Shown here piece by piece: positions 1-64,000 of a stretch of 64,000 nucleotides of DNA (position 1 is its first letter; every line of letters begins with the position of its first letter). This DNA is from an uncultured virus (IMG/VR IMGVR_UViG_3300020044_008989) (lineage: Duplodnaviria; Heunggongvirae; Uroviricota; Caudoviricetes), in the IMG/VR virus record IMGVR_UViG_3300020044_008989, positions 32,001 through 96,000 of that record, one strand, 5' to 3'. The notes under the pieces are model-generated. The model was not told the DNA's origin. It was given only the letters and a program-made list of their open reading frames with translations, and did not search any database. A program made the translations under genes and the position numbers.

Positions 1-2
1 AC

Positions 3-434
3 CGATGGGGCTCTGGAATGTTTGGCGTGTGGGCGGACTCTAAACCTCTATTAACGGAGGGCGAATTTCCCATTGAAAGTATGGGGATGGGTCTTTGGGC
101 CGTTAGAAAGAAAGCGTGGAAGGGAATTTCTCCATATTTTCGTGGTTTTGGCAGCGAGGAGTACACGATTCACCGTTACATTAAGCACTGGGGCGGCGAA
201 ACAATTCTATTAGGTGGACTTGGATGGTTTCATTCTTTTCAAAGACTCTCGCCGCCATCTTTTAAAATTTCCAATGAGGATAGAATGTTTAACTACTTTC
301 TTGGGGCGTTTGACGTTTATAAAACAGAAGATCATCCGTTCTTCCAAGAGGTAAGAGAGTATTTCTTGGGAGAGAAAGTTCCTGAGTCCGTTATTGAGAC
401 TATCTATCAGGAAGCAAAGAGCTTGGTTTTTTAA
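3..434 (+). CDS. Glycosyltransferase (GT-A fold, GT2/GT7-like), C-terminal part; 5' truncated by window edge
   Basis: Frame is open to the window start; FRGFGSEE resembles the GWGxED motif of GT2/GT7; glycosyltransferase neighbourhood. Confidence 0.55.
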   Translation, partial: RWGSGMFGVWADSKPLLTEGEFPIESMGMGLWAVRKKAWKGISPYFRGFGSEEYTIHRYIKHWGGETILLGGLGWFHSFQRLSPPSFKISNEDRMFNYFLGAFDVYKTEDHPFFQEVREYFLGEKVPESVIETIYQEAKSLVF

Positions 435-951
435 AGACTAAACCATTTTCGCGGGCGAAATTTCTTATCATTGCGGATTTGGAGCGGGTGGTTTGAGTCA
501 TTTCCTCCATGAAAATAAAACCCCAATCTTCGAATACGTCAATCCAATAACTTGCAGGTTGACAATTAACATGATGATATCCAGCCTTTTTAGGCGGCGC
601 GTGAGTTAGGAACACGGAAGAACAAGAATTAAATGTCTCCATAAAATTAGGTAGATACTTTTCTTCAACGTGCTCCACAAATTCTACCGACCAACCTAGA
701 TCAAAAACAGGGATTTTTAGCGGCCCGCTAGAAAAATCGTGAGAAACTACTGATTCACGAGCCATTTTAGGATCGCCGTCTATTCCCTGCCAAGAAATAT
801 TTTTTGCGGCGGCAAGTTTTTCCATTCCTCCTGGCCCGCATCCAATATCAACCATAGATTTTACGCCAAAAGATTCTATCATGTAATCTAAGACCCCCGA
901 ATCAACGTGAGTAACATTCAAGTGTCCGCCGAGATGTTTGGGAGTAGTCAT
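400..951 (-). CDS. Class I SAM-dependent methyltransferase
   Basis: Motif I MVDIGCGPG; FDLGWSVEFVEHV; GYHHVNCQP. Confidence 0.8.
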   Translation of the reverse strand: MTTPKHLGGHLNVTHVDSGVLDYMIESFGVKSMVDIGCGPGGMEKLAAAKNISWQGIDGDPKMARESVVSHDFSSGPLKIPVFDLGWSVEFVEHVEEKYLPNFMETFNSCSSVFLTHAPPKKAGYHHVNCQPASYWIDVFEDWGFIFMEEMTQTTRSKSAMIRNFARENGLVFKKPSSLLPDR

Positions 952-1595
952 GGTCTGTCAAAGCAGTTAATTTTACTTGGAAGATTCGACAAGTTTACAA
1001 TTCGCACTCCTAAGTTCCTTGAGAGGTTGTATGCTTGATTGAATTTATTGATCAATTCCTCTTCCCCTAATCTAAGAGGGTCTGGTGTTCCATGCCCATA
1101 AAAAAAGTCGCTTTTAAATTCAGAAAAAGTTTCCTCGGACCAATCTTTAATTGTTTGATTTGGGGCGCGAAGAAAATTATTTTGCGGCGTTGGTTTTCCA
1201 AGAGATAGCCACTTGTCTGTCTTATCCTTATTGTAATCATGATCGAAACCAAGAAGATGAATTGCCTCGCCAGCGAACTCGTTCATTATCCAATATAACC
1301 CCTGAAAAAACATGGTGTATCCAACCCAATGTTCGGGAGACTGACACGCAATACCGTGATTCTTACAGAAATTTTTAATCGCCGTCGAGTATTCTTTGTG
1401 GCTTATTTCTTGCGAGTAGTTTTTATTCTTGGGGTAGTTTTCCCTTGGGAAGTCTCCAGAGTGAATCCAAATATCAAATTGAGAATCGTCAAAAAGCCTC
1501 CATGCGTTGTTTAAACATACAATCTTGTAGTAAGAAAGGTCTATGTTTTTGACTTGAAGCGAGGAATTTCCGCTCCCGATATAAAGAATAGGCAT
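948..1595 (-). CDS. GT29/Cst-like or MptE-like (DUF115) Rossmann-fold protein
   Basis: ILYIGSGNS, IVCLNNAW and IHLLGFD motif pattern. Confidence 0.55.
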   Translation of the reverse strand: MPILYIGSGNSSLQVKNIDLSYYKIVCLNNAWRLFDDSQFDIWIHSGDFPRENYPKNKNYSQEISHKEYSTAIKNFCKNHGIACQSPEHWVGYTMFFQGLYWIMNEFAGEAIHLLGFDHDYNKDKTDKWLSLGKPTPQNNFLRAPNQTIKDWSEETFSEFKSDFFYGHGTPDPLRLGEEELINKFNQAYNLSRNLGVRIVNLSNLPSKINCFDRP

Positions 1596-1606
1596 CCCCT
1601 ATACTA

Positions 1607-1870
1607 TCAATCCACGCGCTTTTTAGCATAAGCCGCGCCGCTAGTCAACTGAATAACCTCAAAAGGAAAACTTAGTTCAAACGGATGATTGAAGCTTTTA
1701 CCCGTGAGATAAGCTGAATTATCACATAGAGCAGAGGTAATGCCAGTCACCCCAAAAGTCACCCCAACAGTCTGAATCCCAACAAACTTGCCCGTATAAA
1801 TGGTTCCACCAGTGATAAATGAGCCGCCCAGCAGGCCCGCGTTAGTTGCTTGGATAGTAGTAGGTGACAT
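1607..1870 (-). CDS. Small hypothetical protein, possibly virion-associated
   Basis: 87 aa, Gly/Thr-rich; GTGTAA motif 9 nt upstream. Confidence 0.5.
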   Translation of the reverse strand: MSPTTIQATNAGLLGGSFITGGTIYTGKFVGIQTVGVTFGVTGITSALCDNSAYLTGKSFNHPFELSFPFEVIQLTSGAAYAKKRVD

Positions 1871-1879
1871 ATTATTGTT

Positions 1880-1885
1880 TTACAC
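1880..1885 (-). promoter_or_regulatory. GTGTAA motif (candidate late promoter); also 2417-2422(-), 16083-16088(-), 25784-25789(+), 37993-37998(+), CTGTAA 39127-39132(-)
   Basis: Four copies lie 8-9 nt before a start codon of genes lacking an obvious TTGACA promoter. Confidence 0.5.
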
Positions 1886-1997
1886 GAAAAGCCAAGGACC
1901 GCTCACTAAAGCATAGTCAATAATAGGAATGACTGGAGGCTTTGAAACGCAAGAAGTTAAGAAAAACAGACATGCGGCCAATACTAGCAACTGTTTC

Positions 1998-2408
1998 TTA
2001 CATGCGGACGCGGTAAATGGATTGGATTTCATTGTCGGTTAATAGTAGCGGTTCTCCTGTTTGTGGTTCTAAAAATATCGGCCCTTTGTCTGTAAAAGCG
2101 CAAGTGATAGCGTGTTGTTCTCCTGATTCTTTAATGTATCCAATTTCTGATACCGCAATTCCTTCAGCCTCGCCCTTGCTTGCTTTGTGGCAAATTTGAG
2201 CAAAAAGTCTGAACATAGAAGAAAAATCATCACAATCAAACTTCTTATCCCAGACGCTTATGTTTAATCTACCGAGTTCTTTAATGAAAAAATCGTAAAA
2301 CGGCCCTAAAACCCACGCCTTTTTCGGGAGATTATAGTCGTTGTCAGTGAAGAGGCATTTCTCCATCCAGGAAAATTGCAAAAAGTCTTTTCGTTTTAAA
2401 ATCTTCAC
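1998..2408 (-). CDS. Papain/transglutaminase-like cysteine-protease fold protein (MOA agglutinin C-terminal-like)
   Basis: FDCDDF...QHA...FLEPQT Cys-His-Glu pattern. Confidence 0.6.
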   Translation of the reverse strand: MKILKRKDFLQFSWMEKCLFTDNDYNLPKKAWVLGPFYDFFIKELGRLNISVWDKKFDCDDFSSMFRLFAQICHKASKGEAEGIAVSEIGYIKESGEQHAITCAFTDKGPIFLEPQTGEPLLLTDNEIQSIYRVRM

Positions 2409-2468
2409 GTTATTGTTTACACGTTTTCTGGAATATTGCTAGTATAGGGGACGACAATTACTACACAT

Positions 2469-2975
2469 ATGCAATTCCCACTGTACAAAGCGACCCCTTA
2501 CAAAATCAAGAACTCAGAACTTTTTGCTGGAGCAGTATTTAGTTGGAATCTCTGGCGTTTCCAAGATGGTCCAGTGGTTATGATGGAGGCAGTGCGCCAA
2601 AAGTCATACAACCCAGAGAAAAAGACTGGCACTTTTTATAACTGCAAAGACAATCCAGATCAGGGATTCCGCGTTAAGCTAGGAGTAACGGAAATTGGAG
2701 GGTTGTTGCACGCTATTAGGACTTACGATTCTTATAGGATGTTTCATAATTTTGATGACAATAAGACGAAAATTGATTTCGTGACCTACGCTAAAAAGCC
2801 AAAAAATGAGGGCGATGCGCCGACCAAGGCTTTTTCTCTTACTGTTAATAGGAACGGAGTGGCAATTGGTATGGGCGTTGAGTTGGCGGAAGCAGAAGCT
2901 TTGCGAGTTTTCCTTGAAACGGCACTCGCTGAAATTTTCTATGCTAGTGGGCAGCAACAGCAAAAGGGAGAATAA
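2469..2975 (+). CDS. Whirly-like ssDNA-binding protein
   Basis: VKLGVTEIGGLL, RMFH, FSLTV and VELAEAEAL occur in the same order as recalled plant Whirly motifs. Confidence 0.55.
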   Translation: MQFPLYKATPYKIKNSELFAGAVFSWNLWRFQDGPVVMMEAVRQKSYNPEKKTGTFYNCKDNPDQGFRVKLGVTEIGGLLHAIRTYDSYRMFHNFDDNKTKIDFVTYAKKPKNEGDAPTKAFSLTVNRNGVAIGMGVELAEAEALRVFLETALAEIFYASGQQQQKGE

Positions 2976-4891
2976 TGGTCAAAAAACGAGTAGCCGTTCA
3001 TACTGACCATAGCACTTTATTTACTGGTTTCGGTAAATTTAAACGCGCCCTTCTTCGTTATCTTTATAAAACTGACAAGTTTGAACTTTTTGAGTTTTCG
3101 AATGGCATTCAGCATGGAGCACCAGAACTATCTAGGTTGCCTTGGCCGTGTTTTTCTACCCTGCCTACTCCAGAGCAGCAGCAACAGATAAATTCTATAC
3201 AGGATAACGGTCAAAGAGATAATGCTCAAAGGCAAGCGAACTATGGTCGATATGGAGTTCAAAAACTTTTGCGCGAAAATAAAATTGATGTACTCGTATC
3301 GTCACAAGATTCGTGGGGGGTAGATTTTTTGCCTAATCTGCCAGAGGTTCAGAATACTACATTTATTCCCCATGTAACGATTGATTCCGAGTTTTTGATT
3401 CCGTCTCAGATTGATTTAGCGGGCTCAGTTGATAAGCTCTATACTTGGGCGTCTTTTGCTCTTAGGGAGTATAAGAAGCACGGGTATAATAATGTTGAAT
3501 TTCTTCCTGGATGTGTGGACTCGTCCAACTTCTTTCCGCTGGAAGACGGCAAGAGAAGAGGATTAAGGCAAAAATTCGGCCTAAACGACTCATTCTCAAT
3601 CATTTACGTTTTTAGGTCACAACTCCGTAAGCTGGTTCCAAATCTACTTGACGGATTCAAACTCTTCAAGGAGAAATATCCAGAATCAAAAGCTAAACTC
3701 ATTCTTGTTACAAGTGCTCAGGAAGGGTGGAATATCCCAGAATTAATCTCTCAGAGAAGTTTGGACCCGAAGGATATTTTCTTTTGTTATTTTTGTAAAA
3801 ACTGCAAACATTACGAACTGCGTCCGTTTTCAGGACACGATCAAGACTGTCCTCACTGCGGCACACAAAAAACATTCAACACGATCAATATCGTCCACGG
3901 AATTTCCGAGGAGCAGTTGAATGAGTGTTATAATTGCGCAGACATGTTTTGCTCTGTTATGACATCGGGGGGTATGGAAATCAGCCCTTCTATCGAGGCT
4001 AAGTGCGCTGGTTTGCCCGTCGCTTGCACGGGATATTCTTGCGGCGAAGACATTGTTGGCGATGATAGGGGAGGAATCAATATTGAGTATGAAAAGTATT
4101 ACGAGTTCGGGTCATCCTTCGCCAAGGCTTCATCTCAAGGACTACAGGTATTGGACGCTATTGAAAAAATCTGGCTCATGGGAGAAAATGGCAGAAAAGA
4201 ATTTGGATTAATTGGCCGAAAATTTGTCCAAGAAAATCTCGCGCCCGAAATAATTGGCAAAAAATTCGAGGAATTAATTGACGCCGCGCCATATTCTAAT
4301 TGGGACGGTTGGACCCCTCCACCTAAAAACCCCGCACACATTCCCCCGAACAATCTCTCTCCACAAGATTTTGTATTAGATTTATTCGCCAACATTCTCC
4401 GCGAAAGAGTCGATAAAAACAACAGCCAAGTAAAGCATTGGACTGATCACTTAATACGTTCTAATGATCATCAAGGCATTTACAATCATTTTGTCAACCT
4501 TGCGGCTCAACACAACGCTCAATTAAATCATAAAACAGTTGACTTTGGTGAGTTGCTTGACCCTTCAGATGAGAAGAGATTATTAATTGTGATGCCTGAA
4601 AGCGCTGGAGATGTTATCATGGTAAATTCTTTAATCCCGCGAGTGAAAAAACTTTATCCCGAATTCAGAATTTATTTTGCAACAAAACCTCAGTTTAAAG
4701 AATTAGTTGAGCATCTACCAGAGATTCATCGGGTGTTGGATTACCTACCAGCGATGGATGATATTTTCGCCATGACAGGAAGAGGTTCCCACAGGGGGTT
4801 TTTTGATTACTGCTTCTTGCCGCATGGTCAAACGCAAAGATTTTTTCAATACCAGATGAGGGACAATGAACTACGGAGGGAATGGATGTGA
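2975..4891 (+). CDS. Multidomain glycosyltransferase: GT4 with Zn-ribbon insertion, DUF4214-like segment, GT9 N-terminal domain
   Basis: TGFG, RSQLRK, YNCAD, GGMEISPSIEAKCAGLPV; CKNC...CPHC; LLIVMPESAGDV. Confidence 0.8.
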   Translation: MVKKRVAVHTDHSTLFTGFGKFKRALLRYLYKTDKFELFEFSNGIQHGAPELSRLPWPCFSTLPTPEQQQQINSIQDNGQRDNAQRQANYGRYGVQKLLRENKIDVLVSSQDSWGVDFLPNLPEVQNTTFIPHVTIDSEFLIPSQIDLAGSVDKLYTWASFALREYKKHGYNNVEFLPGCVDSSNFFPLEDGKRRGLRQKFGLNDSFSIIYVFRSQLRKLVPNLLDGFKLFKEKYPESKAKLILVTSAQEGWNIPELISQRSLDPKDIFFCYFCKNCKHYELRPFSGHDQDCPHCGTQKTFNTINIVHGISEEQLNECYNCADMFCSVMTSGGMEISPSIEAKCAGLPVACTGYSCGEDIVGDDRGGINIEYEKYYEFGSSFAKASSQGLQVLDAIEKIWLMGENGRKEFGLIGRKFVQENLAPEIIGKKFEELIDAAPYSNWDGWTPPPKNPAHIPPNNLSPQDFVLDLFANILRERVDKNNSQVKHWTDHLIRSNDHQGIYNHFVNLAAQHNAQLNHKTVDFGELLDPSDEKRLLIVMPESAGDVIMVNSLIPRVKKLYPEFRIYFATKPQFKELVEHLPEIHRVLDYLPAMDDIFAMTGRGSHRGFFDYCFLPHGQTQRFFQYQMRDNELRREWM

Positions 4892-5274
4892 TTAAAAATA
4901 TTGAAGAATTGAAAGTGGCAAACAATGAGTTTAATAAACACCTACTCTCTTTAGCAACGAGATGGATTAAGGCAAGACCGTCAAATGATGGATACGGGAT
5001 GCCTCAGTCTGTCAAAATAGAAAATAATAGAATTAGTTTCTTCTGCCGACCAGCATCCCCTGGTCTTTCCAAGTACTATTTTATTAGCGACAAGTATTTG
5101 GATGACGACCTTGCGTTAGAAGAGGACAGTTTAAAAGATTATAATGAAGAAAAACTACTAATTGAAAAAATTTCCTTTTTAAAAAAATCAAAAGATGTTT
5201 TGGAGCTTCAAAAACTTGAAGTGGAACTTTCAAATAAGCTTAATATTTATGGTAATACCAGCTTATTCTCTTAA
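4882..5274 (+). CDS. Hypothetical protein
   Basis: 130 aa ORF tightly packed between glycosyltransferase genes. Confidence 0.55.
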   Translation: MDVIKNIEELKVANNEFNKHLLSLATRWIKARPSNDGYGMPQSVKIENNRISFFCRPASPGLSKYYFISDKYLDDDLALEEDSLKDYNEEKLLIEKISFLKKSKDVLELQKLEVELSNKLNIYGNTSLFS

Positions 5275-5276
5275 GA

Positions 5277-6431
5277 ATGTCTTTACTCGCCACATATTCT
5301 TCTTATTTAGGAGTCCTGCCTTTGGACAAACCGAACCTTAACGTTCAATATTTCCCCGTCCTATACGAGAAATATATAACACTACACGCGGGCGATGGTC
5401 GCATACAAAGCAAACACTTTGACTACTGGCAAGAGGTGGTCGGACTAATTAAACCCGCCCTTCATTATTTCGGCATTCGAATCGTTCAAGTAGGAGGGCC
5501 GCAAGATCAAGTTGTTCAAGGAGTAGATGCGTCATATTTAACCCTGTCTTATGCTCAATCGGCATATGTCCAGAAGGGCGCAATTCTCCATTGCGGAGTG
5601 GATTCGTTGGCGATTCACGCCGCTTCCGCTTTTGGAAAGAAAATTGTGGCCTTGTACTCTCATATTTACAAGAATCAAAGTCCTTGTAACTGGTCCTCTC
5701 CCGAGGATGTTATTTACTTGGAGCCAGATCGTGGAGATAGCCATCCCCCTTTCGGCCCCGTCGAATACCCCAAGATGGTCAACACCATCAAGATAGAAGA
5801 AATTGCCCGCAGCATTTTCTCTTTATTAAATCTCCCCGTCGATATTAAATTTCAGACTCAGTTTATCGGTGAACATTATAATCTTCCAATCGTGGAAGTG
5901 ATTCCTGATTTTTTCGGGGAAAGCGCCGAATTAAATGGCGCGAACATTAATTTGCGGCTCGATTTAAATTTTGACGAGAACTGCTCTCATGCGTGGGCAC
6001 AAAGGTACGTGGTTAAGTTAATCACTAAGCAACCAATCAACCTACAACTCCTTGCGGCGAACAAAAAAAACATCGCCCAACTCACCCTATTGTTTGACGA
6101 CAAAGACAGCTTCTCCTTAGAATATGTCAAAGAGGCGAAAAAACTAATCCCCAATCTTGTGTTGGTTGGAATGAAAGAGGAAAATCTTTCTGACACGCGG
6201 GAAAAGTTTTTCGACTGGACTGTTGAAAGAATGCCAGTTCCAGATCGTAGTAGAGTCGAACGCCTTCCTAAAGATTGCAAGTTCTGGACGAAAAAGACGG
6301 TTTTCTCAAAAGCCCAGCGTTATGCGTCAATCGCACACTGGAAAATGCAAAAACCATTTGACGGTCAGGATTTTGTGGTTGATAGTGAGTCTTTTTGCGA
6401 GGACATACAGCACTTTTTTATCTACAACTAA
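5277..6431 (+). CDS. GT9 (heptosyltransferase-like) C-terminal domain protein
   Basis: YITLHAG, SKHFDYW, IVQVGG, GVDSLAIHAASAFGKKIVALY. Confidence 0.75.
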   Translation: MSLLATYSSYLGVLPLDKPNLNVQYFPVLYEKYITLHAGDGRIQSKHFDYWQEVVGLIKPALHYFGIRIVQVGGPQDQVVQGVDASYLTLSYAQSAYVQKGAILHCGVDSLAIHAASAFGKKIVALYSHIYKNQSPCNWSSPEDVIYLEPDRGDSHPPFGPVEYPKMVNTIKIEEIARSIFSLLNLPVDIKFQTQFIGEHYNLPIVEVIPDFFGESAELNGANINLRLDLNFDENCSHAWAQRYVVKLITKQPINLQLLAANKKNIAQLTLLFDDKDSFSLEYVKEAKKLIPNLVLVGMKEENLSDTREKFFDWTVERMPVPDRSRVERLPKDCKFWTKKTVFSKAQRYASIAHWKMQKPFDGQDFVVDSESFCEDIQHFFIYN

Positions 6432-6432
6432 C

Positions 6433-7236
6433 ATGACACGCAACGAACTCGGCCTCATTGAAGGTCTTGAATACCCAAAAGACAAACTTGGCTACATTTT
6501 GTGGCGTGAAATGATTTCGCCCGAATTTCTTTATCCCAATAAAGAATATTTTGAGCGTAAAAAGATTCCCGTCCCAGATTCTACAGAAGGGCTTCCTGAT
6601 AGTCAATGCCTTGTTAAAATTGGCGGGTTGATTGAGTTGATGCGTATTAGGGGATATACCTCCTTAAATCAAGAAGTTGTCAACGTGGATAACGGATATG
6701 TCACGGCAAAATGCACAATCTACTGGCTCCCCAACTTCGAAACGGATAACAAGGGAGTCTCATTCTCTTGGGTGGCAAACTCCAACCGCGATAATTGCGG
6801 CGATTTCATGGCTCACTACCAAGAAACCCAAGCCCAAAACCGCGCTCTTAGTCTTTGTATTCGCAAGTTTTTAAATATAAACATTGTTTCCGACGAAGAG
6901 GTTTCTAAGGGCGAAACAACCTTGATTCCCGAACCAGAAAAACCCAAGGCCACTCTTCCTGACATCAACAACAAACTCAAAAAAATGCTTGTTAATCACG
7001 GTTTCAAGACGCAGGATGACCTAATCTCCTTATTCGAAGAAATGAAAGCGGCGGATAAAATTTCCATTGAACTAGACGACGTTCGGGACGAAGAGGGTGT
7101 TGTAAGAGTATCTCTCTTCCAACCTAAAGAGTGTCGGATATTTTTAGGTTACATAGACCAAAAAGAAAAGGAAAGAAAAAAGAGACAGCAGGAAGAGGAG
7201 CAAAAATTAAATAAGAAGGCGACTGACCAACAATGA
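6433..7236 (+). CDS. Putative single-strand annealing protein (Rad52/RecT-like)
   Basis: KIGGL...VTAKCTI...ETQAQNRALSLCIRKFLNI; start moved to ATG just after the upstream stop. Confidence 0.5.
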   Translation: MTRNELGLIEGLEYPKDKLGYILWREMISPEFLYPNKEYFERKKIPVPDSTEGLPDSQCLVKIGGLIELMRIRGYTSLNQEVVNVDNGYVTAKCTIYWLPNFETDNKGVSFSWVANSNRDNCGDFMAHYQETQAQNRALSLCIRKFLNINIVSDEEVSKGETTLIPEPEKPKATLPDINNKLKKMLVNHGFKTQDDLISLFEEMKAADKISIELDDVRDEEGVVRVSLFQPKECRIFLGYIDQKEKERKKRQQEEEQKLNKKATDQQ

Positions 7237-7589
7237 AGCGCGAAATTAAGTTCCGAGTTTTTGATTCCTTTAAAAGGAAATTTGTAAATTTTGGAGTTGG
7301 AGGATTACGCTCCGACTATACGTTAGACGATATTTTTGAGGACAACAATGATAGTTTGAGTAGATATTATTTTCAACAATTTACTGGAGTCCTTGACAAA
7401 AACTTAAAAGAAATTTATGAAGGAGACTTTATTAGATGGCAAAATGGATTGCTCTATGAAGTTAAACATGGAAGATGGCGTCATAATGATCTTGATACCG
7501 ATCTTTACGGATGGCATCTCTCACGAGAAAACCGTGAGACGTGGGAGCTTGACAATATTGGATATATTGTAGATAATATTTTTGAATAA
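7233..7589 (+). CDS. YopX family protein
   Basis: MKREIKFRVFD; QFTGVLDKNLKEIYEGD; NIFE. Confidence 0.85.
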   Translation: MKREIKFRVFDSFKRKFVNFGVGGLRSDYTLDDIFEDNNDSLSRYYFQQFTGVLDKNLKEIYEGDFIRWQNGLLYEVKHGRWRHNDLDTDLYGWHLSRENRETWELDNIGYIVDNIFE

Positions 7590-7594
7590 GTAAT

Positions 7595-7783
7595 ATGGTT
7601 TTTGAAATATCTTGCCCTAGCTTCAGGCATTCTAGGCTGTTAGCTAAAAGAATGGAAAAACTCTTAAGCCTTTCAGGCGCGGAGTACAAAAGTCAGTGGT
7701 TCTCTGATAAGATTTCCATAAAAGAGGGTGTTGACGAATATATTTTTACTCCGAAAAAAATTATAACATGGAATTTTTCTTGA
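7595..7783 (+). CDS. Hypothetical protein
   Basis: Operon-packed ORF. Confidence 0.45.
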   Translation: MVFEISCPSFRHSRLLAKRMEKLLSLSGAEYKSQWFSDKISIKEGVDEYIFTPKKIITWNFS

Positions 7784-7832
7784 TTTTAATTGCGGGGCTT
7801 CTTATCTTGGGAGTAATTAAAACTTTCTTCTT

Positions 7833-8285
7833 TTGATTAAGAAAATCACAGACCCGATAGAGCTACAATGCTGTTTTGCCGATCTAGAGAAGGCATTTGG
7901 CGAGGATAATAACCTATATGGTCATGTCGGAGCAAAAATCAACGTCCAATCTATCGTCAAGGCATGGGGGGATTCGCGGCTTCTGAATTTCAACATGCAC
8001 GTTTGGGCGAACAGAGAAACACGATACGACTCAATCATCATGTTCCAAGCAGTGGATAATCATGTATTGGGCGAAAAACTCTGGCAAGAATACTTGTGGT
8101 TGGCAAAAAATTCCCGCGCCGCAATCAAATTATTGAAAGTTTCTCTTGGTTTTGCCCGTAAATTAGGGTATAAGAGATTCGTTATGGGCTCAGTAGAAAA
8201 TCATCCGTCTTCCAAAAAAGTCAGACGATACTACGAATCCCTTGGAATGAAAAAAGATTCAGAACTGTACATAGGAAATTTATGA
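7833..8285 (+). CDS. GNAT-like acetyltransferase fold protein
   Basis: KLLKVSLGFARKLGYK; RRYYESLG. Confidence 0.55.
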   Translation: MIKKITDPIELQCCFADLEKAFGEDNNLYGHVGAKINVQSIVKAWGDSRLLNFNMHVWANRETRYDSIIMFQAVDNHVLGEKLWQEYLWLAKNSRAAIKLLKVSLGFARKLGYKRFVMGSVENHPSSKKVRRYYESLGMKKDSELYIGNL

Positions 8286-8671
8286 GAAAACCATTCGCGA
8301 TTAAAACATGGATAGATTACGATACCTGCAAAATTTTTCCAACGGTGGAATCATATATCGCTTACTGTAAAAACGAAGGGTTCTCTCCGACTCGTTGCGT
8401 TGACGGGGTTTATTTTGTATTTGAAGACCTAGAAGAGGAATTGATTGAAGTGGATTATTTTTTAAAAAACAATATAATTCAGGAGACGATTTTTGATGAG
8501 AGTCTTTTAGAGGCGTCTGGGGAAGCTCAGGAAAATAAGAGCAAGGAAATCTTGGCAAATCTTACTATTCCCAGTGGCGGTTTTGTTACTGGGAGTTATT
8601 TTAGCTCCACTAGCAAAGAAAAATGGATAGAAAATCACAAAAAAGCAAATAAATATTCTTGGTCCAATTAA
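8282..8671 (+). CDS. Hypothetical protein
   Basis: ATGA overlap with the previous ORF. Confidence 0.5.
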   Translation: MRKPFAIKTWIDYDTCKIFPTVESYIAYCKNEGFSPTRCVDGVYFVFEDLEEELIEVDYFLKNNIIQETIFDESLLEASGEAQENKSKEILANLTIPSGGFVTGSYFSSTSKEKWIENHKKANKYSWSN

Positions 8672-8673
8672 TT

Positions 8674-8862
8674 ATGAGAAAACAAACAGTCAAATCCCTC
8701 CGCAAAATCATCAACCCTTCGTCCTCGATTAGTCGCAGAGTATTTCGCCGCTTGAAGAAAAAGTATAACACCTTATCTAGCGACGAAAAGTGCCGCTTCA
8801 AGACAATGGGGCCAATGCTAATGGCTAAACAAGAGTTGCCACTTTCCACTGACCCGACTTAA
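8674..8862 (+). CDS. Small basic hypothetical protein
   Basis: Start moved to ATG 8674 after the upstream stop. Confidence 0.45.
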   Translation: MRKQTVKSLRKIINPSSSISRRVFRRLKKKYNTLSSDEKCRFKTMGPMLMAKQELPLSTDPT

Positions 8863-10021
8863 CCACATAAAGGTTTTGTCCGACGCCAGTTTGGTAGAAT
8901 GATATTCCGTCATAGGACGTTAATGCTGGGGTCGCATAACCAGTAAATATGCCCGTCCTATCCCCCGACGATCCCCTAACGGGGATAGCCTCAAGAAAAG
9001 TTCTAGCCTCTCTTGGATAATCAAGCAAACCACTTGCATTGCCTGTCCAAAAATACCCAGATGCAAAATCGTCATATGGAAGAACCTTATAGTAACAAGG
9101 GACTCCTTTAGTTTGTTCGCTTTGATTTATTTTTAAATCGTAAGAGGCCAGCGTTCGGAAAATCGGGAAATTCTTTAACAGGTTCCCCGTTGATGGGTAA
9201 AATCCGCTAGACGCGCCCGTATAAACATTAAATTGCCGCACTAAAAAATTTGTGCCGTTTGCTGGCGTATCAATAGATAAAGTTACTGCCCCAGTCTGGC
9301 CTTCATTATATCCCGACACGCGAACATTCGTTATTTCGGCAGGAAGATGGTAAATTGTGAAGACGTTGTAATTCGTTTGCGCGTCCTCTTGGAGTTTGAA
9401 TTTTAACTTGTAATATCTCTGTGGCGATCCAAAAGCGCCAGAGTTTTGTTCGTAAGTATAGAGGTAGTTCGTAGAGACAACTCCAGAGCGGAAATTCTCC
9501 CCGCTTGGAGCGAAAGCATCTCCCGTTGTCATCACGTCAAAACCAATCGACACATCGACAAACGAGTTAACAAGGTCAAAATCGTTTGTAATTGGGTTCC
9601 CGTAACGATCCTCAAATTGAAAATCAAACGGTACATCCCTTTTTAGAGCTACCGAATAACCAACGCCAGTTCCGTTAGCAAAGTCTGAAGGAGTAAATTC
9701 GCTTGGCCTGCTAATCTGAGGAGGAACAACATAAACATACGGCGCTGGAGTAGTCGTGGTTGTAGTTGTTGTGGTGGTTGTAGTAGTCGTTGGGGCTACT
9801 GTAGTAGTAGGTGCAACGGTAGTGGTAGTTGGAGCTACCGTAGTTGTCGTGGTTGGAGCGACTGTTGTCGTAGTTGTGGGAGCTACTGTAGTTGTCGTTG
9901 GCGCAACAGTGGTCGTAGGAGGTGGCGTTGTTGGCGGAGGAGTAGTAGGCGGATATGTAGTCGTTGGCGGAACCGTTGTTGTTGGTGCCGCTGTAGTTGT
10001 CGGAGGAAGAGTTGTTGTCAT
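8825..10021 (-). CDS. Putative tail-tip protein with mucin-like Thr/Pro-rich N-terminus
   Basis: ~93 aa of PTT/VAPTTT repeats followed by a beta-rich domain; ATGA-coupled to tail J. Confidence 0.7.
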   Translation of the reverse strand: MTTTLPPTTTAAPTTTVPPTTTYPPTTPPPTTPPPTTTVAPTTTTVAPTTTTTVAPTTTTTVAPTTTTVAPTTTVAPTTTTTTTTTTTTTTPAPYVYVVPPQISRPSEFTPSDFANGTGVGYSVALKRDVPFDFQFEDRYGNPITNDFDLVNSFVDVSIGFDVMTTGDAFAPSGENFRSGVVSTNYLYTYEQNSGAFGSPQRYYKLKFKLQEDAQTNYNVFTIYHLPAEITNVRVSGYNEGQTGAVTLSIDTPANGTNFLVRQFNVYTGASSGFYPSTGNLLKNFPIFRTLASYDLKINQSEQTKGVPCYYKVLPYDDFASGYFWTGNASGLLDYPREARTFLEAIPVRGSSGDRTGIFTGYATPALTSYDGISFYQTGVGQNLYVVKSGQWKVATLV

Positions 10022-13000
10022 TGTTTGATGCTAATTCCAGCGAAGATGCTGTTAGTTCTGACGGGAGCAGAGTAGCTCAACACAGTAATTCCAGAAGAAT
10101 ATGTTGGCCCGATAGGATTAGGAACACTAGAAATATTTCGCGCCGAAACTTTTAATGTGAATCTCCCTGCTTGAGTTTGGTCGGTGAAGGTTGCGAATAA
10201 ATTAGTTGTTCTTCCCGTAATTGCATTGTATCGCGGCGTAATTAATTCATAATCATAATGAGTCGCCCCATTAACTCCAGACCATGCGCCCGAAATGTCA
10301 ATGCTGTCGGCCTGTTGGTCGTAATTGCCAGTATTTAAGGCATAAATTACGGGGAAACTTAGCTGATAGATATTATCTTGGGTAATTGTTGCTTCTCCTT
10401 GGGTCGGAGACGCTACATTCGGGTAGTTATTATAAAAATCCACTAATCCGCGCCCGCTTTCAATTTGCCCAAATTTTCCAGTATCAAATTTAATCGCCGA
10501 CACTTCATATTCCAAAGGAGAGCTTTCTCTTATGCTTGTGAGTTTGTAGATTTCTTGTTTTAACCCAGATAGGGTGATAGAGTAAATGCCGCCGATCTTG
10601 GCCTTGTCCAAGAGTAAAGTATTTTCGCCCGTCTGATTAATGAATAACTGGCACCCGTAGTCAAGATTCTGATAGCCCGATGTTTTAAAAGTGGCGATTT
10701 GAGGAACGTCGTTAGAGTAGAGTTCGTTCATTGCCAGCTTCGATGGACTCACGGCAAGATCGTAATAGTCGCTGTAAGTTTTTTGCCCTGTAGGAATAAA
10801 CAAACTAACCTCATTTAAGAACGTCCCAGTATCAAATTGCTCATCAAGACGCAAGATTTTATTTGTATAATCAATATCCAATACGCGGCCAATGTTTTTC
10901 TGTAGGGACTTTAGATCATCCTCTACTGAAATTAAGTCTCCTGGTCGGCAAGAAAGAACTTCTGGCCCGCAGATAAATGAGACTGCTTGGTTTTCATTGA
11001 TTGTAGAGTAAATGATGTGCTTACCAATACGGTTAGCATGAGCGCGAGATGTAACGCCAAAAGTATCAATGTCTGTTCTTAGAACGCCGCGCTTTTTGAT
11101 GTCTTCAGGGTCTTCAATATACTCTGTTTTTACCTTGAAACCATCGTCGCGGTCAAAATAGCTAACTTCCAAAGTGTTATACTGTTGGTCGCGCCGCGAG
11201 TTTGTATAGTTAAAAAGACCGTCTTTGGCGTTTTGATTATTAAAGAAGTAAGTAGGAAGTTTTACTCTGTCATCTGTGAAGTCAATAAAAGAGTTGGAGT
11301 AAAAAATATTACCCCTGAAAGTCGAAACGAGGTTTTTGATAGCGTCAAATACATTAACTTTGTCTGCGATGATGATATTGCAAGCATATCTTGGTTCTAA
11401 TCCGCCAGTTGCGCTAGGGGTTCCGTAAAAATATCCATCGTCGTCCACCGAATCGCAGAATCGGCCAATCTTATAAAGTTCCCAGATATTAATCTGGTCG
11501 GCGGAAACATAATTTCCCATTCCGTAGCGGCGATTAATCAATAAGTCAAAAAGAATCCACGCAGGATTATCTGACCATGCTTCTTTGAAAGTCCCATCCC
11601 AATCCCCATCGTAGATTAGTTTATCAGAAGTTTCAGCGGCGGCAAATTCGGCGGTTGTTTTATAAAGGCGCTTATCAGAACCGTCTGCTTTGAGAGGATA
11701 GTAATTACTAGGAACAAATATCCTTTTGAGTCTCACGTCATAAGAGCGAGGAGGCAGGGAGGAAAGAGTTCTTGAGTCAAGCTTAATGCCGACAATTGCT
11801 GTATTTGGGTAAGAAAACTTTGCGTCAATAATTTCTGTTATCTTTTCGAGGGAAATTTCGCGCTGAATTAATGAGGAATACGTTTCGTGTGTCGTTCTTA
11901 CGACTCTGACGTAGCGGAATGATCCTTCAACTGGTTCTGGCAGAGTCAGTTCAGATGCAATATTCTCCGTTCCTTGAATAAACCGAGAGTAGTTTGGAAC
12001 ATTATTTGCATTTTCTGCGCGGCCAATATCAATTAAGGCTGGAGTTTCGGCAAGGCCAATGACCTGATAAACGATTGATTTTGTAGCGGGCAATTCTACT
12101 CCGTTGGAATCTTGAAGGCCAACTTCAATTTTGAATCTTACGGCAGATGGAATTTTGGAGCCCGCGTCCACTGATTGAGTTGTGCCAGTAAGCGTTTTAT
12201 TTGTTTCAGCAGTGTCAGACAGGGCTCGAATGCCCATCGTCACATAAACTGACCCTACATTAGGGTTTCTCACGACATGAACAACAGAGTTTGGCTCTTC
12301 ATCGAACTGAGAGATGGAAGACGCGCTCCAATCCGAATAGGATTTTGATGCCCTAGTGTCAAGACTACCTTCTGTTGGATTGGCAAAAGCGATGGCGGCA
12401 GATAAATATTTAACGCGCTCAGTTTCGGTTAAATTGATTGAGCGCCACGCATAAATATAATCGCCTTCTTGTTGCCCTAGATATTCGCGATAGAAGTATT
12501 TCCCAATATAGGAGTAAACTCCTGTTGTTCTAGTTATTGTAATTAAGAAATATTGGTTTCCAGCTCTATTAAACTTAACTTTTAATACAAAATCGTCGCC
12601 AGTTTGAGTCAGTGTTTTTGTAATTTTTGGACTCCAAAATGCAACGGTGCTTAGCGTCGTTTGATAGAATTCTCCATCTTTTGTAAGTCGCCCTTGAAGA
12701 TTCCAAAGGGTTTCTAAAGTTGTTTTATCTGGAACTGAAATTAAACTCTCAGAAGAAGTCGCCGAAGAATCTGTGGAATTTTCTGGGAGATAGTCAATCA
12801 CCCCATCTGTTGAGGCTTGAACAAACGTCTTAACTTTGAGAATTTGCCCCTGATTAGAAAACGGGCCGAGTAATTTAATTCCGTATTGTTTGTCAAGATA
12901 CGTCTTGTCAAAGAATCCAAGCGGTTGTTGAAGTTCTTCGCCCTTTCTTGCTTCGGCTAGGATGTTTGAGTAATTATATTTTTCCTCAGTAAAGTCAATA

Positions 13001-13998
13001 ACATGAAAGTTCGAAACAACGTCTCTTAACGAAGTGACCGTTTCTTCTGTGGGGAATCCGTTCTCGTGAATTCCAAAAATATAAATGTATCCGCCCAATT
13101 CATTTGGTCCAACTTGAGAGATGAAACTCATGTCAATCCACCCAAGGGGCCGAATCAAACGCCGCCTGCCGAGTTCACTGATTTCTAATTTTTCCGATAT
13201 AATTTCAGAGATGTCGTTTTCAAGATAAAAGGCCGTGCTTTTTCCAACTGGAACATCGCTAATTGATTGGACTCCCTCTGAAGAGTCGTAGATGTTTCCG
13301 AGGTTAATTTTGACGCAAAAGAATGGATAATCTGTGGATGATGGGTTGTCTTTTAAAATACTATTTTCGATTACCGACTCTGTGGAGAAAGCGTCGTAAC
13401 GTAATAGTTTTTGTTTGGCAATTTCAACTATGCTTGATTCATTAGCGGAATCATTGGAGAATTTGCTTAAAAGATTGCGGCCCTTTAAAATGGCCTTGGC
13501 GATGTTCTTTTTGCCGTAAATTATTTCGGCGCTTAATTCTTCATCTCCAACAATGTGAGCCTGATACGGATTAGATACGGATAAACTTGGATCGTAAGAA
13601 ACATCTTCCGTAGAAAGATTAGACAATGAATAGTCTTGAAAATTTTCGCCCGAAAACCAGTTGCTTGTGACGGAACTCATGATTCCAGCTAGACTCACGG
13701 TGGCCTTGGGGATTGTCGCGTCAAGAGGGTTAATTGTTTTCTTTACTGGAACGTCGTCAATGTAGATACCCTCAAAGATGCGATGCCCATCAACGAATTG
13801 ACCATTTTGATTAACAATACCGCCGATTGGGCCTTCGCTTAGTGCGTCAACTGATTCTGAATAACTGTAGCTCGAAATTGCGGACAAAAAACCTAATTTG
13901 GGCGGATTGAGCCTGGGGGCGGGAGGGGCATCGCCCTTATCGCCACCACCGCCAGCACCTCCAACAGTTGAGAAATTTTTAGTTAGGAAGTGGTTCAT
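10018..13998 (-). CDS. Tail tip / host-specificity protein (lambda gpJ-like)
   Basis: DALSEGPIGG; YPNTAIVG; WDGTFKEAWSDNPAWILFDLLINRRYGMG; EPRYACN; FGVTSRAHA. Confidence 0.92.
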   Translation of the reverse strand: MNHFLTKNFSTVGGAGGGGDKGDAPPAPRLNPPKLGFLSAISSYSYSESVDALSEGPIGGIVNQNGQFVDGHRIFEGIYIDDVPVKKTINPLDATIPKATVSLAGIMSSVTSNWFSGENFQDYSLSNLSTEDVSYDPSLSVSNPYQAHIVGDEELSAEIIYGKKNIAKAILKGRNLLSKFSNDSANESSIVEIAKQKLLRYDAFSTESVIENSILKDNPSSTDYPFFCVKINLGNIYDSSEGVQSISDVPVGKSTAFYLENDISEIISEKLEISELGRRRLIRPLGWIDMSFISQVGPNELGGYIYIFGIHENGFPTEETVTSLRDVVSNFHVIDFTEEKYNYSNILAEARKGEELQQPLGFFDKTYLDKQYGIKLLGPFSNQGQILKVKTFVQASTDGVIDYLPENSTDSSATSSESLISVPDKTTLETLWNLQGRLTKDGEFYQTTLSTVAFWSPKITKTLTQTGDDFVLKVKFNRAGNQYFLITITRTTGVYSYIGKYFYREYLGQQEGDYIYAWRSINLTETERVKYLSAAIAFANPTEGSLDTRASKSYSDWSASSISQFDEEPNSVVHVVRNPNVGSVYVTMGIRALSDTAETNKTLTGTTQSVDAGSKIPSAVRFKIEVGLQDSNGVELPATKSIVYQVIGLAETPALIDIGRAENANNVPNYSRFIQGTENIASELTLPEPVEGSFRYVRVVRTTHETYSSLIQREISLEKITEIIDAKFSYPNTAIVGIKLDSRTLSSLPPRSYDVRLKRIFVPSNYYPLKADGSDKRLYKTTAEFAAAETSDKLIYDGDWDGTFKEAWSDNPAWILFDLLINRRYGMGNYVSADQINIWELYKIGRFCDSVDDDGYFYGTPSATGGLEPRYACNIIIADKVNVFDAIKNLVSTFRGNIFYSNSFIDFTDDRVKLPTYFFNNQNAKDGLFNYTNSRRDQQYNTLEVSYFDRDDGFKVKTEYIEDPEDIKKRGVLRTDIDTFGVTSRAHANRIGKHIIYSTINENQAVSFICGPEVLSCRPGDLISVEDDLKSLQKNIGRVLDIDYTNKILRLDEQFDTGTFLNEVSLFIPTGQKTYSDYYDLAVSPSKLAMNELYSNDVPQIATFKTSGYQNLDYGCQLFINQTGENTLLLDKAKIGGIYSITLSGLKQEIYKLTSIRESSPLEYEVSAIKFDTGKFGQIESGRGLVDFYNNYPNVASPTQGEATITQDNIYQLSFPVIYALNTGNYDQQADSIDISGAWSGVNGATHYDYELITPRYNAITGRTTNLFATFTDQTQAGRFTLKVSARNISSVPNPIGPTYSSGITVLSYSAPVRTNSIFAGISIKQ

Positions 13999-14681
13999 TC
14001 CATTGGTTGATTTGTTTGAATAATTTGTTCTCGGTCAATCATTGAGAATTGAGATAATCCGCGTTTTGTTGCGAGTTCAGTAAATTCAGAATAGATCGGG
14101 GTAGAATTTTCTTCGTCGAACTTCGCTGGGAAACTCTTCACTGTTGACTGGATAACCGCCGAACCAATTCTTAGCCTTCCGAAACCTATGGGCATAGGAA
14201 TACCCTGCTCAGTAACATTTTCGCCGTTGCTGAATAAAAATGACTTACTTAATGCAGTTGATGTCGCTGATGCGGAGCCAGCGTCAATTTTTTGGTCTTT
14301 CTGCATCAAATTAGAGATGCCGTAAGAGATAGCCGCTGACCCTAACGCCACAAGATACACAACAGCCCATTCTGGCGCGTATAAGGCCGCTGCGTAGAGG
14401 ACAACGCCAATAGCAGTGACAACACCCGCACTACCAGAGATGGCGGGCAGAATGTGGATTTCCTTGGCATTTGTTTTCTCAACACTAAATTTATTTGCCA
14501 AACTTCCATCCACAACAACAGAGTAATTCGCGCCGCCCTTACTCAATTCAAGGAGCCTGTTAACAAAGCCTTTTTTGTTGGCGTCAATAGCCCAAACAGC
14601 ATCTCTTGGGCGACTCAGAGAAAATCTGAATTTGCGCCCGAACTCTTTTGCAAGTAATCCATGTAAGTAAACCGTGGTCAT
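13995..14681 (-). CDS. Tail assembly protein (lambda gpI-like)
   Basis: MTTVYLHGLLAKEFG; IHILPAISGS; SFLFS...QGIPMPIGFGRLRIGS. Confidence 0.88.
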   Translation of the reverse strand: MTTVYLHGLLAKEFGRKFRFSLSRPRDAVWAIDANKKGFVNRLLELSKGGANYSVVVDGSLANKFSVEKTNAKEIHILPAISGSAGVVTAIGVVLYAAALYAPEWAVVYLVALGSAAISYGISNLMQKDQKIDAGSASATSTALSKSFLFSNGENVTEQGIPMPIGFGRLRIGSAVIQSTVKSFPAKFDEENSTPIYSEFTELATKRGLSQFSMIDREQIIQTNQPME

Positions 14682-15067
14682 TTTAATGCTTCCCTAACCT
14701 TCTCAAGATTTACACTGGAGATTTCCAGATTGGGCGGCACATAAATGTTAAACTTATCCTCCCCTAACGAGTAAACAATAAAAGGCAAACAACAATTATC
14801 GGCGGTAATTTTATCCCACTCAGAAAACTGAGAGTCCCCATAAATGTGAGAATGGAAGACGGCCAAAAACTCATGCTCATTCTTAAACATGAGAAGTTCC
14901 AAAGGATCAACGGCAAAGAAATTTTGAGGGTCTGGGGCGCGATTTTTAACAATCTTAGCGACAGGCTTGCCATCTTTTAACCCCCATAAGCCAACAATCT
15001 CCCTATTCGGGCACGCGAGGCTTTCGTTTTTAAAGTATTCTAGGCAGGACTTAAGATTTTCGATCAT
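14678..15067 (-). CDS. Tail assembly protein (lambda gpK-like, JAB/MPN domain only)
   Basis: PNREIVG...VFHSH...SEWD; lies between L and I. Confidence 0.85.
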   Translation of the reverse strand: MIENLKSCLEYFKNESLACPNREIVGLWGLKDGKPVAKIVKNRAPDPQNFFAVDPLELLMFKNEHEFLAVFHSHIYGDSQFSEWDKITADNCCLPFIVYSLGEDKFNIYVPPNLEISSVNLEKVREALK

Positions 15068-16044
15068 TGTGTTCCTCGGCTGTATTTGTCGGTAGCTGGG
15101 AAACCTCCGAAAGGAAGGGATTTTTCGCTGTCTTGTAACCCGTAAGACAAAGGATTAGCGACTGTAACGCTTCCAGTATAAGAGATGCCCGTTTCTAAAA
15201 AATGTTTTCGACACGCACCAATGGTTTTCTGACATCCATCCTTACTCCAGACTAGGGCGTTAATCGCGGGCTGATTGATTTCGTTAGACAAGTGATCCAT
15301 ATTTGCCACAAAATAAGTTTTGTATGGGTCTTTTGCTGTTGGAAGGTAAGAAACTGCGCCAGATAAATAAGTCACTCCATAGCGCCACTCACTTTCGGTG
15401 CTCTGAAAATTAAATTGCCCTGTAGGAGCGATAGGGAATGGCGTCCCATCTTCTTTTTCTACGGGCGGACCCCAGTAATTACAACCGCAACCCCTGTATT
15501 GCCAGTGACAGTATCGAGGGGAAATTGCTCTTGCTGGCACGGTGAAATCAGAAATATCATATGGTGCCGTACATTCAAACTCAACGATTTGGCGGTTTTC
15601 CCCTAGTTTTTGAGAAACAATGAAAGTATCAACAATTTCTTGCGTCGAATCTGGTGCTCCAAAAGGATTTTCGCCGCCGTCAAAATTCGCATCGTCAATA
15701 AACCTCATTTGGGTTCTGACGCGGGCGATTTTGGCGTCCTTTAAGTCGTTCTTTTTGCGGAGAATCTGGGAAATTAACAATCCGTCGTTAGAAATTCTTA
15801 GTTTTGGGCGCTGAATTCTGTCTAATGTCGAGACTTCTAGGTTTTCGAATTCAATGGGTAACGGATTATATTGTGTCCCCTGCCAAAAGATTGCGCCGCC
15901 ATATCCATTGCTGGATGAGCACATAGGGTAATAACTACTAGGCTCGTTTACAGGGTCGTAGTAAAGACGGAACAATTCTACCTGCTGACTTGCTGGGTCG
16001 TTTAGGGAAAGTAGTCCTGCGATGAATTTTTCTGATAGAGCCAT
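15064..16044 (-). CDS. Minor tail protein (lambda gpL-like, Fe-S cysteines)
   Basis: RPKLRISN; FIDDANF; CHWQYRGCGCNY; DGCQKTIGACRKHF; LPFGGFP. Confidence 0.92.
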   Translation of the reverse strand: MALSEKFIAGLLSLNDPASQQVELFRLYYDPVNEPSSYYPMCSSSNGYGGAIFWQGTQYNPLPIEFENLEVSTLDRIQRPKLRISNDGLLISQILRKKNDLKDAKIARVRTQMRFIDDANFDGGENPFGAPDSTQEIVDTFIVSQKLGENRQIVEFECTAPYDISDFTVPARAISPRYCHWQYRGCGCNYWGPPVEKEDGTPFPIAPTGQFNFQSTESEWRYGVTYLSGAVSYLPTAKDPYKTYFVANMDHLSNEINQPAINALVWSKDGCQKTIGACRKHFLETGISYTGSVTVANPLSYGLQDSEKSLPFGGFPATDKYSRGTQ

Positions 16045-16046
16045 GA

Positions 16047-16571
16047 ATGCCTGTTAGTATATTAACCGATACCTTGACTACTTTACACCCCATAAACCCC
16101 GAGTGGATTCTGATCTCAGGTCAGGAGTTGATTAATACCCGCCAACAAGTTTGGCCGTTCTTTCTTGATTATTGCCTGAAGAGGAATCCGTTGCCAGAAT
16201 TTGAAGGATCATTTTCCGAGAAACAGAGAAAAATCGCCGACTATTTTCAATCCACCTTTACTAGAGAAAAGGATTTAGTTTTGCGGGCGGTAGGAAATTC
16301 CCTAACAGGATTTGTAGTATTCGATCCCCAGAACTGGAGTTTAGAGGGCGAATTCCCAGACAGAACCGTGGAGTTAGTAATCGCAGGATCAAATTCCAAA
16401 AACCCATGGCTGGATAAGAAAGACTTTGAAATTTTAGCCGCCGCTTATAAAAATCATAAGGGCTGTTCCTATATTGGTATGAATGTTCGCCGCGAATGGA
16501 AGGGTGACAAGTTTAAGAATTTCTGCCAGCGATTAGGATTCAAAGAGTCGGGCGAATTGTTTTTACTATGA
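16047..16571 (+). CDS. Hypothetical GNAT-like protein
   Basis: LTGFVVF...NFCQRLGFKE. Confidence 0.4.
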   Translation: MPVSILTDTLTTLHPINPEWILISGQELINTRQQVWPFFLDYCLKRNPLPEFEGSFSEKQRKIADYFQSTFTREKDLVLRAVGNSLTGFVVFDPQNWSLEGEFPDRTVELVIAGSNSKNPWLDKKDFEILAAAYKNHKGCSYIGMNVRREWKGDKFKNFCQRLGFKESGELFLL

Positions 16572-17110
16572 CCCATACAAAATTCAAACACAACCTTGAT
16601 AAATCTGGAGACTGCGCTGATAGCGGGTTCTCTTGCGAAGAAAAGTTTAAACTCTTGGCTGAAAAACAAGGCTACGAGGTCATTGTCGTGAGTCGCGAAA
16701 TGCAGTTTTCTCATGTGGATTTTATCCTTAAAAAGGATGGAAATCAATGGAAGTTTGAGTGCAAGGGTCGAAAAAAGATTCGGCGGGCTGACGAAGGTTT
16801 TGCTGATCACGTTACATGGGTTGAATTTAAGCGTACGGATGGCAAAAACGGGTGGCTATATGGATGTGCTGATTATTTGGCGATTGAACAAGAAAAGGAA
16901 TTTATAATAATTTCAAGAAAAGACCTTCAAGAATTAGCCGAAAAATTAGTTGACCGCACAAAAACAGTTGATAAAGCCTTTAAAGCTCACAACGTATCAT
17001 ATCGGAGATTCAATCGCCGCGATGAAATTTCATATATAGACACAAGCGAAATTAAGAAACAAAAGATTAAAATTTGGCCCAAAATAGAAACGGAGTCTTT
17101 TGATGACTGA
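16568..17110 (+). CDS. PD-(D/E)XK nuclease
   Basis: E...HVDF...FECKG; WVEF; GWLYG. Confidence 0.75.
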   Translation: MTHTKFKHNLDKSGDCADSGFSCEEKFKLLAEKQGYEVIVVSREMQFSHVDFILKKDGNQWKFECKGRKKIRRADEGFADHVTWVEFKRTDGKNGWLYGCADYLAIEQEKEFIIISRKDLQELAEKLVDRTKTVDKAFKAHNVSYRRFNRRDEISYIDTSEIKKQKIKIWPKIETESFDD

Positions 17111-17828
17111 AGGAATATTCAATGGCGTTCCAAAAGAGATGTCAAAAACAAAAGAGGCTTACGCTTGGCACGCGATAAAGGGAAGATGTTATAATCCTAA
17201 GAACCGTGCTTATAAATACTATGGGGCTAGAGGAATAAAAGTTTGCCCCGAGTGGAGGAATTCATTTCGGAGTTTTTACAACGACATGGGAAAGGCTCCA
17301 AGCAAAGACCATTCAATAGATCGAATAAATGTAAACGGAGATTATGCTCCAGAAAATTGCCGATGGGCAACCATTAAAGAACAAAATAGAAACAAGAGAA
17401 CCACCGTATTTGTAACTCTAAACGGCGAACAACTATCTTTAGCAGAAGCTTGTGAGAGATTCGGTATTCGATATGAATACGCCATTGAATGGGTTAAAAA
17501 AGGAGAGAATGATTTTTTCTTAATTTTAGAGAAAAGAAAAGAGCTAGAGGAGTACAGGTTTATTAATACTTGCGGAAACCCTAATTTATTTAGACCTGTA
17601 AACCAATTATCTCTATCATGCGGATCGCTCATAAAAAAATGGGAATCAATAAAAGATGCGTCTCTGCATTTTTCTGGCATTTTAAGTTCTCATATATCAA
17701 ATGTTGCTAGATTAAATTCAAAATACATAAATGCTCATGGGTTTGCATGGGCATATGACGGAGAAATTGACAGTAAAAAAGAAGAAATTTTGAGTAGGAG
17801 GAAAAATATGTTGACAACCGATAGTTAA
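17100..17828 (+). CDS. HNH homing endonuclease with NUMOD1-like C-terminus
   Basis: WHAIKGRCYNP; YGARGIKVCPEW; SIDRINVNGDYAPENCRWAT; WESIKDAS. Confidence 0.88.
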   Translation: MMTEGIFNGVPKEMSKTKEAYAWHAIKGRCYNPKNRAYKYYGARGIKVCPEWRNSFRSFYNDMGKAPSKDHSIDRINVNGDYAPENCRWATIKEQNRNKRTTVFVTLNGEQLSLAEACERFGIRYEYAIEWVKKGENDFFLILEKRKELEEYRFINTCGNPNLFRPVNQLSLSCGSLIKKWESIKDASLHFSGILSSHISNVARLNSKYINAHGFAWAYDGEIDSKKEEILSRRKNMLTTDS

Positions 17829-17870
17829 AGATTATGCTGTGCTGACAACAAAACAAATACAATACTCAAT

Positions 17871-18032
17871 ATGGCCGAAAACCCCTACAACAAACTAACA
17901 ATCGAAGCCTCAGAAGGCGGCTGGATTGTTTCCGAAGCTAAAATGCCTAAAAAGGTGTTTTTCAAGTGGCAATGGGTGATTAATCACCTTGAGTCAAGGC
18001 TAGTCACAAAAGGTTATCCAGCGAATGACTAA
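17871..18032 (+). CDS. Small hypothetical protein (53 aa, not in ORF track)
   Basis: Read by hand, MAENPYNKL...; A/C-rich leader after TTGACA at 17811. Confidence 0.45.
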   Translation: MAENPYNKLTIEASEGGWIVSEAKMPKKVFFKWQWVINHLESRLVTKGYPAND

Positions 18033-18175
18033 TATGAAAGAAGAACTCCCAACCAACATAACAACCCTCCTCCAAGACATTCTTGAATGGATGGGCGAAA
18101 ATGATTATGAATGCGGCCCTCGTGGGTCGGAATTATATCAGGAGATTTATAAAACCCTTGGAGGGGAGGAATAAC

Positions 18176-18439
18176 ATGATTACGGCACAACAAGCAAGAG
18201 AACTATCTGGGCCGACTTCAGAAGAATACGCCCTCTTTTTTGAGGAAAAAATTAAAGAGGCCGCGTCTAAAGGGTTGCGCAGCATTTGTCAATATCACGG
18301 AAAACTTGAAAACGAGGCGTATTCTAATACTCAGGTTTGGAAAAATATTATTGAATATATGAAGGGCTTAGGATATGCGACATCTCTTCATTACGAGGAG
18401 CGTCAGTTTGTGGATATGAGAATCAACATCACTTGGTAA
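18176..18439 (+). CDS. Hypothetical protein
   Basis: MITAQQARELS start directly after an upstream stop. Confidence 0.55.
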   Translation: MITAQQARELSGPTSEEYALFFEEKIKEAASKGLRSICQYHGKLENEAYSNTQVWKNIIEYMKGLGYATSLHYEERQFVDMRINITW

Positions 18440-18440
18440 T

Positions 18441-18704
18441 ATGAACAACAACCCACCAGAATTCGCCGCCGAAAAACTTCTAGTAGAAACTAGAAAATCC
18501 GTCTTTGGTATCCAGCGCTGGAACAAGGATGTGATGATTTCGTTCTTTCCTGTAAATTTTGAGGGCGAAAGGTTGAATTACGATTCGGGCATCAACAAGG
18601 TTTATGATTTGTTTCTGACCACGGAACAGATGGAATTTTTGATTCGCGAATACAATAATCAAACGGCGGACGAATTTTCTGTTGTTGACAAACTGAAAGA
18701 CTGA
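18441..18704 (+). CDS. Hypothetical protein
   Basis: Operon-packed ORF. Confidence 0.5.
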   Translation: MNNNPPEFAAEKLLVETRKSVFGIQRWNKDVMISFFPVNFEGERLNYDSGINKVYDLFLTTEQMEFLIREYNNQTADEFSVVDKLKD

Positions 18705-18717
18705 GGTAAACTGAGAC

Positions 18718-19620
18718 GTGTTAATTTCACGAACATCCATCATCTCTGGCATCACTAGAGAAAAAGAATTGCCAATTACCCAAGACCAAATCAACGCTTG
18801 GGTAAACGGAGAAGTTTTGCAAAACGCTTTTCCAGATTTGCCCCCAGAAGATCGGGAATTTTTTAAGTCTGGCATAACAGAGGAAGAATGGAACCACTAT
18901 ATTGTGGAGCCAGAAATCCCAGTAGAGGAAGCGTCTATTAATGGGGAGCAAATCCTTGGGATCATACCAGACGATTCGCTGGAACGCGTTGCCGCTAATA
19001 ACGATGGCATCCCAATCAAAACTATCCCAGAATACCGTCCTCCGTCCAAGAGAATCTATTCCACAAAAAACTTTCGCCCCGACAAACTTAGACAGTTGCG
19101 ACCAGTTCTCAAGTATCTTTCGCCGCAAATTATCTTGGCAGGTGGCAGTCTTCGCACAATTTTAAATCGCGCCCATGAAGATGTACAGGATTTTGATTTG
19201 TTTTTTACCTCATTTGAGGCGGTTGGAGGTTTGAGAGAAAGGCTTGTTCAGGATGGTTGGGCCAATACCTTTACTTGTCCCGAGGAGAAACTCTTCTCTT
19301 ACAAAAGGGGAAACCACAAACTCCAACTAATTTGCGAAACAGAATATCTTGGCGGCGGCGAATTAATTTCTTCTTTTGATATGTCGGCTGGATGTGCTGC
19401 CTTGCATGAAGGAGTAATATTTTTCACGCGACAATTTGTTCGTTCGGTTTGGACAAAGAAGCTCAGGATGATGAATGTGTCTTTTCCAGTAGCGACCATC
19501 AAGAGACTGGTGAAGTATGCTCAGAAGGGTTATTCAATCTCGGAAGCTGCGGAAGATTTCATGAGAGAAATTAGTGGGAAAACCTTCAATGGCGACGACT
19601 TTAGACATTATATAGACTAA
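18718..19620 (+). CDS. Nucleotidyltransferase (Pol-beta superfamily; CCA/poly(A) polymerase head-like) with extra N-terminal domain
   Basis: IILAGGSLR...DVQDFDLFF; SFDM; leaderless promoter upstream. Confidence 0.75.
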   Translation: MLISRTSIISGITREKELPITQDQINAWVNGEVLQNAFPDLPPEDREFFKSGITEEEWNHYIVEPEIPVEEASINGEQILGIIPDDSLERVAANNDGIPIKTIPEYRPPSKRIYSTKNFRPDKLRQLRPVLKYLSPQIILAGGSLRTILNRAHEDVQDFDLFFTSFEAVGGLRERLVQDGWANTFTCPEEKLFSYKRGNHKLQLICETEYLGGGELISSFDMSAGCAALHEGVIFFTRQFVRSVWTKKLRMMNVSFPVATIKRLVKYAQKGYSISEAAEDFMREISGKTFNGDDFRHYID

Positions 19621-19621
19621 C

Positions 19622-19888
19622 ATGATTAAAATCAAAGAAATCCTTAACTATGGCGGCGCTTGCCCCTTTCAAATTGACGCATTGACGGATGATAACAGAA
19701 GAATCTATGGCCGTTATAGATATGGCCGCGTTAGGGTTTACGTCGGCAAAACTGGTGATTTAACCGAAGATGCTGCTGTTGATGGGGATTTGCTTTTCTC
19801 GAATCTCGTTGGCGGTGAATACGATGGATACATGTCCCTAGAAGAGTTTAAGGAAGAAACCAAGGGCATACTAGATTGGCCGCAGTGA
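19622..19888 (+). CDS. Hypothetical protein
   Basis: ACPFQ...IYGRYRYG; operon-packed. Confidence 0.55.
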   Translation: MIKIKEILNYGGACPFQIDALTDDNRRIYGRYRYGRVRVYVGKTGDLTEDAAVDGDLLFSNLVGGEYDGYMSLEEFKEETKGILDWPQ

Positions 19889-20550
19889 TTAATCCCCTCA
19901 ATCAGTTAGTCGGGAAGCCATTTGTTTATACAGTTGTATTGTTTAGAATACCCAAGTCGGCCAGTTCGTCTTTATTCCTTGCGTGTGGGCAGAAAAATTT
20001 ATTTTGCCGCGAAGAAAAACTTCTTGAGGAGAAACTTCGGGCTGATAAAAAATACGGCGGATTATTTTCGGCCACACATATTCTTCCATTAGAGTCATAT
20101 AAAATATTTGGGCGAGGCATATTAAATTTCCTGTCCATCGCTTGCGTAAGAAATCCTTATGAAAGACAGGTCTCGCAATACAGTTTCTCTAAAAACAAAG
20201 GCTTTGGGAAGTATTATGGGTTGCCAGAAAACGGCTCTTTTGAAGATTACTGTGAAATTTTATGGAAACGCCGAAATGATAAAACTTTTTGGCCCGCAAT
20301 TTTACAAAGTGATTATGTTTTTGGAGTGGTTCCGATTAAATTTTTAATGAGATTTGAGACGCTACGCAAAGATTGGGCGCGTCTCTTAGAAGAGTATCAA
20401 ATAAAGGATTTGCCACGAGAGTTGCCGTGGGAGAATAAAACAGAGCACGCTCCATGGCAGGAATACATTACAGATAGGAGCAAGGAAATTTTGGACGATG
20501 TTCTGAACGACGACTTTTCTCGTCTCGGGTACGAGAAAGAAATCGTTTGA
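19885..20550 (+). CDS. Sulfotransferase (Sulfotransfer_2 family)
   Basis: FRIPKSASSS (5'-PSB loop); VRNPYERQVSQY (3'-PB); RFETL. Confidence 0.85.
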   Translation: MINPLNQLVGKPFVYTVVLFRIPKSASSSLFLACGQKNLFCREEKLLEEKLRADKKYGGLFSATHILPLESYKIFGRGILNFLSIACVRNPYERQVSQYSFSKNKGFGKYYGLPENGSFEDYCEILWKRRNDKTFWPAILQSDYVFGVVPIKFLMRFETLRKDWARLLEEYQIKDLPRELPWENKTEHAPWQEYITDRSKEILDDVLNDDFSRLGYEKEIV

Positions 20551-20579
20551 CAACTCCGTTAAGTATAGCATAGTAAAAT

Positions 20580-20816
20580 ATGACTACAAACATCACCTTC
20601 ATTGGAGCAAATTCCCTCTTTGACCATTTGCGCGGCAAATCTTTTGACTGTTCAATTGAATATGTCGGGGAAAACATGCACGAAATATTTATCCCCGCCG
20701 AAAATAAGTCCTTGCTGTTTGACGTTAAGGATTGTATAATCCAGAACGCTGTTCAACTTCATGGCATTCTTCAAGACGACAGTTCCGTTGGCCGCGTAGC
20801 AATTCAATTAAACTAA
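20580..20816 (+). CDS. Hypothetical protein
   Basis: Leaderless promoter, TTGACA at 20547. Confidence 0.5.
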   Translation: MTTNITFIGANSLFDHLRGKSFDCSIEYVGENMHEIFIPAENKSLLFDVKDCIIQNAVQLHGILQDDSSVGRVAIQLN

Positions 20817-20817
20817 T

Positions 20818-21018
20818 ATGAAAATCCTCCACCCACAAAACCTAATTTGGGCACTTCTCCTTTCTGGGGCGACAATTTTAGCTGCCGATTCGGTTAAAAC
20901 CCTGGCAACATACCAACAAATCTTCGCCGATAAAAAGATCACCTTGACAGAAAAAATGTCCTGGCTAGATTATTCGATGCTGAGAAACAAGAAAGGGTTT
21001 GTAAAATATGAAGATTGA
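20818..21018 (+). CDS. Small protein with hydrophobic N-terminus
   Basis: LIWALLLSGATILAA. Confidence 0.4.
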   Translation: MKILHPQNLIWALLLSGATILAADSVKTLATYQQIFADKKITLTEKMSWLDYSMLRNKKGFVKYED

Positions 21019-21217
21019 ATTGCCATGTGTCGCGGTTTACGCCGTCAAATCAAGCGTTGATTCTGAACTCCAGTACGGGATGGAAGTCAATGTTGTCGAG
21101 TATTTTCCCAAGCGAAAGTCTTACGATATTGAAAGAGGGGGCCAATACTATTACGTTGATCCAACAGAGCTATACTTCCCTCAGTTGAATACCTATAACC
21201 AAGAATGCTTTAACTGA
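21008..21217 (+). CDS. Hypothetical protein
   Basis: Operon-packed ORF. Confidence 0.45.
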   Translation: MKIELPCVAVYAVKSSVDSELQYGMEVNVVEYFPKRKSYDIERGGQYYYVDPTELYFPQLNTYNQECFN

Positions 21218-21468
21218 AATGTGTTTACTACCAGCGGCAGTTGTATTTGTAGGGTGTCTAGCCGTTATGACGGCAGACGAGTTTAGAACTGGCAAAGACG
21301 CAACAGAAGGTCATGTTAAAGTGGCGTTTTTGGCTACTATTCTTTTTGCCGTTTTGGGTATTATTTTTCGATGAATAAATTTTTGGATATACTCTTCGAC
21401 GCAGTAGCACTAATAATCTTAGCCGCAATTAAAATTTGTGATTGGGCGCAAAAAACTTTTAAAAACTT

Positions 21469-22128
21469 ATGATTAAAAAACAAAAAATCCAATCAATCGT
21501 CAACTGCTTTGAAACTGGCAGCGCCACAGGTAACTATGGAGACGTGTCCATTTTTGCAGACGGCAAAGGCGGAACTCGACAAATCACATTTGGCCGTTCT
21601 CAGACTACCGAACAGTCACACCTAAAGGAATTGTTGGAGAGATATGTTGCTGCTAATGGCAAACTGGCAAATGAGATTAAAGCAGGAATCCCCAAGTTAA
21701 ACAAGGGAGCGGTTAACGATAAAACTTTTATTGCGGCGCTTAAAAATTCTGGGAGCGACCCAGTTATGAAAGACGTTCAAGATAAATTTTTCGACGAAAA
21801 GTATTGGAATCTCGCAATGAAATGGGCCACAACTAATGGATTCGATGAGAATTTGTCGCTGTTGGTGATTTATGATTCGTTTATTCACTCAGGGGGAATC
21901 TTGGATTTCTTAAGAAAGAGATTCTCGGCAACTGTTCCAAAAAGTGGCGGCGACGAAAAAGAGTGGATCACTCAGTATATTAATGTTCGCCATGATTGGC
22001 TAAAGAATCACTCAAACACTATTCTCCGCAAAACAATTTATCGCACAAATGATATGAAACGAGCAATCGCCGTAAAAGACTGGAATTTAGATTTGACATT
22101 TGTGGCGAATGGAGTTAAAGTGTCATAA
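21469..22128 (+). CDS. GH46 chitosanase-like glycoside hydrolase, probable endolysin
   Basis: IVNCFETG; ADG...ITFG; VQDKFFDEKYW; IYDSFIHSG. Confidence 0.75.
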   Translation: MIKKQKIQSIVNCFETGSATGNYGDVSIFADGKGGTRQITFGRSQTTEQSHLKELLERYVAANGKLANEIKAGIPKLNKGAVNDKTFIAALKNSGSDPVMKDVQDKFFDEKYWNLAMKWATTNGFDENLSLLVIYDSFIHSGGILDFLRKRFSATVPKSGGDEKEWITQYINVRHDWLKNHSNTILRKTIYRTNDMKRAIAVKDWNLDLTFVANGVKVS

Positions 22129-22144
22129 CAGCAAAACAAATAAC

Positions 22145-22453
22145 ATGACCCTCAAAAACACAATCCTAATTAGCGCCGCTACTTATTTTTTTCTTAATTT
22201 CATCCTTTGGTTGATGGGGTGGATGGTTTGGCCCATTATTTGGGTGGGGAGTGGATATGCCGCTCAGAAATACGTTGAAAATCATGATGGAAAGAAAATG
22301 GAGGGCGAAGAGCGCTACTATTTTCTATTGGGTCCAGTCTTAGTTTTGATTTGCCTTGGGTTTTGGATTGCGGAAAATTTCGAATTTCCTAAATTCAGAA
22401 ACCCTTTCATTTGGCCCGAAAAAGAGTTTGACAAACAAGAAAACAAAGATTAA
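22145..22453 (+). CDS. Membrane protein
   Basis: Two or three hydrophobic segments; immediately after the lysin. Confidence 0.55.
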   Translation: MTLKNTILISAATYFFLNFILWLMGWMVWPIIWVGSGYAAQKYVENHDGKKMEGEERYYFLLGPVLVLICLGFWIAENFEFPKFRNPFIWPEKEFDKQENKD

Positions 22454-22486
22454 CTTACCAGCGTAACCCCAAAACCCCACAAACAC

Positions 22487-22681
22487 ATGTACTCCCTCCT
22501 AAACAACTGGAAATACAAAGAAGACAAACTCGCCAACATTCGCAAAAATTTGTGCGACAAAGGCATATCCTCAGAAGCGGCGATTGCCGACACTTGGATT
22601 GACCAGCAGCGAAATAATCGAGCCTACGACAACATCTGGAAGAAGCTCCAACATCGGAGAGTTGTTTCTGGGTTGGTATAA
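22487..22681 (+). CDS. Hypothetical protein
   Basis: TTGACA at 22428 and C/A-rich leader. Confidence 0.5.
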   Translation: MYSLLNNWKYKEDKLANIRKNLCDKGISSEAAIADTWIDQQRNNRAYDNIWKKLQHRRVVSGLV

Positions 22682-22785
22682 GAATTTTGCCGTGCCTCCG
22701 CTGGCCGACCCGAAAGTTGTCGGGGAAGTCTCAAATAGCGCACCTCTGTAAGTTTGCGGGGGAGTTTGAGAGCGGCGAAAAATTT

Positions 22786-22856
22786 GATGCCACCTGACTT
22801 CGGGTTGAAGCGGTGATACCAGTGACGTAAGTGGGTTCGACTCCCACCACGCATCG
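22786..22856 (+). ncRNA. Degenerate tRNA-like element A
   Basis: T-arm GTGGG-TTCGACT-CCCAC; closing GATGC/GCATC; no canonical anticodon arm. Confidence 0.45.
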
Positions 22857-22899
22857 CGGAGAATTGCAACCTGCCGACAACGTGGTTGCTTAAATTTTT

Positions 22900-22992
22900 G
22901 GGAACTCCCTTTGGAGGGTGGGTAAGCGCGCTGTAGTTGGGTCGCTCCTAATTGCATAAAAGCCCAAGCTGGTTCGATTCCAGCAGTTTCCA
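22900..22992 (+). ncRNA. tRNA-like element B (Ala-type acceptor, extended central helix)
   Basis: Acceptor GGGAACT/AGTTTCC plus A; T-arm GCTGG-TTCGATT-CCAGC. Confidence 0.7.
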
Positions 22993-23187
22993 CATTTTAA
23001 AGACCTTCGGTTACTTGGGTTATGGATTGCCCTTAAAATCCCGCCTCGCAAGGGGAGTAAAAAACATTAACCGCCGAACATGGGTAATCAAGAAGACCCT
23101 CAGTAGCGCAAGCCTTTTGTGTAGAAAACGGGACTGGAACGGATAGGTAAAGGCCACCAGTGACAGCTTAGAGAGACAGCATTTTAT

Positions 23188-23291
23188 GGGGGCGTGGCAA
23201 CAATAAGCTGTTATAGCAAAGCCTAACGGTAGGGCTTCGGAACAGGCACTAGACGCCGATTGCCTTGAGGGTTCGATCCCCTCCGTCCCCT
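23188..23291 (+). ncRNA. tRNA-like element C
   Basis: Acceptor GGGGGCG/CGTCCCC; T-arm GAGGG-TTCGATC-CCCTC; nested internal stems. Confidence 0.7.
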
Positions 23292-23394
23292 CAATTTTCT
23301 AAACAATGAGAGCCTAATGCAAAACGGGCCACTCCCGAAAGGGATGAATGGGGACTTTTCGAGCATCGAAAGTGGCAATTCTCATTTCCAATTT

Positions 23395-23492
23395 AAGCGT
23401 ATAGTGTAACGGCAGCACACTCAAGTCCGAGACGGCGAAAGCTGGAGTAGGCATGCAAATGGAGGGAGAAAGTTCGATTCTTTCTGCGCTTA
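23395..23492 (+). ncRNA. tRNA-like element D (canonical D-arm, insertion in the anticodon arm)
   Basis: Acceptor AAGCGTA/TGCGCTT; D-arm TAGTGTAACGGCAGCAC; T-arm GAAAG-TTCGATT-CTTTC. Confidence 0.7.
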
Positions 23493-23530
23493 ATTACTTG
23501 ACTTGTTAGTTTCTTCATTTATGTTGACCC

Positions 23531-24442
23531 ATGACCAAATACTCCGCCATCATTCTCCCCGACAAAGTTTTCATTGCCGACGCCCTTAACAAGGAGTGGT
23601 ATATGACAAACCTAGACAACGGCTTTCTTTTTGACGGTCAAAAAGCTATCCCTACCCACAAAAAAGGGTGGTATGAACTGCCAAGTCTTCCAAAGAAAGT
23701 GGAGAGGTTTATGAAACCACAGCAAAAATGCGTCTCCTATAAACTAGGGGATGGATTCGTGGCTTCCGACAAACTTCCTCAAGAAGTGAGTCCTGAATTC
23801 TTTGCTTGGGATAGTGACTTAGAGGCCCACGACAACTCAGAAATCATGGGCTTATATGAACCAATCTACTCCCAAGACCCAGAATACTTGGAGCAAATTG
23901 AGTTCGAAATCTCCACAATCGCCCACAAAAATTCCGATTGGAAATTTATCGCCGCGCCTAAAAACGTTCAACATTATGTGCTTGATGAAATCTTAAACCA
24001 TCCCAGCCTTCTCCAAGATGAAAAGTGTTTTCTCTCCTCAGAAGAGAGTTATAAGAGAATCAGAGAGTTTGTAAAGTTAAATATCAATCCTCGGGTTGCT
24101 TATGTTAGTTCTGATTACGATTTTCACTTTGAAGCGTCTAAAAAGATCGTCCTACATGAGAAAGAAAAGTTTCAGCGCAACGTTAAACCTTTCGCTAAGC
24201 GTCCAAAATATGTTGACGATTACAGGTTAGATCGAAAGGTTAGCGTTTATGACATTATCCCCAAAGAGGAACAAAGAAAATCCTATTCGACACACAGCCA
24301 TGTAGCCCCAAAATTCGAGGGCGCGAACTATCAGGATTTAGAAGATAATATTAACAGCTATTTGAGCGAACTAATTGAAAAAATCAACGAACCCCTGCAA
24401 GACTGCCCTCATTGTAAAGGTAGAGGGGTGATTAATCCATGA
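23531..24442 (+). CDS. Hypothetical phage protein with C-terminal CxxCxGxG
   Basis: 303 aa; DCPHCKGRG; leaderless promoter TTGACT(23498)/TATGTT(23520). Confidence 0.7.
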   Translation: MTKYSAIILPDKVFIADALNKEWYMTNLDNGFLFDGQKAIPTHKKGWYELPSLPKKVERFMKPQQKCVSYKLGDGFVASDKLPQEVSPEFFAWDSDLEAHDNSEIMGLYEPIYSQDPEYLEQIEFEISTIAHKNSDWKFIAAPKNVQHYVLDEILNHPSLLQDEKCFLSSEESYKRIREFVKLNINPRVAYVSSDYDFHFEASKKIVLHEKEKFQRNVKPFAKRPKYVDDYRLDRKVSVYDIIPKEEQRKSYSTHSHVAPKFEGANYQDLEDNINSYLSELIEKINEPLQDCPHCKGRGVINP

Positions 24443-24663
24443 ACTTAATCCAAAAACTCGAATCCGACGTTTCCCAAGCCGCTGAATATGGCGGACTACC
24501 CAATTTTTATACCAGAACAGAACTTCGACAAATTATTGCGGCGCTAAAAGTTGGTCAAATGTTAGTTGATCACATTAAAGTTTTCGATTTAAATCCCACG
24601 GTAGAAAACTTAGACGAGTTAGATAAAATCATCCAAGTCTGGAACGACTCAATCAACCCATGA
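24439..24663 (+). CDS. Hypothetical protein
   Basis: ATGA coupling on both sides. Confidence 0.5.
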   Translation: MNLIQKLESDVSQAAEYGGLPNFYTRTELRQIIAALKVGQMLVDHIKVFDLNPTVENLDELDKIIQVWNDSINP

Positions 24664-24923
24664 ATCCCTTCGTTACAATCAACCTTCTCTTGGAACTCGG
24701 TGTCCAATACCTAAAGCTACGCATTAAAAACACAGTCTTAGATACATTAGACAAATTTGACAGCCGCATTGACAAACTAGACGAGCGGCGAAGAAAATTA
24801 AGGGCCGAAAATAATTCCGCCGCCCAAGAAGAAGCGGGGCGTTTACTGGATGAAATCGTGGAAGAAAAGAAGAAGTTTAAGATTTACATGAATCAACTTG
24901 ACGGCGAAACAAAACAAGGCTAA
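24660..24923 (+). CDS. Coiled-coil protein with hydrophobic N-terminus (i-spanin-like candidate)
   Basis: FVTINLLLELGV followed by a charged coiled coil; lipoprotein gene nearby. Confidence 0.35.
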   Translation: MNPFVTINLLLELGVQYLKLRIKNTVLDTLDKFDSRIDKLDERRRKLRAENNSAAQEEAGRLLDEIVEEKKKFKIYMNQLDGETKQG

Positions 24924-24932
24924 ATTAGCAAC

Positions 24933-25118
24933 ATGATGCCCAAACCACCTTTTGCCGTAAAATTCCCCACGGAGTTCCCATTTGAGAGCCAGATTGTGGA
25001 CGCCGATAATAATGTGGTGTTTGAATTGCAGTATAACTTTTTCAGTAATTGCTTTGATGAAGTCGCATTCATTGAATCCGTAGTAGAAACCCTGAATAAA
25101 CCAATCCCCCAACCATGA
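24933..25118 (+). CDS. Hypothetical protein
   Basis: Operon-packed ORF. Confidence 0.45.
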   Translation: MMPKPPFAVKFPTEFPFESQIVDADNNVVFELQYNFFSNCFDEVAFIESVVETLNKPIPQP

Positions 25119-25318
25119 GAATCCTCCTAGCATCCCTACTCCTAGTCTCCTGCCAAACAAAACAGGTTGATAGGCAAATTTATCAACCAGAGGTTTTAAT
25201 AATTGACAAAGGAACTATCGTTCATACAATAGACGGTATTTTTATCAGTCCCGAAAAACAAGTATGGTTTTCAAAGAAAACAGTTGAGCGGCTCGAAACA
25301 ATTATTTCAAACCTATGA
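25115..25318 (+). CDS. Small lipoprotein (o-spanin-like candidate)
   Basis: MRILLASLLLVSC lipobox. Confidence 0.5.
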   Translation: MRILLASLLLVSCQTKQVDRQIYQPEVLIIDKGTIVHTIDGIFISPEKQVWFSKKTVERLETIISNL

Positions 25319-25474
25319 ATCTAAACTACGAAACAATTCTGGCCCGCGCCAATAAATTCTACAGAGAGGCGAAACTAGAAATTTACCCCGCTTATTCTGA
25401 CGAAGACTTTGAAATCAAGAGTGATCAAGTGAAGGCTATTTTGAAAGCTCTAATTGAGGAGTTGAACAAGTAAT

Positions 25475-25732
25475 ATGACCTTAAAACAATTCGAAAAAGA
25501 CCTAGAAAACAAACTCTCCGCAATGTCCGACGAAGAATTAAAAGCTTCTTTGCGCCGTGCTGGATGTAAGTTCGAAAACGACATTCTTATAGAACACCAA
25601 TCACCCGCTGGCCCATACTGGTATCACCCCGACCATCCGCTTTGCCAAGATGGGCAAGTGTTGTGGGAATTTCCAGAGGATGAAGATGAATCAGAAACCG
25701 ACTACAAAACGAGCCTAAAGAACGACTATTAA
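25475..25732 (+). CDS. Hypothetical protein
   Basis: ORF in a co-oriented run. Confidence 0.45.
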   Translation: MTLKQFEKDLENKLSAMSDEELKASLRRAGCKFENDILIEHQSPAGPYWYHPDHPLCQDGQVLWEFPEDEDESETDYKTSLKNDY

Positions 25733-25797
25733 TATGAGGCATTTAATCTTTACTCATATCCTATAACTAGGATTACTGTTTATGTGTAACATTGTTT

Positions 25798-26319
25798 ATG
25801 TCACCTAAAACAGTTAAGTATATATGTCCAATTTGCAATAAAGAGTCCATAACTACAAAATGGAGGTTCGATAGAAAAAAAACTCCATTTTGCAAAAACT
25901 GCGTTACTACAGGGACTCAAACAGGAATAAAAAAACCTCAAATCTCTGGAGAAAATAGTGGTCGCTGGGGAGGAGGGAGATATATTTCGTCGGATGGTTA
26001 TGAAATGGTTAAGTGCGAGAACGAGTTCCATTCCTCGGGAAGGCAAAAATACAAGAAAGCACATATACTTATCGTTGAAGAATCTTTGGGTAGAGAATTA
26101 AATACTCAACGAGGCTACATGGGCGAGCAAATCCATCATGTGGATGGAGATAAGTTAAATAATTCCCTAGACAATCTAGTTCTCTGCAAGGATACGAGGG
26201 AACATAGAAATCTTCATTGTCAATTAGAAAAGATTTCGCTTGAACTGGTTAGAGAAGGTGTTATAGTTTTTGATCATACGAAAAAAGAATACAAAATAAA
26301 TGAAAGCAGAATTACTTAA
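25798..26319 (+). CDS. HNH endonuclease
   Basis: CPIC...CKNC; WGGG; HILIVE...IHHVDGDKLNNSLDNL. Confidence 0.85.
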   Translation: MSPKTVKYICPICNKESITTKWRFDRKKTPFCKNCVTTGTQTGIKKPQISGENSGRWGGGRYISSDGYEMVKCENEFHSSGRQKYKKAHILIVEESLGRELNTQRGYMGEQIHHVDGDKLNNSLDNLVLCKDTREHRNLHCQLEKISLELVREGVIVFDHTKKEYKINESRIT

Positions 26320-26944
26320 TCATTTTGGCAACGATCTTATGGTTGCTAATATTGCCCGCGTCTCATACAATAAAGAAACTCAGAAATTTGAGGAAAAAGA
26401 CACCAAACTCCTAAAATACCTTGCTTCACATGGTCATACAACTCCGTTCCGTCACCCGCAGTTGCAATTTAGGATCGAATGTCCAATCTTTGTAGAGCGC
26501 CAACTATTCACTCATCAGGTTGGATGGGCGCGAAATTCCATTAGTGGAAGGTATGTAGATTTCTCCGACTCCTATTGGTTGCCAGAACAATTGAGGCTGC
26601 AATCAAGAGACTCCAAACAGGGAAGCGCCGAAGATATTTCTAAGGATGCAAATGATTACTACTTGTCTAAGATGAAGTCCGTGGTTGACCTTGCTAAGGA
26701 GGTTTATGACGAGATGTGCGGGGCTAGTATCGCAAAAGAGCAATGTAGAATTATTCTCCCTCTGGCCCTAGAGACAAAGTTCATTTGGACTGGCAGCTTT
26801 CATGCTTTCGTTCACCTTTGTAATTTGCGCCTAAAGAAAGACGCGCAGAAAGAAACTCGGGACTTAGTGGCGGAAATGCTTAGTCTCGTCAAGAATATCG
26901 AGGGCAATCCATTCCAACATACAGTCGCCGCCTTTAACCTATGA
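26300..26944 (+). CDS. thyX: FAD-dependent thymidylate synthase
   Basis: ARVSY; GHTTPFRH; RQLFTHQ...NSISGRY; AKEQCRIILP; LRLKKDAQKE. Confidence 0.95.
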   Translation: MKAELLNHFGNDLMVANIARVSYNKETQKFEEKDTKLLKYLASHGHTTPFRHPQLQFRIECPIFVERQLFTHQVGWARNSISGRYVDFSDSYWLPEQLRLQSRDSKQGSAEDISKDANDYYLSKMKSVVDLAKEVYDEMCGASIAKEQCRIILPLALETKFIWTGSFHAFVHLCNLRLKKDAQKETRDLVAEMLSLVKNIEGNPFQHTVAAFNL

Positions 26945-27456
26945 CATTCGAACAATTTCTCTCCCCACTTGTTCCTTTATTTCTTTCAGCCACTAAATCT
27001 TATGGGTTGTCCTATTCCGATTCCCAAGATGCCATTCAAGAAGCAACAGTTTCTTTATGGAAGAAATTTTCTGCGGGCAAAATAGATTTGAACAAAAACA
27101 CCAAAGCCTACGCCCTGCAATTAATTCATTGGCGAGCAAAAGATGTTTGCCGCCTTCATCAGCGCCGCGATTCTTTATTCTCAACAGTAGAGGACGAAAA
27201 CAACCTAGACAGTCTGCCTTGCCCAATTAAGGCAGATTCTCCGCATCGCAATACGGAGATATGGGCTTTCGCCCAGAAAACTCTTAAACCCCGCGAATTT
27301 GAGATTTTCGCTGATCACTTTTTTCGCGGCAAAACAGTAGATGAAACAGCAGAACAATTTGGACTTGACAGACAGAACGTTTATCTGCTACGTTGTCGGG
27401 CACTCAAAAAAGTAAAAAAATACACCTATGAACGAAACCCTAAAACCCTACCTTGA
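26941..27456 (+). CDS. ECF-type sigma-70 family sigma factor
   Basis: SQDAIQEATVSLW (region 2); LKPREFEIF...KTVDETAEQFGL...RALKKVK (region 4). Confidence 0.85.
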   Translation: MTFEQFLSPLVPLFLSATKSYGLSYSDSQDAIQEATVSLWKKFSAGKIDLNKNTKAYALQLIHWRAKDVCRLHQRRDSLFSTVEDENNLDSLPCPIKADSPHRNTEIWAFAQKTLKPREFEIFADHFFRGKTVDETAEQFGLDRQNVYLLRCRALKKVKKYTYERNPKTLP

Positions 27457-27817
27457 AAAACTTCTCTCTTCTGGAGCTAAAACAGTAGAAGAAGCCGCAA
27501 AGTTTATCGAAACCCAAACGCCTGAATTAGGCAACGAGATTATTCGATGGGGCGCAATCTCAGAAAGCGCCGCGCCATTGATTTTTGGGGTGTTTATGTT
27601 TTTATGCGTCATTTTCCATTTTACCCTTGCGAAGACTAAGTGGTATATCAGTGGTTCTCTTGACGAACGAAATGGTGATCCCCCAGCTTGGTTGTTTAAT
27701 TTGGCCGTGTTTGTTCTGTTTTTTATTTGTTTTGCCGTTCAAATGATTGATGTTCTTTATCCTCTCGTGGCCCCACGCCTTTACATCCTCGAAAAAATCT
27801 CCTCATTAATTAAGTGA
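27428..27817 (+). CDS. Membrane protein
   Basis: Two TM segments; VAPRLYILE. Confidence 0.6.
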   Translation: MNETLKPYLEKLLSSGAKTVEEAAKFIETQTPELGNEIIRWGAISESAAPLIFGVFMFLCVIFHFTLAKTKWYISGSLDERNGDPPAWLFNLAVFVLFFICFAVQMIDVLYPLVAPRLYILEKISSLIK

Positions 27818-28035
27818 CTGACATCTCCAAAAAGTTCGCCCTAATCTGCGCCAAAGAACATCTGAACACTCTCGTAACGGACTATGTTATTATTGGCTTT
27901 GACAGAAATAACCTTGACGCGCCAATCTTTCAGGAGTATAATACAGACTCAAAAGAAATACTTGAAAAACTCTACGAGTTATTCATCAAGAGCATCGAAT
28001 TGAAAATATTCCCAGAAACCCCAGAGATAAACTAA
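27814..28035 (+). CDS. Hypothetical protein
   Basis: GTGA overlap. Confidence 0.45.
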   Translation: MTDISKKFALICAKEHLNTLVTDYVIIGFDRNNLDAPIFQEYNTDSKEILEKLYELFIKSIELKIFPETPEIN

Positions 28036-28036
28036 C

Positions 28037-28312
28037 ATGTACAACCCATTCAAAAAATCCTATCGCATCGAAGAATTTAAAAACCAAAACGGCGAAACAA
28101 AATTTGCCGCCAAGTATTATTCATTTTTGAGCAATATATTTGATTATGATAAGTTCATTTCGACATATGGTTCGTTGACCAGTAGATTTTCGAGATATAT
28201 TGAGCATTCTTCATTAGAAGATGCAAAATCGGCGATTGAAAAACATAAAACCGATCAAATCGAAAAACTTAAAAAAGAATACAAAAAATCAGCAATCCAC
28301 TATGTCGAATAA
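28037..28312 (+). CDS. Hypothetical protein
   Basis: Operon-packed ORF. Confidence 0.5.
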   Translation: MYNPFKKSYRIEEFKNQNGETKFAAKYYSFLSNIFDYDKFISTYGSLTSRFSRYIEHSSLEDAKSAIEKHKTDQIEKLKKEYKKSAIHYVE

Positions 28313-28538
28313 TCAAGCGGGCAAGGGGGACTCATTAAGAAAGGGCGCAAATCTTTCCGCCTACTGGAACAACTACGACAGTATTTTCCGCAAAACTCCA
28401 GTCGAAAAAACAATCACGGACGGCGAACAAATTTGGTATCCCTGTAAAAGACCAGATTGCGGCCTACATGTTGTAAGAATGGGCAAAGTTCAATGCTGGT
28501 GTGACGAATATTTTTGCGGAAATAAAAATGACCAATAA
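28302..28538 (+). CDS. Hypothetical protein (AGKGD motif, Cys-rich C-terminus)
   Basis: Start moved to ATG 28302; AGKGDSLR...YWNNYDSIF. Confidence 0.5.
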   Translation: MSNNQAGKGDSLRKGANLSAYWNNYDSIFRKTPVEKTITDGEQIWYPCKRPDCGLHVVRMGKVQCWCDEYFCGNKNDQ

Positions 28539-28694
28539 TCAAACGATTGAAGTCCTATCGGGATGCATTGACCTACTTGACCGCTATGAGAAAGTGTTGA
28601 TACAAGTATCCAAAGATAGTCTTTGCCCCGAAAATTTAAGAACCGCCGCTAAAAAAGTTCTTGACTATGGGGCGGAATTAGTGGAAGATTAAAT

Positions 28695-29129
28695 ATGTCC
28701 ACCAAAAAACCCAAAATCAAGCGCCCCTCATGGTACACTGGAATGTACTCTATTGTCTCAGCTACAGACGAACAGGTAAAAGAATATTTCGATTGGATAA
28801 ACAGCCTTCCTGAGCCCGCTCCTGAATTTAAAAATAATCGCTACACCTTTAAGAGTCGCTACGGCGAGGAGCGGTTTTTTGAATTAGATAACGGCGAATG
28901 GTTTTTCGGCGGCGAAAACCTTAATGATTACATTAGGGTAGGATACAAAGAATCTCCAGAAAACCCCACTTATATTGATGGTAGTGGCGGACCTTTTTTG
29001 GAGATTGGTTCGAAGTTTAAAAATCACGTTTCCGTATTGCCAGAACACAATCTTCAAATCACTGGCTTTAAAAACGAGAATGGCCGCTGGAAATTATCCG
29101 TAACAGGAGCAAAAGAAACAAAATCTTAA
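28695..29129 (+). CDS. Hypothetical protein
   Basis: YIDGSGGPFL; promoter upstream. Confidence 0.55.
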   Translation: MSTKKPKIKRPSWYTGMYSIVSATDEQVKEYFDWINSLPEPAPEFKNNRYTFKSRYGEERFFELDNGEWFFGGENLNDYIRVGYKESPENPTYIDGSGGPFLEIGSKFKNHVSVLPEHNLQITGFKNENGRWKLSVTGAKETKS

Positions 29130-29130
29130 C

Positions 29131-29496
29131 ATGGACACTCCAATATTCTCCGACCTATCATTTGATCTTGACGAAGATGGCTATCCCACAGAGGAAACCC
29201 TTGAAAAGATTGAAAGATTTAATGACTACAAGAACCTAGATAATTTGTTTGCGGCGATTAAAAATATTTGGGCGTATTCGTCTTATTTTGTTGGCCCAAC
29301 AGAAGAACCGCCGAAAGATGTTGCGCCGTTTCTGTGGATGGAGCCTAAAGCGAATTATTATTCCCTTGGTACTGCTGGCTGGAGTGGCAATGAAATGATT
29401 ATTGCGGCCTTAGAAAAGAATCCAATCGTTCAAGGTCTTTGTTGGGTAATGAGTGTGAGGGGCGGATTACACATTTACCAAGTAAAGCAATTCTAA
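29131..29496 (+). CDS. Hypothetical phage protein
   Basis: DEDGYPT...TAGWSGNE...RGG. Confidence 0.6.
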   Translation: MDTPIFSDLSFDLDEDGYPTEETLEKIERFNDYKNLDNLFAAIKNIWAYSSYFVGPTEEPPKDVAPFLWMEPKANYYSLGTAGWSGNEMIIAALEKNPIVQGLCWVMSVRGGLHIYQVKQF

Positions 29497-30039
29497 TATG
29501 GACACGAATTCTCTCCGCCAATTAATTCTTCTAGCAGAAAGCGACCTACAAAAGTTCGCCGCCCGATATTCTGGCTTTGAAAAAAATGACCAAAAAATCC
29601 AAGAATCCCAGCAAATAATTTGCGGCGCTAAAAAATTACTGGCCGAATTAGAAGGTTCGACAGAAGATTTAGGGGCTGACTGAATAAATTATTGACTTGT
29701 TTTGAAAAGTAAATTACAATAGACCCATGATCAACCCACTAGACCAACTCACCGCCGAACTAACCCTCGCCAAAGAAGCAAATGATCAACTTGCTGTTGA
29801 ACTTGCCAGATTGAGGCAGGAATATGATTTGATTGCCGTTCAATCTTGGGAGTTGCCAGAGGAGTAATGACATGTACGAATACAAGTTCTTCCTAAGAAA
29901 TCCATTTAGGCCGTTCACAGAAATTCATTCTTGTGATAGAGCTTACGATGAAAAATATTGGGAGCCGTATTGTTGGGTTATTCCTTTTCTTTTTCAAAGT
30001 TACGCTTGATAAGTTGATGGTGCGGGTTTAAAATGACCC

Positions 30040-30930
30040 ATGAAATTATCCCTCTGCTGTATCTCCCAAACATTATCTGACAACGGCCATTCGTTCAAAA
30101 CGATGACCTATACTCAGTTCTGTAAGCGGCCATTTGATTTGGCAATCGCAGAGTTAAGTGAGCGCATTCTTCACAATTTCGAGAACACCTTGCGGACAGT
30201 TCGGTTCTGTCAGCTTAATAACATTCAAGGTTATCGGTTGTCTAGTAGCCTTGCGCCAATTTTGACACATAAAAATGTCAACTTACGCATTGCCGATCTT
30301 CCAAACTTTTCTGCTATCAAAAGTGTGTGCGAAGAAATTAAAGCGGCGCTTCTTCTTTCTCCTTTGCGGTTGTCCGCCCATCCTAGTGAATATATCACGC
30401 TATCTAGTGATGATCCCGAGTGTATCCGTAATAGCATTCTCGACTTAAAGCAGCACGCAGAGATTTTTGATTTGTTGGACCTACCAAACGACTACCGTTC
30501 GCCGATGAACGTACATGTCCGCCGTGACGATGATCCAGTAAAAGTTGCCACCCGAGTCTGGGAGGTTTATGATGAACTTCCAGACAATGTTCGCAATCGC
30601 CTTGTCTTAGAAAATAACGACAATGCTAACGGCGTCTGGAGCGTCAAGAATCTCGTAAAGTATTTCCACGGTATCCCTGTCACCTTTGACACATTACATC
30701 ATTCTTTGCTCCCCGATGGATTGACCGATCAAGAGGCATTTGACGCCGCCTATGATACTTGGCCTGTTGAGCCGATTTTTCATTATAGTGAGGGTGTAAA
30801 TGGCACACGCAAACATGCCGACATGCCAGTTTCGTTTCCAAAAGATTATGGGCGCGAGGTTTTATTTGACGTAGAGATTAAGCGAAAGGATTTAGCCATT
30901 GCTCAGATCAGAAAATTAGCAGCCCAATAA
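30040..30930 (+). CDS. uvsE: UV DNA damage endonuclease (UVDE)
   Basis: YRLSS; RLSAHPSEY; RLVLENND; VTFDTLHH; HYSE; HAD; DVEIK. Confidence 0.92.
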   Translation: MKLSLCCISQTLSDNGHSFKTMTYTQFCKRPFDLAIAELSERILHNFENTLRTVRFCQLNNIQGYRLSSSLAPILTHKNVNLRIADLPNFSAIKSVCEEIKAALLLSPLRLSAHPSEYITLSSDDPECIRNSILDLKQHAEIFDLLDLPNDYRSPMNVHVRRDDDPVKVATRVWEVYDELPDNVRNRLVLENNDNANGVWSVKNLVKYFHGIPVTFDTLHHSLLPDGLTDQEAFDAAYDTWPVEPIFHYSEGVNGTRKHADMPVSFPKDYGREVLFDVEIKRKDLAIAQIRKLAAQ

Positions 30931-30932
30931 AT

Positions 30933-31361
30933 ATGACCCTAGAATTATTGCCACCCGAGAAAGAACAGCTTTCTAAACTGAAATTCCAGAAAGAAAAAGA
31001 CTCGTATAATACAGAGATTGACTATATTAGGATAAGTGACTTTTGCGAAAGCCCGTTTGTCAAAGATTTTATTGCGGCGCGAAAATTAAATTGCAAAAAT
31101 ATCCATGCGTCTATCATTATTTTCGGTACAGTAAACATGCATGTTGACGGAAGCCTTAAAAGGGAGTCTAAATGGAGAACCTTAATTATTTTTCTTGATG
31201 GAGAAGGAGAATTGGCTTATATTGACGACAACGAGAAAATCCAGTATGAGCATATGAAGAAATATTCAGCGATCATAATTAATGATGCAAAACCTCATGC
31301 CTTTATCAACAAAAACAAAACATTATGTCGGGCGATAGTCGCCGAACTAGAAATGGTATGA
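30933..31361 (+). CDS. Putative 2OG-Fe(II) oxygenase / cupin
   Basis: HVD...PH...R spacing. Confidence 0.55.
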   Translation: MTLELLPPEKEQLSKLKFQKEKDSYNTEIDYIRISDFCESPFVKDFIAARKLNCKNIHASIIIFGTVNMHVDGSLKRESKWRTLIIFLDGEGELAYIDDNEKIQYEHMKKYSAIIINDAKPHAFINKNKTLCRAIVAELEMV

Positions 31362-31563
31362 AAATGAAATTCTCCACATTCATTATCGAAAACGGCAATC
31401 TTATAAAAACAACCGCCGAAGATTTTTCTTTCAAATCAAAGAAAGAGCGCGACTTCTTTGTTTCAACGGCTAAATGTTTAAAAGCGGTGCCTTGGGAAAT
31501 TAAAAAGGGCCAAAAGGGCAACAAGAAAACTGAATATCACGCAACAATCCACAACCCAAGAGA

Positions 31564-31806
31564 ATGAACGACCATCCATTTATTGATAGCAACCTTCGCG
31601 AATTTATTTTCGCAACCCAAAGAAAATTAATCCCAGGAATTCGCTTCTTCCAATGCATTGACTGCGGAGAAGAGTGGAAAGAAAAAAGCCGCGATTGCCA
31701 TTCTCCATCGAATGATACCTGCCCTAGTTGCGGAAGTGATGTTTTTCCCCATGATAACGAAGAACATCCAGAATTCCCCGTTGACAGGTCGGGAAACTTG
31801 ATCTAA
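31564..31806 (+). CDS. Zn-ribbon protein
   Basis: CIDC...CPSC. Confidence 0.55.
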   Translation: MNDHPFIDSNLREFIFATQRKLIPGIRFFQCIDCGEEWKEKSRDCHSPSNDTCPSCGSDVFPHDNEEHPEFPVDRSGNLI

Positions 31807-31991
31807 GATAAGAACATGATCCCCAAACACGACCTCCTAGAGTTAGAAATCATTGTTGCAATTAAAGATTCATTTTGTATTTGCGCCGAAGATTTTCAGT
31901 TTTCGGAGGAAACTATTCTTGATTACCTTGACAAATGTTTCGCCGCAAAGAAAACTCTTGACGAACAAAATAAACTGAATTACATTCAAGC

Positions 31992-32474
31992 ATGAAAACA
32001 ACTACCATCGAACCAGACCCATTTGACGACATTCCAGCCTCCCCCGTGGAAATTAACCCCGACAAACAAAAAGAAATCGCCGCCTTGAGCGGTTACGAAT
32101 TAGCGCAAATTATTAAAGCCGCCGCTGATTATGTTGAGAAAAACAAGTGGGGGTTTTATTCAGATATTGAAGAAACCGTCAAATACTCCCTTGGTTACTT
32201 ACTCAAGACCGTGGAAGTTGCTCATGAGGCTCATAAAAAAGCCATGGAGGATCATTACGAACGTCTTTATGCAACATTCAACGAGTGCGATAAAAAACAC
32301 CATGACTTGACCACGAAAGTTAAAAGTTTGCCGCCAATTAAATTTCCCGAAGTTCCTTATGTGAATATCGAAGGGCTCCAACGACTGTTTGACATGGCCG
32401 AAAAGCTCTCTACCTTATCGGATAACAAATGGGGCCGACTGTTGCAATTGGCCGAAGCTTTAAAGGAAAAATAA
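31992..32474 (+). CDS. Hypothetical protein
   Basis: Leaderless promoter TTGACG-17-TACATT. Confidence 0.6.
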   Translation: MKTTTIEPDPFDDIPASPVEINPDKQKEIAALSGYELAQIIKAAADYVEKNKWGFYSDIEETVKYSLGYLLKTVEVAHEAHKKAMEDHYERLYATFNECDKKHHDLTTKVKSLPPIKFPEVPYVNIEGLQRLFDMAEKLSTLSDNKWGRLLQLAEALKEK

Positions 32475-32475
32475 C

Positions 32476-32904
32476 ATGGGCACCAACTACTACCTCCAAC
32501 ACGGCGTTTGCGAATGCTGCAAAAAACCAGACTCCACTCGCCATATTGGCAAATCCAGCGGCGGCTGGTGTTTCTCTCTTCATGTTTACCCAGAAGAGGG
32601 GATTAACACGTTAGACGATTGGAAGGTTTTATTCCGCGACCCTCAATCTCGGATTGTTGACGAGTATGGACAGCCTGAAATTATGCCTTCCATGTTAACA
32701 ATCATTGAAAACAGATATTGGAAACCACGAGGCGATAAACCGCCGTACGCGATGGGAATTGGAGAAAATACTTGGGGAGATTTCCACCGAAAAAATCACT
32801 CTTTTGACGGCCCAAATAATTTATTGCGCCACCAAATTTTAGAGGGTCATTGTATTGGCCACGGGGAAGGAACGTGGGATTACATTATTGGAGATTTTTC
32901 TTGA
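32476..32904 (+). CDS. Hypothetical phage protein
   Basis: MGTNYY...CECC...HIGKSSGGW...IVDEYG...DFS. Confidence 0.65.
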   Translation: MGTNYYLQHGVCECCKKPDSTRHIGKSSGGWCFSLHVYPEEGINTLDDWKVLFRDPQSRIVDEYGQPEIMPSMLTIIENRYWKPRGDKPPYAMGIGENTWGDFHRKNHSFDGPNNLLRHQILEGHCIGHGEGTWDYIIGDFS

Positions 32905-33103
32905 TATATGACGCGCCTAGAAGAACTAGAACAAAAACTCAGATTCATGCAAAAAGAAATCGAGTTTCTTAAGGGAAAAGAAAAACCAATACTCCAATAC
33001 AGCGACCTATCAAACTGCTGTTGCGACTATACGAATCACTGTCCCGTCCACGGCAGCACGCCAATATATGGCTACGATAGCTATATTGCTCAACCGTAAA
33101 TAT

Positions 33104-33916
33104 ATGATTAACAATCTCCAATCCATCCTAACACAGGATCATTTATGCACATCCGATCCTCTGTTTGTCGTCTATAGTAAGAAACCCATTGTTGTAAATG
33201 AAGCTTACGACTACGACGAAGTAGTTTATATGCGCGAGGATTACGAACTCGATTCAAAGGAGTTCGAGAAACTAGAAGAACAATATAACCTCGCATCTGA
33301 GGAGTTGTATAACCGCACAAGCGATTATAGCAATGATCCACTAATTAATAAGTTTCCCAGCGACCCATTTGATGAGGGCGAAACATTCGATCCTAATGAT
33401 TGGGATAGACTGTGCATAAAAATGATTGACTGTTTTGAACAGGCGTTCTTTATTCGGGAAAATGCCGAGAACTATATTCGCAATAACAGCCACAACTTGT
33501 CTGCCCCTTACATTTTTGCAGAGAGCGCTTACCGCAATCCAGAATGGCAACAAATTAGAGAACTATTAATTGCCGCCGCTAAAAAAGAAGAAAATATTTT
33601 CGGCAAATTGAAATTTGGTTTGAAATACGAGGATATTGTTGACGGAATGTGGGTGGTTTATTCAGAACTGCCAATCAGCAACTACGCTAATTCCTTAAAG
33701 CAAGTATGGAAAACAGAAAAAGGATGGCGCGAAAAAACTTTTGCCGTTCATTGGGAGGAAAAATACGATAGCGAAGACAATAATTGGTCTTGTGATTTTC
33801 AGCATATTTGGGATGAAAAATGTTACGCCCCAGTTGATTATGACGGGAAAAGTTCGCCCGTTGATTTCATGAATCAAGTTTTACCTCTAACAATTAAAGG
33901 GGAACAAGACGCTTGA
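33104..33916 (+). CDS. Ead/Ea22-like phage protein
   Basis: TQDHLCTSDPLF...HNL...ESAYRNPEW; start moved to ATG 33104. Confidence 0.5.
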   Translation: MINNLQSILTQDHLCTSDPLFVVYSKKPIVVNEAYDYDEVVYMREDYELDSKEFEKLEEQYNLASEELYNRTSDYSNDPLINKFPSDPFDEGETFDPNDWDRLCIKMIDCFEQAFFIRENAENYIRNNSHNLSAPYIFAESAYRNPEWQQIRELLIAAAKKEENIFGKLKFGLKYEDIVDGMWVVYSELPISNYANSLKQVWKTEKGWREKTFAVHWEEKYDSEDNNWSCDFQHIWDEKCYAPVDYDGKSSPVDFMNQVLPLTIKGEQDA

Positions 33917-34213
33917 CAGTCTCCCAATTAACGATTAATCTTTAAAAGCCATTTGGCGCTTGAGAATATGATTCATCCAACTGATCCGTTTGTTACCTTG
34001 GACATTAAAATTCGCCCCACACAAAAAAGTTCGGGCGAATATCAATACTCCTTGGGTAATCCACCCCTCCCAGAGAGGAAATTCATTGAGGCCGTCTATT
34101 ACCAAGGCATTGACATTACAGAATTTATCAACTACCACTGCGACGAACTGTTTGAAAAATGGGAAGAACAAATCAACGATTGACAACCACAAATTCAACA
34201 TTACACTACCAAC

Positions 34214-34558
34214 ATGCAAACCCGCCCACCCGCCAACAAACCCGCTCTCGATAACCTCAAGTCCCAAGGATGGACTGTAAACGTCTCGCATTGGCGTCGT
34301 CCAAATAAGGGGATGTTTAAGGCGAAACTTGTCCGAGATAAAGACTATCGTGATAGCCTAGGTAATCTTGCTAATCCATCTTTTTATTGGAACAACGAAA
34401 TTTCCCATTTTGGAGGCGCTACCGAATTAAAACTAATTCGCGGCGAAGAAAAAATTGTTGTGCGCGCCGATTGTTACGCGAAAGATCGTTTCTGCCGCCG
34501 AACAGGAATTAAGTTTGCCCTTGATAAACTTGAAAAATTGTGTGGTATTAAAGCGTGA
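34214..34558 (+). CDS. Hypothetical phage protein
   Basis: GGAT...CYAKDRFCRRTG; leaderless promoter. Confidence 0.55.
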   Translation: MQTRPPANKPALDNLKSQGWTVNVSHWRRPNKGMFKAKLVRDKDYRDSLGNLANPSFYWNNEISHFGGATELKLIRGEEKIVVRADCYAKDRFCRRTGIKFALDKLEKLCGIKA

Positions 34559-34682
34559 AAAAACTCTACCATCAACTAATGGCTAACTATCATTCGTTCA
34601 TGCTCGCTGGTAGTTATTCGCTAAATGACTTGCTTTATCACGGAGAGCGTGAAAATCACCATATAACCAAGGCTTACTTCTC

Positions 34683-35018
34683 ATGACTCAAGACCCCAAA
34701 ACCTCCAAAGGCAAATACATGTATATAGGCAAGGAACCCGCTAATCTCAAAGGCATGTTCTTTTTTAAACTCTCCGACCCATATAGGGAAGGCGACGAAT
34801 GGAAGTCAGGAGACACTGAAAAGCAGGTCTATATGATGGCTATGGACCGCCACTTGCAGCACGATAATCATCACAAGTACTTATCCACTACCAATTTCGG
34901 CGATCTTTCGGATTTGAATGATGTGACGATCTCAGAGAACGAGGGAGAAGCGGGCGGATTTTTATGGATGGGAAGCGTTCAAAAGTTTAAAGAAGATTTT
35001 AAGAAAGTAGGCAAATAA
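34683..35018 (+). CDS. Hypothetical protein
   Basis: ORF in a co-oriented run. Confidence 0.5.
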   Translation: MTQDPKTSKGKYMYIGKEPANLKGMFFFKLSDPYREGDEWKSGDTEKQVYMMAMDRHLQHDNHHKYLSTTNFGDLSDLNDVTISENEGEAGGFLWMGSVQKFKEDFKKVGK

Positions 35019-35386
35019 TGAACCCACCAACGGACCCACTAGAACTTCTAAAAGAAGCGTATCTCTTTATTGGTATGAGACACAAGGCTCTAAAACCATG
35101 GAGAAATGCCCTAGACCACTGGCAAAAAAGAGTGGAAACCGCTACAAACTGGAATCATTACGAAGAGGCAAAAAATTGGGGGAAAAAACAATGATTAAAT
35201 CCCAAACATTCTGTGATTTTTGCGGCGGAGAATTTCTGAGTACTTATTGGGATCATACGCCGTGCTCGGTTTCTTTAAAATTCGGTGGACCAGCACAAAG
35301 CTGGGAGTCCAAAGAAGCCGCTCATGTCTGCAAAGGTTGTCGAACAAAATTGCAAGAAATGTGGAAGGCGCTGATTAAAAAATAAC

Positions 35387-35656
35387 ATGATTAAACGCGG
35401 TGACTATTACGAAGATTGCGGGTATCATCCCCGCATCTGTATCTATGCTAGCAACACAGATATTCAGGGAGTTTCTCTGGTGGATGGAACGATTAGTGAT
35501 TGTTCGATTAGATATTGCCTCCCAAGAAAAATAACCCAAGAAGCCGCCATCAGAATCCGCACTTTCGGCCCTTATGGCAAAAAGAAAGACTATCTCAAAC
35601 AATTCTACGCTGGAGAATGGGGCGCTGGAAGAAAAATTTGGTGGCCCGAAAAATAA
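35387..35656 (+). CDS. Hypothetical protein
   Basis: YEDCGYHPRIC; operon-packed. Confidence 0.5.
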   Translation: MIKRGDYYEDCGYHPRICIYASNTDIQGVSLVDGTISDCSIRYCLPRKITQEAAIRIRTFGPYGKKKDYLKQFYAGEWGAGRKIWWPEK

Positions 35657-35891
35657 CATGCAAGACTACGGCCTAACCCAATTTCTCACCAAAACCTCTT
35701 ATCGCGGCGAAAAAAATTTCCATAAAACGACAACAAACGCCATAACCCTGCCTAAATTAATTGAATCTTTCGAGAATCACTTAAGGGGTGCGGGGTTTGT
35801 TTTTGAGGGGCATCTTGATTTTGTAGATGATGATGGAGAGTTGGTGAGAAAAGGTGTTGACGACAATAAACTTTGACATTAAATTAAAAAC

Positions 35892-36410
35892 ATGACTCCC
35901 GACAACCTAATCATTGAAGACTTCGATTTTTGCCAATATCCCATAACGAGAATCTACCCCTTGGGAGGTAAAACAGTAATCCAAATTGGTGAACCCTCTA
36001 CCGAATCGTCAAGAAAAGCTCTTGAGGATAAGCTTTTTGATTTGCAATGCGACTATGATTCTATGGAAAAGGAGCGCGATGAATTGTCGAATGAGCTTGA
36101 GTCTATCGGTGATTCTTCCAGCGTCAAAGCGGACAGAGAAGAGTTGCAACGGCTAGAGGATGCGTTTGACCAAATAGAGCAATCCATTAGTGATTTCGCT
36201 ACAGACGCCGACATTCGCCCTACTACAAACGAGGCAGATAACATTGACATGCTCCATGAAAAATACACAGAGCTAAAGAAAGAACTAGACGAGGCTGATG
36301 AAACTATTGGTGGAATGAGGATTGATAATAATGCACTGGCCTATACGATTTTCCGTCAAGAACAAACCATCGCCAAACTTGAAGAACTTTTGGCCGCGAA
36401 AGAAAAATAA
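35892..36410 (+). CDS. Acidic coiled-coil protein
   Basis: Heptad-rich; leaderless promoter. Confidence 0.55.
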   Translation: MTPDNLIIEDFDFCQYPITRIYPLGGKTVIQIGEPSTESSRKALEDKLFDLQCDYDSMEKERDELSNELESIGDSSSVKADREELQRLEDAFDQIEQSISDFATDADIRPTTNEADNIDMLHEKYTELKKELDEADETIGGMRIDNNALAYTIFRQEQTIAKLEELLAAKEK

Positions 36411-36412
36411 TC

Positions 36413-36814
36413 ATGAGAGACTTATATACCGTAATCACTCAACTCCTTGAGGTAATCCCCACGGGAGAATCCGAACTAATCCGCAAGCTCCAAGGAGTTC
36501 AAACAAAGATTTTATATGCCGCCCCTGAAACTCACGGGTATCATTTCAGACTCACGGCCTCAATTTTAGAGCGTCATTCACTTGACAAAGACGAACATTG
36601 GTTAAAGTCACACAGTCAATCTTTAACGACGATCCCGCACTACTCTACGTCACTCTTCCTGCGTAAACTGTCCTGCCGACTCAATTATTGGATCAACAAA
36701 ATCATTTCGGCCTTTGGTTTGTGCCCGAAGTGTTTTAAGGGTTTGTCGGCCAACAAACATCAGCTTTTTTGCACGAATCCAGATTGCAAATTTAGAACGT
36801 CAAAGATTTTTTAA
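36413..36814 (+). CDS. Hypothetical protein
   Basis: Operon-packed; C-terminal Cys pairs. Confidence 0.45.
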   Translation: MRDLYTVITQLLEVIPTGESELIRKLQGVQTKILYAAPETHGYHFRLTASILERHSLDKDEHWLKSHSQSLTTIPHYSTSLFLRKLSCRLNYWINKIISAFGLCPKCFKGLSANKHQLFCTNPDCKFRTSKIF

Positions 36815-37140
36815 TATGGAAAAGTTTAAGTTTTTTATCGTTGGTTGGATAATTGGGGGTTTACTTGGCATTTTGCTTGGCCTTCTTTTTGTGGAAGGGG
36901 CTATGAGACACCAAGCCATCGCCAACAATGCCGCCGAATATCGGGTAAACAAAACCACGGGCGAAGTTAAATTCGTCTGGCTAACCGCTCCACCAAAATG
37001 ACCGACTTTCTAACTCAACTAGACTCCCTTTGGCCCGCAACACATCAAGCTTTTGTGCTTGGGTTGTTGACGGGGTTATCAGTGGGAACATTAGTAATCG
37101 CCGCTCTTTTCTTGGGTGGGAAAATTAGATTTAATTAGTT

Positions 37141-37380
37141 ATGGCCAAACTCTCAGATAGACTCCGCCCTAATTCAGAAGCCGCGCCATGGGTTATCGAG
37201 GAGGTTAAGCGCATGGAGAATCTTTTGGATAGAGTTATTAAAGCGGGCGAACTAATTATAGAAACAATTAACTCTCATGAAATCGAGACGCTAGATTGTG
37301 ATAGACGCGGCGAAAAATATTGTAATTGTTTAGAACAAAGTCTTGCTTTGTGGGATAAGACCGTTAAATTCAGGAAATAA
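37141..37380 (+). CDS. Hypothetical protein
   Basis: LSDRLRPNSEAAPWVIEEV. Confidence 0.5.
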   Translation: MAKLSDRLRPNSEAAPWVIEEVKRMENLLDRVIKAGELIIETINSHEIETLDCDRRGEKYCNCLEQSLALWDKTVKFRK

Positions 37381-37381
37381 T

Positions 37382-37819
37382 ATGACAACGCGCATCTTTA
37401 GTAAGGTCAACAACCTATACACTAACTCCCCACTTTGGCCCTCTAATCAGCGGTCATTCTCGGATTGGGCAATTGCTTCATGCGGAAAAGTGGTAGAATT
37501 AATTTATTTCGGTGCTAGAAACGACGCGGTTGTTCAGATTCATGAGTCTAAAGACTTTATTGCGGAGCCTTGGACTGGTTATTTCGACGCAAGAGGCAAA
37601 AAAATCTATCGCGGCGACATTTTGGGGGCATTTAAGGGCATCCATGATGAAATTGACCCATCCTACGAAACAGAGGTTGTCTGGCATGAGGGAGGATTTT
37701 ATTGCAAGGATGAGCAAATGGTTCCCGACTCTTGGATGCCATTGGAAATGGAAAACAAGGTATGGAAGCGTCACTTCATTAAAACAACCATTCACGGTGT
37801 AGAATATTTCGATGTTTAG
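37382..37819 (+). CDS. YopX-like protein
   Basis: WTGYFDARGKKIYRGDIL...VVWHEGGF. Confidence 0.65.
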   Translation: MTTRIFSKVNNLYTNSPLWPSNQRSFSDWAIASCGKVVELIYFGARNDAVVQIHESKDFIAEPWTGYFDARGKKIYRGDILGAFKGIHDEIDPSYETEVVWHEGGFYCKDEQMVPDSWMPLEMENKVWKRHFIKTTIHGVEYFDV

Positions 37820-38023
37820 AATGATCTTTGGACTAATTGGGTGGGCGATTTTAAAAATTGTTGGGGAAATCTTATGGTTTTTATATGGCCGCGAGAAAAA
37901 AGTTGCTCTCCAGAATAGAGTGAGAAGGTCGGCGCGGAGACTTTGGAACAAGACTTGGTGTTTTTGATTCTCAAACGCCGAAGGGCTTGTGAGTGTAAAA
38001 GATAGTAGCCCCCCTAAACTACT

Positions 38024-38209
38024 ATGGAAATCGTAAACTACATCCTCACAAACTCTGACACCCTTATCACCGCCGCTCTCGCAGTGGTAGGTGCCGCAAG
38101 TGCCGTTGCTGCTGTATTCGGCAAAAGCGATAACAAATACATCGAATATGCGCGGAAAATCGTCAATTTTTGCGCCCTGAATATTGCCAAGGCGAAAAAC
38201 AAGGAATAA
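38024..38209 (+). CDS. Small membrane protein, holin-like candidate
   Basis: LITAALAVVGAASAVAAV; KIVNFCALNIAKAKN; GTGTAA upstream and terminator downstream. Confidence 0.5.
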   Translation: MEIVNYILTNSDTLITAALAVVGAASAVAAVFGKSDNKYIEYARKIVNFCALNIAKAKNKE

Positions 38210-38225
38210 TTAATTCCCAATAATT

Positions 38226-38255
38226 AACCCGCGCTCCAAAAAGTGCGGGTTTTTT
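38226..38255 (+). terminator. Intrinsic terminator
   Basis: AACCCGCGCT/AGTGCGGGTT hairpin followed by a T-run. Confidence 0.75.
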
Positions 38256-38333
38256 GTTGACAAATGTTTCGGGTAGTGTATTTTAACCCATGAAAGAAAC
38301 AGACGCCCAAGATAAATTAGCTAATATACAAAC

Positions 38334-38492
38334 ATGAGCCTAGAAAAAGCCATCCTTCATAAAAAAGAACGCCGCAAACAACATTTCGGCGCGAAGAGAT
38401 TTGATTATTCTTGTAAGAATCACGGATCATGTGCTTATTGCCGAGACAATCGCTTGTTCTCCTCAAAACGGAGAGAACCTTTGGAAGACTAG
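38334..38492 (+). CDS. Small Cys/His-rich phage protein (52 aa, not in ORF track)
   Basis: MSLEKAI...DYSCKNHGSCAYCRDNR read by hand. Confidence 0.55.
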   Translation: MSLEKAILHKKERRKQHFGAKRFDYSCKNHGSCAYCRDNRLFSSKRREPLED

Positions 38493-39118
38493 AGGTATCT
38501 ATTCATTGCCGCAATTAAATTGTCGGGTATATCAGCGAACGACCTAAACAGCTTAGGCGGGCAGTGGGCCATTAGTTTTCTGTTATAAGGGGACTTCCTG
38601 AACCAGCGTCTATTTTGCGAAATCCAATAGTGTCCAGCCAAATAGCAATTTGCTCTTAGGGCATATTTTTCTGGGTCAATCAAGTGAGAGTATTTCTTGC
38701 GTATTTCTGCTAAAGCTCGTCTCTCGCAATCACGCTCCAAACACATCGCGGCTTGAGCCAAGATTCGCGGTTCGCGGAAGTTTTTGCCCGCTAACCATTG
38801 GAAAAATTTTGCGTGGTTGTCTGAGATTTTAGTGTGCCAAACGCTGCGGTTATCCATTCTTTGGGCATGGTGGGATGCCTCATGGATTGCAATAGAGAAT
38901 GCGTGTTCCCAGCCTCTTCCCAAGGCAACGGCCAATTCCCCGCCGAAAGAGTCATAGTAGCCAGAACAGCGGCCACATTCGTTATTAACAGCCATCCCAG
39001 CAGATAGTCGGAGGGTTATGTTTTGTTTTTTTAGCCGCTTATCTAACTTATAAAAATATTCTTGAACCTCAGAAGGAAATTCGCGGAGTTGTTTTAGGGC
39101 GAGGGAGGACGCTTTCAC
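38489..39118 (-). CDS. HExxH zincin-like protein
   Basis: IAIHEASH...LERDCE; CTGTAA 8 nt upstream. Confidence 0.55.
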   Translation of the reverse strand: MKASSLALKQLREFPSEVQEYFYKLDKRLKKQNITLRLSAGMAVNNECGRCSGYYDSFGGELAVALGRGWEHAFSIAIHEASHHAQRMDNRSVWHTKISDNHAKFFQWLAGKNFREPRILAQAAMCLERDCERRALAEIRKKYSHLIDPEKYALRANCYLAGHYWISQNRRWFRKSPYNRKLMAHCPPKLFRSFADIPDNLIAAMNRYL

Positions 39119-39196
39119 GTTAGTATTTACAGTTGAGAAACAAAAAATCTAGCGGTTTTTGTTGACAAGTTATTGTTTTTAGGGTAGAATGTCTGC

Positions 39197-39475
39197 ATGA
39201 CAATACTCCAAGGAACAAACTCCAATATCTTTTTTGCAGAAAATTTAGAACCAGTTGCAGAACTTGTTTTACTTTTATCCGACCCAGAGTATTATTTTGG
39301 GGAAACTGACGACAAAAAATCAGCTTTATTCAAAGCCAATAAAATCACCCAATCAAGGTTTGTTGCGACTCGCTCTCAATTAGAGGCGGTGAGGGAAGAT
39401 TTGTTGAAGCTAATTACCGAACTGGATAAGCTGGAAGAAAAGGTGAAAAATACAAAAACCGACAAAACAATTTGA
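39197..39475 (+). CDS. Hypothetical protein
   Basis: Leaderless promoter TTGACA/TAGAAT. Confidence 0.55.
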   Translation: MTILQGTNSNIFFAENLEPVAELVLLLSDPEYYFGETDDKKSALFKANKITQSRFVATRSQLEAVREDLLKLITELDKLEEKVKNTKTDKTI

Positions 39476-39505
39476 CAATTATTGCGCGGCGATTAAAGTA
39501 ACAAT

Positions 39506-39733
39506 ATGAGACTCTCCAAAGACGCCCAACGAATCATCGTTGCCTTATATTTGAGAAAAAGACGGGCAAGGCAATGGCTAAAAGAGATTAACAGCCCCTC
39601 TTTCCGTTACTCTGGACTTAAAAACGACCCCGTTGCTTGGGAAAGATATTGTAGTCATTGCTGTGGAGAAGAAAATTCTGCCCACAACTCCCTAGAAATC
39701 GCCAAACGCGCCGCTTACGAAATTTATGATTGA
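39506..39733 (+). CDS. Hypothetical protein
   Basis: Leaderless promoter. Confidence 0.5.
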   Translation: MRLSKDAQRIIVALYLRKRRARQWLKEINSPSFRYSGLKNDPVAWERYCSHCCGEENSAHNSLEIAKRAAYEIYD

Positions 39734-40387
39734 CACCCTATATCCAAACACCCCCGAACAAATTAGGCTCGCCCTGTTCTCATGTATCAACAAGAACTTC
39801 AAAACCAAGGCAGACAAGGAACTAAACGACTTCTTGCTTGACATTCTCAATGAATGCGAGAAAACTTTTAGCAACTACGAACTAGAAAAACTAAAAGCGG
39901 CCAACTAAAATGATCAAAATACTACAACCTTGTTTTGTGCGAATCTTTAGCGACGAAAGAAATCAATGGGTTGACTATTCTGCTGGCGAAGGAGAAATCT
40001 TCGCAGAAGGCGAAGGTGATTTTTCAGACTTATTCGAAGGGGAAGATTATGAACATATTTAAACTTTTTCTGAAATTAATTAGCGGGTTGCTCGGGTTTG
40101 TCATTATTTGGGTAATTTGTTTGGCCCTTTCTCCAGTATTTATCATGGTTATTGGGGCTAAGTATGCCCAAGAATTTCTCGCCGCGAAAAAAGTTAAAAA
40201 AGAACTTGCGCCGCAAAAAACAATCTGGTATATTCCAGCAACAACAGACAACAACACTCACTCCGCCAATTAAATGAGCCTAACACTAATACGCATCCTA
40301 ATCATCCTAGCGGCGAGTGCCTTTATTTTGTTGCCATTTTTTTGCTTTTAATAGTTGACAAGTTTCGAACCTGACCTATAATAATAC

Positions 40388-40651
40388 ATGAAAATAATCG
40401 AAAACACCACCCCATCACGAAAAGACCTTCTTAATAAAACCTACTCATGCGAATTGAGTGGGTGGGAGATTGCCGCCGTTACTGTTCTGTGTAGCAAATT
40501 TGCGGCAGGTAGCCCAACAGGTAGCATGAGGGGGGATTGTGATACCGTAAGGTATGAGGGCGAAAAATTATTCCCGTTTCTGAAATTAGATGCTCTTTTC
40601 GACGGAGCACATTTCTCAAGTGATTCGAGAGAAAAAATTCTTGAAATTTAA
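40388..40651 (+). CDS. Hypothetical protein
   Basis: TTGACA-16-TATAAT-5-ATG. Confidence 0.6.
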   Translation: MKIIENTTPSRKDLLNKTYSCELSGWEIAAVTVLCSKFAAGSPTGSMRGDCDTVRYEGEKLFPFLKLDALFDGAHFSSDSREKILEI

Positions 40652-40687
40652 TCTTGACAACGGCCAATTAAGAACTAACCTACTAAC

Positions 40688-40927
40688 ATGGAAAAACAAA
40701 AACGCGGCCCAAAAAGCCAAACACTAATCATGGTTCCCCTGTCAGAGCTTGTGGCCAAGCTCCCAGCGGGTTCAAACGTCAAAATCAGCCGAGTCTGGTT
40801 TCAGGAACTTCAAGAGACGCTTGGGTTGTCGCCGTTCTCGGAAAACGTAACAGCAGTTTCCGCCGCTTCAGAAGCGCCCGAACAAATTTCAGTAACAACC
40901 CTTGACTTGTCAGACGATCAGGAGTAA
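40688..40927 (+). CDS. Hypothetical protein
   Basis: Leaderless promoter. Confidence 0.55.
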   Translation: MEKQKRGPKSQTLIMVPLSELVAKLPAGSNVKISRVWFQELQETLGLSPFSENVTAVSAASEAPEQISVTTLDLSDDQE

Positions 40928-40951
40928 AGTAAACAACGAAAACAAACAAAC

Positions 40952-41206
40952 ATGCAAACACCAACAATCGAAGAACTAATCGCAAAAGCCAAAGCTCGTC
41001 AGTCTTTGGATAAAAGATGCTCAAATCGCGGAAGACCCCGATCTGGAATGAATCTTGCGGAGGCAAGCGTAGTTTCCACTATGCGCCAAAAAGGAGTTAA
41101 GTCTTTGATGACCATTCATTCTCTCCTGAAGGAACACTCCATGACCAAGTATGCTAACTACGGGACATTCCTTGCGGCATACAAGGAGCACAAGCTCCAC
41201 AGCTAA
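40952..41206 (+). CDS. Small basic protein (possible DNA-binding)
   Basis: RGRPR; A/C-rich leader. Confidence 0.5.
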   Translation: MQTPTIEELIAKAKARQSLDKRCSNRGRPRSGMNLAEASVVSTMRQKGVKSLMTIHSLLKEHSMTKYANYGTFLAAYKEHKLHS

Positions 41207-41396
41207 TCTTTCAGAAGGCATTCGCCGTCTGAGAAGCGCCCGTGCCTATTCGCGATAGGCAATCTCAAACCCAGAAATGGGTGGGTTGATTTGACTCTCG
41301 GTTAGATGGTTGCCCGCTTTCATGTGAAAGATTGGGACTTACAACCAAGAATCTAACGGCGCAAATTCTCAAACGCCGAAGGGCTTCTGAGATAGA
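41207..41396 (+). ncRNA. Unclassified multi-branched structured RNA
   Basis: Nested long-range pairings TCAGAAG/CTTCTGA, TGAGAA/TTCTCA, GCGCC/GGCGC enclosing three hairpins. Confidence 0.55.
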
Positions 41397-41555
41397 TAAT
41401 TTGTTGGAGATTCTAGGGTGCCAACCTAGATCACGGAAGGCCCGCCATTATAACAGGGCTGATAGCTTAAGCGGCGTGAAAAGCGCCAACATTACTTTCG
41501 GCTAGAAAATAAACGTTTCCCCTCCGCCGAATCGGGGAGCACAGCAAAACGTTTG

Positions 41556-41624
41556 ACCCGCCAGCAAGATTCCTCCCGAATCTAAAGTCCTTGTAGCAGG
41601 GATTTTAATGCTGGCGGGTTTTTT
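41556..41624 (+). terminator. Terminator-like branched hairpin
   Basis: ACCCGCCAGCA/TGCTGGCGGGT followed by a T-run. Confidence 0.6.
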
Positions 41625-41980
41625 CTTGACAAATTATTGGCGGCGAGTATATTGGTTATATGATTCCATACCTTGAACCACGAAAATACAGAATAATCCA
41701 CAACTTCAACGAGTTTGTTTATTTTATTGAATATGTGAACTTTTATGGAGAATATGGATGGTATCTAACACTCGGGACACAAGATTTCCCGTTTTGGGAC
41801 AAAGGATTTGTTTCTGCGAATGATTGTCTCGAAGCGTTTAATCATCACTATTCCAACAAATGAACCTTATCATCCACCTATTCGGTGCCCAGAAAAAGAT
41901 TTCGCGGGCATGGTTTTAAAGAATCCAGACTATTTTAACAAAAACGATTGACTGCGGCCCGAATTAATTTATATTAACTT

Positions 41981-42919
41981 ATGAACGAACCATTTAAAAA
42001 TTTGACTGGCCAACAGAGGACCAAGACCAAACTAACCTTTCATCTTGACGCTTTCAAGAAAGGTATCCCTCTCCCACACTACCTATTTACGGCTGGTAAA
42101 GGGGCGGGTAAAAGCATGTTCGCAAAAGAACTCGCCCGAGAAATTAAGCGCCACAACAATGAATTTGAGGCCCACTTAATTAATTGCGCGACCATTAAAA
42201 ACGTCAATTCTTTCTACGAGCAAATTTACGATACGAAAATCAGGGGCAAGCGTTCCATACTTTTAATGGATGAGTCACATAATCTTCCAGATGTTATTCA
42301 GCAGCTTCTTCTTACAACTATTGAGGTTGACGACAAGATTGAGCGCGTCATTCCTACTGACAGCGGCGACATGCAAATCAATACGCTAGACCATATCTTT
42401 ATGTTTATGTCTAGCGAACCTGACAGAATTTTCCCGCCCCTGCGCGACAGAATGGAAGTTGTGTCGCTTTGCGCCTATAAACCCGTGGAACTAGGGGAGA
42501 TTCTCATTAATCATTGCAAAGGAATAACCTTCGCGCCCGAAACAGTTTCTCATATTTGCGACTCTTTGCGCGGTAATCCGCGAGACGCAATCAAGGCAGC
42601 AAACGGCGTTATTAAATACTGCAAGATTAACAACCAATCTTCAATTTCAATTAACGATTGGCAAAAATATTGTGTTTTGAATGATGTTAAGCCTTTCGGC
42701 CTGAACTCAGGAGAGATTCAAGTGTTGAAAGTGTTGGTTAATAATGGAGCGTGTTCTTTAAACGATCTTCGCGGCGCAACAAATATTTCCCGAACAGCTA
42801 TCATGAACGACCTAGAGCCATATCTTTTGAGTAAACACTTTATTAAGATTGATGGGAAACGCCATGCAACGCCAAAAGGCAAGGAAGCTTGGAAGATTCT
42901 CGAAAAATTCGTTGATTAA
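41981..42919 (+). CDS. ruvB: RuvB-like AAA+ ATPase
   Basis: Walker A GKGAGKS; Walker B LMDESH; PLRDR; RGNPRDA; LEPYLL. Confidence 0.75.
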   Translation: MNEPFKNLTGQQRTKTKLTFHLDAFKKGIPLPHYLFTAGKGAGKSMFAKELAREIKRHNNEFEAHLINCATIKNVNSFYEQIYDTKIRGKRSILLMDESHNLPDVIQQLLLTTIEVDDKIERVIPTDSGDMQINTLDHIFMFMSSEPDRIFPPLRDRMEVVSLCAYKPVELGEILINHCKGITFAPETVSHICDSLRGNPRDAIKAANGVIKYCKINNQSSISINDWQKYCVLNDVKPFGLNSGEIQVLKVLVNNGACSLNDLRGATNISRTAIMNDLEPYLLSKHFIKIDGKRHATPKGKEAWKILEKFVD

Positions 42920-42954
42920 ACTTGACGCGGCGAAATAATTATTTATATTCTTCC

Positions 42955-43158
42955 ATGGAAACCACTCACTACGACCTCTACAGGCTCGACATAAAAGGCA
43001 ACAAGCGCCGCCTCTATGAAAATCTTGACCTTGTAACCGCAAAAGCTAAGCTATCGCTTGAACTCATGGAACCAACCCAAAAAGGCCGCTGGTCAGTCAC
43101 GCAAGTAAACACAACAGTTGAAACGGCAGAACTTAGTTTAATCTCATTTTGCCGATAA
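42955..43158 (+). CDS. Hypothetical protein
   Basis: Start set by leaderless promoter TTGACG/TATATT. Confidence 0.5.
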   Translation: METTHYDLYRLDIKGNKRRLYENLDLVTAKAKLSLELMEPTQKGRWSVTQVNTTVETAELSLISFCR

Positions 43159-43159
43159 T

Positions 43160-43381
43160 ATGAACCTGCTCCTATCCATCTATAGTCTCGGGTTTGTCAA
43201 GGGCTTCAAATACTGGCGTTTAAACCGTTACTACTCCAAACACCCTGACCAACTCCAAGAGTTTATCAACACCATGCGCCAAAAGGCCATTCTCGACCCG
43301 CATAACCCATGGGGCGACTTCGCCAATCAATGTCAAAAGTCATTAGATGCGTGGAAAAAGAAAAACCACTTGCGGCGCTAA
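43160..43381 (+). CDS. Hypothetical protein
   Basis: Operon-packed ORF. Confidence 0.45.
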   Translation: MNLLLSIYSLGFVKGFKYWRLNRYYSKHPDQLQEFINTMRQKAILDPHNPWGDFANQCQKSLDAWKKKNHLRR

Positions 43382-43402
43382 AAATACCCGTTATATTCTC
43401 TC

Positions 43403-43687
43403 ATGATTAAAACCCACAAACGCAAAATCCTAATCCCTAAAGTCACAGAGACAAATCTTGACAACACTTTCGTCACGCGAACTCAGGCTGATAACGCGAT
43501 GCATTATCTCTCATGGCGCGGCGCAAATCTATCGGAGCCTCTTGTATGTTTATCTAATTCAGTGCTGGCGAAACACGTCTTGGCGCGAATTAAAATGCCC
43601 GCCTTGCCACCTCATTTACAGGGAGAAGAGAGGCCAAAACAAAAAAGCCGCTTGACAAAAGTTCTCGAAATGCTAAAATTTAAATAA
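43403..43687 (+). CDS. Hypothetical protein
   Basis: Promoter TTGCGG/TATATT. Confidence 0.5.
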   Translation: MIKTHKRKILIPKVTETNLDNTFVTRTQADNAMHYLSWRGANLSEPLVCLSNSVLAKHVLARIKMPALPPHLQGEERPKQKSRLTKVLEMLKFK

Positions 43688-43862
43688 CTTGAAAACTTTC
43701 TACGCCCAAACAAAAATTTCCTGCGGCCAAAATGTTTTCCAGACTCACAAAGACATAATCTTCGCGCCGTCAAAAAATAAAGCGCGGGAAAAGCTGGTTT
43801 CTTTTTTAAAATCCTCCTTGCCAGAGTGGAAAGTTGTTGGCAAGATGCAACTACACGAACAA

Positions 43863-44280
43863 GTTTAAATTCGCAGAATTTCAACAACCATGGAAACCCT
43901 AGAACAAATCATCGCCGCAATCTTGCGAGATTATGCCATCGACGGCATTGTTAAAAACAAAGGAGAAGATTGGGCTGTCATTAACGATGACGAGTTGACT
44001 TTTCGAGTCAATTATTGTTTGACTACTCTCAAACATTGCATTAGTGTTGACAATAGAAAGTGCTTTAACAAAAACTCTCAGTGTCCAATTCACTTCGTGC
44101 TTGGCTTGTCGAATCGTAAAAATAATCGCTTACACCAAGCATTAAAGTTTTTACGCACAAAAGAAGGAGAAAAAGCTAGCGCCACATTCAATTGGACAGG
44201 CTGGGACGAATTTGATTATCACGTTAGAGATGAGTTTTACGCATACTAAGGTTTAAATTCACAGAATTTTAACAACTATG
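43863..44280 (+). repeat. 30-bp direct repeat pair (43863-43892, 44251-44280) flanking one ORF
   Basis: GTTTAAATTC(G/A)CAGAATTT(C/T)AACAAC(C/T)ATG, 27 of 30 identical. Confidence 0.85.
43890..44249 (+). CDS. Hypothetical protein
   Basis: ORF between the direct repeats. Confidence 0.55.
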   Translation: METLEQIIAAILRDYAIDGIVKNKGEDWAVINDDELTFRVNYCLTTLKHCISVDNRKCFNKNSQCPIHFVLGLSNRKNNRLHQALKFLRTKEGEKASATFNWTGWDEFDYHVRDEFYAY

Positions 44281-44511
44281 AAGTACCCAACATCCAAGAA
44301 ATCCGCTAAACTCTACGCCATCTCAGCAATCCGCCCAAATAACCAAATGGTTTTTCTTAAACCAAACGGCCAAATGACCGAACATTTACCCTTAGCCCAA
44401 GATTTTGGAAGTGAAGAGCGGCCAAAACGCCGCGCCAATAAAAAGATTGAGCAATTGCGTCAATCCTATAAAGGACTGAAAAACTGGAACGTGCAATATT
44501 TCACGGTTTGA
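44278..44511 (+). CDS. Hypothetical protein
   Basis: Starts in the second repeat copy. Confidence 0.5.
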   Translation: MKYPTSKKSAKLYAISAIRPNNQMVFLKPNGQMTEHLPLAQDFGSEERPKRRANKKIEQLRQSYKGLKNWNVQYFTV

Positions 44512-44816
44512 TTATTCTTATCTTGCTAATCATTGGGGCAATAATTTTGCGATAAGCTCGCCGCTGGGCATCCCTTTAGGATAAAAACAATTTGACGCGG
44601 CACAATAACCTGATATATTCTTCCTATGATACTCACACAAGAAGAAATAAACCGCTTAGGCGATGAATGGGGTTTCGGAACTCTTTTCGGTAGCGAAGAT
44701 GATTATTCCAAAGAAATGATTTGGTATGATGGCAACCCAACGAATTTAATTCGCGCCGTTGAAAAATTAATTCTGGAAAAACTTGACAACGGCCAAAAAT
44801 AAATTAAACTAATCCC

Positions 44817-45437
44817 ATGACCACAAAAACAGTAAACCTCTTCACTTTTGATGAACTGTCCGACTCCGCCAAGGAAAAAGCTCGCGATTGGTATCGGACG
44901 GCATCTTGCGACGATTCGTTTTCGAGCGAATACATTCTTGATGAGGCAAAAGAACAAGCTCAAAAGATGGGACTGGACATCGACAAGATTTATTATTCAG
45001 GCTTCTCGAATCAAGGAGACGGATGCTGCTATATTGGTGACTGGCACGCTTCTAGGGTTACAAGCGAGGTAGCTGATGGATGGGGCGAAAGTCCCGCTAC
45101 GAGTGAAATTAAGCGCATTGCGGGCGAATTTAAGGCGTTTGCGGATAAATATCCAGAATCATCCTTTCGCGTGAAGCATAGCGGACACTATTATCACAAA
45201 TATTGCACCGACTTTACCGTTTCCCTTGGGGAAGAAAATGACGATTCTGAGAATCTTTCTCAAGAAGAATGGAGCGCGGCGGAAAACTCCCTAATTGAAA
45301 CCGCAAGGGATTACATGGAGTGGATTTATCGGCAGCTTGAAAAGGAATACGAGTATCAGAATTCGGATGAGTGTGTTGATGAGAGTATTTTGGCAAATCA
45401 GTACACCTTTCTTGAAGATGGAGAGCGCGAAGATTAA
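44817..45437 (+). CDS. Acidic phage early-type protein
   Basis: FTFDELSDSAKEKARDWYR; YSGFSNQGDG; leaderless promoter. Confidence 0.7.
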   Translation: MTTKTVNLFTFDELSDSAKEKARDWYRTASCDDSFSSEYILDEAKEQAQKMGLDIDKIYYSGFSNQGDGCCYIGDWHASRVTSEVADGWGESPATSEIKRIAGEFKAFADKYPESSFRVKHSGHYYHKYCTDFTVSLGEENDDSENLSQEEWSAAENSLIETARDYMEWIYRQLEKEYEYQNSDECVDESILANQYTFLEDGERED

Positions 45438-45445
45438 TAAACCTT

Positions 45446-45606
45446 TATTCAGCTAGGCGTGCAAATGCCGAAAATCCCGCCAAAACAACCAGACAAAGAA
45501 AGCCGTGCGAGTTGATAACTCGCTAGTCTGGAAGGATGAAAGCCTCTAATCAAGGTAAAAAATGACCAACTTGGGGATGGAAACCAAGGGGCGGGGGTGC
45601 TGAATA
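45446..45606 (+). ncRNA. Unclassified structured intergenic RNA
   Basis: TATTCAGC/GCTGAATA, TCCCGCC/GGCGGGG, CCAGAC/GTCTGG, GCGAGTT/AACTCGC, CTTGG/CCAAG. Confidence 0.5.
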
Positions 45607-45652
45607 CACACAAAAAACTTGACGGGTGGAATTTATTGGTTTATTCTCCAAT

Positions 45653-45907
45653 ATGAAATCAAAATTCAAAACAGGAACCTACAAAGCGGGAGACTTTGTG
45701 AAGTTTTACGCTGGCTACGGGACAATTAAAGAATTTGCAAAAAAGCAATGCGGTCTTCCTTGGGTTAAAGTATGGGAAGAAATGCACCCAGTAGTGATTC
45801 TTGAATTTGACAGAATGGGCCGAAAAACAAAACAAAAAACCTTTCACATTGGAGACTCCTGTTTGAAGCTAGCAGACAGAGAACAAATTGAGAAATTTAA
45901 TCCTTGA
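45653..45907 (+). CDS. Hypothetical protein
   Basis: Leaderless promoter. Confidence 0.5.
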   Translation: MKSKFKTGTYKAGDFVKFYAGYGTIKEFAKKQCGLPWVKVWEEMHPVVILEFDRMGRKTKQKTFHIGDSCLKLADREQIEKFNP

Positions 45908-46309
45908 CGGCGCGAAATAATCAATCTATAGTGTCCTATGACCTACAAAAACACAACCATTGAAAAAATCTTCCCTAGTGGCCTATACTCTGCCTTCATT
46001 GAGGGACATGGGTTTCTCAAAGCTGATACCTTAGCGGGAATCAAACAATTAATCACGGCGGCGAAAAAATAATATGAAACCCATTGTGGATATGACCGAC
46101 AGCGAAAAGGACTTCGCAATTTATTCGGCCCGCTATATTCTGGAAGACTTTTTTGAGATAGGGAAGTCTGGCGTGAACATTCTTTCCGAAAAGATCGACG
46201 TAATTCCTGGGGTTGTCCATTCGGCGCTAGAGAATATTTTTTGCGCGAAGATACACTGAGTTCGCACAATAAACTTGCTTTGTGTATCATCCGACGTTAG
46301 TGTATCGTC

Positions 46310-46546
46310 ATGAATAAAATCGAAATAATCACCTTAGACAAAGACGACAACCAAACAGACTGCCGCGACTTTGACACGATGAAAGAAGCTCGCGCATGGG
46401 TTAATGAGTGCGCTCTAAATAAAGACTACTGGAACCGCAGGGGCGAAACAAACGACTTTGCGGCGTGTTACGTTTATACTGTCCAACTTCATAAGAATGG
46501 CGAATGTTTGCAAGATTGGTTTCCAATGTTTAAATTCCATGACTAA
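46310..46546 (+). CDS. Hypothetical protein
   Basis: ORF in the early-type array. Confidence 0.5.
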   Translation: MNKIEIITLDKDDNQTDCRDFDTMKEARAWVNECALNKDYWNRRGETNDFAACYVYTVQLHKNGECLQDWFPMFKFHD

Positions 46547-46801
46547 AATTGACCCATACTTTAACCTCGTTTCAAATAATTCACTTGGATTATTCAATGG
46601 AAATGTCGAATGGGAATCCTCCAATGCCAGAATCATTCAGGAACACGGGGGAAACGAGAGGAGCGGGTATGCTGGCAAATACAGGATTTTCCACAAGGGG
46701 AAGATGATTAAGGAAATTCCTTTCTCCTATACTGGCGACCTGAAAAGCGAATTAGAGAAGATTGATCTTGACGCAATCTAATATTTGGTATATGTTCTCG
46801 C

Positions 46802-47083
46802 ATGAGTCCAAGAGAACAAACACAACAGCAATTAATCACCCGTCTTTCCGAGAATCAGTATTTCTCTGCTCCCTATGGAGTGATAGAAGGGATGGAAAAC
46901 CTTCCAAAAGGCGGCAAAGTTAGAACCGTAACCTTTGGGGTTGCGCGTGGATTAGATGCTACGGCACACGTTTGGAGTCCGAAGAAAATCACCTTTCGCG
47001 GGCAAGGCGGATTAGCGTACAAACTGCCAAGCGAAGTTTCATCCGTAGATGAATTCTTTGAAAAGTTTTTCGCCGCCAATTAA
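46802..47083 (+). CDS. Hypothetical protein
   Basis: Leaderless promoter TTGACG/TATGTT. Confidence 0.55.
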   Translation: MSPREQTQQQLITRLSENQYFSAPYGVIEGMENLPKGGKVRTVTFGVARGLDATAHVWSPKKITFRGQGGLAYKLPSEVSSVDEFFEKFFAAN

Positions 47084-47121
47084 TTGTTGACAGGGCGGAA
47101 TTAATAAGATATAATCACCCC

Positions 47122-47727
47122 ATGAAAAACCAATACCAATTCACCGACAATTTCAATCGCGGCGACCTTACTCATCGCGGAGCGGGAGATTTCTATGAAG
47201 CCAAGGAAAAAGAATTGCTCGCCGCCATTTCTTCGCGCAAACCATTCGACACTGGATGGGGTGGATGCAAGCATGAAATCTTATCTTCGCAAATCGTTTG
47301 TGATGGCGAGGGAGGGTTTTCTTGCTCGGTTTCTGTCTCTGATGATTTTGATACAGAGGGGATGGGAACGGTTGATCTTTCCTGCGATGGAGAGAGTGCC
47401 GAGAAAACGCTTGAGGCTATCCAGCAAGCACTATATGAGGCGCATAACCTAGCGAGCGAAGATCAGGGCGAGAACGCCACTTATCGGGGATTCAGCATTC
47501 ATAACGAAAAAGGTTCATGGGTTGAGACATACATTCAACCTTGGAACGGTAGCGAATTTATGAATAAACCATCTGGCGATAATTACCATAAATGGGGCTT
47601 CCAAGAAGAGTGTGAAATTCCAGCAAATATTGCCGAAAAATTAGAGGACTTCGCATGTTCTTATCGCGAAGGAGAGCAAGATAGTTTGACGGTTGAAGGG
47701 TGGACGATTAAACCGTGGAAAGATTGA
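47122..47727 (+). CDS. Acidic hypothetical protein
   Basis: TTGACA-17-TATAAT-6-ATG. Confidence 0.65.
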   Translation: MKNQYQFTDNFNRGDLTHRGAGDFYEAKEKELLAAISSRKPFDTGWGGCKHEILSSQIVCDGEGGFSCSVSVSDDFDTEGMGTVDLSCDGESAEKTLEAIQQALYEAHNLASEDQGENATYRGFSIHNEKGSWVETYIQPWNGSEFMNKPSGDNYHKWGFQEECEIPANIAEKLEDFACSYREGEQDSLTVEGWTIKPWKD

Positions 47728-47971
47728 CCTTGACAAGGTGGAATAACCTGATATATTTCGGCATGAAAACACAAATCCAACACTTTTATTCAAGCCACAA
47801 CACCCTTTCTGCCAAGATGTACTTTCTGGATTGGCTTAGCAAACAAGAAAACAAGCCAACACCCGAAGAACTCTCAATCTTGAGAATCAAGAATCCTACT
47901 TTGTGGAGCGGATACACAGAAATAAACCATGTTTGTATTTGACAAACGCAAAAATTAACCGATAATACCTT

Positions 47972-48154
47972 ATGTACTACGAAATCAACATCTCCCTCAA
48001 TGGCGACCACTTGTTCGCCACGCATGAACGTTCCATTAAGGACGACGGCGATCTAAAAATGGTTAGACCAATTCTCGAAAAGAAATTCCCAGAATCAGAG
48101 GGGTATCATATCAGCATTACCCGCTACGAATTACGCGGACAAAAAATAGTTTGA
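47972..48154 (+). CDS. Small hypothetical phage protein
   Basis: YEINISLNGDHLFAT...KFPESEGY. Confidence 0.6.
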   Translation: MYYEINISLNGDHLFATHERSIKDDGDLKMVRPILEKKFPESEGYHISITRYELRGQKIV

Positions 48155-48184
48155 CAAGATAATAATTCAAGGTTATATTCCCCC

Positions 48185-48424
48185 ATGAACAAATACAAAC
48201 TCGTCCCCCGCCGATTCTGGAAACGCAAAGAAGGTTTCACTGGATGCCCTGAAACGGTTTCAATCTATGGCGCAATGCCTCAACCTCGCGAAGCTTACGA
48301 AATCGCGGAGAAGGGTTTCTCAATCTACGATTCTAGGAACAACACCTATTCTAACTACTTCTTTGGTAAGATTGGCATTGACACAAGAGAAGAGGGCGAA
48401 AACATTATTGCTCGCTTGAAATAA
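48185..48424 (+). CDS. Hypothetical protein
   Basis: Leaderless promoter. Confidence 0.55.
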   Translation: MNKYKLVPRRFWKRKEGFTGCPETVSIYGAMPQPREAYEIAEKGFSIYDSRNNTYSNYFFGKIGIDTREEGENIIARLK

Positions 48425-48436
48425 TCGAATAATTAC

Positions 48437-48480
48437 TTGCGCCGCGAATAAATCTCTGTTGCGCCGCGAATAAATCTCTG
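48437..48480 (+). repeat. Perfect 22-bp tandem duplication of a promoter -35 box plus spacer
   Basis: TTGCGCCGCGAATAAATCTCTG twice. Confidence 0.9.
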
Positions 48481-48492
48481 TATTTTGCCAAT

Positions 48493-48711
48493 ATGAATCC
48501 TCCAAAACTTTCAGAAATAATCGCCGCCCTTTCCAAAATTAAAGAAGAAAAAGGAGACTTGGAAATTTTAATTGGCCGCTATTGCTCTAGTGTCGATGGA
48601 GAATACATTGCGCGAGAATTTAAAGTTGAGGACAGGGGGGACTCTTTTTATGCTGGCTATTTTGGCGCAAAAGGGGATGAAATAGTATCTCCAATCTGGG
48701 ATTTCGCTTGA
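48493..48711 (+). CDS. Hypothetical protein
   Basis: Leaderless promoter. Confidence 0.55.
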   Translation: MNPPKLSEIIAALSKIKEEKGDLEILIGRYCSSVDGEYIAREFKVEDRGDSFYAGYFGAKGDEIVSPIWDFA

Positions 48712-48939
48712 CCCCAAAGAATAACCTGCTAATTTACCAATATGAGCATAACAACGTATCTTTATGAGGTTAATTACTTAAACCCTGATGGAGAGCGCGG
48801 ACATACCCAAAGAAGAGCTAGTGACTCAGAGAACGCGAGAGAAGTATTTTTGGCCGCGTTTCCTGATTATTCTTTTATTTCCTGCTCAAAAATTGGAAAT
48901 TAATATTGACAATAGCAAAACCTAGCCTATCTTCTACTC

Positions 48940-49347
48940 ATGAACCAATACGACCAACAAGCCCTTGACTTCCTCGCCAAACACGGCATCACATTCTCCT
49001 TTAAGCTGGCGAACACTAAGGTACCAAGCTGGGACAAAAACCGCCAGTGCAATCATTTCGTTGCGACCTTTAAGAAGGGCAAAAGTAAATTGTCGTTTGA
49101 CTTCTTTGATTCCATACATAACTTCCAGAAGGGAGTAGTTGAGCTTGACGCATATACGGCCTTGACAGTTTGTTCGGCAGAAATTCACTGTGCGGACACA
49201 TTTGAGGATTTTTGTAGTGAGTATGGATACGATGAAGATTCCAGAAGCGCCGAAAAAACCTTCCGCGCCCTCTCTAAAATGTCCAAAAAGTTGAAAAAAT
49301 TCTTTGACACTGAGGAAATGCGGGAAGATTTAGGAGAAATTCAGTAA
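48940..49347 (+). CDS. Hypothetical phage early-type protein
   Basis: TFEDFCSEYGYDEDSRSAEK. Confidence 0.65.
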   Translation: MNQYDQQALDFLAKHGITFSFKLANTKVPSWDKNRQCNHFVATFKKGKSKLSFDFFDSIHNFQKGVVELDAYTALTVCSAEIHCADTFEDFCSEYGYDEDSRSAEKTFRALSKMSKKLKKFFDTEEMREDLGEIQ

Positions 49348-49601
49348 TAAAACTTGCGCCGCAAGAAATAATGTGGTAATATCAAATATGAAAAAGAAAA
49401 CCAATCACTCCGACATTGGATGCCGCGCCGCTTGGAAAGTTGTTGGCGCTCTATGCGCTGTCTATAACATAGACAATGACTACAGAAACGAGGAAAGTTT
49501 TTATAATGCCCTTGTCAAAAAGTGCTTCGATGAGGCGAAAAAAGAAGTGGAAAGCGAGAATTAAAACTTGCGCGGCCTAAAATAATCAGTATATTCCTAC
49601 C

Positions 49602-49784
49602 ATGAACCGAACCACTGCAAACACCTTCGTCAAATTTTATGATGACTATTACGAAAAAGACGGCACCAAACTTGTGTCCATTGACTCCATCATGGTTGAC
49701 GGATACCCTATTGACGCCGAAACTGGCGAGGATTTAGAACCTTGCGGGAGTGAGCTTTACGATTGTAATGGTGATCCTGTTTAA
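49602..49784 (+). CDS. Hypothetical protein
   Basis: Promoter TTGCGC/TATATT. Confidence 0.5.
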   Translation: MNRTTANTFVKFYDDYYEKDGTKLVSIDSIMVDGYPIDAETGEDLEPCGSELYDCNGDPV

Positions 49785-49832
49785 TTTTAAATAATTGTTG
49801 ACCTGCGAAACTTTCCGCCCTATATTATTCCC

Positions 49833-50270
49833 ATGAACGCCAAACTACTCTCACAAATCCACAACAATCTTTCACCCCTTGATACTGAGGACATGTACCG
49901 CTCCATGCTGGAAGAATGCTATGGGGAAATCGAAGTTGCGGGATTGACTTTTAGCGCCGCTCGCATTGTTGAAGAGCTTGATCCTACGGCTTTTAGGTGC
50001 GGGTTGGTGGATTACATTTATTCGCTCTCTCTGGTGGAAATTCACGGGGATTACTACGAGCAGGATGCCGTAGAAGCGGAGCGTGATAGTCTTGTGACTG
50101 ACTTGGAAAACGAGCTTTCAGACCTTGAGGACGAACTTCTCGAAAATGAGAAAGATATTAAAAATGAGACAATTTCAGAAGAGGCGGGCAATGCTGAAAG
50201 TGAGGAATTGCAAGATAAAATTGCAAAATTGACGGCAGAGATTGAGGAAATTAAAGAATATTGTTTTTAA
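49833..50270 (+). CDS. Highly acidic protein (possible DNA mimic, Ocr-like composition)
   Basis: LDPTAFRCG; D/E-rich; leaderless promoter. Confidence 0.45.
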   Translation: MNAKLLSQIHNNLSPLDTEDMYRSMLEECYGEIEVAGLTFSAARIVEELDPTAFRCGLVDYIYSLSLVEIHGDYYEQDAVEAERDSLVTDLENELSDLEDELLENEKDIKNETISEEAGNAESEELQDKIAKLTAEIEEIKEYCF

Positions 50271-50448
50271 TTGTTGATTCTTGGTTGTTTATAGGGTAAT
50301 GTAATACATGACTCTCTTCTCAATCAAGCTCCCGCCGAAAAAAGCTCGCCGCCATCTCCCTCCCCCGTCTTTCAGAATGAAGTCTAAGATGGACTATCGC
50401 AGAAACAAAAAGGTTGACGTGGAATAATAACCCTGATATACTACCAAC

Positions 50449-50691
50449 ATGAAAACACTCTCCGACCTCCGCGCCGCTTGCAAAATTCACGGCATTAAAG
50501 TAAAGAAACAAACTCTGTCATGGGGGCCGCATCTTTCTTTTGAAATTGACGGTTGCCCTGCATCCTCCGCCACGGTGACAACAAAAGAGTTTCTTGAGCC
50601 TCGTAAAGAGCGTTTTGAGGCTTTACAGGCTATCAGGGAAGAATTTGCTGGCATGACCATTGACGGGCAAAAAGTTTACGGGTTGAAATAA
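50449..50691 (+). CDS. Hypothetical protein
   Basis: Leaderless promoter. Confidence 0.55.
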   Translation: MKTLSDLRAACKIHGIKVKKQTLSWGPHLSFEIDGCPASSATVTTKEFLEPRKERFEALQAIREEFAGMTIDGQKVYGLK

Positions 50692-51070
50692 TGAAAATGA
50701 GCCTTTCCAAACTCGCCACCGCTGCCGATTCTGGCGTTTATCAAAATACTGGAAAAATTGATCGCGATTACGGTTTCCGCCCTAAGCGTGCCAGCAACGT
50801 CAAAAAAAGGTTGATGGGCGAAAATAAAACCAAACAAAAGAGGCTACTTGACAAATTGTTTAGTGAAGAGTAAGGTAATCCATGAACAGAATCAAACAAC
50901 TCCCCATAAGCTTTCCCACCTTTGAAAAAGAAGTCTGGCTATTGGATAACGGCTCAAAAGAAGTCGTTCTAGTGGATGAATCAGAAGAAACGTGGCAAAA
51001 TTATTGCTCATTAGTTGCCAAAAGTAACAAATAAAGCTTGCGGCGTTCATTATTCAGGTTATACTCCAAT

Positions 51071-51349
51071 ATGAAAATCAAACCAGACCACTTCCAAGCA
51101 ATCAAGGACAAAATTGACGCATTCATCGCCAAGCATGGCAGCGAATATCTTGTCTCCATGTATGAAAGCGGTAATTTCCCGCGCTCCGAAAAGGTAAAAG
51201 ACTTGCAAACGAGGTTTAATTTTGATATTTTCCATCATGCGGGCGGACTTTCCGCTGCTTGCGCGGCGAATGTTTACGATTATGCGAATGATGAACATAT
51301 CGCTACTGCGCTAAAGAAAATTTGCCCGAAAGTGCAAAGAAAATACTGA
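51071..51349 (+). CDS. Hypothetical phage protein
   Basis: MKIKPDHF...YDYANDEHIATALK. Confidence 0.6.
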   Translation: MKIKPDHFQAIKDKIDAFIAKHGSEYLVSMYESGNFPRSEKVKDLQTRFNFDIFHHAGGLSAACAANVYDYANDEHIATALKKICPKVQRKY

Positions 51350-51523
51350 AATAATTTGACTTAATTTTTGGCGAGACTATATTAGAACCATGAGAACATA
51401 CTCCTTCCAATACCATACCGCCAAGAAATCGTGTCTTTACTTTCAGTGCATGGCAGAAAGCTATAGCTCGGCAATTTCCCTGCTTAAAAAGCATGATCGT
51501 AAAGCAGAAAATTGGAGGTTGGT

Positions 51524-51784
51524 ATGAATAAAGCAGAAACCGCCCTCCTTGAAATCTTCCGCGCCGAGACTCAGGAGGTTAAGGAAAACGAGCGAGAATG
51601 CGCGTTAAATGCCGTTTCTGGCATTCTTTGCTGGCTTACCATAGAGCCGCCTATGAGTCGCGAGAAATTGATTGAATCATGCCTTGCTGAGTTTGAACGT
51701 GCAAACAAGTATAAGGGCAAGCAAATAGACCAAACAATCAACTATTACAGAAAAGTCTCGAAAAAACTTGACGGGCAAAAATAA
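51524..51784 (+). CDS. Hypothetical protein
   Basis: GGAGGT upstream, a rare SD-like site in this window. Confidence 0.5.
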   Translation: MNKAETALLEIFRAETQEVKENERECALNAVSGILCWLTIEPPMSREKLIESCLAEFERANKYKGKQIDQTINYYRKVSKKLDGQK

Positions 51785-51801
51785 ATCAGCTATATTAGAG
51801 C

Positions 51802-52059
51802 ATGAAATCACTCGGCACTATTTTACCAACGGCCAAAAGTTTAGCTATAAATGACGCTCATTTTGAAAAGGAGCAACGTCTGAATTTTACCTATGCCGAC
51901 AACCATCCACTACTAGGAATTTCACCTAGGGTTTGGGAAAAGGGCGAACATAGGTGGATTATTGCTCCTACTATTTATGCCGTAGTGGGAAATCAAACGG
52001 CAAAATTCTTTGAACGGCGGCATGATGGAGATTATGCAATCAAGTATTCCCCGAAATAA
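51802..52059 (+). CDS. Hypothetical protein
   Basis: Leaderless promoter. Confidence 0.55.
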   Translation: MKSLGTILPTAKSLAINDAHFEKEQRLNFTYADNHPLLGISPRVWEKGEHRWIIAPTIYAVVGNQTAKFFERRHDGDYAIKYSPK

Positions 52060-52107
52060 ATACAATTATTTACTTGCGCCGCTTCTAATCTCGGTTTATA
52101 TTCAGAC

Positions 52108-52371
52108 ATGAATCCATTCAGCCTTGCAGAAAAGAAACGCCACAATCTCAGTGATTTGACGAATGAAGAATTCGAGAAAATCGTATTCGCTGGCGCTACC
52201 ATGACAGAGCATCGCGGCCCAAGTGATGCTTTCACGGCTAAGGAAATGCAAACGATTATCAATAGCGACTCGTTTTATTATTTTCCTCAGTATTCTAAAG
52301 ATTTTCTTTGGGCTGCATACGCTAATGAAGCGGACAAAATTCTGGAAAAAGTGCGCGAAAATAACAATTAA
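52108..52371 (+). CDS. Hypothetical protein
   Basis: Promoter TTGCGC/TATATT. Confidence 0.55.
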   Translation: MNPFSLAEKKRHNLSDLTNEEFEKIVFAGATMTEHRGPSDAFTAKEMQTIINSDSFYYFPQYSKDFLWAAYANEADKILEKVRENNN

Positions 52372-52408
52372 TTCTTGACTGCTGGTTTAATCGTGATATT
52401 GTAACGGT

Positions 52409-52687
52409 ATGAATCAAATCACCCATAACAGAGTTTTCGATTTTGTTGCCAGTGTCGCGCCATATAGTACTATTGTCGGCACGATTTATGGACACGTCAT
52501 TCGCCTAGAGGAAAGAGTCGGCGGACACCTAGGGAAAACCCTTAACGTCCATCCTGGGAAAGATTCATTTCAAAACTGTATGCTTGATTGCAGGGCAATC
52601 GCTACGGATTACGGGCGGAAATTCTCTATTGAATCAGGCGGGAAGGCTATATTTTCCGTTGAAACGGTGGAAATTAAAAAGAAATAA
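52409..52687 (+). CDS. Hypothetical protein (paralog of 58080-58310)
   Basis: VIRLEER.GG.HLGKT.NVH shared. Confidence 0.65.
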   Translation: MNQITHNRVFDFVASVAPYSTIVGTIYGHVIRLEERVGGHLGKTLNVHPGKDSFQNCMLDCRAIATDYGRKFSIESGGKAIFSVETVEIKKK

Positions 52688-52724
52688 TTGTTGCGCCGCT
52701 TCTTAACTCGCTATATACTAAAGT

Positions 52725-52970
52725 ATGATTAACACAGAAGATGCCACCGCAATTAAAACCGCGCTCTCCCATCTTATCGCCTTAAAAGATGCTCCTGAAA
52801 ATGGGGAATACTTAAATGGCGCGATTAGCCTAGCAGAAAGCTTTCACGCTATGCTCTCTAACCGTGGAGACTCAAAAGCTTATGAGTCTGCATACAATAC
52901 TATAAAAAGCATGGGCAGAAACATGAAAAGTCTGAAAATAGACCGCGAAAATAATTCCAAAAATCATTAA
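52725..52970 (+). CDS. Hypothetical protein
   Basis: Leaderless promoter. Confidence 0.5.
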   Translation: MINTEDATAIKTALSHLIALKDAPENGEYLNGAISLAESFHAMLSNRGDSKAYESAYNTIKSMGRNMKSLKIDRENNSKNH

Positions 52971-53010
52971 TTAATTCTTGACGCGCTCTTATAACCCGCT
53001 ATATTAAACC

Positions 53011-53649
53011 ATGAAGAAAAACCCATCCCCTAAACTCGGCCTCCGCATCTCAAGTGAAACGTCAAACGGTTACAAGCATCTGTCTTTTCAGCTTTTGAAG
53101 CGCAAAGAGTATAGCGAGACTGACATGGAAGAAATGTTCGTTATTCGCTTTCAAAGCGATAGCGAGAATAAAGGATGGTACGCTATGCGGACTACCGTAG
53201 AAACGTCTGGAAACGCCGTTAATCACCTCTCTGAAGCTCTGAAGCTCATTAAAAAGCTCACGCCAGAAAATACGTACGACGAAACGCCAGACACGATTCT
53301 GGCGAAATGCGCTGAGTTGAAAATTGCACGGGTTGAATATGATTCGCGCTTGTCTCAATTCATTACAGAAAAGGACTGCCCTGATGTGTCTTTGACTAGG
53401 TGGATGGATGGGTACTTGCATTACAATCGTAGTTATGGATGTAGCGTTGCTACCCTTGCCCGTGATGAAATTGATGCGCGAAATAAAATCGCTAAGGAGT
53501 TTGCCGAGAATGTTGCCCAAGGATATTCCCTAGAGACTTTCGAGAAATGGATCGCGGCAGGGAAACCCGTAGAAGAAAACCGTGGTTCAATTTATGATGC
53601 TGCTCGTTTCGCTCCGATTGAATCAGTGATGGAGCCGCTAAATAAATGA
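53011..53649 (+). CDS. Hypothetical protein
   Basis: 212 aa; leaderless promoter. Confidence 0.65.
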   Translation: MKKNPSPKLGLRISSETSNGYKHLSFQLLKRKEYSETDMEEMFVIRFQSDSENKGWYAMRTTVETSGNAVNHLSEALKLIKKLTPENTYDETPDTILAKCAELKIARVEYDSRLSQFITEKDCPDVSLTRWMDGYLHYNRSYGCSVATLARDEIDARNKIAKEFAENVAQGYSLETFEKWIAAGKPVEENRGSIYDAARFAPIESVMEPLNK

Positions 53650-53691
53650 AAATAATTGTTGCGCCCCTTTGTTTCTGGCTTATAGTCTCTC

Positions 53692-54063
53692 ATGCAACTA
53701 AAGAATCAAACGACAAGGGGCGCAAAGATGCTTGAAATGAACGGCGATACTTACGCCCTTCGCAAGAATGTGATGGATGTGATCTATCGGGCAAAGAAAC
53801 TTGTTGACATTCCTCGCATCGAAGTGCGGATTGTCGAAACCCGTCCCTGCAATATGGGATACGCCTACTTAGGGAAAAACATTATCCACATAGGCGCAAA
53901 GTATGCCAGCAATCAGGGAAGTATGCTGGATTCCCTAGTCCTGCATGAAATTGTCCATGCCGTGAAATCGGCAAAGCATGATGAGAGTTGCCCACTGATG
54001 GGGACTTCCTATAAGGAATTTTCTGATGCGATTGTTTGGGACGCATTCAAGAAATATTTCTGA
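53692..54063 (+). CDS. HExxH metallopeptidase-like protein
   Basis: VLHEIVHAV...H...CPLM. Confidence 0.6.
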   Translation: MQLKNQTTRGAKMLEMNGDTYALRKNVMDVIYRAKKLVDIPRIEVRIVETRPCNMGYAYLGKNIIHIGAKYASNQGSMLDSLVLHEIVHAVKSAKHDESCPLMGTSYKEFSDAIVWDAFKKYF

Positions 54064-54104
54064 TTAATTACTTGCGCGGCAATTAATTTGTGTTATAGTG
54101 ATTT

Positions 54105-54419
54105 ATGAACAAACAAGACGCTCTCAACAAGTGGCAAAAAGCTGTCAAACTTCGCTTCCATGATTCGCTCGAAAAATGGAAAAACGCCTTTCCGACAACT
54201 GAAAGTTTCGCGCAGTTTTACGAGGATACAAAAAACCTTTCTTGGCCTGAAAACTATGGGCAGTCTCCTATGGATGACGCTTTTGACATTGCTTATTATC
54301 TTAGGAATGGAATCTCAGAAACGTCTAAGAAATTTTACGCCGAAAACTTAGATTCTTTCTGGATCAAACAGAAAGGCGAAAAAATGGATTACTACGGTAT
54401 AAAGTGGAGAATAATTTAA
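54105..54419 (+). CDS. Hypothetical protein
   Basis: Promoter TTGCGC/TATAGT. Confidence 0.55.
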   Translation: MNKQDALNKWQKAVKLRFHDSLEKWKNAFPTTESFAQFYEDTKNLSWPENYGQSPMDDAFDIAYYLRNGISETSKKFYAENLDSFWIKQKGEKMDYYGIKWRII

Positions 54420-54472
54420 ATTAATTTGATTCGCCGCTTGACTTGTCTCTTAATCTTTGGTATCGTAACAGT

Positions 54473-54670
54473 ATGAAAGAATCCTTCTCAACAATCAATG
54501 ATTGGAACTCATTTTATGATCGTCTCGCCCTTATGGGAAGTGCGGCAACAAATTGGAAAGTTGAGCTTGACAAAAGTTCTCGCTTGACAACCAAAAAGTT
54601 CCTTTATATAATAGCAAACGGTGAAAGCTGGAAGTTTGACCGAAAAAACAAATCCTTTTCTAGTAATTAA
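54473..54670 (+). CDS. Hypothetical protein
   Basis: Start set by promoter. Confidence 0.45.
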   Translation: MKESFSTINDWNSFYDRLALMGSAATNWKVELDKSSRLTTKKFLYIIANGESWKFDRKNKSFSSN

Positions 54671-54716
54671 TTTAAATTATTACTTGCGCCGTCTCTGAAA
54701 TCTGATATATTGAAAC

Positions 54717-54965
54717 ATGAAAGCAATCGCCCCCAGATCGTATGACTTTTTATTTTCCATTGAAACTGATTGCGATGGATGGTATGGGGAAATCTGCCGA
54801 AATAATCCAGTTGATTCTGATTGTTTTAGCGAGCTAGCAGAAATGAAAGGCTATCCTAGGAACAACGAGTGGAAACCTCTTGACATGAAAACTTTCTGGT
54901 TGTTTTGGGATGGCAAAATAACGCCAACGCACGAAAGAATTAAAAACAAATACTTGCGGCGCTAA
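54717..54965 (+). CDS. Hypothetical protein
   Basis: Promoter TTGCGC/TATATT. Confidence 0.5.
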   Translation: MKAIAPRSYDFLFSIETDCDGWYGEICRNNPVDSDCFSELAEMKGYPRNNEWKPLDMKTFWLFWDGKITPTHERIKNKYLRR

Positions 54966-55863
54966 TGAATGGTAATTCAGGAATAGAAAAGCTTTCGCCG
55001 CTCTTTCTGTAATTAAATAATCACATTCATCCTTGACAAGTTGACAGAAAACCATTAGATTAATCCCATGAACAAACAAGATTACGCTGATAAATGGTCA
55101 TCGAATGAGTGGCAAAAACTTTGCAAGAGTGACGATTTCGTGTCAGCATTTTGGTGGAATGATTTTGAACATGCGGATAAAATTGCCAACGAACTTTTGA
55201 GGATGTAATACCTTGACGATCAACGCATTAGAGCGGCAGCTGATGGGCGTTGTTTTTGTCTTTTTCTGCAAATAAGCAGGGAGAGATATAGGAATAGACT
55301 ATAGGAGTAATAGAGAGAATAAACAAAGCAAACTTGCCTAGTCGATTCACTTACGCCTAAACGTTATAACATCCTTGTCTTTTATCTCTGATTAATAATC
55401 ACTTGCAAAATGCAACTAACTTTTTTAATCGCGCCTAAGAATGTTAGTCCAGCCTAAGTTTGTGCGAAAAACAATCAAACAAATCTTGACGGCTCGAAAT
55501 AACCTGATATAGTATCAATCACAAACCGTTAATAACCAACAAACTACAATGATTACCCTCGAAGCAATGCACCACGGCAAAAAAGTCGATTCCATGTCCT
55601 TTACCGAAAGAAGCTCGAAAGAGGGGCGTGATTTAACTGGTAAAGAAATGACCGAATGGAAAGAAAAAATCAAAAACCAGTTTGACAATGTGGAGTTTGA
55701 CCTATACTTTGACTAATCACAAAAGTATCACGTTCCACAAAAAAGTGTTATTTTTACTAGGGTTTTATAAAGGTTTTTAGGCATTTTCCCGTGGAACAAA
55801 TGTTATTGTGATAAATAAGCAAGTTTTAGTTGACGGCGTGAAATAATCTGATATATTCCCTAT

Positions 55864-56064
55864 ATGAAAATAATCATGACAGTCCACCACGGCGAAACAA
55901 ATCACGAAATTGTTCGCGGCGAAACTTTTGAAGAATGCCTCTCGTATCTTTCTCACACTAATCTCTATAAAGGATACGGCCCCTCCCTAGAAGCAATGAA
56001 AGAATTAAAGGAGCATAAACAATTTTCCTACGGATGGGCGGACTATTCCATCATTGAAGAATAA
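55864..56064 (+). CDS. Hypothetical protein
   Basis: Leaderless promoter. Confidence 0.5.
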   Translation: MKIIMTVHHGETNHEIVRGETFEECLSYLSHTNLYKGYGPSLEAMKELKEHKQFSYGWADYSIIEE

Positions 56065-56111
56065 TTTCAGAAAATACTTGCGCCGCTCAAATAATTAGCT
56101 TATATTCTCCC

Positions 56112-56306
56112 ATGAACGCACAAGCTCACCTCTCTAATCTTGAAACTCAGCTAAATTTTATCCTTGAACATATCAGGGATTCAAAATGCCCTTTTTCGGG
56201 AAATTTTGTAGAACGCCGCGAAGAAATTGAAAAACACGCACGCGCCGCGAAAAAATCGTTTGACTGGTTAGACAATTGTGCCGTCATAAAAGATGCGCAA
56301 AATTAA
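56112..56306 (+). CDS. Hypothetical protein
   Basis: Leaderless promoter. Confidence 0.5.
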   Translation: MNAQAHLSNLETQLNFILEHIRDSKCPFSGNFVERREEIEKHARAAKKSFDWLDNCAVIKDAQN

Positions 56307-56349
56307 AAAACAACTTGCGCCCCACAAAATAACCTGCTATATTAAAAAC

Positions 56350-56622
56350 ATGAACAAAGAACCATCCTCCCCTAAGTCCATGACCTGCAAAATTTGGTCC
56401 TGCGACAATACCAAAGCTAAGAAAAACAACTGGCATTTCGCGCCGAAAAAACTGCGCGGGCAAGTGTCGGAAATCGCCCCTAAGATCAAATCCCTAGGCG
56501 TGGGAAGTAAGACCTATAAGCTCGGTCCTTACGAGGGAAGTCTGGAAGAACTTAAGGAATTCGCCCGTATGAAGGGCATGTCTTCCCTAAGTCTCGGATG
56601 CGTAAAGATTAAGGTGGCATAG
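56350..56622 (+). CDS. Basic hypothetical protein
   Basis: Start set by promoter TTGCGC/TATATT. Confidence 0.5.
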   Translation: MNKEPSSPKSMTCKIWSCDNTKAKKNNWHFAPKKLRGQVSEIAPKIKSLGVGSKTYKLGPYEGSLEELKEFARMKGMSSLSLGCVKIKVA

Positions 56623-56636
56623 GAAAAACCCCTAAG

Positions 56637-56733
56637 AGAGCACCTAGGTTAGCAACCTAGGTGTTCTTTGCACTCCGCAAACTTTTAAACGAGGGGTCCA
56701 TGTACACTATAGAGATAAAATCACTGAACGCAA
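56637..56733 (-). ncRNA. GGACCC-family short transcript unit 1 (promoter, short RNA, hairpin)
   Basis: TTGCGT-16-TATAGT-GTAC-ATGGACCCCTCGTTTAAAA...CACCTAGGTT/AACCTAGGTG hairpin. Confidence 0.55.
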
Positions 56734-56813
56734 GTAAAAAATAAAAATAAATTCGCGGCGAGAAAAGAGTAATTATTGCTTGATTAGTGTCTGGGCTCTG
56801 GTATATTAAACCT

Positions 56814-56993
56814 ATGAATCCCCCATCACATCCCGTCTCTGATTTGATCATCAAAATTTTGAGCACCAATAACGGCTATTTGTTCGCGCCCTCAGAAAAA
56901 GAAATTGACATCGCCAAATCCCACCCGACAGTGTTTCTTCACGTTTACAACCAGAATCAGGAATTTTTCCCGCATAAAATTTCTCTAAAATAA
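56814..56993 (+). CDS. Hypothetical protein
   Basis: Start set by promoter. Confidence 0.45.
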   Translation: MNPPSHPVSDLIIKILSTNNGYLFAPSEKEIDIAKSHPTVFLHVYNQNQEFFPHKISLK

Positions 56994-57029
56994 ACTTGCG
57001 CGGCAAATAAATCTGTGGTATAGTATCTT

Positions 57030-57239
57030 ATGAAACAACTAATCGCCCTCGCTAACGACAACCTTGTAATGGAACCCTTGGATGCACTCGCTACAGCTTG
57101 CGCCATCCTAGGCGGGAACATTGAAGCTCCTAGTATTTATCAGGATGACAGCGATGAACTCTATAGGGAAGTCTCCTATGATGGTAAGAAATTTCCCGTG
57201 TCCTATAGCGGCGAGCAGTGGGAAAGCGGCTGGATTTAA
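57030..57239 (+). CDS. Hypothetical protein
   Basis: Promoter TTGCGC/TATAGT. Confidence 0.5.
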   Translation: MKQLIALANDNLVMEPLDALATACAILGGNIEAPSIYQDDSDELYREVSYDGKKFPVSYSGEQWESGWI

Positions 57240-57548
57240 AATAAAACCACTTGACAGCGCGGAAGTCCCGCGCTATATTGTCCCAGCGAACAACTTCAGC
57301 TAGGGCGGCAAAAAAGGCCCGCGAATACCCTAGGTAGAATTTGCAGACGCTTAATTTTAAGGGATGGCAACTTGACGTTTAGACTAGTACGTGTTCCCTT
57401 AGACTTATCTGTCTAGGACTCTCGCCCCTCAGTACATACAAGATAGAGAGAAAATGAGGCCGCGCAACTATTAATTGATATTATTTTTACGCGGCGAAAA
57501 AAAGAGATTGGCCGTTGACAGAGAGATTATTCTGTGATATTGTAAACC

Positions 57549-57782
57549 ATGAAACGCTACACACACAAAGCACTCGAATCAGACGTTGAAGCTCTTAACG
57601 CTAAGCTGGCGGAGAAAGGCCATTCTATGCGCTTCATGGTGGGCGCTCGTTATGGGTACTCGGCTATTGACCTCGCTACGGTTGAACAATTGGCGCGGCA
57701 TTGCTGCCAGCGTAATCTTGACAGCGGTACGCCTCGTGAATGTCTCGCCGCTTGCCATTCTTACATGGCCAATAATTTGTGA
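57549..57782 (+). CDS. Hypothetical protein
   Basis: Leaderless promoter. Confidence 0.55.
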   Translation: MKRYTHKALESDVEALNAKLAEKGHSMRFMVGARYGYSAIDLATVEQLARHCCQRNLDSGTPRECLAACHSYMANNL

Positions 57783-57823
57783 AAACAGCTTGCGCATCTC
57801 TTAACCCTCGCCTATATTATTCC

Positions 57824-57982
57824 ATGCTTACAAGAAAAACATTCATCGCCGTCGCCGCCACCGTTTTAGCCATCGCCGATAAAAACGAGCGCGAAAAACA
57901 GGCAAATTTCCAAGCTCAAATTTTCGCCGCCAGCAATCCCCGATTTGACAAGGCTCGTTTCCTTTCCGCTTGTGGACTCTAA
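57824..57982 (+). CDS. Small hypothetical phage protein
   Basis: MLTRKTFIAVA...NPRFDKARFLSACG. Confidence 0.6.
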   Translation: MLTRKTFIAVAATVLAIADKNEREKQANFQAQIFAASNPRFDKARFLSACGL

Positions 57983-58079
57983 GAAAAACCCATGATTATT
58001 CTACTGATTATAATCGGCGCTCTCGTTTTAAAGTGAAGAAAAAACTTGCGGGCGAAAATATTCTGTGATATAATAAGCC

Positions 58080-58310
58080 ATGACACAAATCGCTTACAAT
58101 CAAGTCACCGACTTTCTTCAATCTCTGCGAGAAAATAGCTCAGTTTGCATTGAAAAATACGGTTACGTCATTCGCCTAGAAGAGCGGCTCGACGGAGGCT
58201 CTCACCTAGGGAAAACTATTAACGTACATCTTGGCAATGATTCGTTGAACAATTGTCTTTTGGATTGCGAGGCTATCGCGAAAGATAGTGGAAGAAAATT
58301 GACAAAATAA
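58080..58310 (+). CDS. Hypothetical protein (paralog of 52409-52687)
   Basis: Shared motifs; leaderless promoter. Confidence 0.65.
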   Translation: MTQIAYNQVTDFLQSLRENSSVCIEKYGYVIRLEERLDGGSHLGKTINVHLGNDSLNNCLLDCEAIAKDSGRKLTK

Positions 58311-58345
58311 CTTGCGGCCCATTAATTTCTCTGCTACATTCTCCC

Positions 58346-58534
58346 ATGACAACTCAAAAACAAATCCGAGATTCTTTCTGGGAAATCAATGAACAATGGG
58401 CCGACGCCAGACGTTCGCGTAAAACCCATAATGACTACAATTCAACAATCCGATGCGCGTTTGTCGATTATGTGGATTCCCTAGCCAAAAGCGGGAAAAT
58501 CTCTGAAAAGCTTGCAGATAGAGTGACGCTTTAA
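58346..58534 (+). CDS. Small hypothetical phage protein
   Basis: TTQKQIRDSFW...RCAFVDYVDSL...LADRVTL. Confidence 0.6.
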   Translation: MTTQKQIRDSFWEINEQWADARRSRKTHNDYNSTIRCAFVDYVDSLAKSGKISEKLADRVTL

Positions 58535-58542
58535 TAACTTTC

Positions 58543-58624
58543 CCTAGTATGGCGTAATTGGTAGCCGCCACCCGCTTAAGACGGGTGATCGAAAGGTGTC
58601 TCGGTTCGAGTCCGAGTACTAGGA
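58543..58624 (+). tRNA. tRNA-Leu (anticodon TAA)
   Basis: Acceptor CCTAGTA/TACTAGG; anticodon arm ACCCG-CTTAAGA-CGGGT; long variable arm; T-arm CTCGG-TTCGAGT-CCGAG; CCA not encoded. Confidence 0.92.
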
Positions 58625-58635
58625 CTTTCCCTTAT

Positions 58636-58712
58636 GTTCCTGTAGCTCAATTGTATAGAGCGCCGTCCTTCTAAGACGGGGGTTATAGGTTAGAATCCTA
58701 TCAGGAACGCCA
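58636..58712 (+). tRNA. tRNA-Arg (anticodon TCT)
   Basis: Acceptor GTTCCTG/CAGGAAC; CCGTC-CTTCTAA-GACGG; encoded CCA; atypical T-loop TTAGAAT. Confidence 0.9.
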
Positions 58713-58768
58713 GTTTAAAAACTGAAAAAATCAGTTGCGCCCCATAATTTTCTGGTTTATTGTTCCCC

Positions 58769-59014
58769 ATGAAAATTCCCCACTACGACAAGCGAGACGG
58801 CCAAAAAGATTCGGCCCTTGGATTTAAAACGATTCGTGAAATCATGGGCTTGCCATGGAATCGCGGCCTTTCGCGCTGCATTGAAGGATGTTCGCTGGAT
58901 CACAAAAAAGAACTCTCCCGCCTAAAAAGAGAAGCAAAAAAGAACGGCGAAACAATTCTCGCAACTATTTTTCACAACTACGCGGCGGAAATTTTGGTGG
59001 AAAATACAAATTGA
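58769..59014 (+). CDS. Hypothetical protein
   Basis: Start set by promoter. Confidence 0.5.
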   Translation: MKIPHYDKRDGQKDSALGFKTIREIMGLPWNRGLSRCIEGCSLDHKKELSRLKREAKKNGETILATIFHNYAAEILVENTN

Positions 59015-59051
59015 TACTTGCGTGGCGAAAAATAATCCGCTATATTGTTAC

Positions 59052-59237
59052 ATGAAAAAACAATACGGGACATTTACAAAAGAGGCCGATGGGCGCTTGT
59101 CTGGTCATGTCATTATTATTAATTCAGTGAGGAAAGATGGAAAGTACGCAGTAACGCACGCTTTCGCTACTAGCGGGAAAAGAATCAACAAAGTGTACAC
59201 AAAAGAGCAACTAGAGGAACAAATCAGCAAAATCTAG
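59052..59237 (+). CDS. Hypothetical protein
   Basis: Start set by promoter. Confidence 0.5.
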   Translation: MKKQYGTFTKEADGRLSGHVIIINSVRKDGKYAVTHAFATSGKRINKVYTKEQLEEQISKI

Positions 59238-59442
59238 TTGCGCGCCCTTCTAATCTCTGCTATATTTTCCCATGCAAACAACTCCCCTCTTCAAAGTCGT
59301 TAAAGTCATGCGAGTCTCAGGCCGCCGTCAAATCTTAGAGAAAAATCTCACTGAGTCGGAAGCCCAAAGGTGCGTGGGGAGATTCCCTAATTCGTCGCGG
59401 TCAATGGTCGTGTATTTCCGACAGTAATACCTAGTCCAACCA

Positions 59443-59543
59443 CCTAGTCAGAGCCTAAGAACTTTGACTAGGAAATTTTGCGCCCGAATATTTTTTAAAC
59501 GAAGGGTCCATGCTAACATATCACAGAATAATTCCAGAATCAA
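59443..59543 (-). ncRNA. GGACCC-family short transcript unit 2
   Basis: TTGATT-17-TATGTT-AGC-ATGGACCCTTCGTTTAAAA...CCTAGTCA/TGACTAGG hairpin. Confidence 0.5.
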
Positions 59544-59622
59544 GAAAAAAGAAAATTAATTTTTCGGTGCGAAAAATAGATTCGCCGCTTGACAGTCTAA
59601 ACTTTATCTTGTATATTCTCCC

Positions 59623-59856
59623 ATGAACATTCCAGAAACGTTTGCTAACAAAGGATGTATTTTAAATCCAGAAAACATTGCATCATGGGTTAAAGAGGAA
59701 ATTGACGCTTTCGGCATTAAAAAAGCAAAACAAATTTTCTCTGAAAGGGCTGACAGGGTTAAAGCCTTGATTCCTGATTGGGTTAAATACGTTTCGGCTA
59801 GTTTTGAGCCTTTCTATTGGCAAGCTGAAAAAATGTGGAGAGACGCAGCAAAATAA
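59623..59856 (+). CDS. Hypothetical protein
   Basis: Promoter TTGACA/TATATT. Confidence 0.55.
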   Translation: MNIPETFANKGCILNPENIASWVKEEIDAFGIKKAKQIFSERADRVKALIPDWVKYVSASFEPFYWQAEKMWRDAAK

Positions 59857-59892
59857 TTTGCATTCATTTAATCCCTCGCCTATAGTACCAGC

Positions 59893-60102
59893 ATGAACAA
59901 AATCATCACCTCTTATTTTCGCCCGAATAATCTTGTTGCTACTGAAATTGAAAATATTTCTCCGCGTGTTTTTGCTCTTATGAAAAACATTTCAGAAAAT
60001 TTCTATGATTTTAATAACGGCGAAAGGCGGAGATTCGAACATCGTGACCTAGGCACTAAGGAAAATATGGAAAAATTGTTTTCTGACCTAGAAGCGGCCT
60101 AA
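59893..60102 (+). CDS. Hypothetical protein
   Basis: Leaderless promoter. Confidence 0.5.
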   Translation: MNKIITSYFRPNNLVATEIENISPRVFALMKNISENFYDFNNGERRRFEHRDLGTKENMEKLFSDLEAA

Positions 60103-60252
60103 ATAACTTTCTTATGAGTGACTTCGACAAATATATGATTTCCCTAGGTTATCGCCTACATGAAAATGGGCAAACTTGGATTTCATGGTAAACTTTCTTA
60201 AACACCAAATACTATAGCGTCCTAAGAACCAATGGCGCGTGAATAGGTTATT

Positions 60253-60380
60253 CTCCTAGGGTCAAAAGCTCTAGGGGATTTTTGCTCGCCGCAGGGCATC
60301 CCTACGGGATAATCTTAGGGGTGTTTCTTAACACAATGAAGCGTCCATGTACAATATACAGAATAATTTGCCGCTGTCAA
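60253..60380 (-). ncRNA. GGACCC-family short transcript unit 3 (divergent)
   Basis: TTGACA-16-TATATT-GTAC-ATGGACGCTTCATT...CCTAG hairpin. Confidence 0.45.
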
Positions 60381-60458
60381 ATTAAAAACAAAAAAATATT
60401 TCGGAGCAAAAAACCAACAATTAACTTGTTTATATTCTGGGATATGGTAGATTGATTC

Positions 60459-60713
60459 ATGCAAACAAAACAAATCTTCCCGTGGAATGTCAAAATCGGT
60501 GACGTACTTGTGATGGGCGGGCCTTATGGCGGCGAGTCAAATTCTGAGATTATTGCGATCCAGAAAGGGCGCGCTCATTTTTTCCGCGCCACTAAATGGA
60601 CGTTTTTTGTAAAGGAGCCGCTTTACATGACCAAGCAATTTTCCTACTATGGCAAATTCATGGCGCAAGGTTTACAGCATGAAGCTGAAAAAGTTAAAAT
60701 TTTGAAGAAATAA
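60459..60713 (+). CDS. Hypothetical protein
   Basis: ORF in the early-type array. Confidence 0.5.
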   Translation: MQTKQIFPWNVKIGDVLVMGGPYGGESNSEIIAIQKGRAHFFRATKWTFFVKEPLYMTKQFSYYGKFMAQGLQHEAEKVKILKK

Positions 60714-60748
60714 TTTGCGCGCCCCTCTTTTCTCGCCATATTAACAAT

Positions 60749-60991
60749 ATGAATCACGACACACTCTGGCAAGCCATGAATCAAGTGGAGAAAGAACTCT
60801 CAGAATCCCGCGCCATCCCTGCGGAAGATTGGGCTGAGAAATTCTCCTACGGGGGAATTCCCTACGGCACTAGGAAAGAGGCGCATTTCCCCCTGCTCTC
60901 CTACAAGGGCAAGCCTACGAAAAAATACGGGCACGTCGTAATCGAAAGGCTTGATCGTGGCACCTATGAGGTGGTGGTGTATTGCCTGTAG
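60749..60991 (+). CDS. Hypothetical protein
   Basis: IERLDRGTYEVVVY; TTGCGC promoter. Confidence 0.55.
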   Translation: MNHDTLWQAMNQVEKELSESRAIPAEDWAEKFSYGGIPYGTRKEAHFPLLSYKGKPTKKYGHVVIERLDRGTYEVVVYCL

Positions 60992-61003
60992 TAGTAAGAT
61001 TAA

Positions 61004-61095
61004 TCCCTAGGGTAGTGCCTAGGGAATTTTTTCACGCAAAAAGCTTTTAAACTTGGGGTCCATGTACAATATACTGACAAAACATTCGGGCGCAA
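61004..61095 (-). ncRNA. GGACCC-family short transcript unit 4
   Basis: TTGCGC-16-TATATT-GTAC-ATGGACCCCAAGTTTAAAA...TCCCTAGG/CCTAGGGA hairpin. Confidence 0.55.
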
Positions 61096-61175
61096 GTATT
61101 AATTTCATATAATTTCCAGAATTAAACTTTGTAGAATAAGCTTGATTAATGTTTAGACCCTGATACTGTACCAGC

Positions 61176-61388
61176 ATGAACGAAATCATTGCAGACACAC
61201 CCGACAAAATCGCCTTTTTCAAGCTCTGCTCCCTGCGTGGGGCGCTCCGATTGGAAGCGGCAGGAATGAAATCACGCGGGAAATCCGCCACTAGCATAGC
61301 CAAATCCCTAGGCTACAAAGGAAAAACCGCTGCTGATTTGTATTATGCTGTCAACGCCAAAATCCGAGAGCTTAACCCTATCGACTAA
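61176..61388 (+). CDS. Small hypothetical phage protein
   Basis: ALRLEAAGMKSRGKSA. Confidence 0.6.
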   Translation: MNEIIADTPDKIAFFKLCSLRGALRLEAAGMKSRGKSATSIAKSLGYKGKTAADLYYAVNAKIRELNPID

Positions 61389-61673
61389 TCCATCGCCCTA
61401 GTGGGGAAAGTCTCCTCACTAGGGAATTTTCGGGCGATATTTTTGTTGACTTATTCTCTAGGACGTGGTAACTTGTTATGGTCCCCAAGTCTAAAAACCA
61501 TAAAAGTCCAGATTCCCTTAGAATTCTCGGTCTGGCGTCTCGTGCTTCCGTGCATATAACATAGAGAGGGCTGAACAATAGTCAAACTATTTCTATTATT
61601 AATTTTGAGAAAAAACTTTTGGCGCGGCAATAAATAATTGTTGATTATAGGGGCGCATGGGTTAGAGTGATAC

Positions 61674-61886
61674 ATGAAAGAAAAATTCACTTTTGAAGTC
61701 ACGGACACGTTCGGCGGTGATGCGAACTACCGCTGGGTACGCAGGCATGAGATTGAAGCTAAATCCCTGCATGGCGCGCTTTGCATTCTTTCGCGCATCG
61801 AAGGGCTGAATTTTCGCTCCGTTGGGTGTGATCGCTATGATGCGCGGGGCGCTTGCATTTGCGCTTTCTTGATAGAGGAATATTAA
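61674..61886 (+). CDS. Small hypothetical phage protein
   Basis: EVTDTFGGDANYRWVRR. Confidence 0.6.
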   Translation: MKEKFTFEVTDTFGGDANYRWVRRHEIEAKSLHGALCILSRIEGLNFRSVGCDRYDARGACICAFLIEEY

Positions 61887-61928
61887 AATAAAACTTGCGT
61901 GCCAATAAATTCTCTGGTATAGTCTCCT

Positions 61929-62285
61929 ATGAACAAAATCACCCTCGCCTATCTCGTTTGCGCTCTTTGGTCATCCACACAAGATGATGGTTCGCCTTTC
62001 GATGATGATTATGGAGTTGACGATTTTCACCCTGATTCTGTAGAAAAAGCAGCGGGCGAAATAAGTGATTTTCTTAGTCTGTTGGAGGCCGAAAATATCC
62101 TATGGGAGGAAGAAATGTCTGAGGAAAGTTTCGGTCATGATTTTTGGCTTACTAGGAATCGTCATGGCGCGGGATTCTGGGACAGAGGCTTGGGAGACCT
62201 AGGGAAAAAGCTTACCGATTGGGCACACTCCTATGGTTCGTCGGATGTTTACTTAGGCGATGATGGGAAAGTGCATTTGTCCTAG
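61929..62285 (+). CDS. Hypothetical phage early-type protein
   Basis: YLVCALWSS...GHDFWLTRNRHGAGFWDR. Confidence 0.7.
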   Translation: MNKITLAYLVCALWSSTQDDGSPFDDDYGVDDFHPDSVEKAAGEISDFLSLLEAENILWEEEMSEESFGHDFWLTRNRHGAGFWDRGLGDLGKKLTDWAHSYGSSDVYLGDDGKVHLS

Positions 62286-62349
62286 CGGAAAGTAAATAAT
62301 TGCAATTAAAAGTTGCGCGCCAGTTTTCTCTGTGCTATCTTGTCAGGCC

Positions 62350-62595
62350 ATGAACGAAAAAATCTTTTCCATCCTCTCCAATATGTTTCCAGGTTTGCCA
62401 GTCGAAAAAGCAATCGGAGAAAATGCCAAGCAAGTACGTTTTCTTACTGATACGCATGAATGCAGCATTACCGTTTTCGAGCCTAGGAATAATACTGAAG
62501 ACAAAGACTTAGCCACTCAGAAGAATTATTCTAGGAATGATAATGATATTGTCTGGCTTGGCAACGTAAGATTTTCCGCCACCAATCGCATTTAA
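62350..62595 (+). CDS. Hypothetical protein
   Basis: Start set by promoter. Confidence 0.5.
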   Translation: MNEKIFSILSNMFPGLPVEKAIGENAKQVRFLTDTHECSITVFEPRNNTEDKDLATQKNYSRNDNDIVWLGNVRFSATNRI

Positions 62596-62612
62596 CCCGT
62601 CAAATACCCTAT

Positions 62613-62879
62613 ATGAAATCCCTATCCCTCCGCTATCGTGTTTTCTCTGTCTCCTACGTCCCCGCGACAAATACTCGCCCATGTAGGGTAAAAATTAAAG
62701 ACTGCCGCCGAAATGTCTCTAGGATTATCAACTATGGCGCAAATAATAATCCAGGGGAGGATTTGGAAATAACAGCGCGCAAATACTTGCTTTCCCTAGG
62801 CATCGAGTGTCAGGCGCTAGGGATGTGTGAGAGGGATTTTTTCCTGCTGTCTGAGGATTTCATGACCCCCCTCTCCTAA
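62613..62879 (+). CDS. Small hypothetical phage protein
   Basis: SYVPATNTRPCRVKI. Confidence 0.55.
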   Translation: MKSLSLRYRVFSVSYVPATNTRPCRVKIKDCRRNVSRIINYGANNNPGEDLEITARKYLLSLGIECQALGMCERDFFLLSEDFMTPLS

Positions 62880-63200
62880 CGAGTGACTAGGTGGCTCCCC
62901 TATAGAGGTTCTTAGGGGCGGGCTCTCGTTTGTGAGAATAATTATTTTTTATTCTTCGCCAAAAGATGTTTTTTCGTTTGAAGGGTGAAAATTTATCTGG
63001 TATATTGAGAGCGGAAAGAGACGCGAGCGGGATAACAAGTACCCGCAAGATCGGCAAGCCTCTTGTCCCTGCCCACATATGGCCTTGATCTCGCGTAGCG
63101 AGTTAGCCAGACCGCTAGCAAGATCACGCCTTTTTAAAGGCGTTGCAATCCGCGCCCATCACTAACGAGGGGCGCGGATAAACAACGTAATTTTAAGATC

Positions 63201-63407
63201 ATGACAAAAAAAGAAATCAGACAAACGGTTCAAGATGAGATTGCACTCGAAAAAGCTGAATTCCAAGCAGCACGCGCAGAGTTCTATCATGAGTTTTCCA
63301 TGCATGGCGGGGATGGACCTTGGAACAACTATGGCGAAGATGAACCGCAAGAAAAGTACGTCCCCCGTCCCGCAGTTTACGCCAGCCCATCAAATTCGCC
63401 CTTTTAG
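63201..63407 (+). CDS. Hypothetical protein
   Basis: Follows a structured leader. Confidence 0.45.
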   Translation: MTKKEIRQTVQDEIALEKAEFQAARAEFYHEFSMHGGDGPWNNYGEDEPQEKYVPRPAVYASPSNSPF

Positions 63408-63486
63408 CTTTCCCGCCCTGCCTAGCGCTTCATGCGTTAGGCAGTGGGGAGCGCTAATGCTCCATTAACAACTAAAAACAAAAGAC

Positions 63487-63846
63487 ATGAACCTAACCCA
63501 ATCCGATAAGCTAGCCATCCAAACAATCCTTTCCGCAGGCCATGAGGAAAGCGCGGAATCGTTCGAGCCGCTCGAAAGCAGCCCGCGTTTCGATTATTCT
63601 GCTATTCGTGATCGAATAAACGGTTACGCGCCCCCTGCCCCCCGTAACTATGCGCCAGCATACGAAGCGGAAGAATCCCCAGACATTGGAGAGGATGAAG
63701 GGGATGAAGAGCTTGAAAGCCTCCTGCGCTCCTTTGCTCGCGACAAGCAAGGGCGCGAAGTCTCGCCCGATTTCCTCCCTTCCATGCGTAACCGTGGCGC
63801 TATTCGTGCCGAGCTTTCCAGCATGGGTGTGTCGTGGGGCGAGTAA
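63487..63846 (+). CDS. Acidic hypothetical protein
   Basis: A-rich leader; 119 aa. Confidence 0.5.
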   Translation: MNLTQSDKLAIQTILSAGHEESAESFEPLESSPRFDYSAIRDRINGYAPPAPRNYAPAYEAEESPDIGEDEGDEELESLLRSFARDKQGREVSPDFLPSMRNRGAIRAELSSMGVSWGE

Positions 63847-64000
63847 GTATTCCACCTATGATCACACTACTCTTTATCCTTATTATCTTAGGGGCCATTA
63901 TCCTATGATTAACGAGTTCCTTTCTATCCTCTCTAATGCCTCCCCCTATGAGTTAACCCTCATAGGGGGGGCAGTCCTTTCCCTAGTTACCCTCCAGTTC

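Follow-up and report, generated by a model that had tools for sequence, protein, structure and literature searches.

Repeated promoters predicted to point back into early-gene terminators in an uncultured lake phage

Introduction

The lambda oop RNA and similar cis-antisense RNAs of phages are short transcripts complementary to the 3′ end of a gene and made from a dedicated sigma-70 promoter that converges with it, and they lower the expression of the overlapped gene in a manner dependent on RNase III. Multi-copy small RNA (sRNA) families such as OmrA/OmrB and Qrr combine a constant 5′ end with a variable body, and their members are free-standing genes with U-tailed terminators of their own. 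In coliphages 186 and P2, face-to-face promoters give rise to transcriptional interference, and in 186 a single promoter pair forms the developmental switch between coding operons (PMC6593788, PMC5001618). T4-type phages carry PeSL cassettes, in which a stem-loop is combined with an early promoter, both oriented like the genes; the text of the 2014 PeSL paper makes no mention of an antisense promoter (PMC2839356, PMC4122927).

Early regions of phages are usually read as simple co-directional arrays. We analyzed a window of 64,000 nucleotides from an uncultured Caudoviricetes virus (IMG/VR IMGVR_UViG_3300020044_008989, positions 32,001 to 96,000 of the record), the whole stretch being referred to as the window. 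In the uncultured and widespread lake phage group studied here, about 60 leaderless cassettes of one gene each occur together with a conserved module present in repeated copies, a putative antisense promoter at a fixed distance behind terminators. Strong promoters that repeatedly point back into early-gene terminators and are predicted to give untranslated RNA from a GGAC box represent a design that appears not to have been described before, and for which we propose a function below.

As in lambda oop, the units have a sigma-70 promoter of their own, converge with a gene and are complementary to its 3′ end, as far as can be judged from sequence, but they form a repeated family of 4 to ~17 copies per genome with a common start box and a fixed distance to the terminator, and they lack their own terminator. 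The relative L204 has convergent promoters separated by a few tens of base pairs, with the two starts of face-to-face promoters 57–62 nt apart, and polymerase collision or occlusion would be expected as in 186 and P2; in contrast to the single pair of 186, there are many promoter pairs or promoter–terminator pairs, they are located between cassettes, and neither partner need be coding. The PeSL likeness lies in a stem-loop and an early promoter repeated among small variable early genes whose order is mosaic between relatives: the terminator and the promoter of the next gene are present and the borders are mosaic, whereas the backward-pointing promoter with its conserved start box, which defines the units, is not part of PeSL. 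The occurrence in several copies with a constant 5′ end and a variable body recalls OmrA/OmrB and Qrr, but the units lack a U-tail and are coupled to the terminator of a neighboring gene.

Results

A scan with the degenerate start motif found exactly five sites, with ATG at 56701, 59511, 60348 and 61063 on the minus strand and at 61478 on the plus strand, and thus recovered all five units proposed in a first-pass annotation of the window. Dinucleotide shuffles gave a mean of 0.52 sites, and none of 100 shuffles reached five. The search for more copies that the annotation had suggested gave no further promoter-linked copy in the whole 148-kb genome. We scored the promoters with a weight matrix trained on 63 leaderless gene promoters of the same phage (training set 10th percentile 10.8, median 16.3). 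The unit promoters are equal in quality to the gene promoters, and the annotated full -35/-10 promoter holds for every unit, with scores from 11.5 to 17.5. The box is carried by four of the five strong minus-strand promoters that the matrix identifies within the early array. The units and their parts are as follows.

Unit 1 (type A), 56637..56733, minus strand: -35 at 56733-56728; -10 TATAGT at 56711-56706; predicted start G at 56699; score 14.9.
Unit 1 hairpin, 56663-56641, minus strand: after a 36-nt linker; reverse complement of the terminator of gene 56350-56622.
Unit 2 (type A), 59443..59543, minus strand: -35 at 59543-59538; -10 TATGTT at 59520-59515, with TG upstream; predicted start G at 59509; score 12.2.
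Unit 2 hairpin, 59472-59443, minus strand: after a 37-nt linker; behind gene 59272-59427.
Unit 3 (GGACGCTT subfamily, long variant), 60225..60380, minus strand: -35 at 60380-60375; -10 at 60358-60353; predicted start G at 60346; score 16.0.
Unit 3 downstream part, minus strand: two additional hairpins, then the reverse complement of the plus-strand terminator 60252-60278.
Unit 4 (type A), 61004..61095, minus strand: -35 at 61095-61090; -10 at 61073-61068; predicted start G at 61061; score 17.5.
Unit 4 hairpin, 61025-61004, minus strand: after a 36-nt linker; the terminator of gene 60749-60991.
Unit 5, 61446..61585, plus strand: -35 at 61446-61451; -10 at 61469-61474; predicted start G at 61480; score 11.5.
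Promoter facing unit 5, minus strand: -35 at 61585-61580; -10 at 61563-61558; opposes the plus-strand promoter.

Units 1, 2 and 4 are one module type and unit 3 is a longer variant of it. Unit 5, which had been counted in the same family, is a different conserved locus with orthologous bodies in L204 and L211, a predicted face-to-face promoter pair whose transcripts would share ~72 nt. Large palindromes around the face-to-face promoter pairs were searched for and none was found. We rejected a plus-strand open reading frame with a Shine–Dalgarno reading of GGGGTCCATG, as the apparent peptide is merely the reverse complement of the antisense promoter.

The distance from the -10 element gives the likely start of the transcripts. 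Of the 65 leaderless gene promoters, 37 have the ATG 5 nt after the -10 and 28 have it 6 nt after; the A of the unit ATG is only 3–4 nt past it, two bases too close, a difference already noticed in the first reading. Among 24 units from four related phages, the first G of GGAC is 5 nt after the -10 in 13 and 6 nt in 11, and so occupies the start position of the leaderless genes in every unit. Transcription should therefore begin at GG, as had been thought probable, and not at the A of a start codon as in a leaderless gene.

With this predicted start, the conserved handle CATGGAC(C/G)C(C/T)T consists of ~8–9 transcribed nucleotides and three untranscribed bases, and the conserved positions run from -3 to +8 across the start site. 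The constant 5′ handle of the annotation is real as a shared start box, but this short element is all that is constant: the sequence GTTTAAAA is specific to a subfamily and complements the distal U-rich stretch beyond the gene-strand terminator. By eye, the likeness of GTTTAAAA to a boxA/nut site or a -10-like pause element was too weak to be accepted.

All four minus-strand units have a CCTAG-containing hairpin after the promoter. The hairpins of units 1, 2 and 4 correspond to the intrinsic terminator of the upstream plus-strand gene in reverse complement, because the antisense start lies 36–37 nt behind the terminator hairpin. The U-tract of these hairpins is on the gene strand (in unit 1, on the plus strand); on the unit strand we found no U-tract 3′ of the hairpins, and an A-run precedes them instead. 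The terminal hairpins that had been described are thus present, but those of units 1, 2 and 4 are the neighboring gene's terminator and not one belonging to a small RNA, and the units lack the intrinsic terminator with a 3′ U-tail typical of Hfq-type sRNAs. The anatomy of an oop-like RNA, a promoter convergent with a gene and an overlap with its 3′ end, is found in units 1–4 and in 15 of the 16 terminator-facing units of the four phages, transcription being predicted. A loose terminator scan was too permissive for reliable terminator counts.

Among the terminator-facing units, the linker from start to hairpin is 33–41 nt in 15 of 16, with a median of 36–37 nt, and several linkers of similar length are not alignable with one another. 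The tight spacing could partly come from common descent of paralogous copies. The hairpins fold equally well on both strands (summed energies -219.8 vs. -215.7 kcal/mol; G–U pairs 13 vs. 6), their stems share CCTAG...CTAGG in 13 of 14 units, and the 5′ box is unpaired in the consensus fold of the 14. CCTAGG is clustered in the genome, 18 of its 23 sites being inside 11 kb.

The family is conserved in related phages, a test on which the first-pass annotation had staked its proposal. A motif scan of metagenome contigs identified the relatives L185 and L190, with full promoters and CCTAG hairpins. An early protein led independently to L204, in which 15 of 16 core occurrences directly follow a promoter and the GGACGCTT start of unit 3 recurs in five units. 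Relatives have a larger family, one lake-metagenome phage containing ~17 copies in 11 kb. Four other relatives with the same leaderless arrays have no such units in the sampled 11–20 kb, and the units are therefore dispensable for the leaderless design; copy number in the sampled regions of the relatives ranges from 0 to ~17. Homology between unit 2 and its ortholog in L185 starts at the -35 and stops where the hairpin ends; the sequences beyond are unrelated and the neighboring genes differ. Between orthologous units, conservation is higher in the transcribed part than in the promoter spacer. Only in the window phage has the unit 5 locus gained a unit-4-like 5′ end; its orthologs begin differently.

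Other searches gave little. Exact-motif scans of IMG/VR with two patterns returned 19 and 7 loci, all of them chance matches or coding sequence that lacked promoters and leaderless arrays, and three contigs matching 23 nt of unit 4 were rejected, as the match falls within coding sequence at the 3′ end of a gene for 443 aa. The portal-like protein had no match among cultured phages and otherwise led to fragments without an early region (G001–G003); the 118-aa acidic protein and the 80-aa protein retrieved only unrelated phages, exact look-up of the window proteins gave no record, and Pfam had no match for ten neighboring proteins. A scan of a genome collection with an early-protein alignment found one small contig of a metagenome-assembled genome, with no host clue.

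Discussion

The sequence shows the promoters, the motif with its positions and spacing, the conservation and the loss of coding signal; from it we tentatively interpret the units as cis-acting, antisense, terminator-coupled promoter units, with transcription, the start site and the RNA ends predicted and the mechanism proposed. Host sigma-70-type RNA polymerase would read them simultaneously with the early genes, every unit beginning at GG of the start box. In the main type (units 1, 2 and 4, and in longer form unit 3), the promoter sits just behind a leaderless early gene's intrinsic terminator, toward which it is aimed, with the predicted antisense start 36–37 nt from the hairpin base. The RNA would consist of the handle, an A-rich linker and the terminator read backwards, and would probably continue into the 3′ end of the upstream gene. 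A polymerase at or leaving the antisense promoter would then encounter polymerases that reach or pass the terminator, and the antisense RNA may also pair with read-through or full-length transcripts of the upstream gene; the combined effect would be to seal the 3′ boundary of the cassette and to insulate the next leaderless promoter. The start box may serve as a common identity or control element, giving a GTP start as opposed to the ATP start forced on leaderless genes, and is possibly a factor-binding site. With textbook polymerase footprints and simple arithmetic, we estimate that the two polymerases would touch slightly before the normal release point, and the roadblock geometry is therefore only roughly right. 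An action in cis does not alone explain the conservation of 8–9 transcribed bases and the upstream CAT over unrelated bodies.

A bolder proposal, which we consider doubtful, is that the units are a phage device for leaderless genes in which a polymerase 36–37 nt behind the terminator, starting with GTP at the GGAC box, enforces termination and insulates cassettes, while a dedicated factor of phage or host origin reads the RNA or the box and lets the phage turn the whole set on or off in concert. If the units are a termination or insulation device or a co-regulated RNA family, they would represent a new way to organize dense transcription, and synthetic biology would gain a compact and portable part.

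The extension of conservation to untranscribed bases (-3 to +8) could also mean that the box is an operator or protein-binding site that marks mobile promoter–terminator cassettes for the shuffling of early genes, the RNA being incidental. The cassette's neighboring genes do differ from phage to phage and its homology borders are sharp, its copy number varies from 0 to ~17 among relatives, and the CCTAGG clustering noted above (18 of 23 genome sites in the same 11 kb) would fit. We nevertheless regard such a DNA-level role as unlikely: the conserved core is far below the length needed for homologous recombination, every copy keeps a full promoter of gene-promoter quality, and it is the transcribed part, not the promoter spacer, that is better conserved between orthologs. 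A restriction-site explanation (GGWCC) was rejected, as the depletion is only mild (75 sites vs. ~100 expected).

Comparably improbable, in our judgment, is a family of trans-acting sRNAs in which the single-stranded 5′ end (GGACCCC...) acts as a seed pairing with a host or phage RNA, or as a protein-binding site, the copies raise the dose and the hairpin stabilizes the 3′ end. Such a role would account for the 5′ box being the sole part common to otherwise unrelated bodies and unpaired in the consensus fold of 14 units, for the unit-4-like 5′ end acquired at the unit 5 locus in the window phage alone, and for homology between orthologous units that stops exactly at the hairpin, as for a discrete ~65-nt RNA; the unit strand also has no fewer G–U pairs than the gene strand. 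However, the U-tail or own terminator that usually marks Hfq-type sRNAs is absent, an RNA seed does not need the three conserved bases upstream of the predicted start, and a trans-acting RNA does not need a fixed distance to the neighbor's terminator. Complementarity of the units to other parts of the phage genome was at chance level, and Rfam has no family for them, the only matches being two tRNAs, both at the gathering threshold and at E up to 1; nothing here speaks for the sponge, guide or primer roles that had been suggested.

The sequence evidence supports a promoter-driven, non-coding family. The alternative raised with the annotation, MDP(S/K)FK micropeptides, fails in the form proposed, and we also find very improbable its broader version of leaderless micropeptide genes or translated three-codon minigenes (Met-Asp-Pro or Met-Asp-Ala, then stop) that perhaps sequester a tRNA in the manner of the lambda bar minigenes. 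The host is plainly able to translate leaderless mRNA, ATG is retained in 20 of the 24 units, and nine of these 20 frames stop at codon 4, with all three stop codons used. Against this, the A of the ATG is two bases nearer to the -10 than in the 65 leaderless genes, and the triplet is CTG, ACG or TTG in four units of the relatives, including the syntenic L204 ortholog of unit 4, where CTG replaces ATG and the GGAC box is kept. The frames are unconserved, as first noted: they have 14, 18, 6, 14 and 28 codons in units 1–5 and range from 3 to 74 codons overall, indels shift the frame between units, and the GTTTAAAA stretch is still conserved past a stop codon in L185 and L190. The family is a clear worked example of how a phage's own promoter-to-start spacing separates non-coding starts from leaderless genes.

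Mature type I crRNAs have a similar layout and similar lengths, and an 8–9-nt handle, a ~28-nt variable part and a hairpin, each unit with its own promoter, could suggest crRNA-like guides or RNA decoys against host defence, with 36–37 nt preceding a ~22–30-nt hairpin and CCTAG...CTAGG stems common to 13 of 14 units; this is most unlikely, as the variable parts hold the complement of the gene-strand U-tract and subfamily motifs and are therefore not unique spacers, the hairpins, with their different sequences, are plainly terminators of the upstream genes, and no match within the phage is above chance.

In about 9 of the 24 units, the 5′ box could pair with a site beyond the hairpin, a feature that is not general and was set against a weak control.

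Leaderless Early Genes and the Predicted Start of the Units

The window spans positions 32001-96000 of an IMG/VR virus record of 148,420 bp (42% G+C) that carries genes for ribonucleotide reductase, a DnaB-like helicase, and a large terminase. More than 300 metagenomic relatives were found for its portal-like protein, which matches nothing in cultured phages. Small plus-strand genes form an array at 20944-62350 of the window, with about 63 single-gene cassettes, each under its own sigma-70-type promoter. In the 65 array promoters that we located (TTG..., 16-18 nt, TAnnnT), the ATG follows the -10 element by exactly 5 nt in 37 cases and exactly 6 nt in the other 28, and the array genes are therefore leaderless. 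Their second codon almost always begins with A. We used the -10-to-start spacing of these genes as the yardstick for judging the units.

The first-pass annotation had claimed five promoter-linked units in the window, and a degenerate start motif confirmed them, matching exactly five sites where 0.52 were expected:

Unit 1: minus strand, ATG at 56701; behind plus-strand gene 56350-56622 and its hairpin and T-run; start to hairpin 36 nt
Unit 2: minus strand, ATG at 59511; behind plus-strand gene 59272-59427 and its hairpin and T-run; start to hairpin 37 nt
Unit 3: minus strand, ATG at 60348
Unit 4: minus strand, ATG at 61063; behind plus-strand gene 60749-60991 and its hairpin and T-run; start to hairpin 36 nt
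Unit 5: plus strand, ATG at 61478

No further promoter-linked copies were found across the whole 148,420-bp genome. With a weight matrix trained on 63 gene promoters of the same phage, the five unit promoters scored 11.5-17.5, compared with a 10th percentile of 10.8 and a median of 16.3 in the training set. The distal early array contains only five strong minus-strand promoters; four belong to units and the fifth (57467) is part of another non-coding locus.

The ATG of the units lies 3-4 nt after the -10 element, and the first G of GGAC consequently 5-6 nt after it, the spacing being 5 nt in 13 and 6 nt in 11 of 24 units from four phages, without exception. This G thus occupies the exact position of the start A in the leaderless genes, and the A of the ATG would be two bases too close to the -10 for a start. 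By the phage's own spacing rule the unit RNA is predicted to start with GGAC, in agreement with the earlier claim that transcription probably starts at GG.

Units in Related Phages

Exact-motif scans of IMG/VR gave only chance or coding matches, and one scan of metagenome contigs found two true relatives: L185, which belongs to a 19-kb contig whose opposite strand bears 28 leaderless promoters, and L190, 1.4 kb long with two units. Both show the full promoter, the box, and the CCTAG hairpin. An early protein encoded at 57549-57782, with 67 homologs, offered an independent route to contigs of several lineages. Among them, L204 from lake metagenomes, in which this marker protein is 78% identical, contains about 17 units in 11 kb, almost all antisense to genes; the core GGAC(C/G)C(C/T) occurs there 16 times, in 15 of them directly behind a promoter. 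L204 and L185 come from samples filed under ENA ERZ27313463 and ERZ18650074 and JGI 3300025896. In L208, L211, L214, and L215, further relatives that have the same leaderless arrays, the sampled 11-20 kb contained no units. The units are thus conserved in related phages, and the family is expandable and dispensable.

Coding Potential and the Conserved Box

The start triplet is ATG in 20 of the 24 units, as the alternative reading of the units as micropeptide genes would have it, and CTG, ACG, or TTG in the other four. The 20 ATG frames range from 3 to 74 codons, with nine stopping at codon 4. L204 preserves the gene-terminator-unit-gene block of unit 4 in synteny, at 84% identity; the orthologous unit there has a CTG triplet and keeps the GGAC box and the bases following it. 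In L185 and L190, the frame stops right after Met-Asp-Pro, and the downstream GTTTAAAA is still conserved. Triplet loss, scattered frames, and sequence retained past the stop place the conservation at the nucleotide level. With the ATG also too near the -10, we reject the micropeptide alternative; the units are very probably non-coding, as the first-pass annotation had preferred.

Positions informative across the units comprise C-A-T ahead of the start and G-G-A-C-(C/G)-C-(C/T)-T downstream of it. Subfamilies extend beyond this box: GTTTAAAA and TTGCG(T/C)GA(A/G)AAA are found in units 1, 2, and 4 and again in part of the L204 units; on the gene strand they correspond to the U-rich sequence after the terminator. 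Unit 3 was rightly counted in the family, as its GGACGCTT start is a frequent subfamily in L204.

Anatomy of the Terminator-Facing Units

Units 1, 2, and 4 represent the main type, in which an antisense start lies behind the terminator hairpin of the upstream gene. Read on the unit strand, this hairpin comes after an A-run and lacks a following U-tract; the terminal hairpin described earlier is thus present but is better read as the neighboring gene's terminator than as the RNA's own end. Among 16 terminator-facing units collected from four phages, 15 have the predicted start 33-41 nt from the hairpin (median 36-37), and several of the linkers are mutually unalignable.

Homology between unit 2 and its L185 ortholog runs from the -35 element through the last base of the hairpin, and the sequences past the hairpin are unrelated; the module therefore comprises promoter, box, linker, and hairpin. 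Conservation is higher in the transcribed part than in the promoter spacer, and the neighboring genes differ. Folding of the hairpins is equally favorable on the two strands, with 13 G–U pairs on the unit strand vs. 6 on the gene strand, and their shape is not specific to the gene strand. Stems of 13 of 14 units share CCTAG...CTAGG.

Unit 3, Unit 5, and Face-to-Face Promoters

Unit 3 has two extra hairpins ahead of the terminator complement. Close to it, we noted a possible 25-codon ORF (60116-60193) in the 244-nt spacer upstream and a second, promoterless GGACGCT on the minus strand (~60235-60229).

The plus-strand promoter of unit 5 is opposed by a minus-strand promoter (61585-61558), and the predicted RNAs of this face-to-face pair would overlap by ~72 nt. 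Orthologs of the unit 5 body, with differing 5' ends, occur in L204 (two copies) and L211, and its unit 4-like start only in the window phage. At least four face-to-face modules, or five when judged by eye, are present in L204, with starts 57-62 nt apart:

L204 14340-14430: face-to-face module after a gene-strand terminator
L204 15880-15960: face-to-face module after a gene-strand terminator
L204 16360-16445: face-to-face module after a gene-strand terminator
L204 16840-16925: face-to-face module after a gene-strand terminator

In these, the antisense promoter starts at a GGAC box, the gene-strand partner starts with (A/T)TGGA(C/T), which resembles the unit box, and an internal hairpin GTCTCAA...TTGAGAC is conserved; no long inverted repeats surround the modules. 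A separate non-coding locus at 57251-57467, lacking the GGAC box, has convergent promoters (plus 57251, minus 57467) with starts ~150 nt apart. Both promoters and starts are kept in L185 (3199/2976) and L211 (13684/13907); the L208 counterpart (11084/11312) keeps the plus-strand promoter and has a divergent minus-strand partner.

A Possible Role at Terminators

The sequence data support a putative terminator-coupled antisense promoter module. By textbook footprints, an open complex extends to about +20 and a polymerase in elongation occupies ~15 bp in front of its active site, so a polymerase at the gene-strand U-tract would touch one bound at the antisense promoter. The bound polymerase would then obstruct the gene-strand polymerase at the terminator or collide with it, a steric coupling that this geometry fits only roughly. 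The antisense RNA would have complementarity to the terminator and, should it extend further, also to the 3' end of the upstream gene, in the latter respect resembling lambda oop, a single cis-antisense RNA. The units may act in cis in this manner, a reading that we hold tentatively.

Neither steric coupling nor antisense pairing to the upstream gene explains the conserved box. As it spans the start site and untranscribed bases, it argues for a role at the level of DNA or initiation. It may serve as an operator common to the units or as a dedicated GTP start, or possibly as an unpaired seed at the 5' end of the RNA. We found no target for the unit RNAs within the phage genome, no matching Rfam family, and no informative proteins among the neighbors.

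Face-to-face promoters with transcriptional interference are known in phages 186 and P2 (PMC6593788, PMC5001618). In T4-type phages, PeSL cassettes join a stem-loop to an early promoter and bring about shuffling (PMC2839356, PMC4122927), but as described they lack the antisense promoter of the units. In the literature searched, we came across no antisense promoter that is repeated, shares a start box between copies, and lies at a fixed distance behind the terminators of a leaderless array.

Other Features of the Genome

Genes for tRNA-Leu(TAA) and tRNA-Arg(TCT) lie at 58543-58712, between leaderless cassettes of the early array. Between a promoter at 62978 and the gene at 63201 lie ~190 nt that contain no start codon, and the stretch 62978-63200 could be a structured leader or an RNA closing the array. 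The large terminase ORF (1049 aa; genome 109407-112556, or 13407-16556 of the stretch L029) matches terminases in separate stretches and may carry an insertion such as an intein.

The whole genome has no CCGG sites, against 284 expected, and also lacks ATCGAT, CCGCGG, CGGCCG, CGCGCG, AGATCT, AGGCCT, CTGCAG, CTCGAG, GGATCC, and CACGTG; GATC and GTAC are depleted by about half. Together, these absences and depletions amount to strong restriction-site avoidance. Eighteen of the 23 CCTAGG sites in the genome fall within 11 kb (window 51925-62800), where CTAG density is two to three times that of the rest of the genome. The clustered sites coincide with the units and lie in terminator hairpins and in coding sequence, there often encoding Leu-Gly as CTA-GGN.
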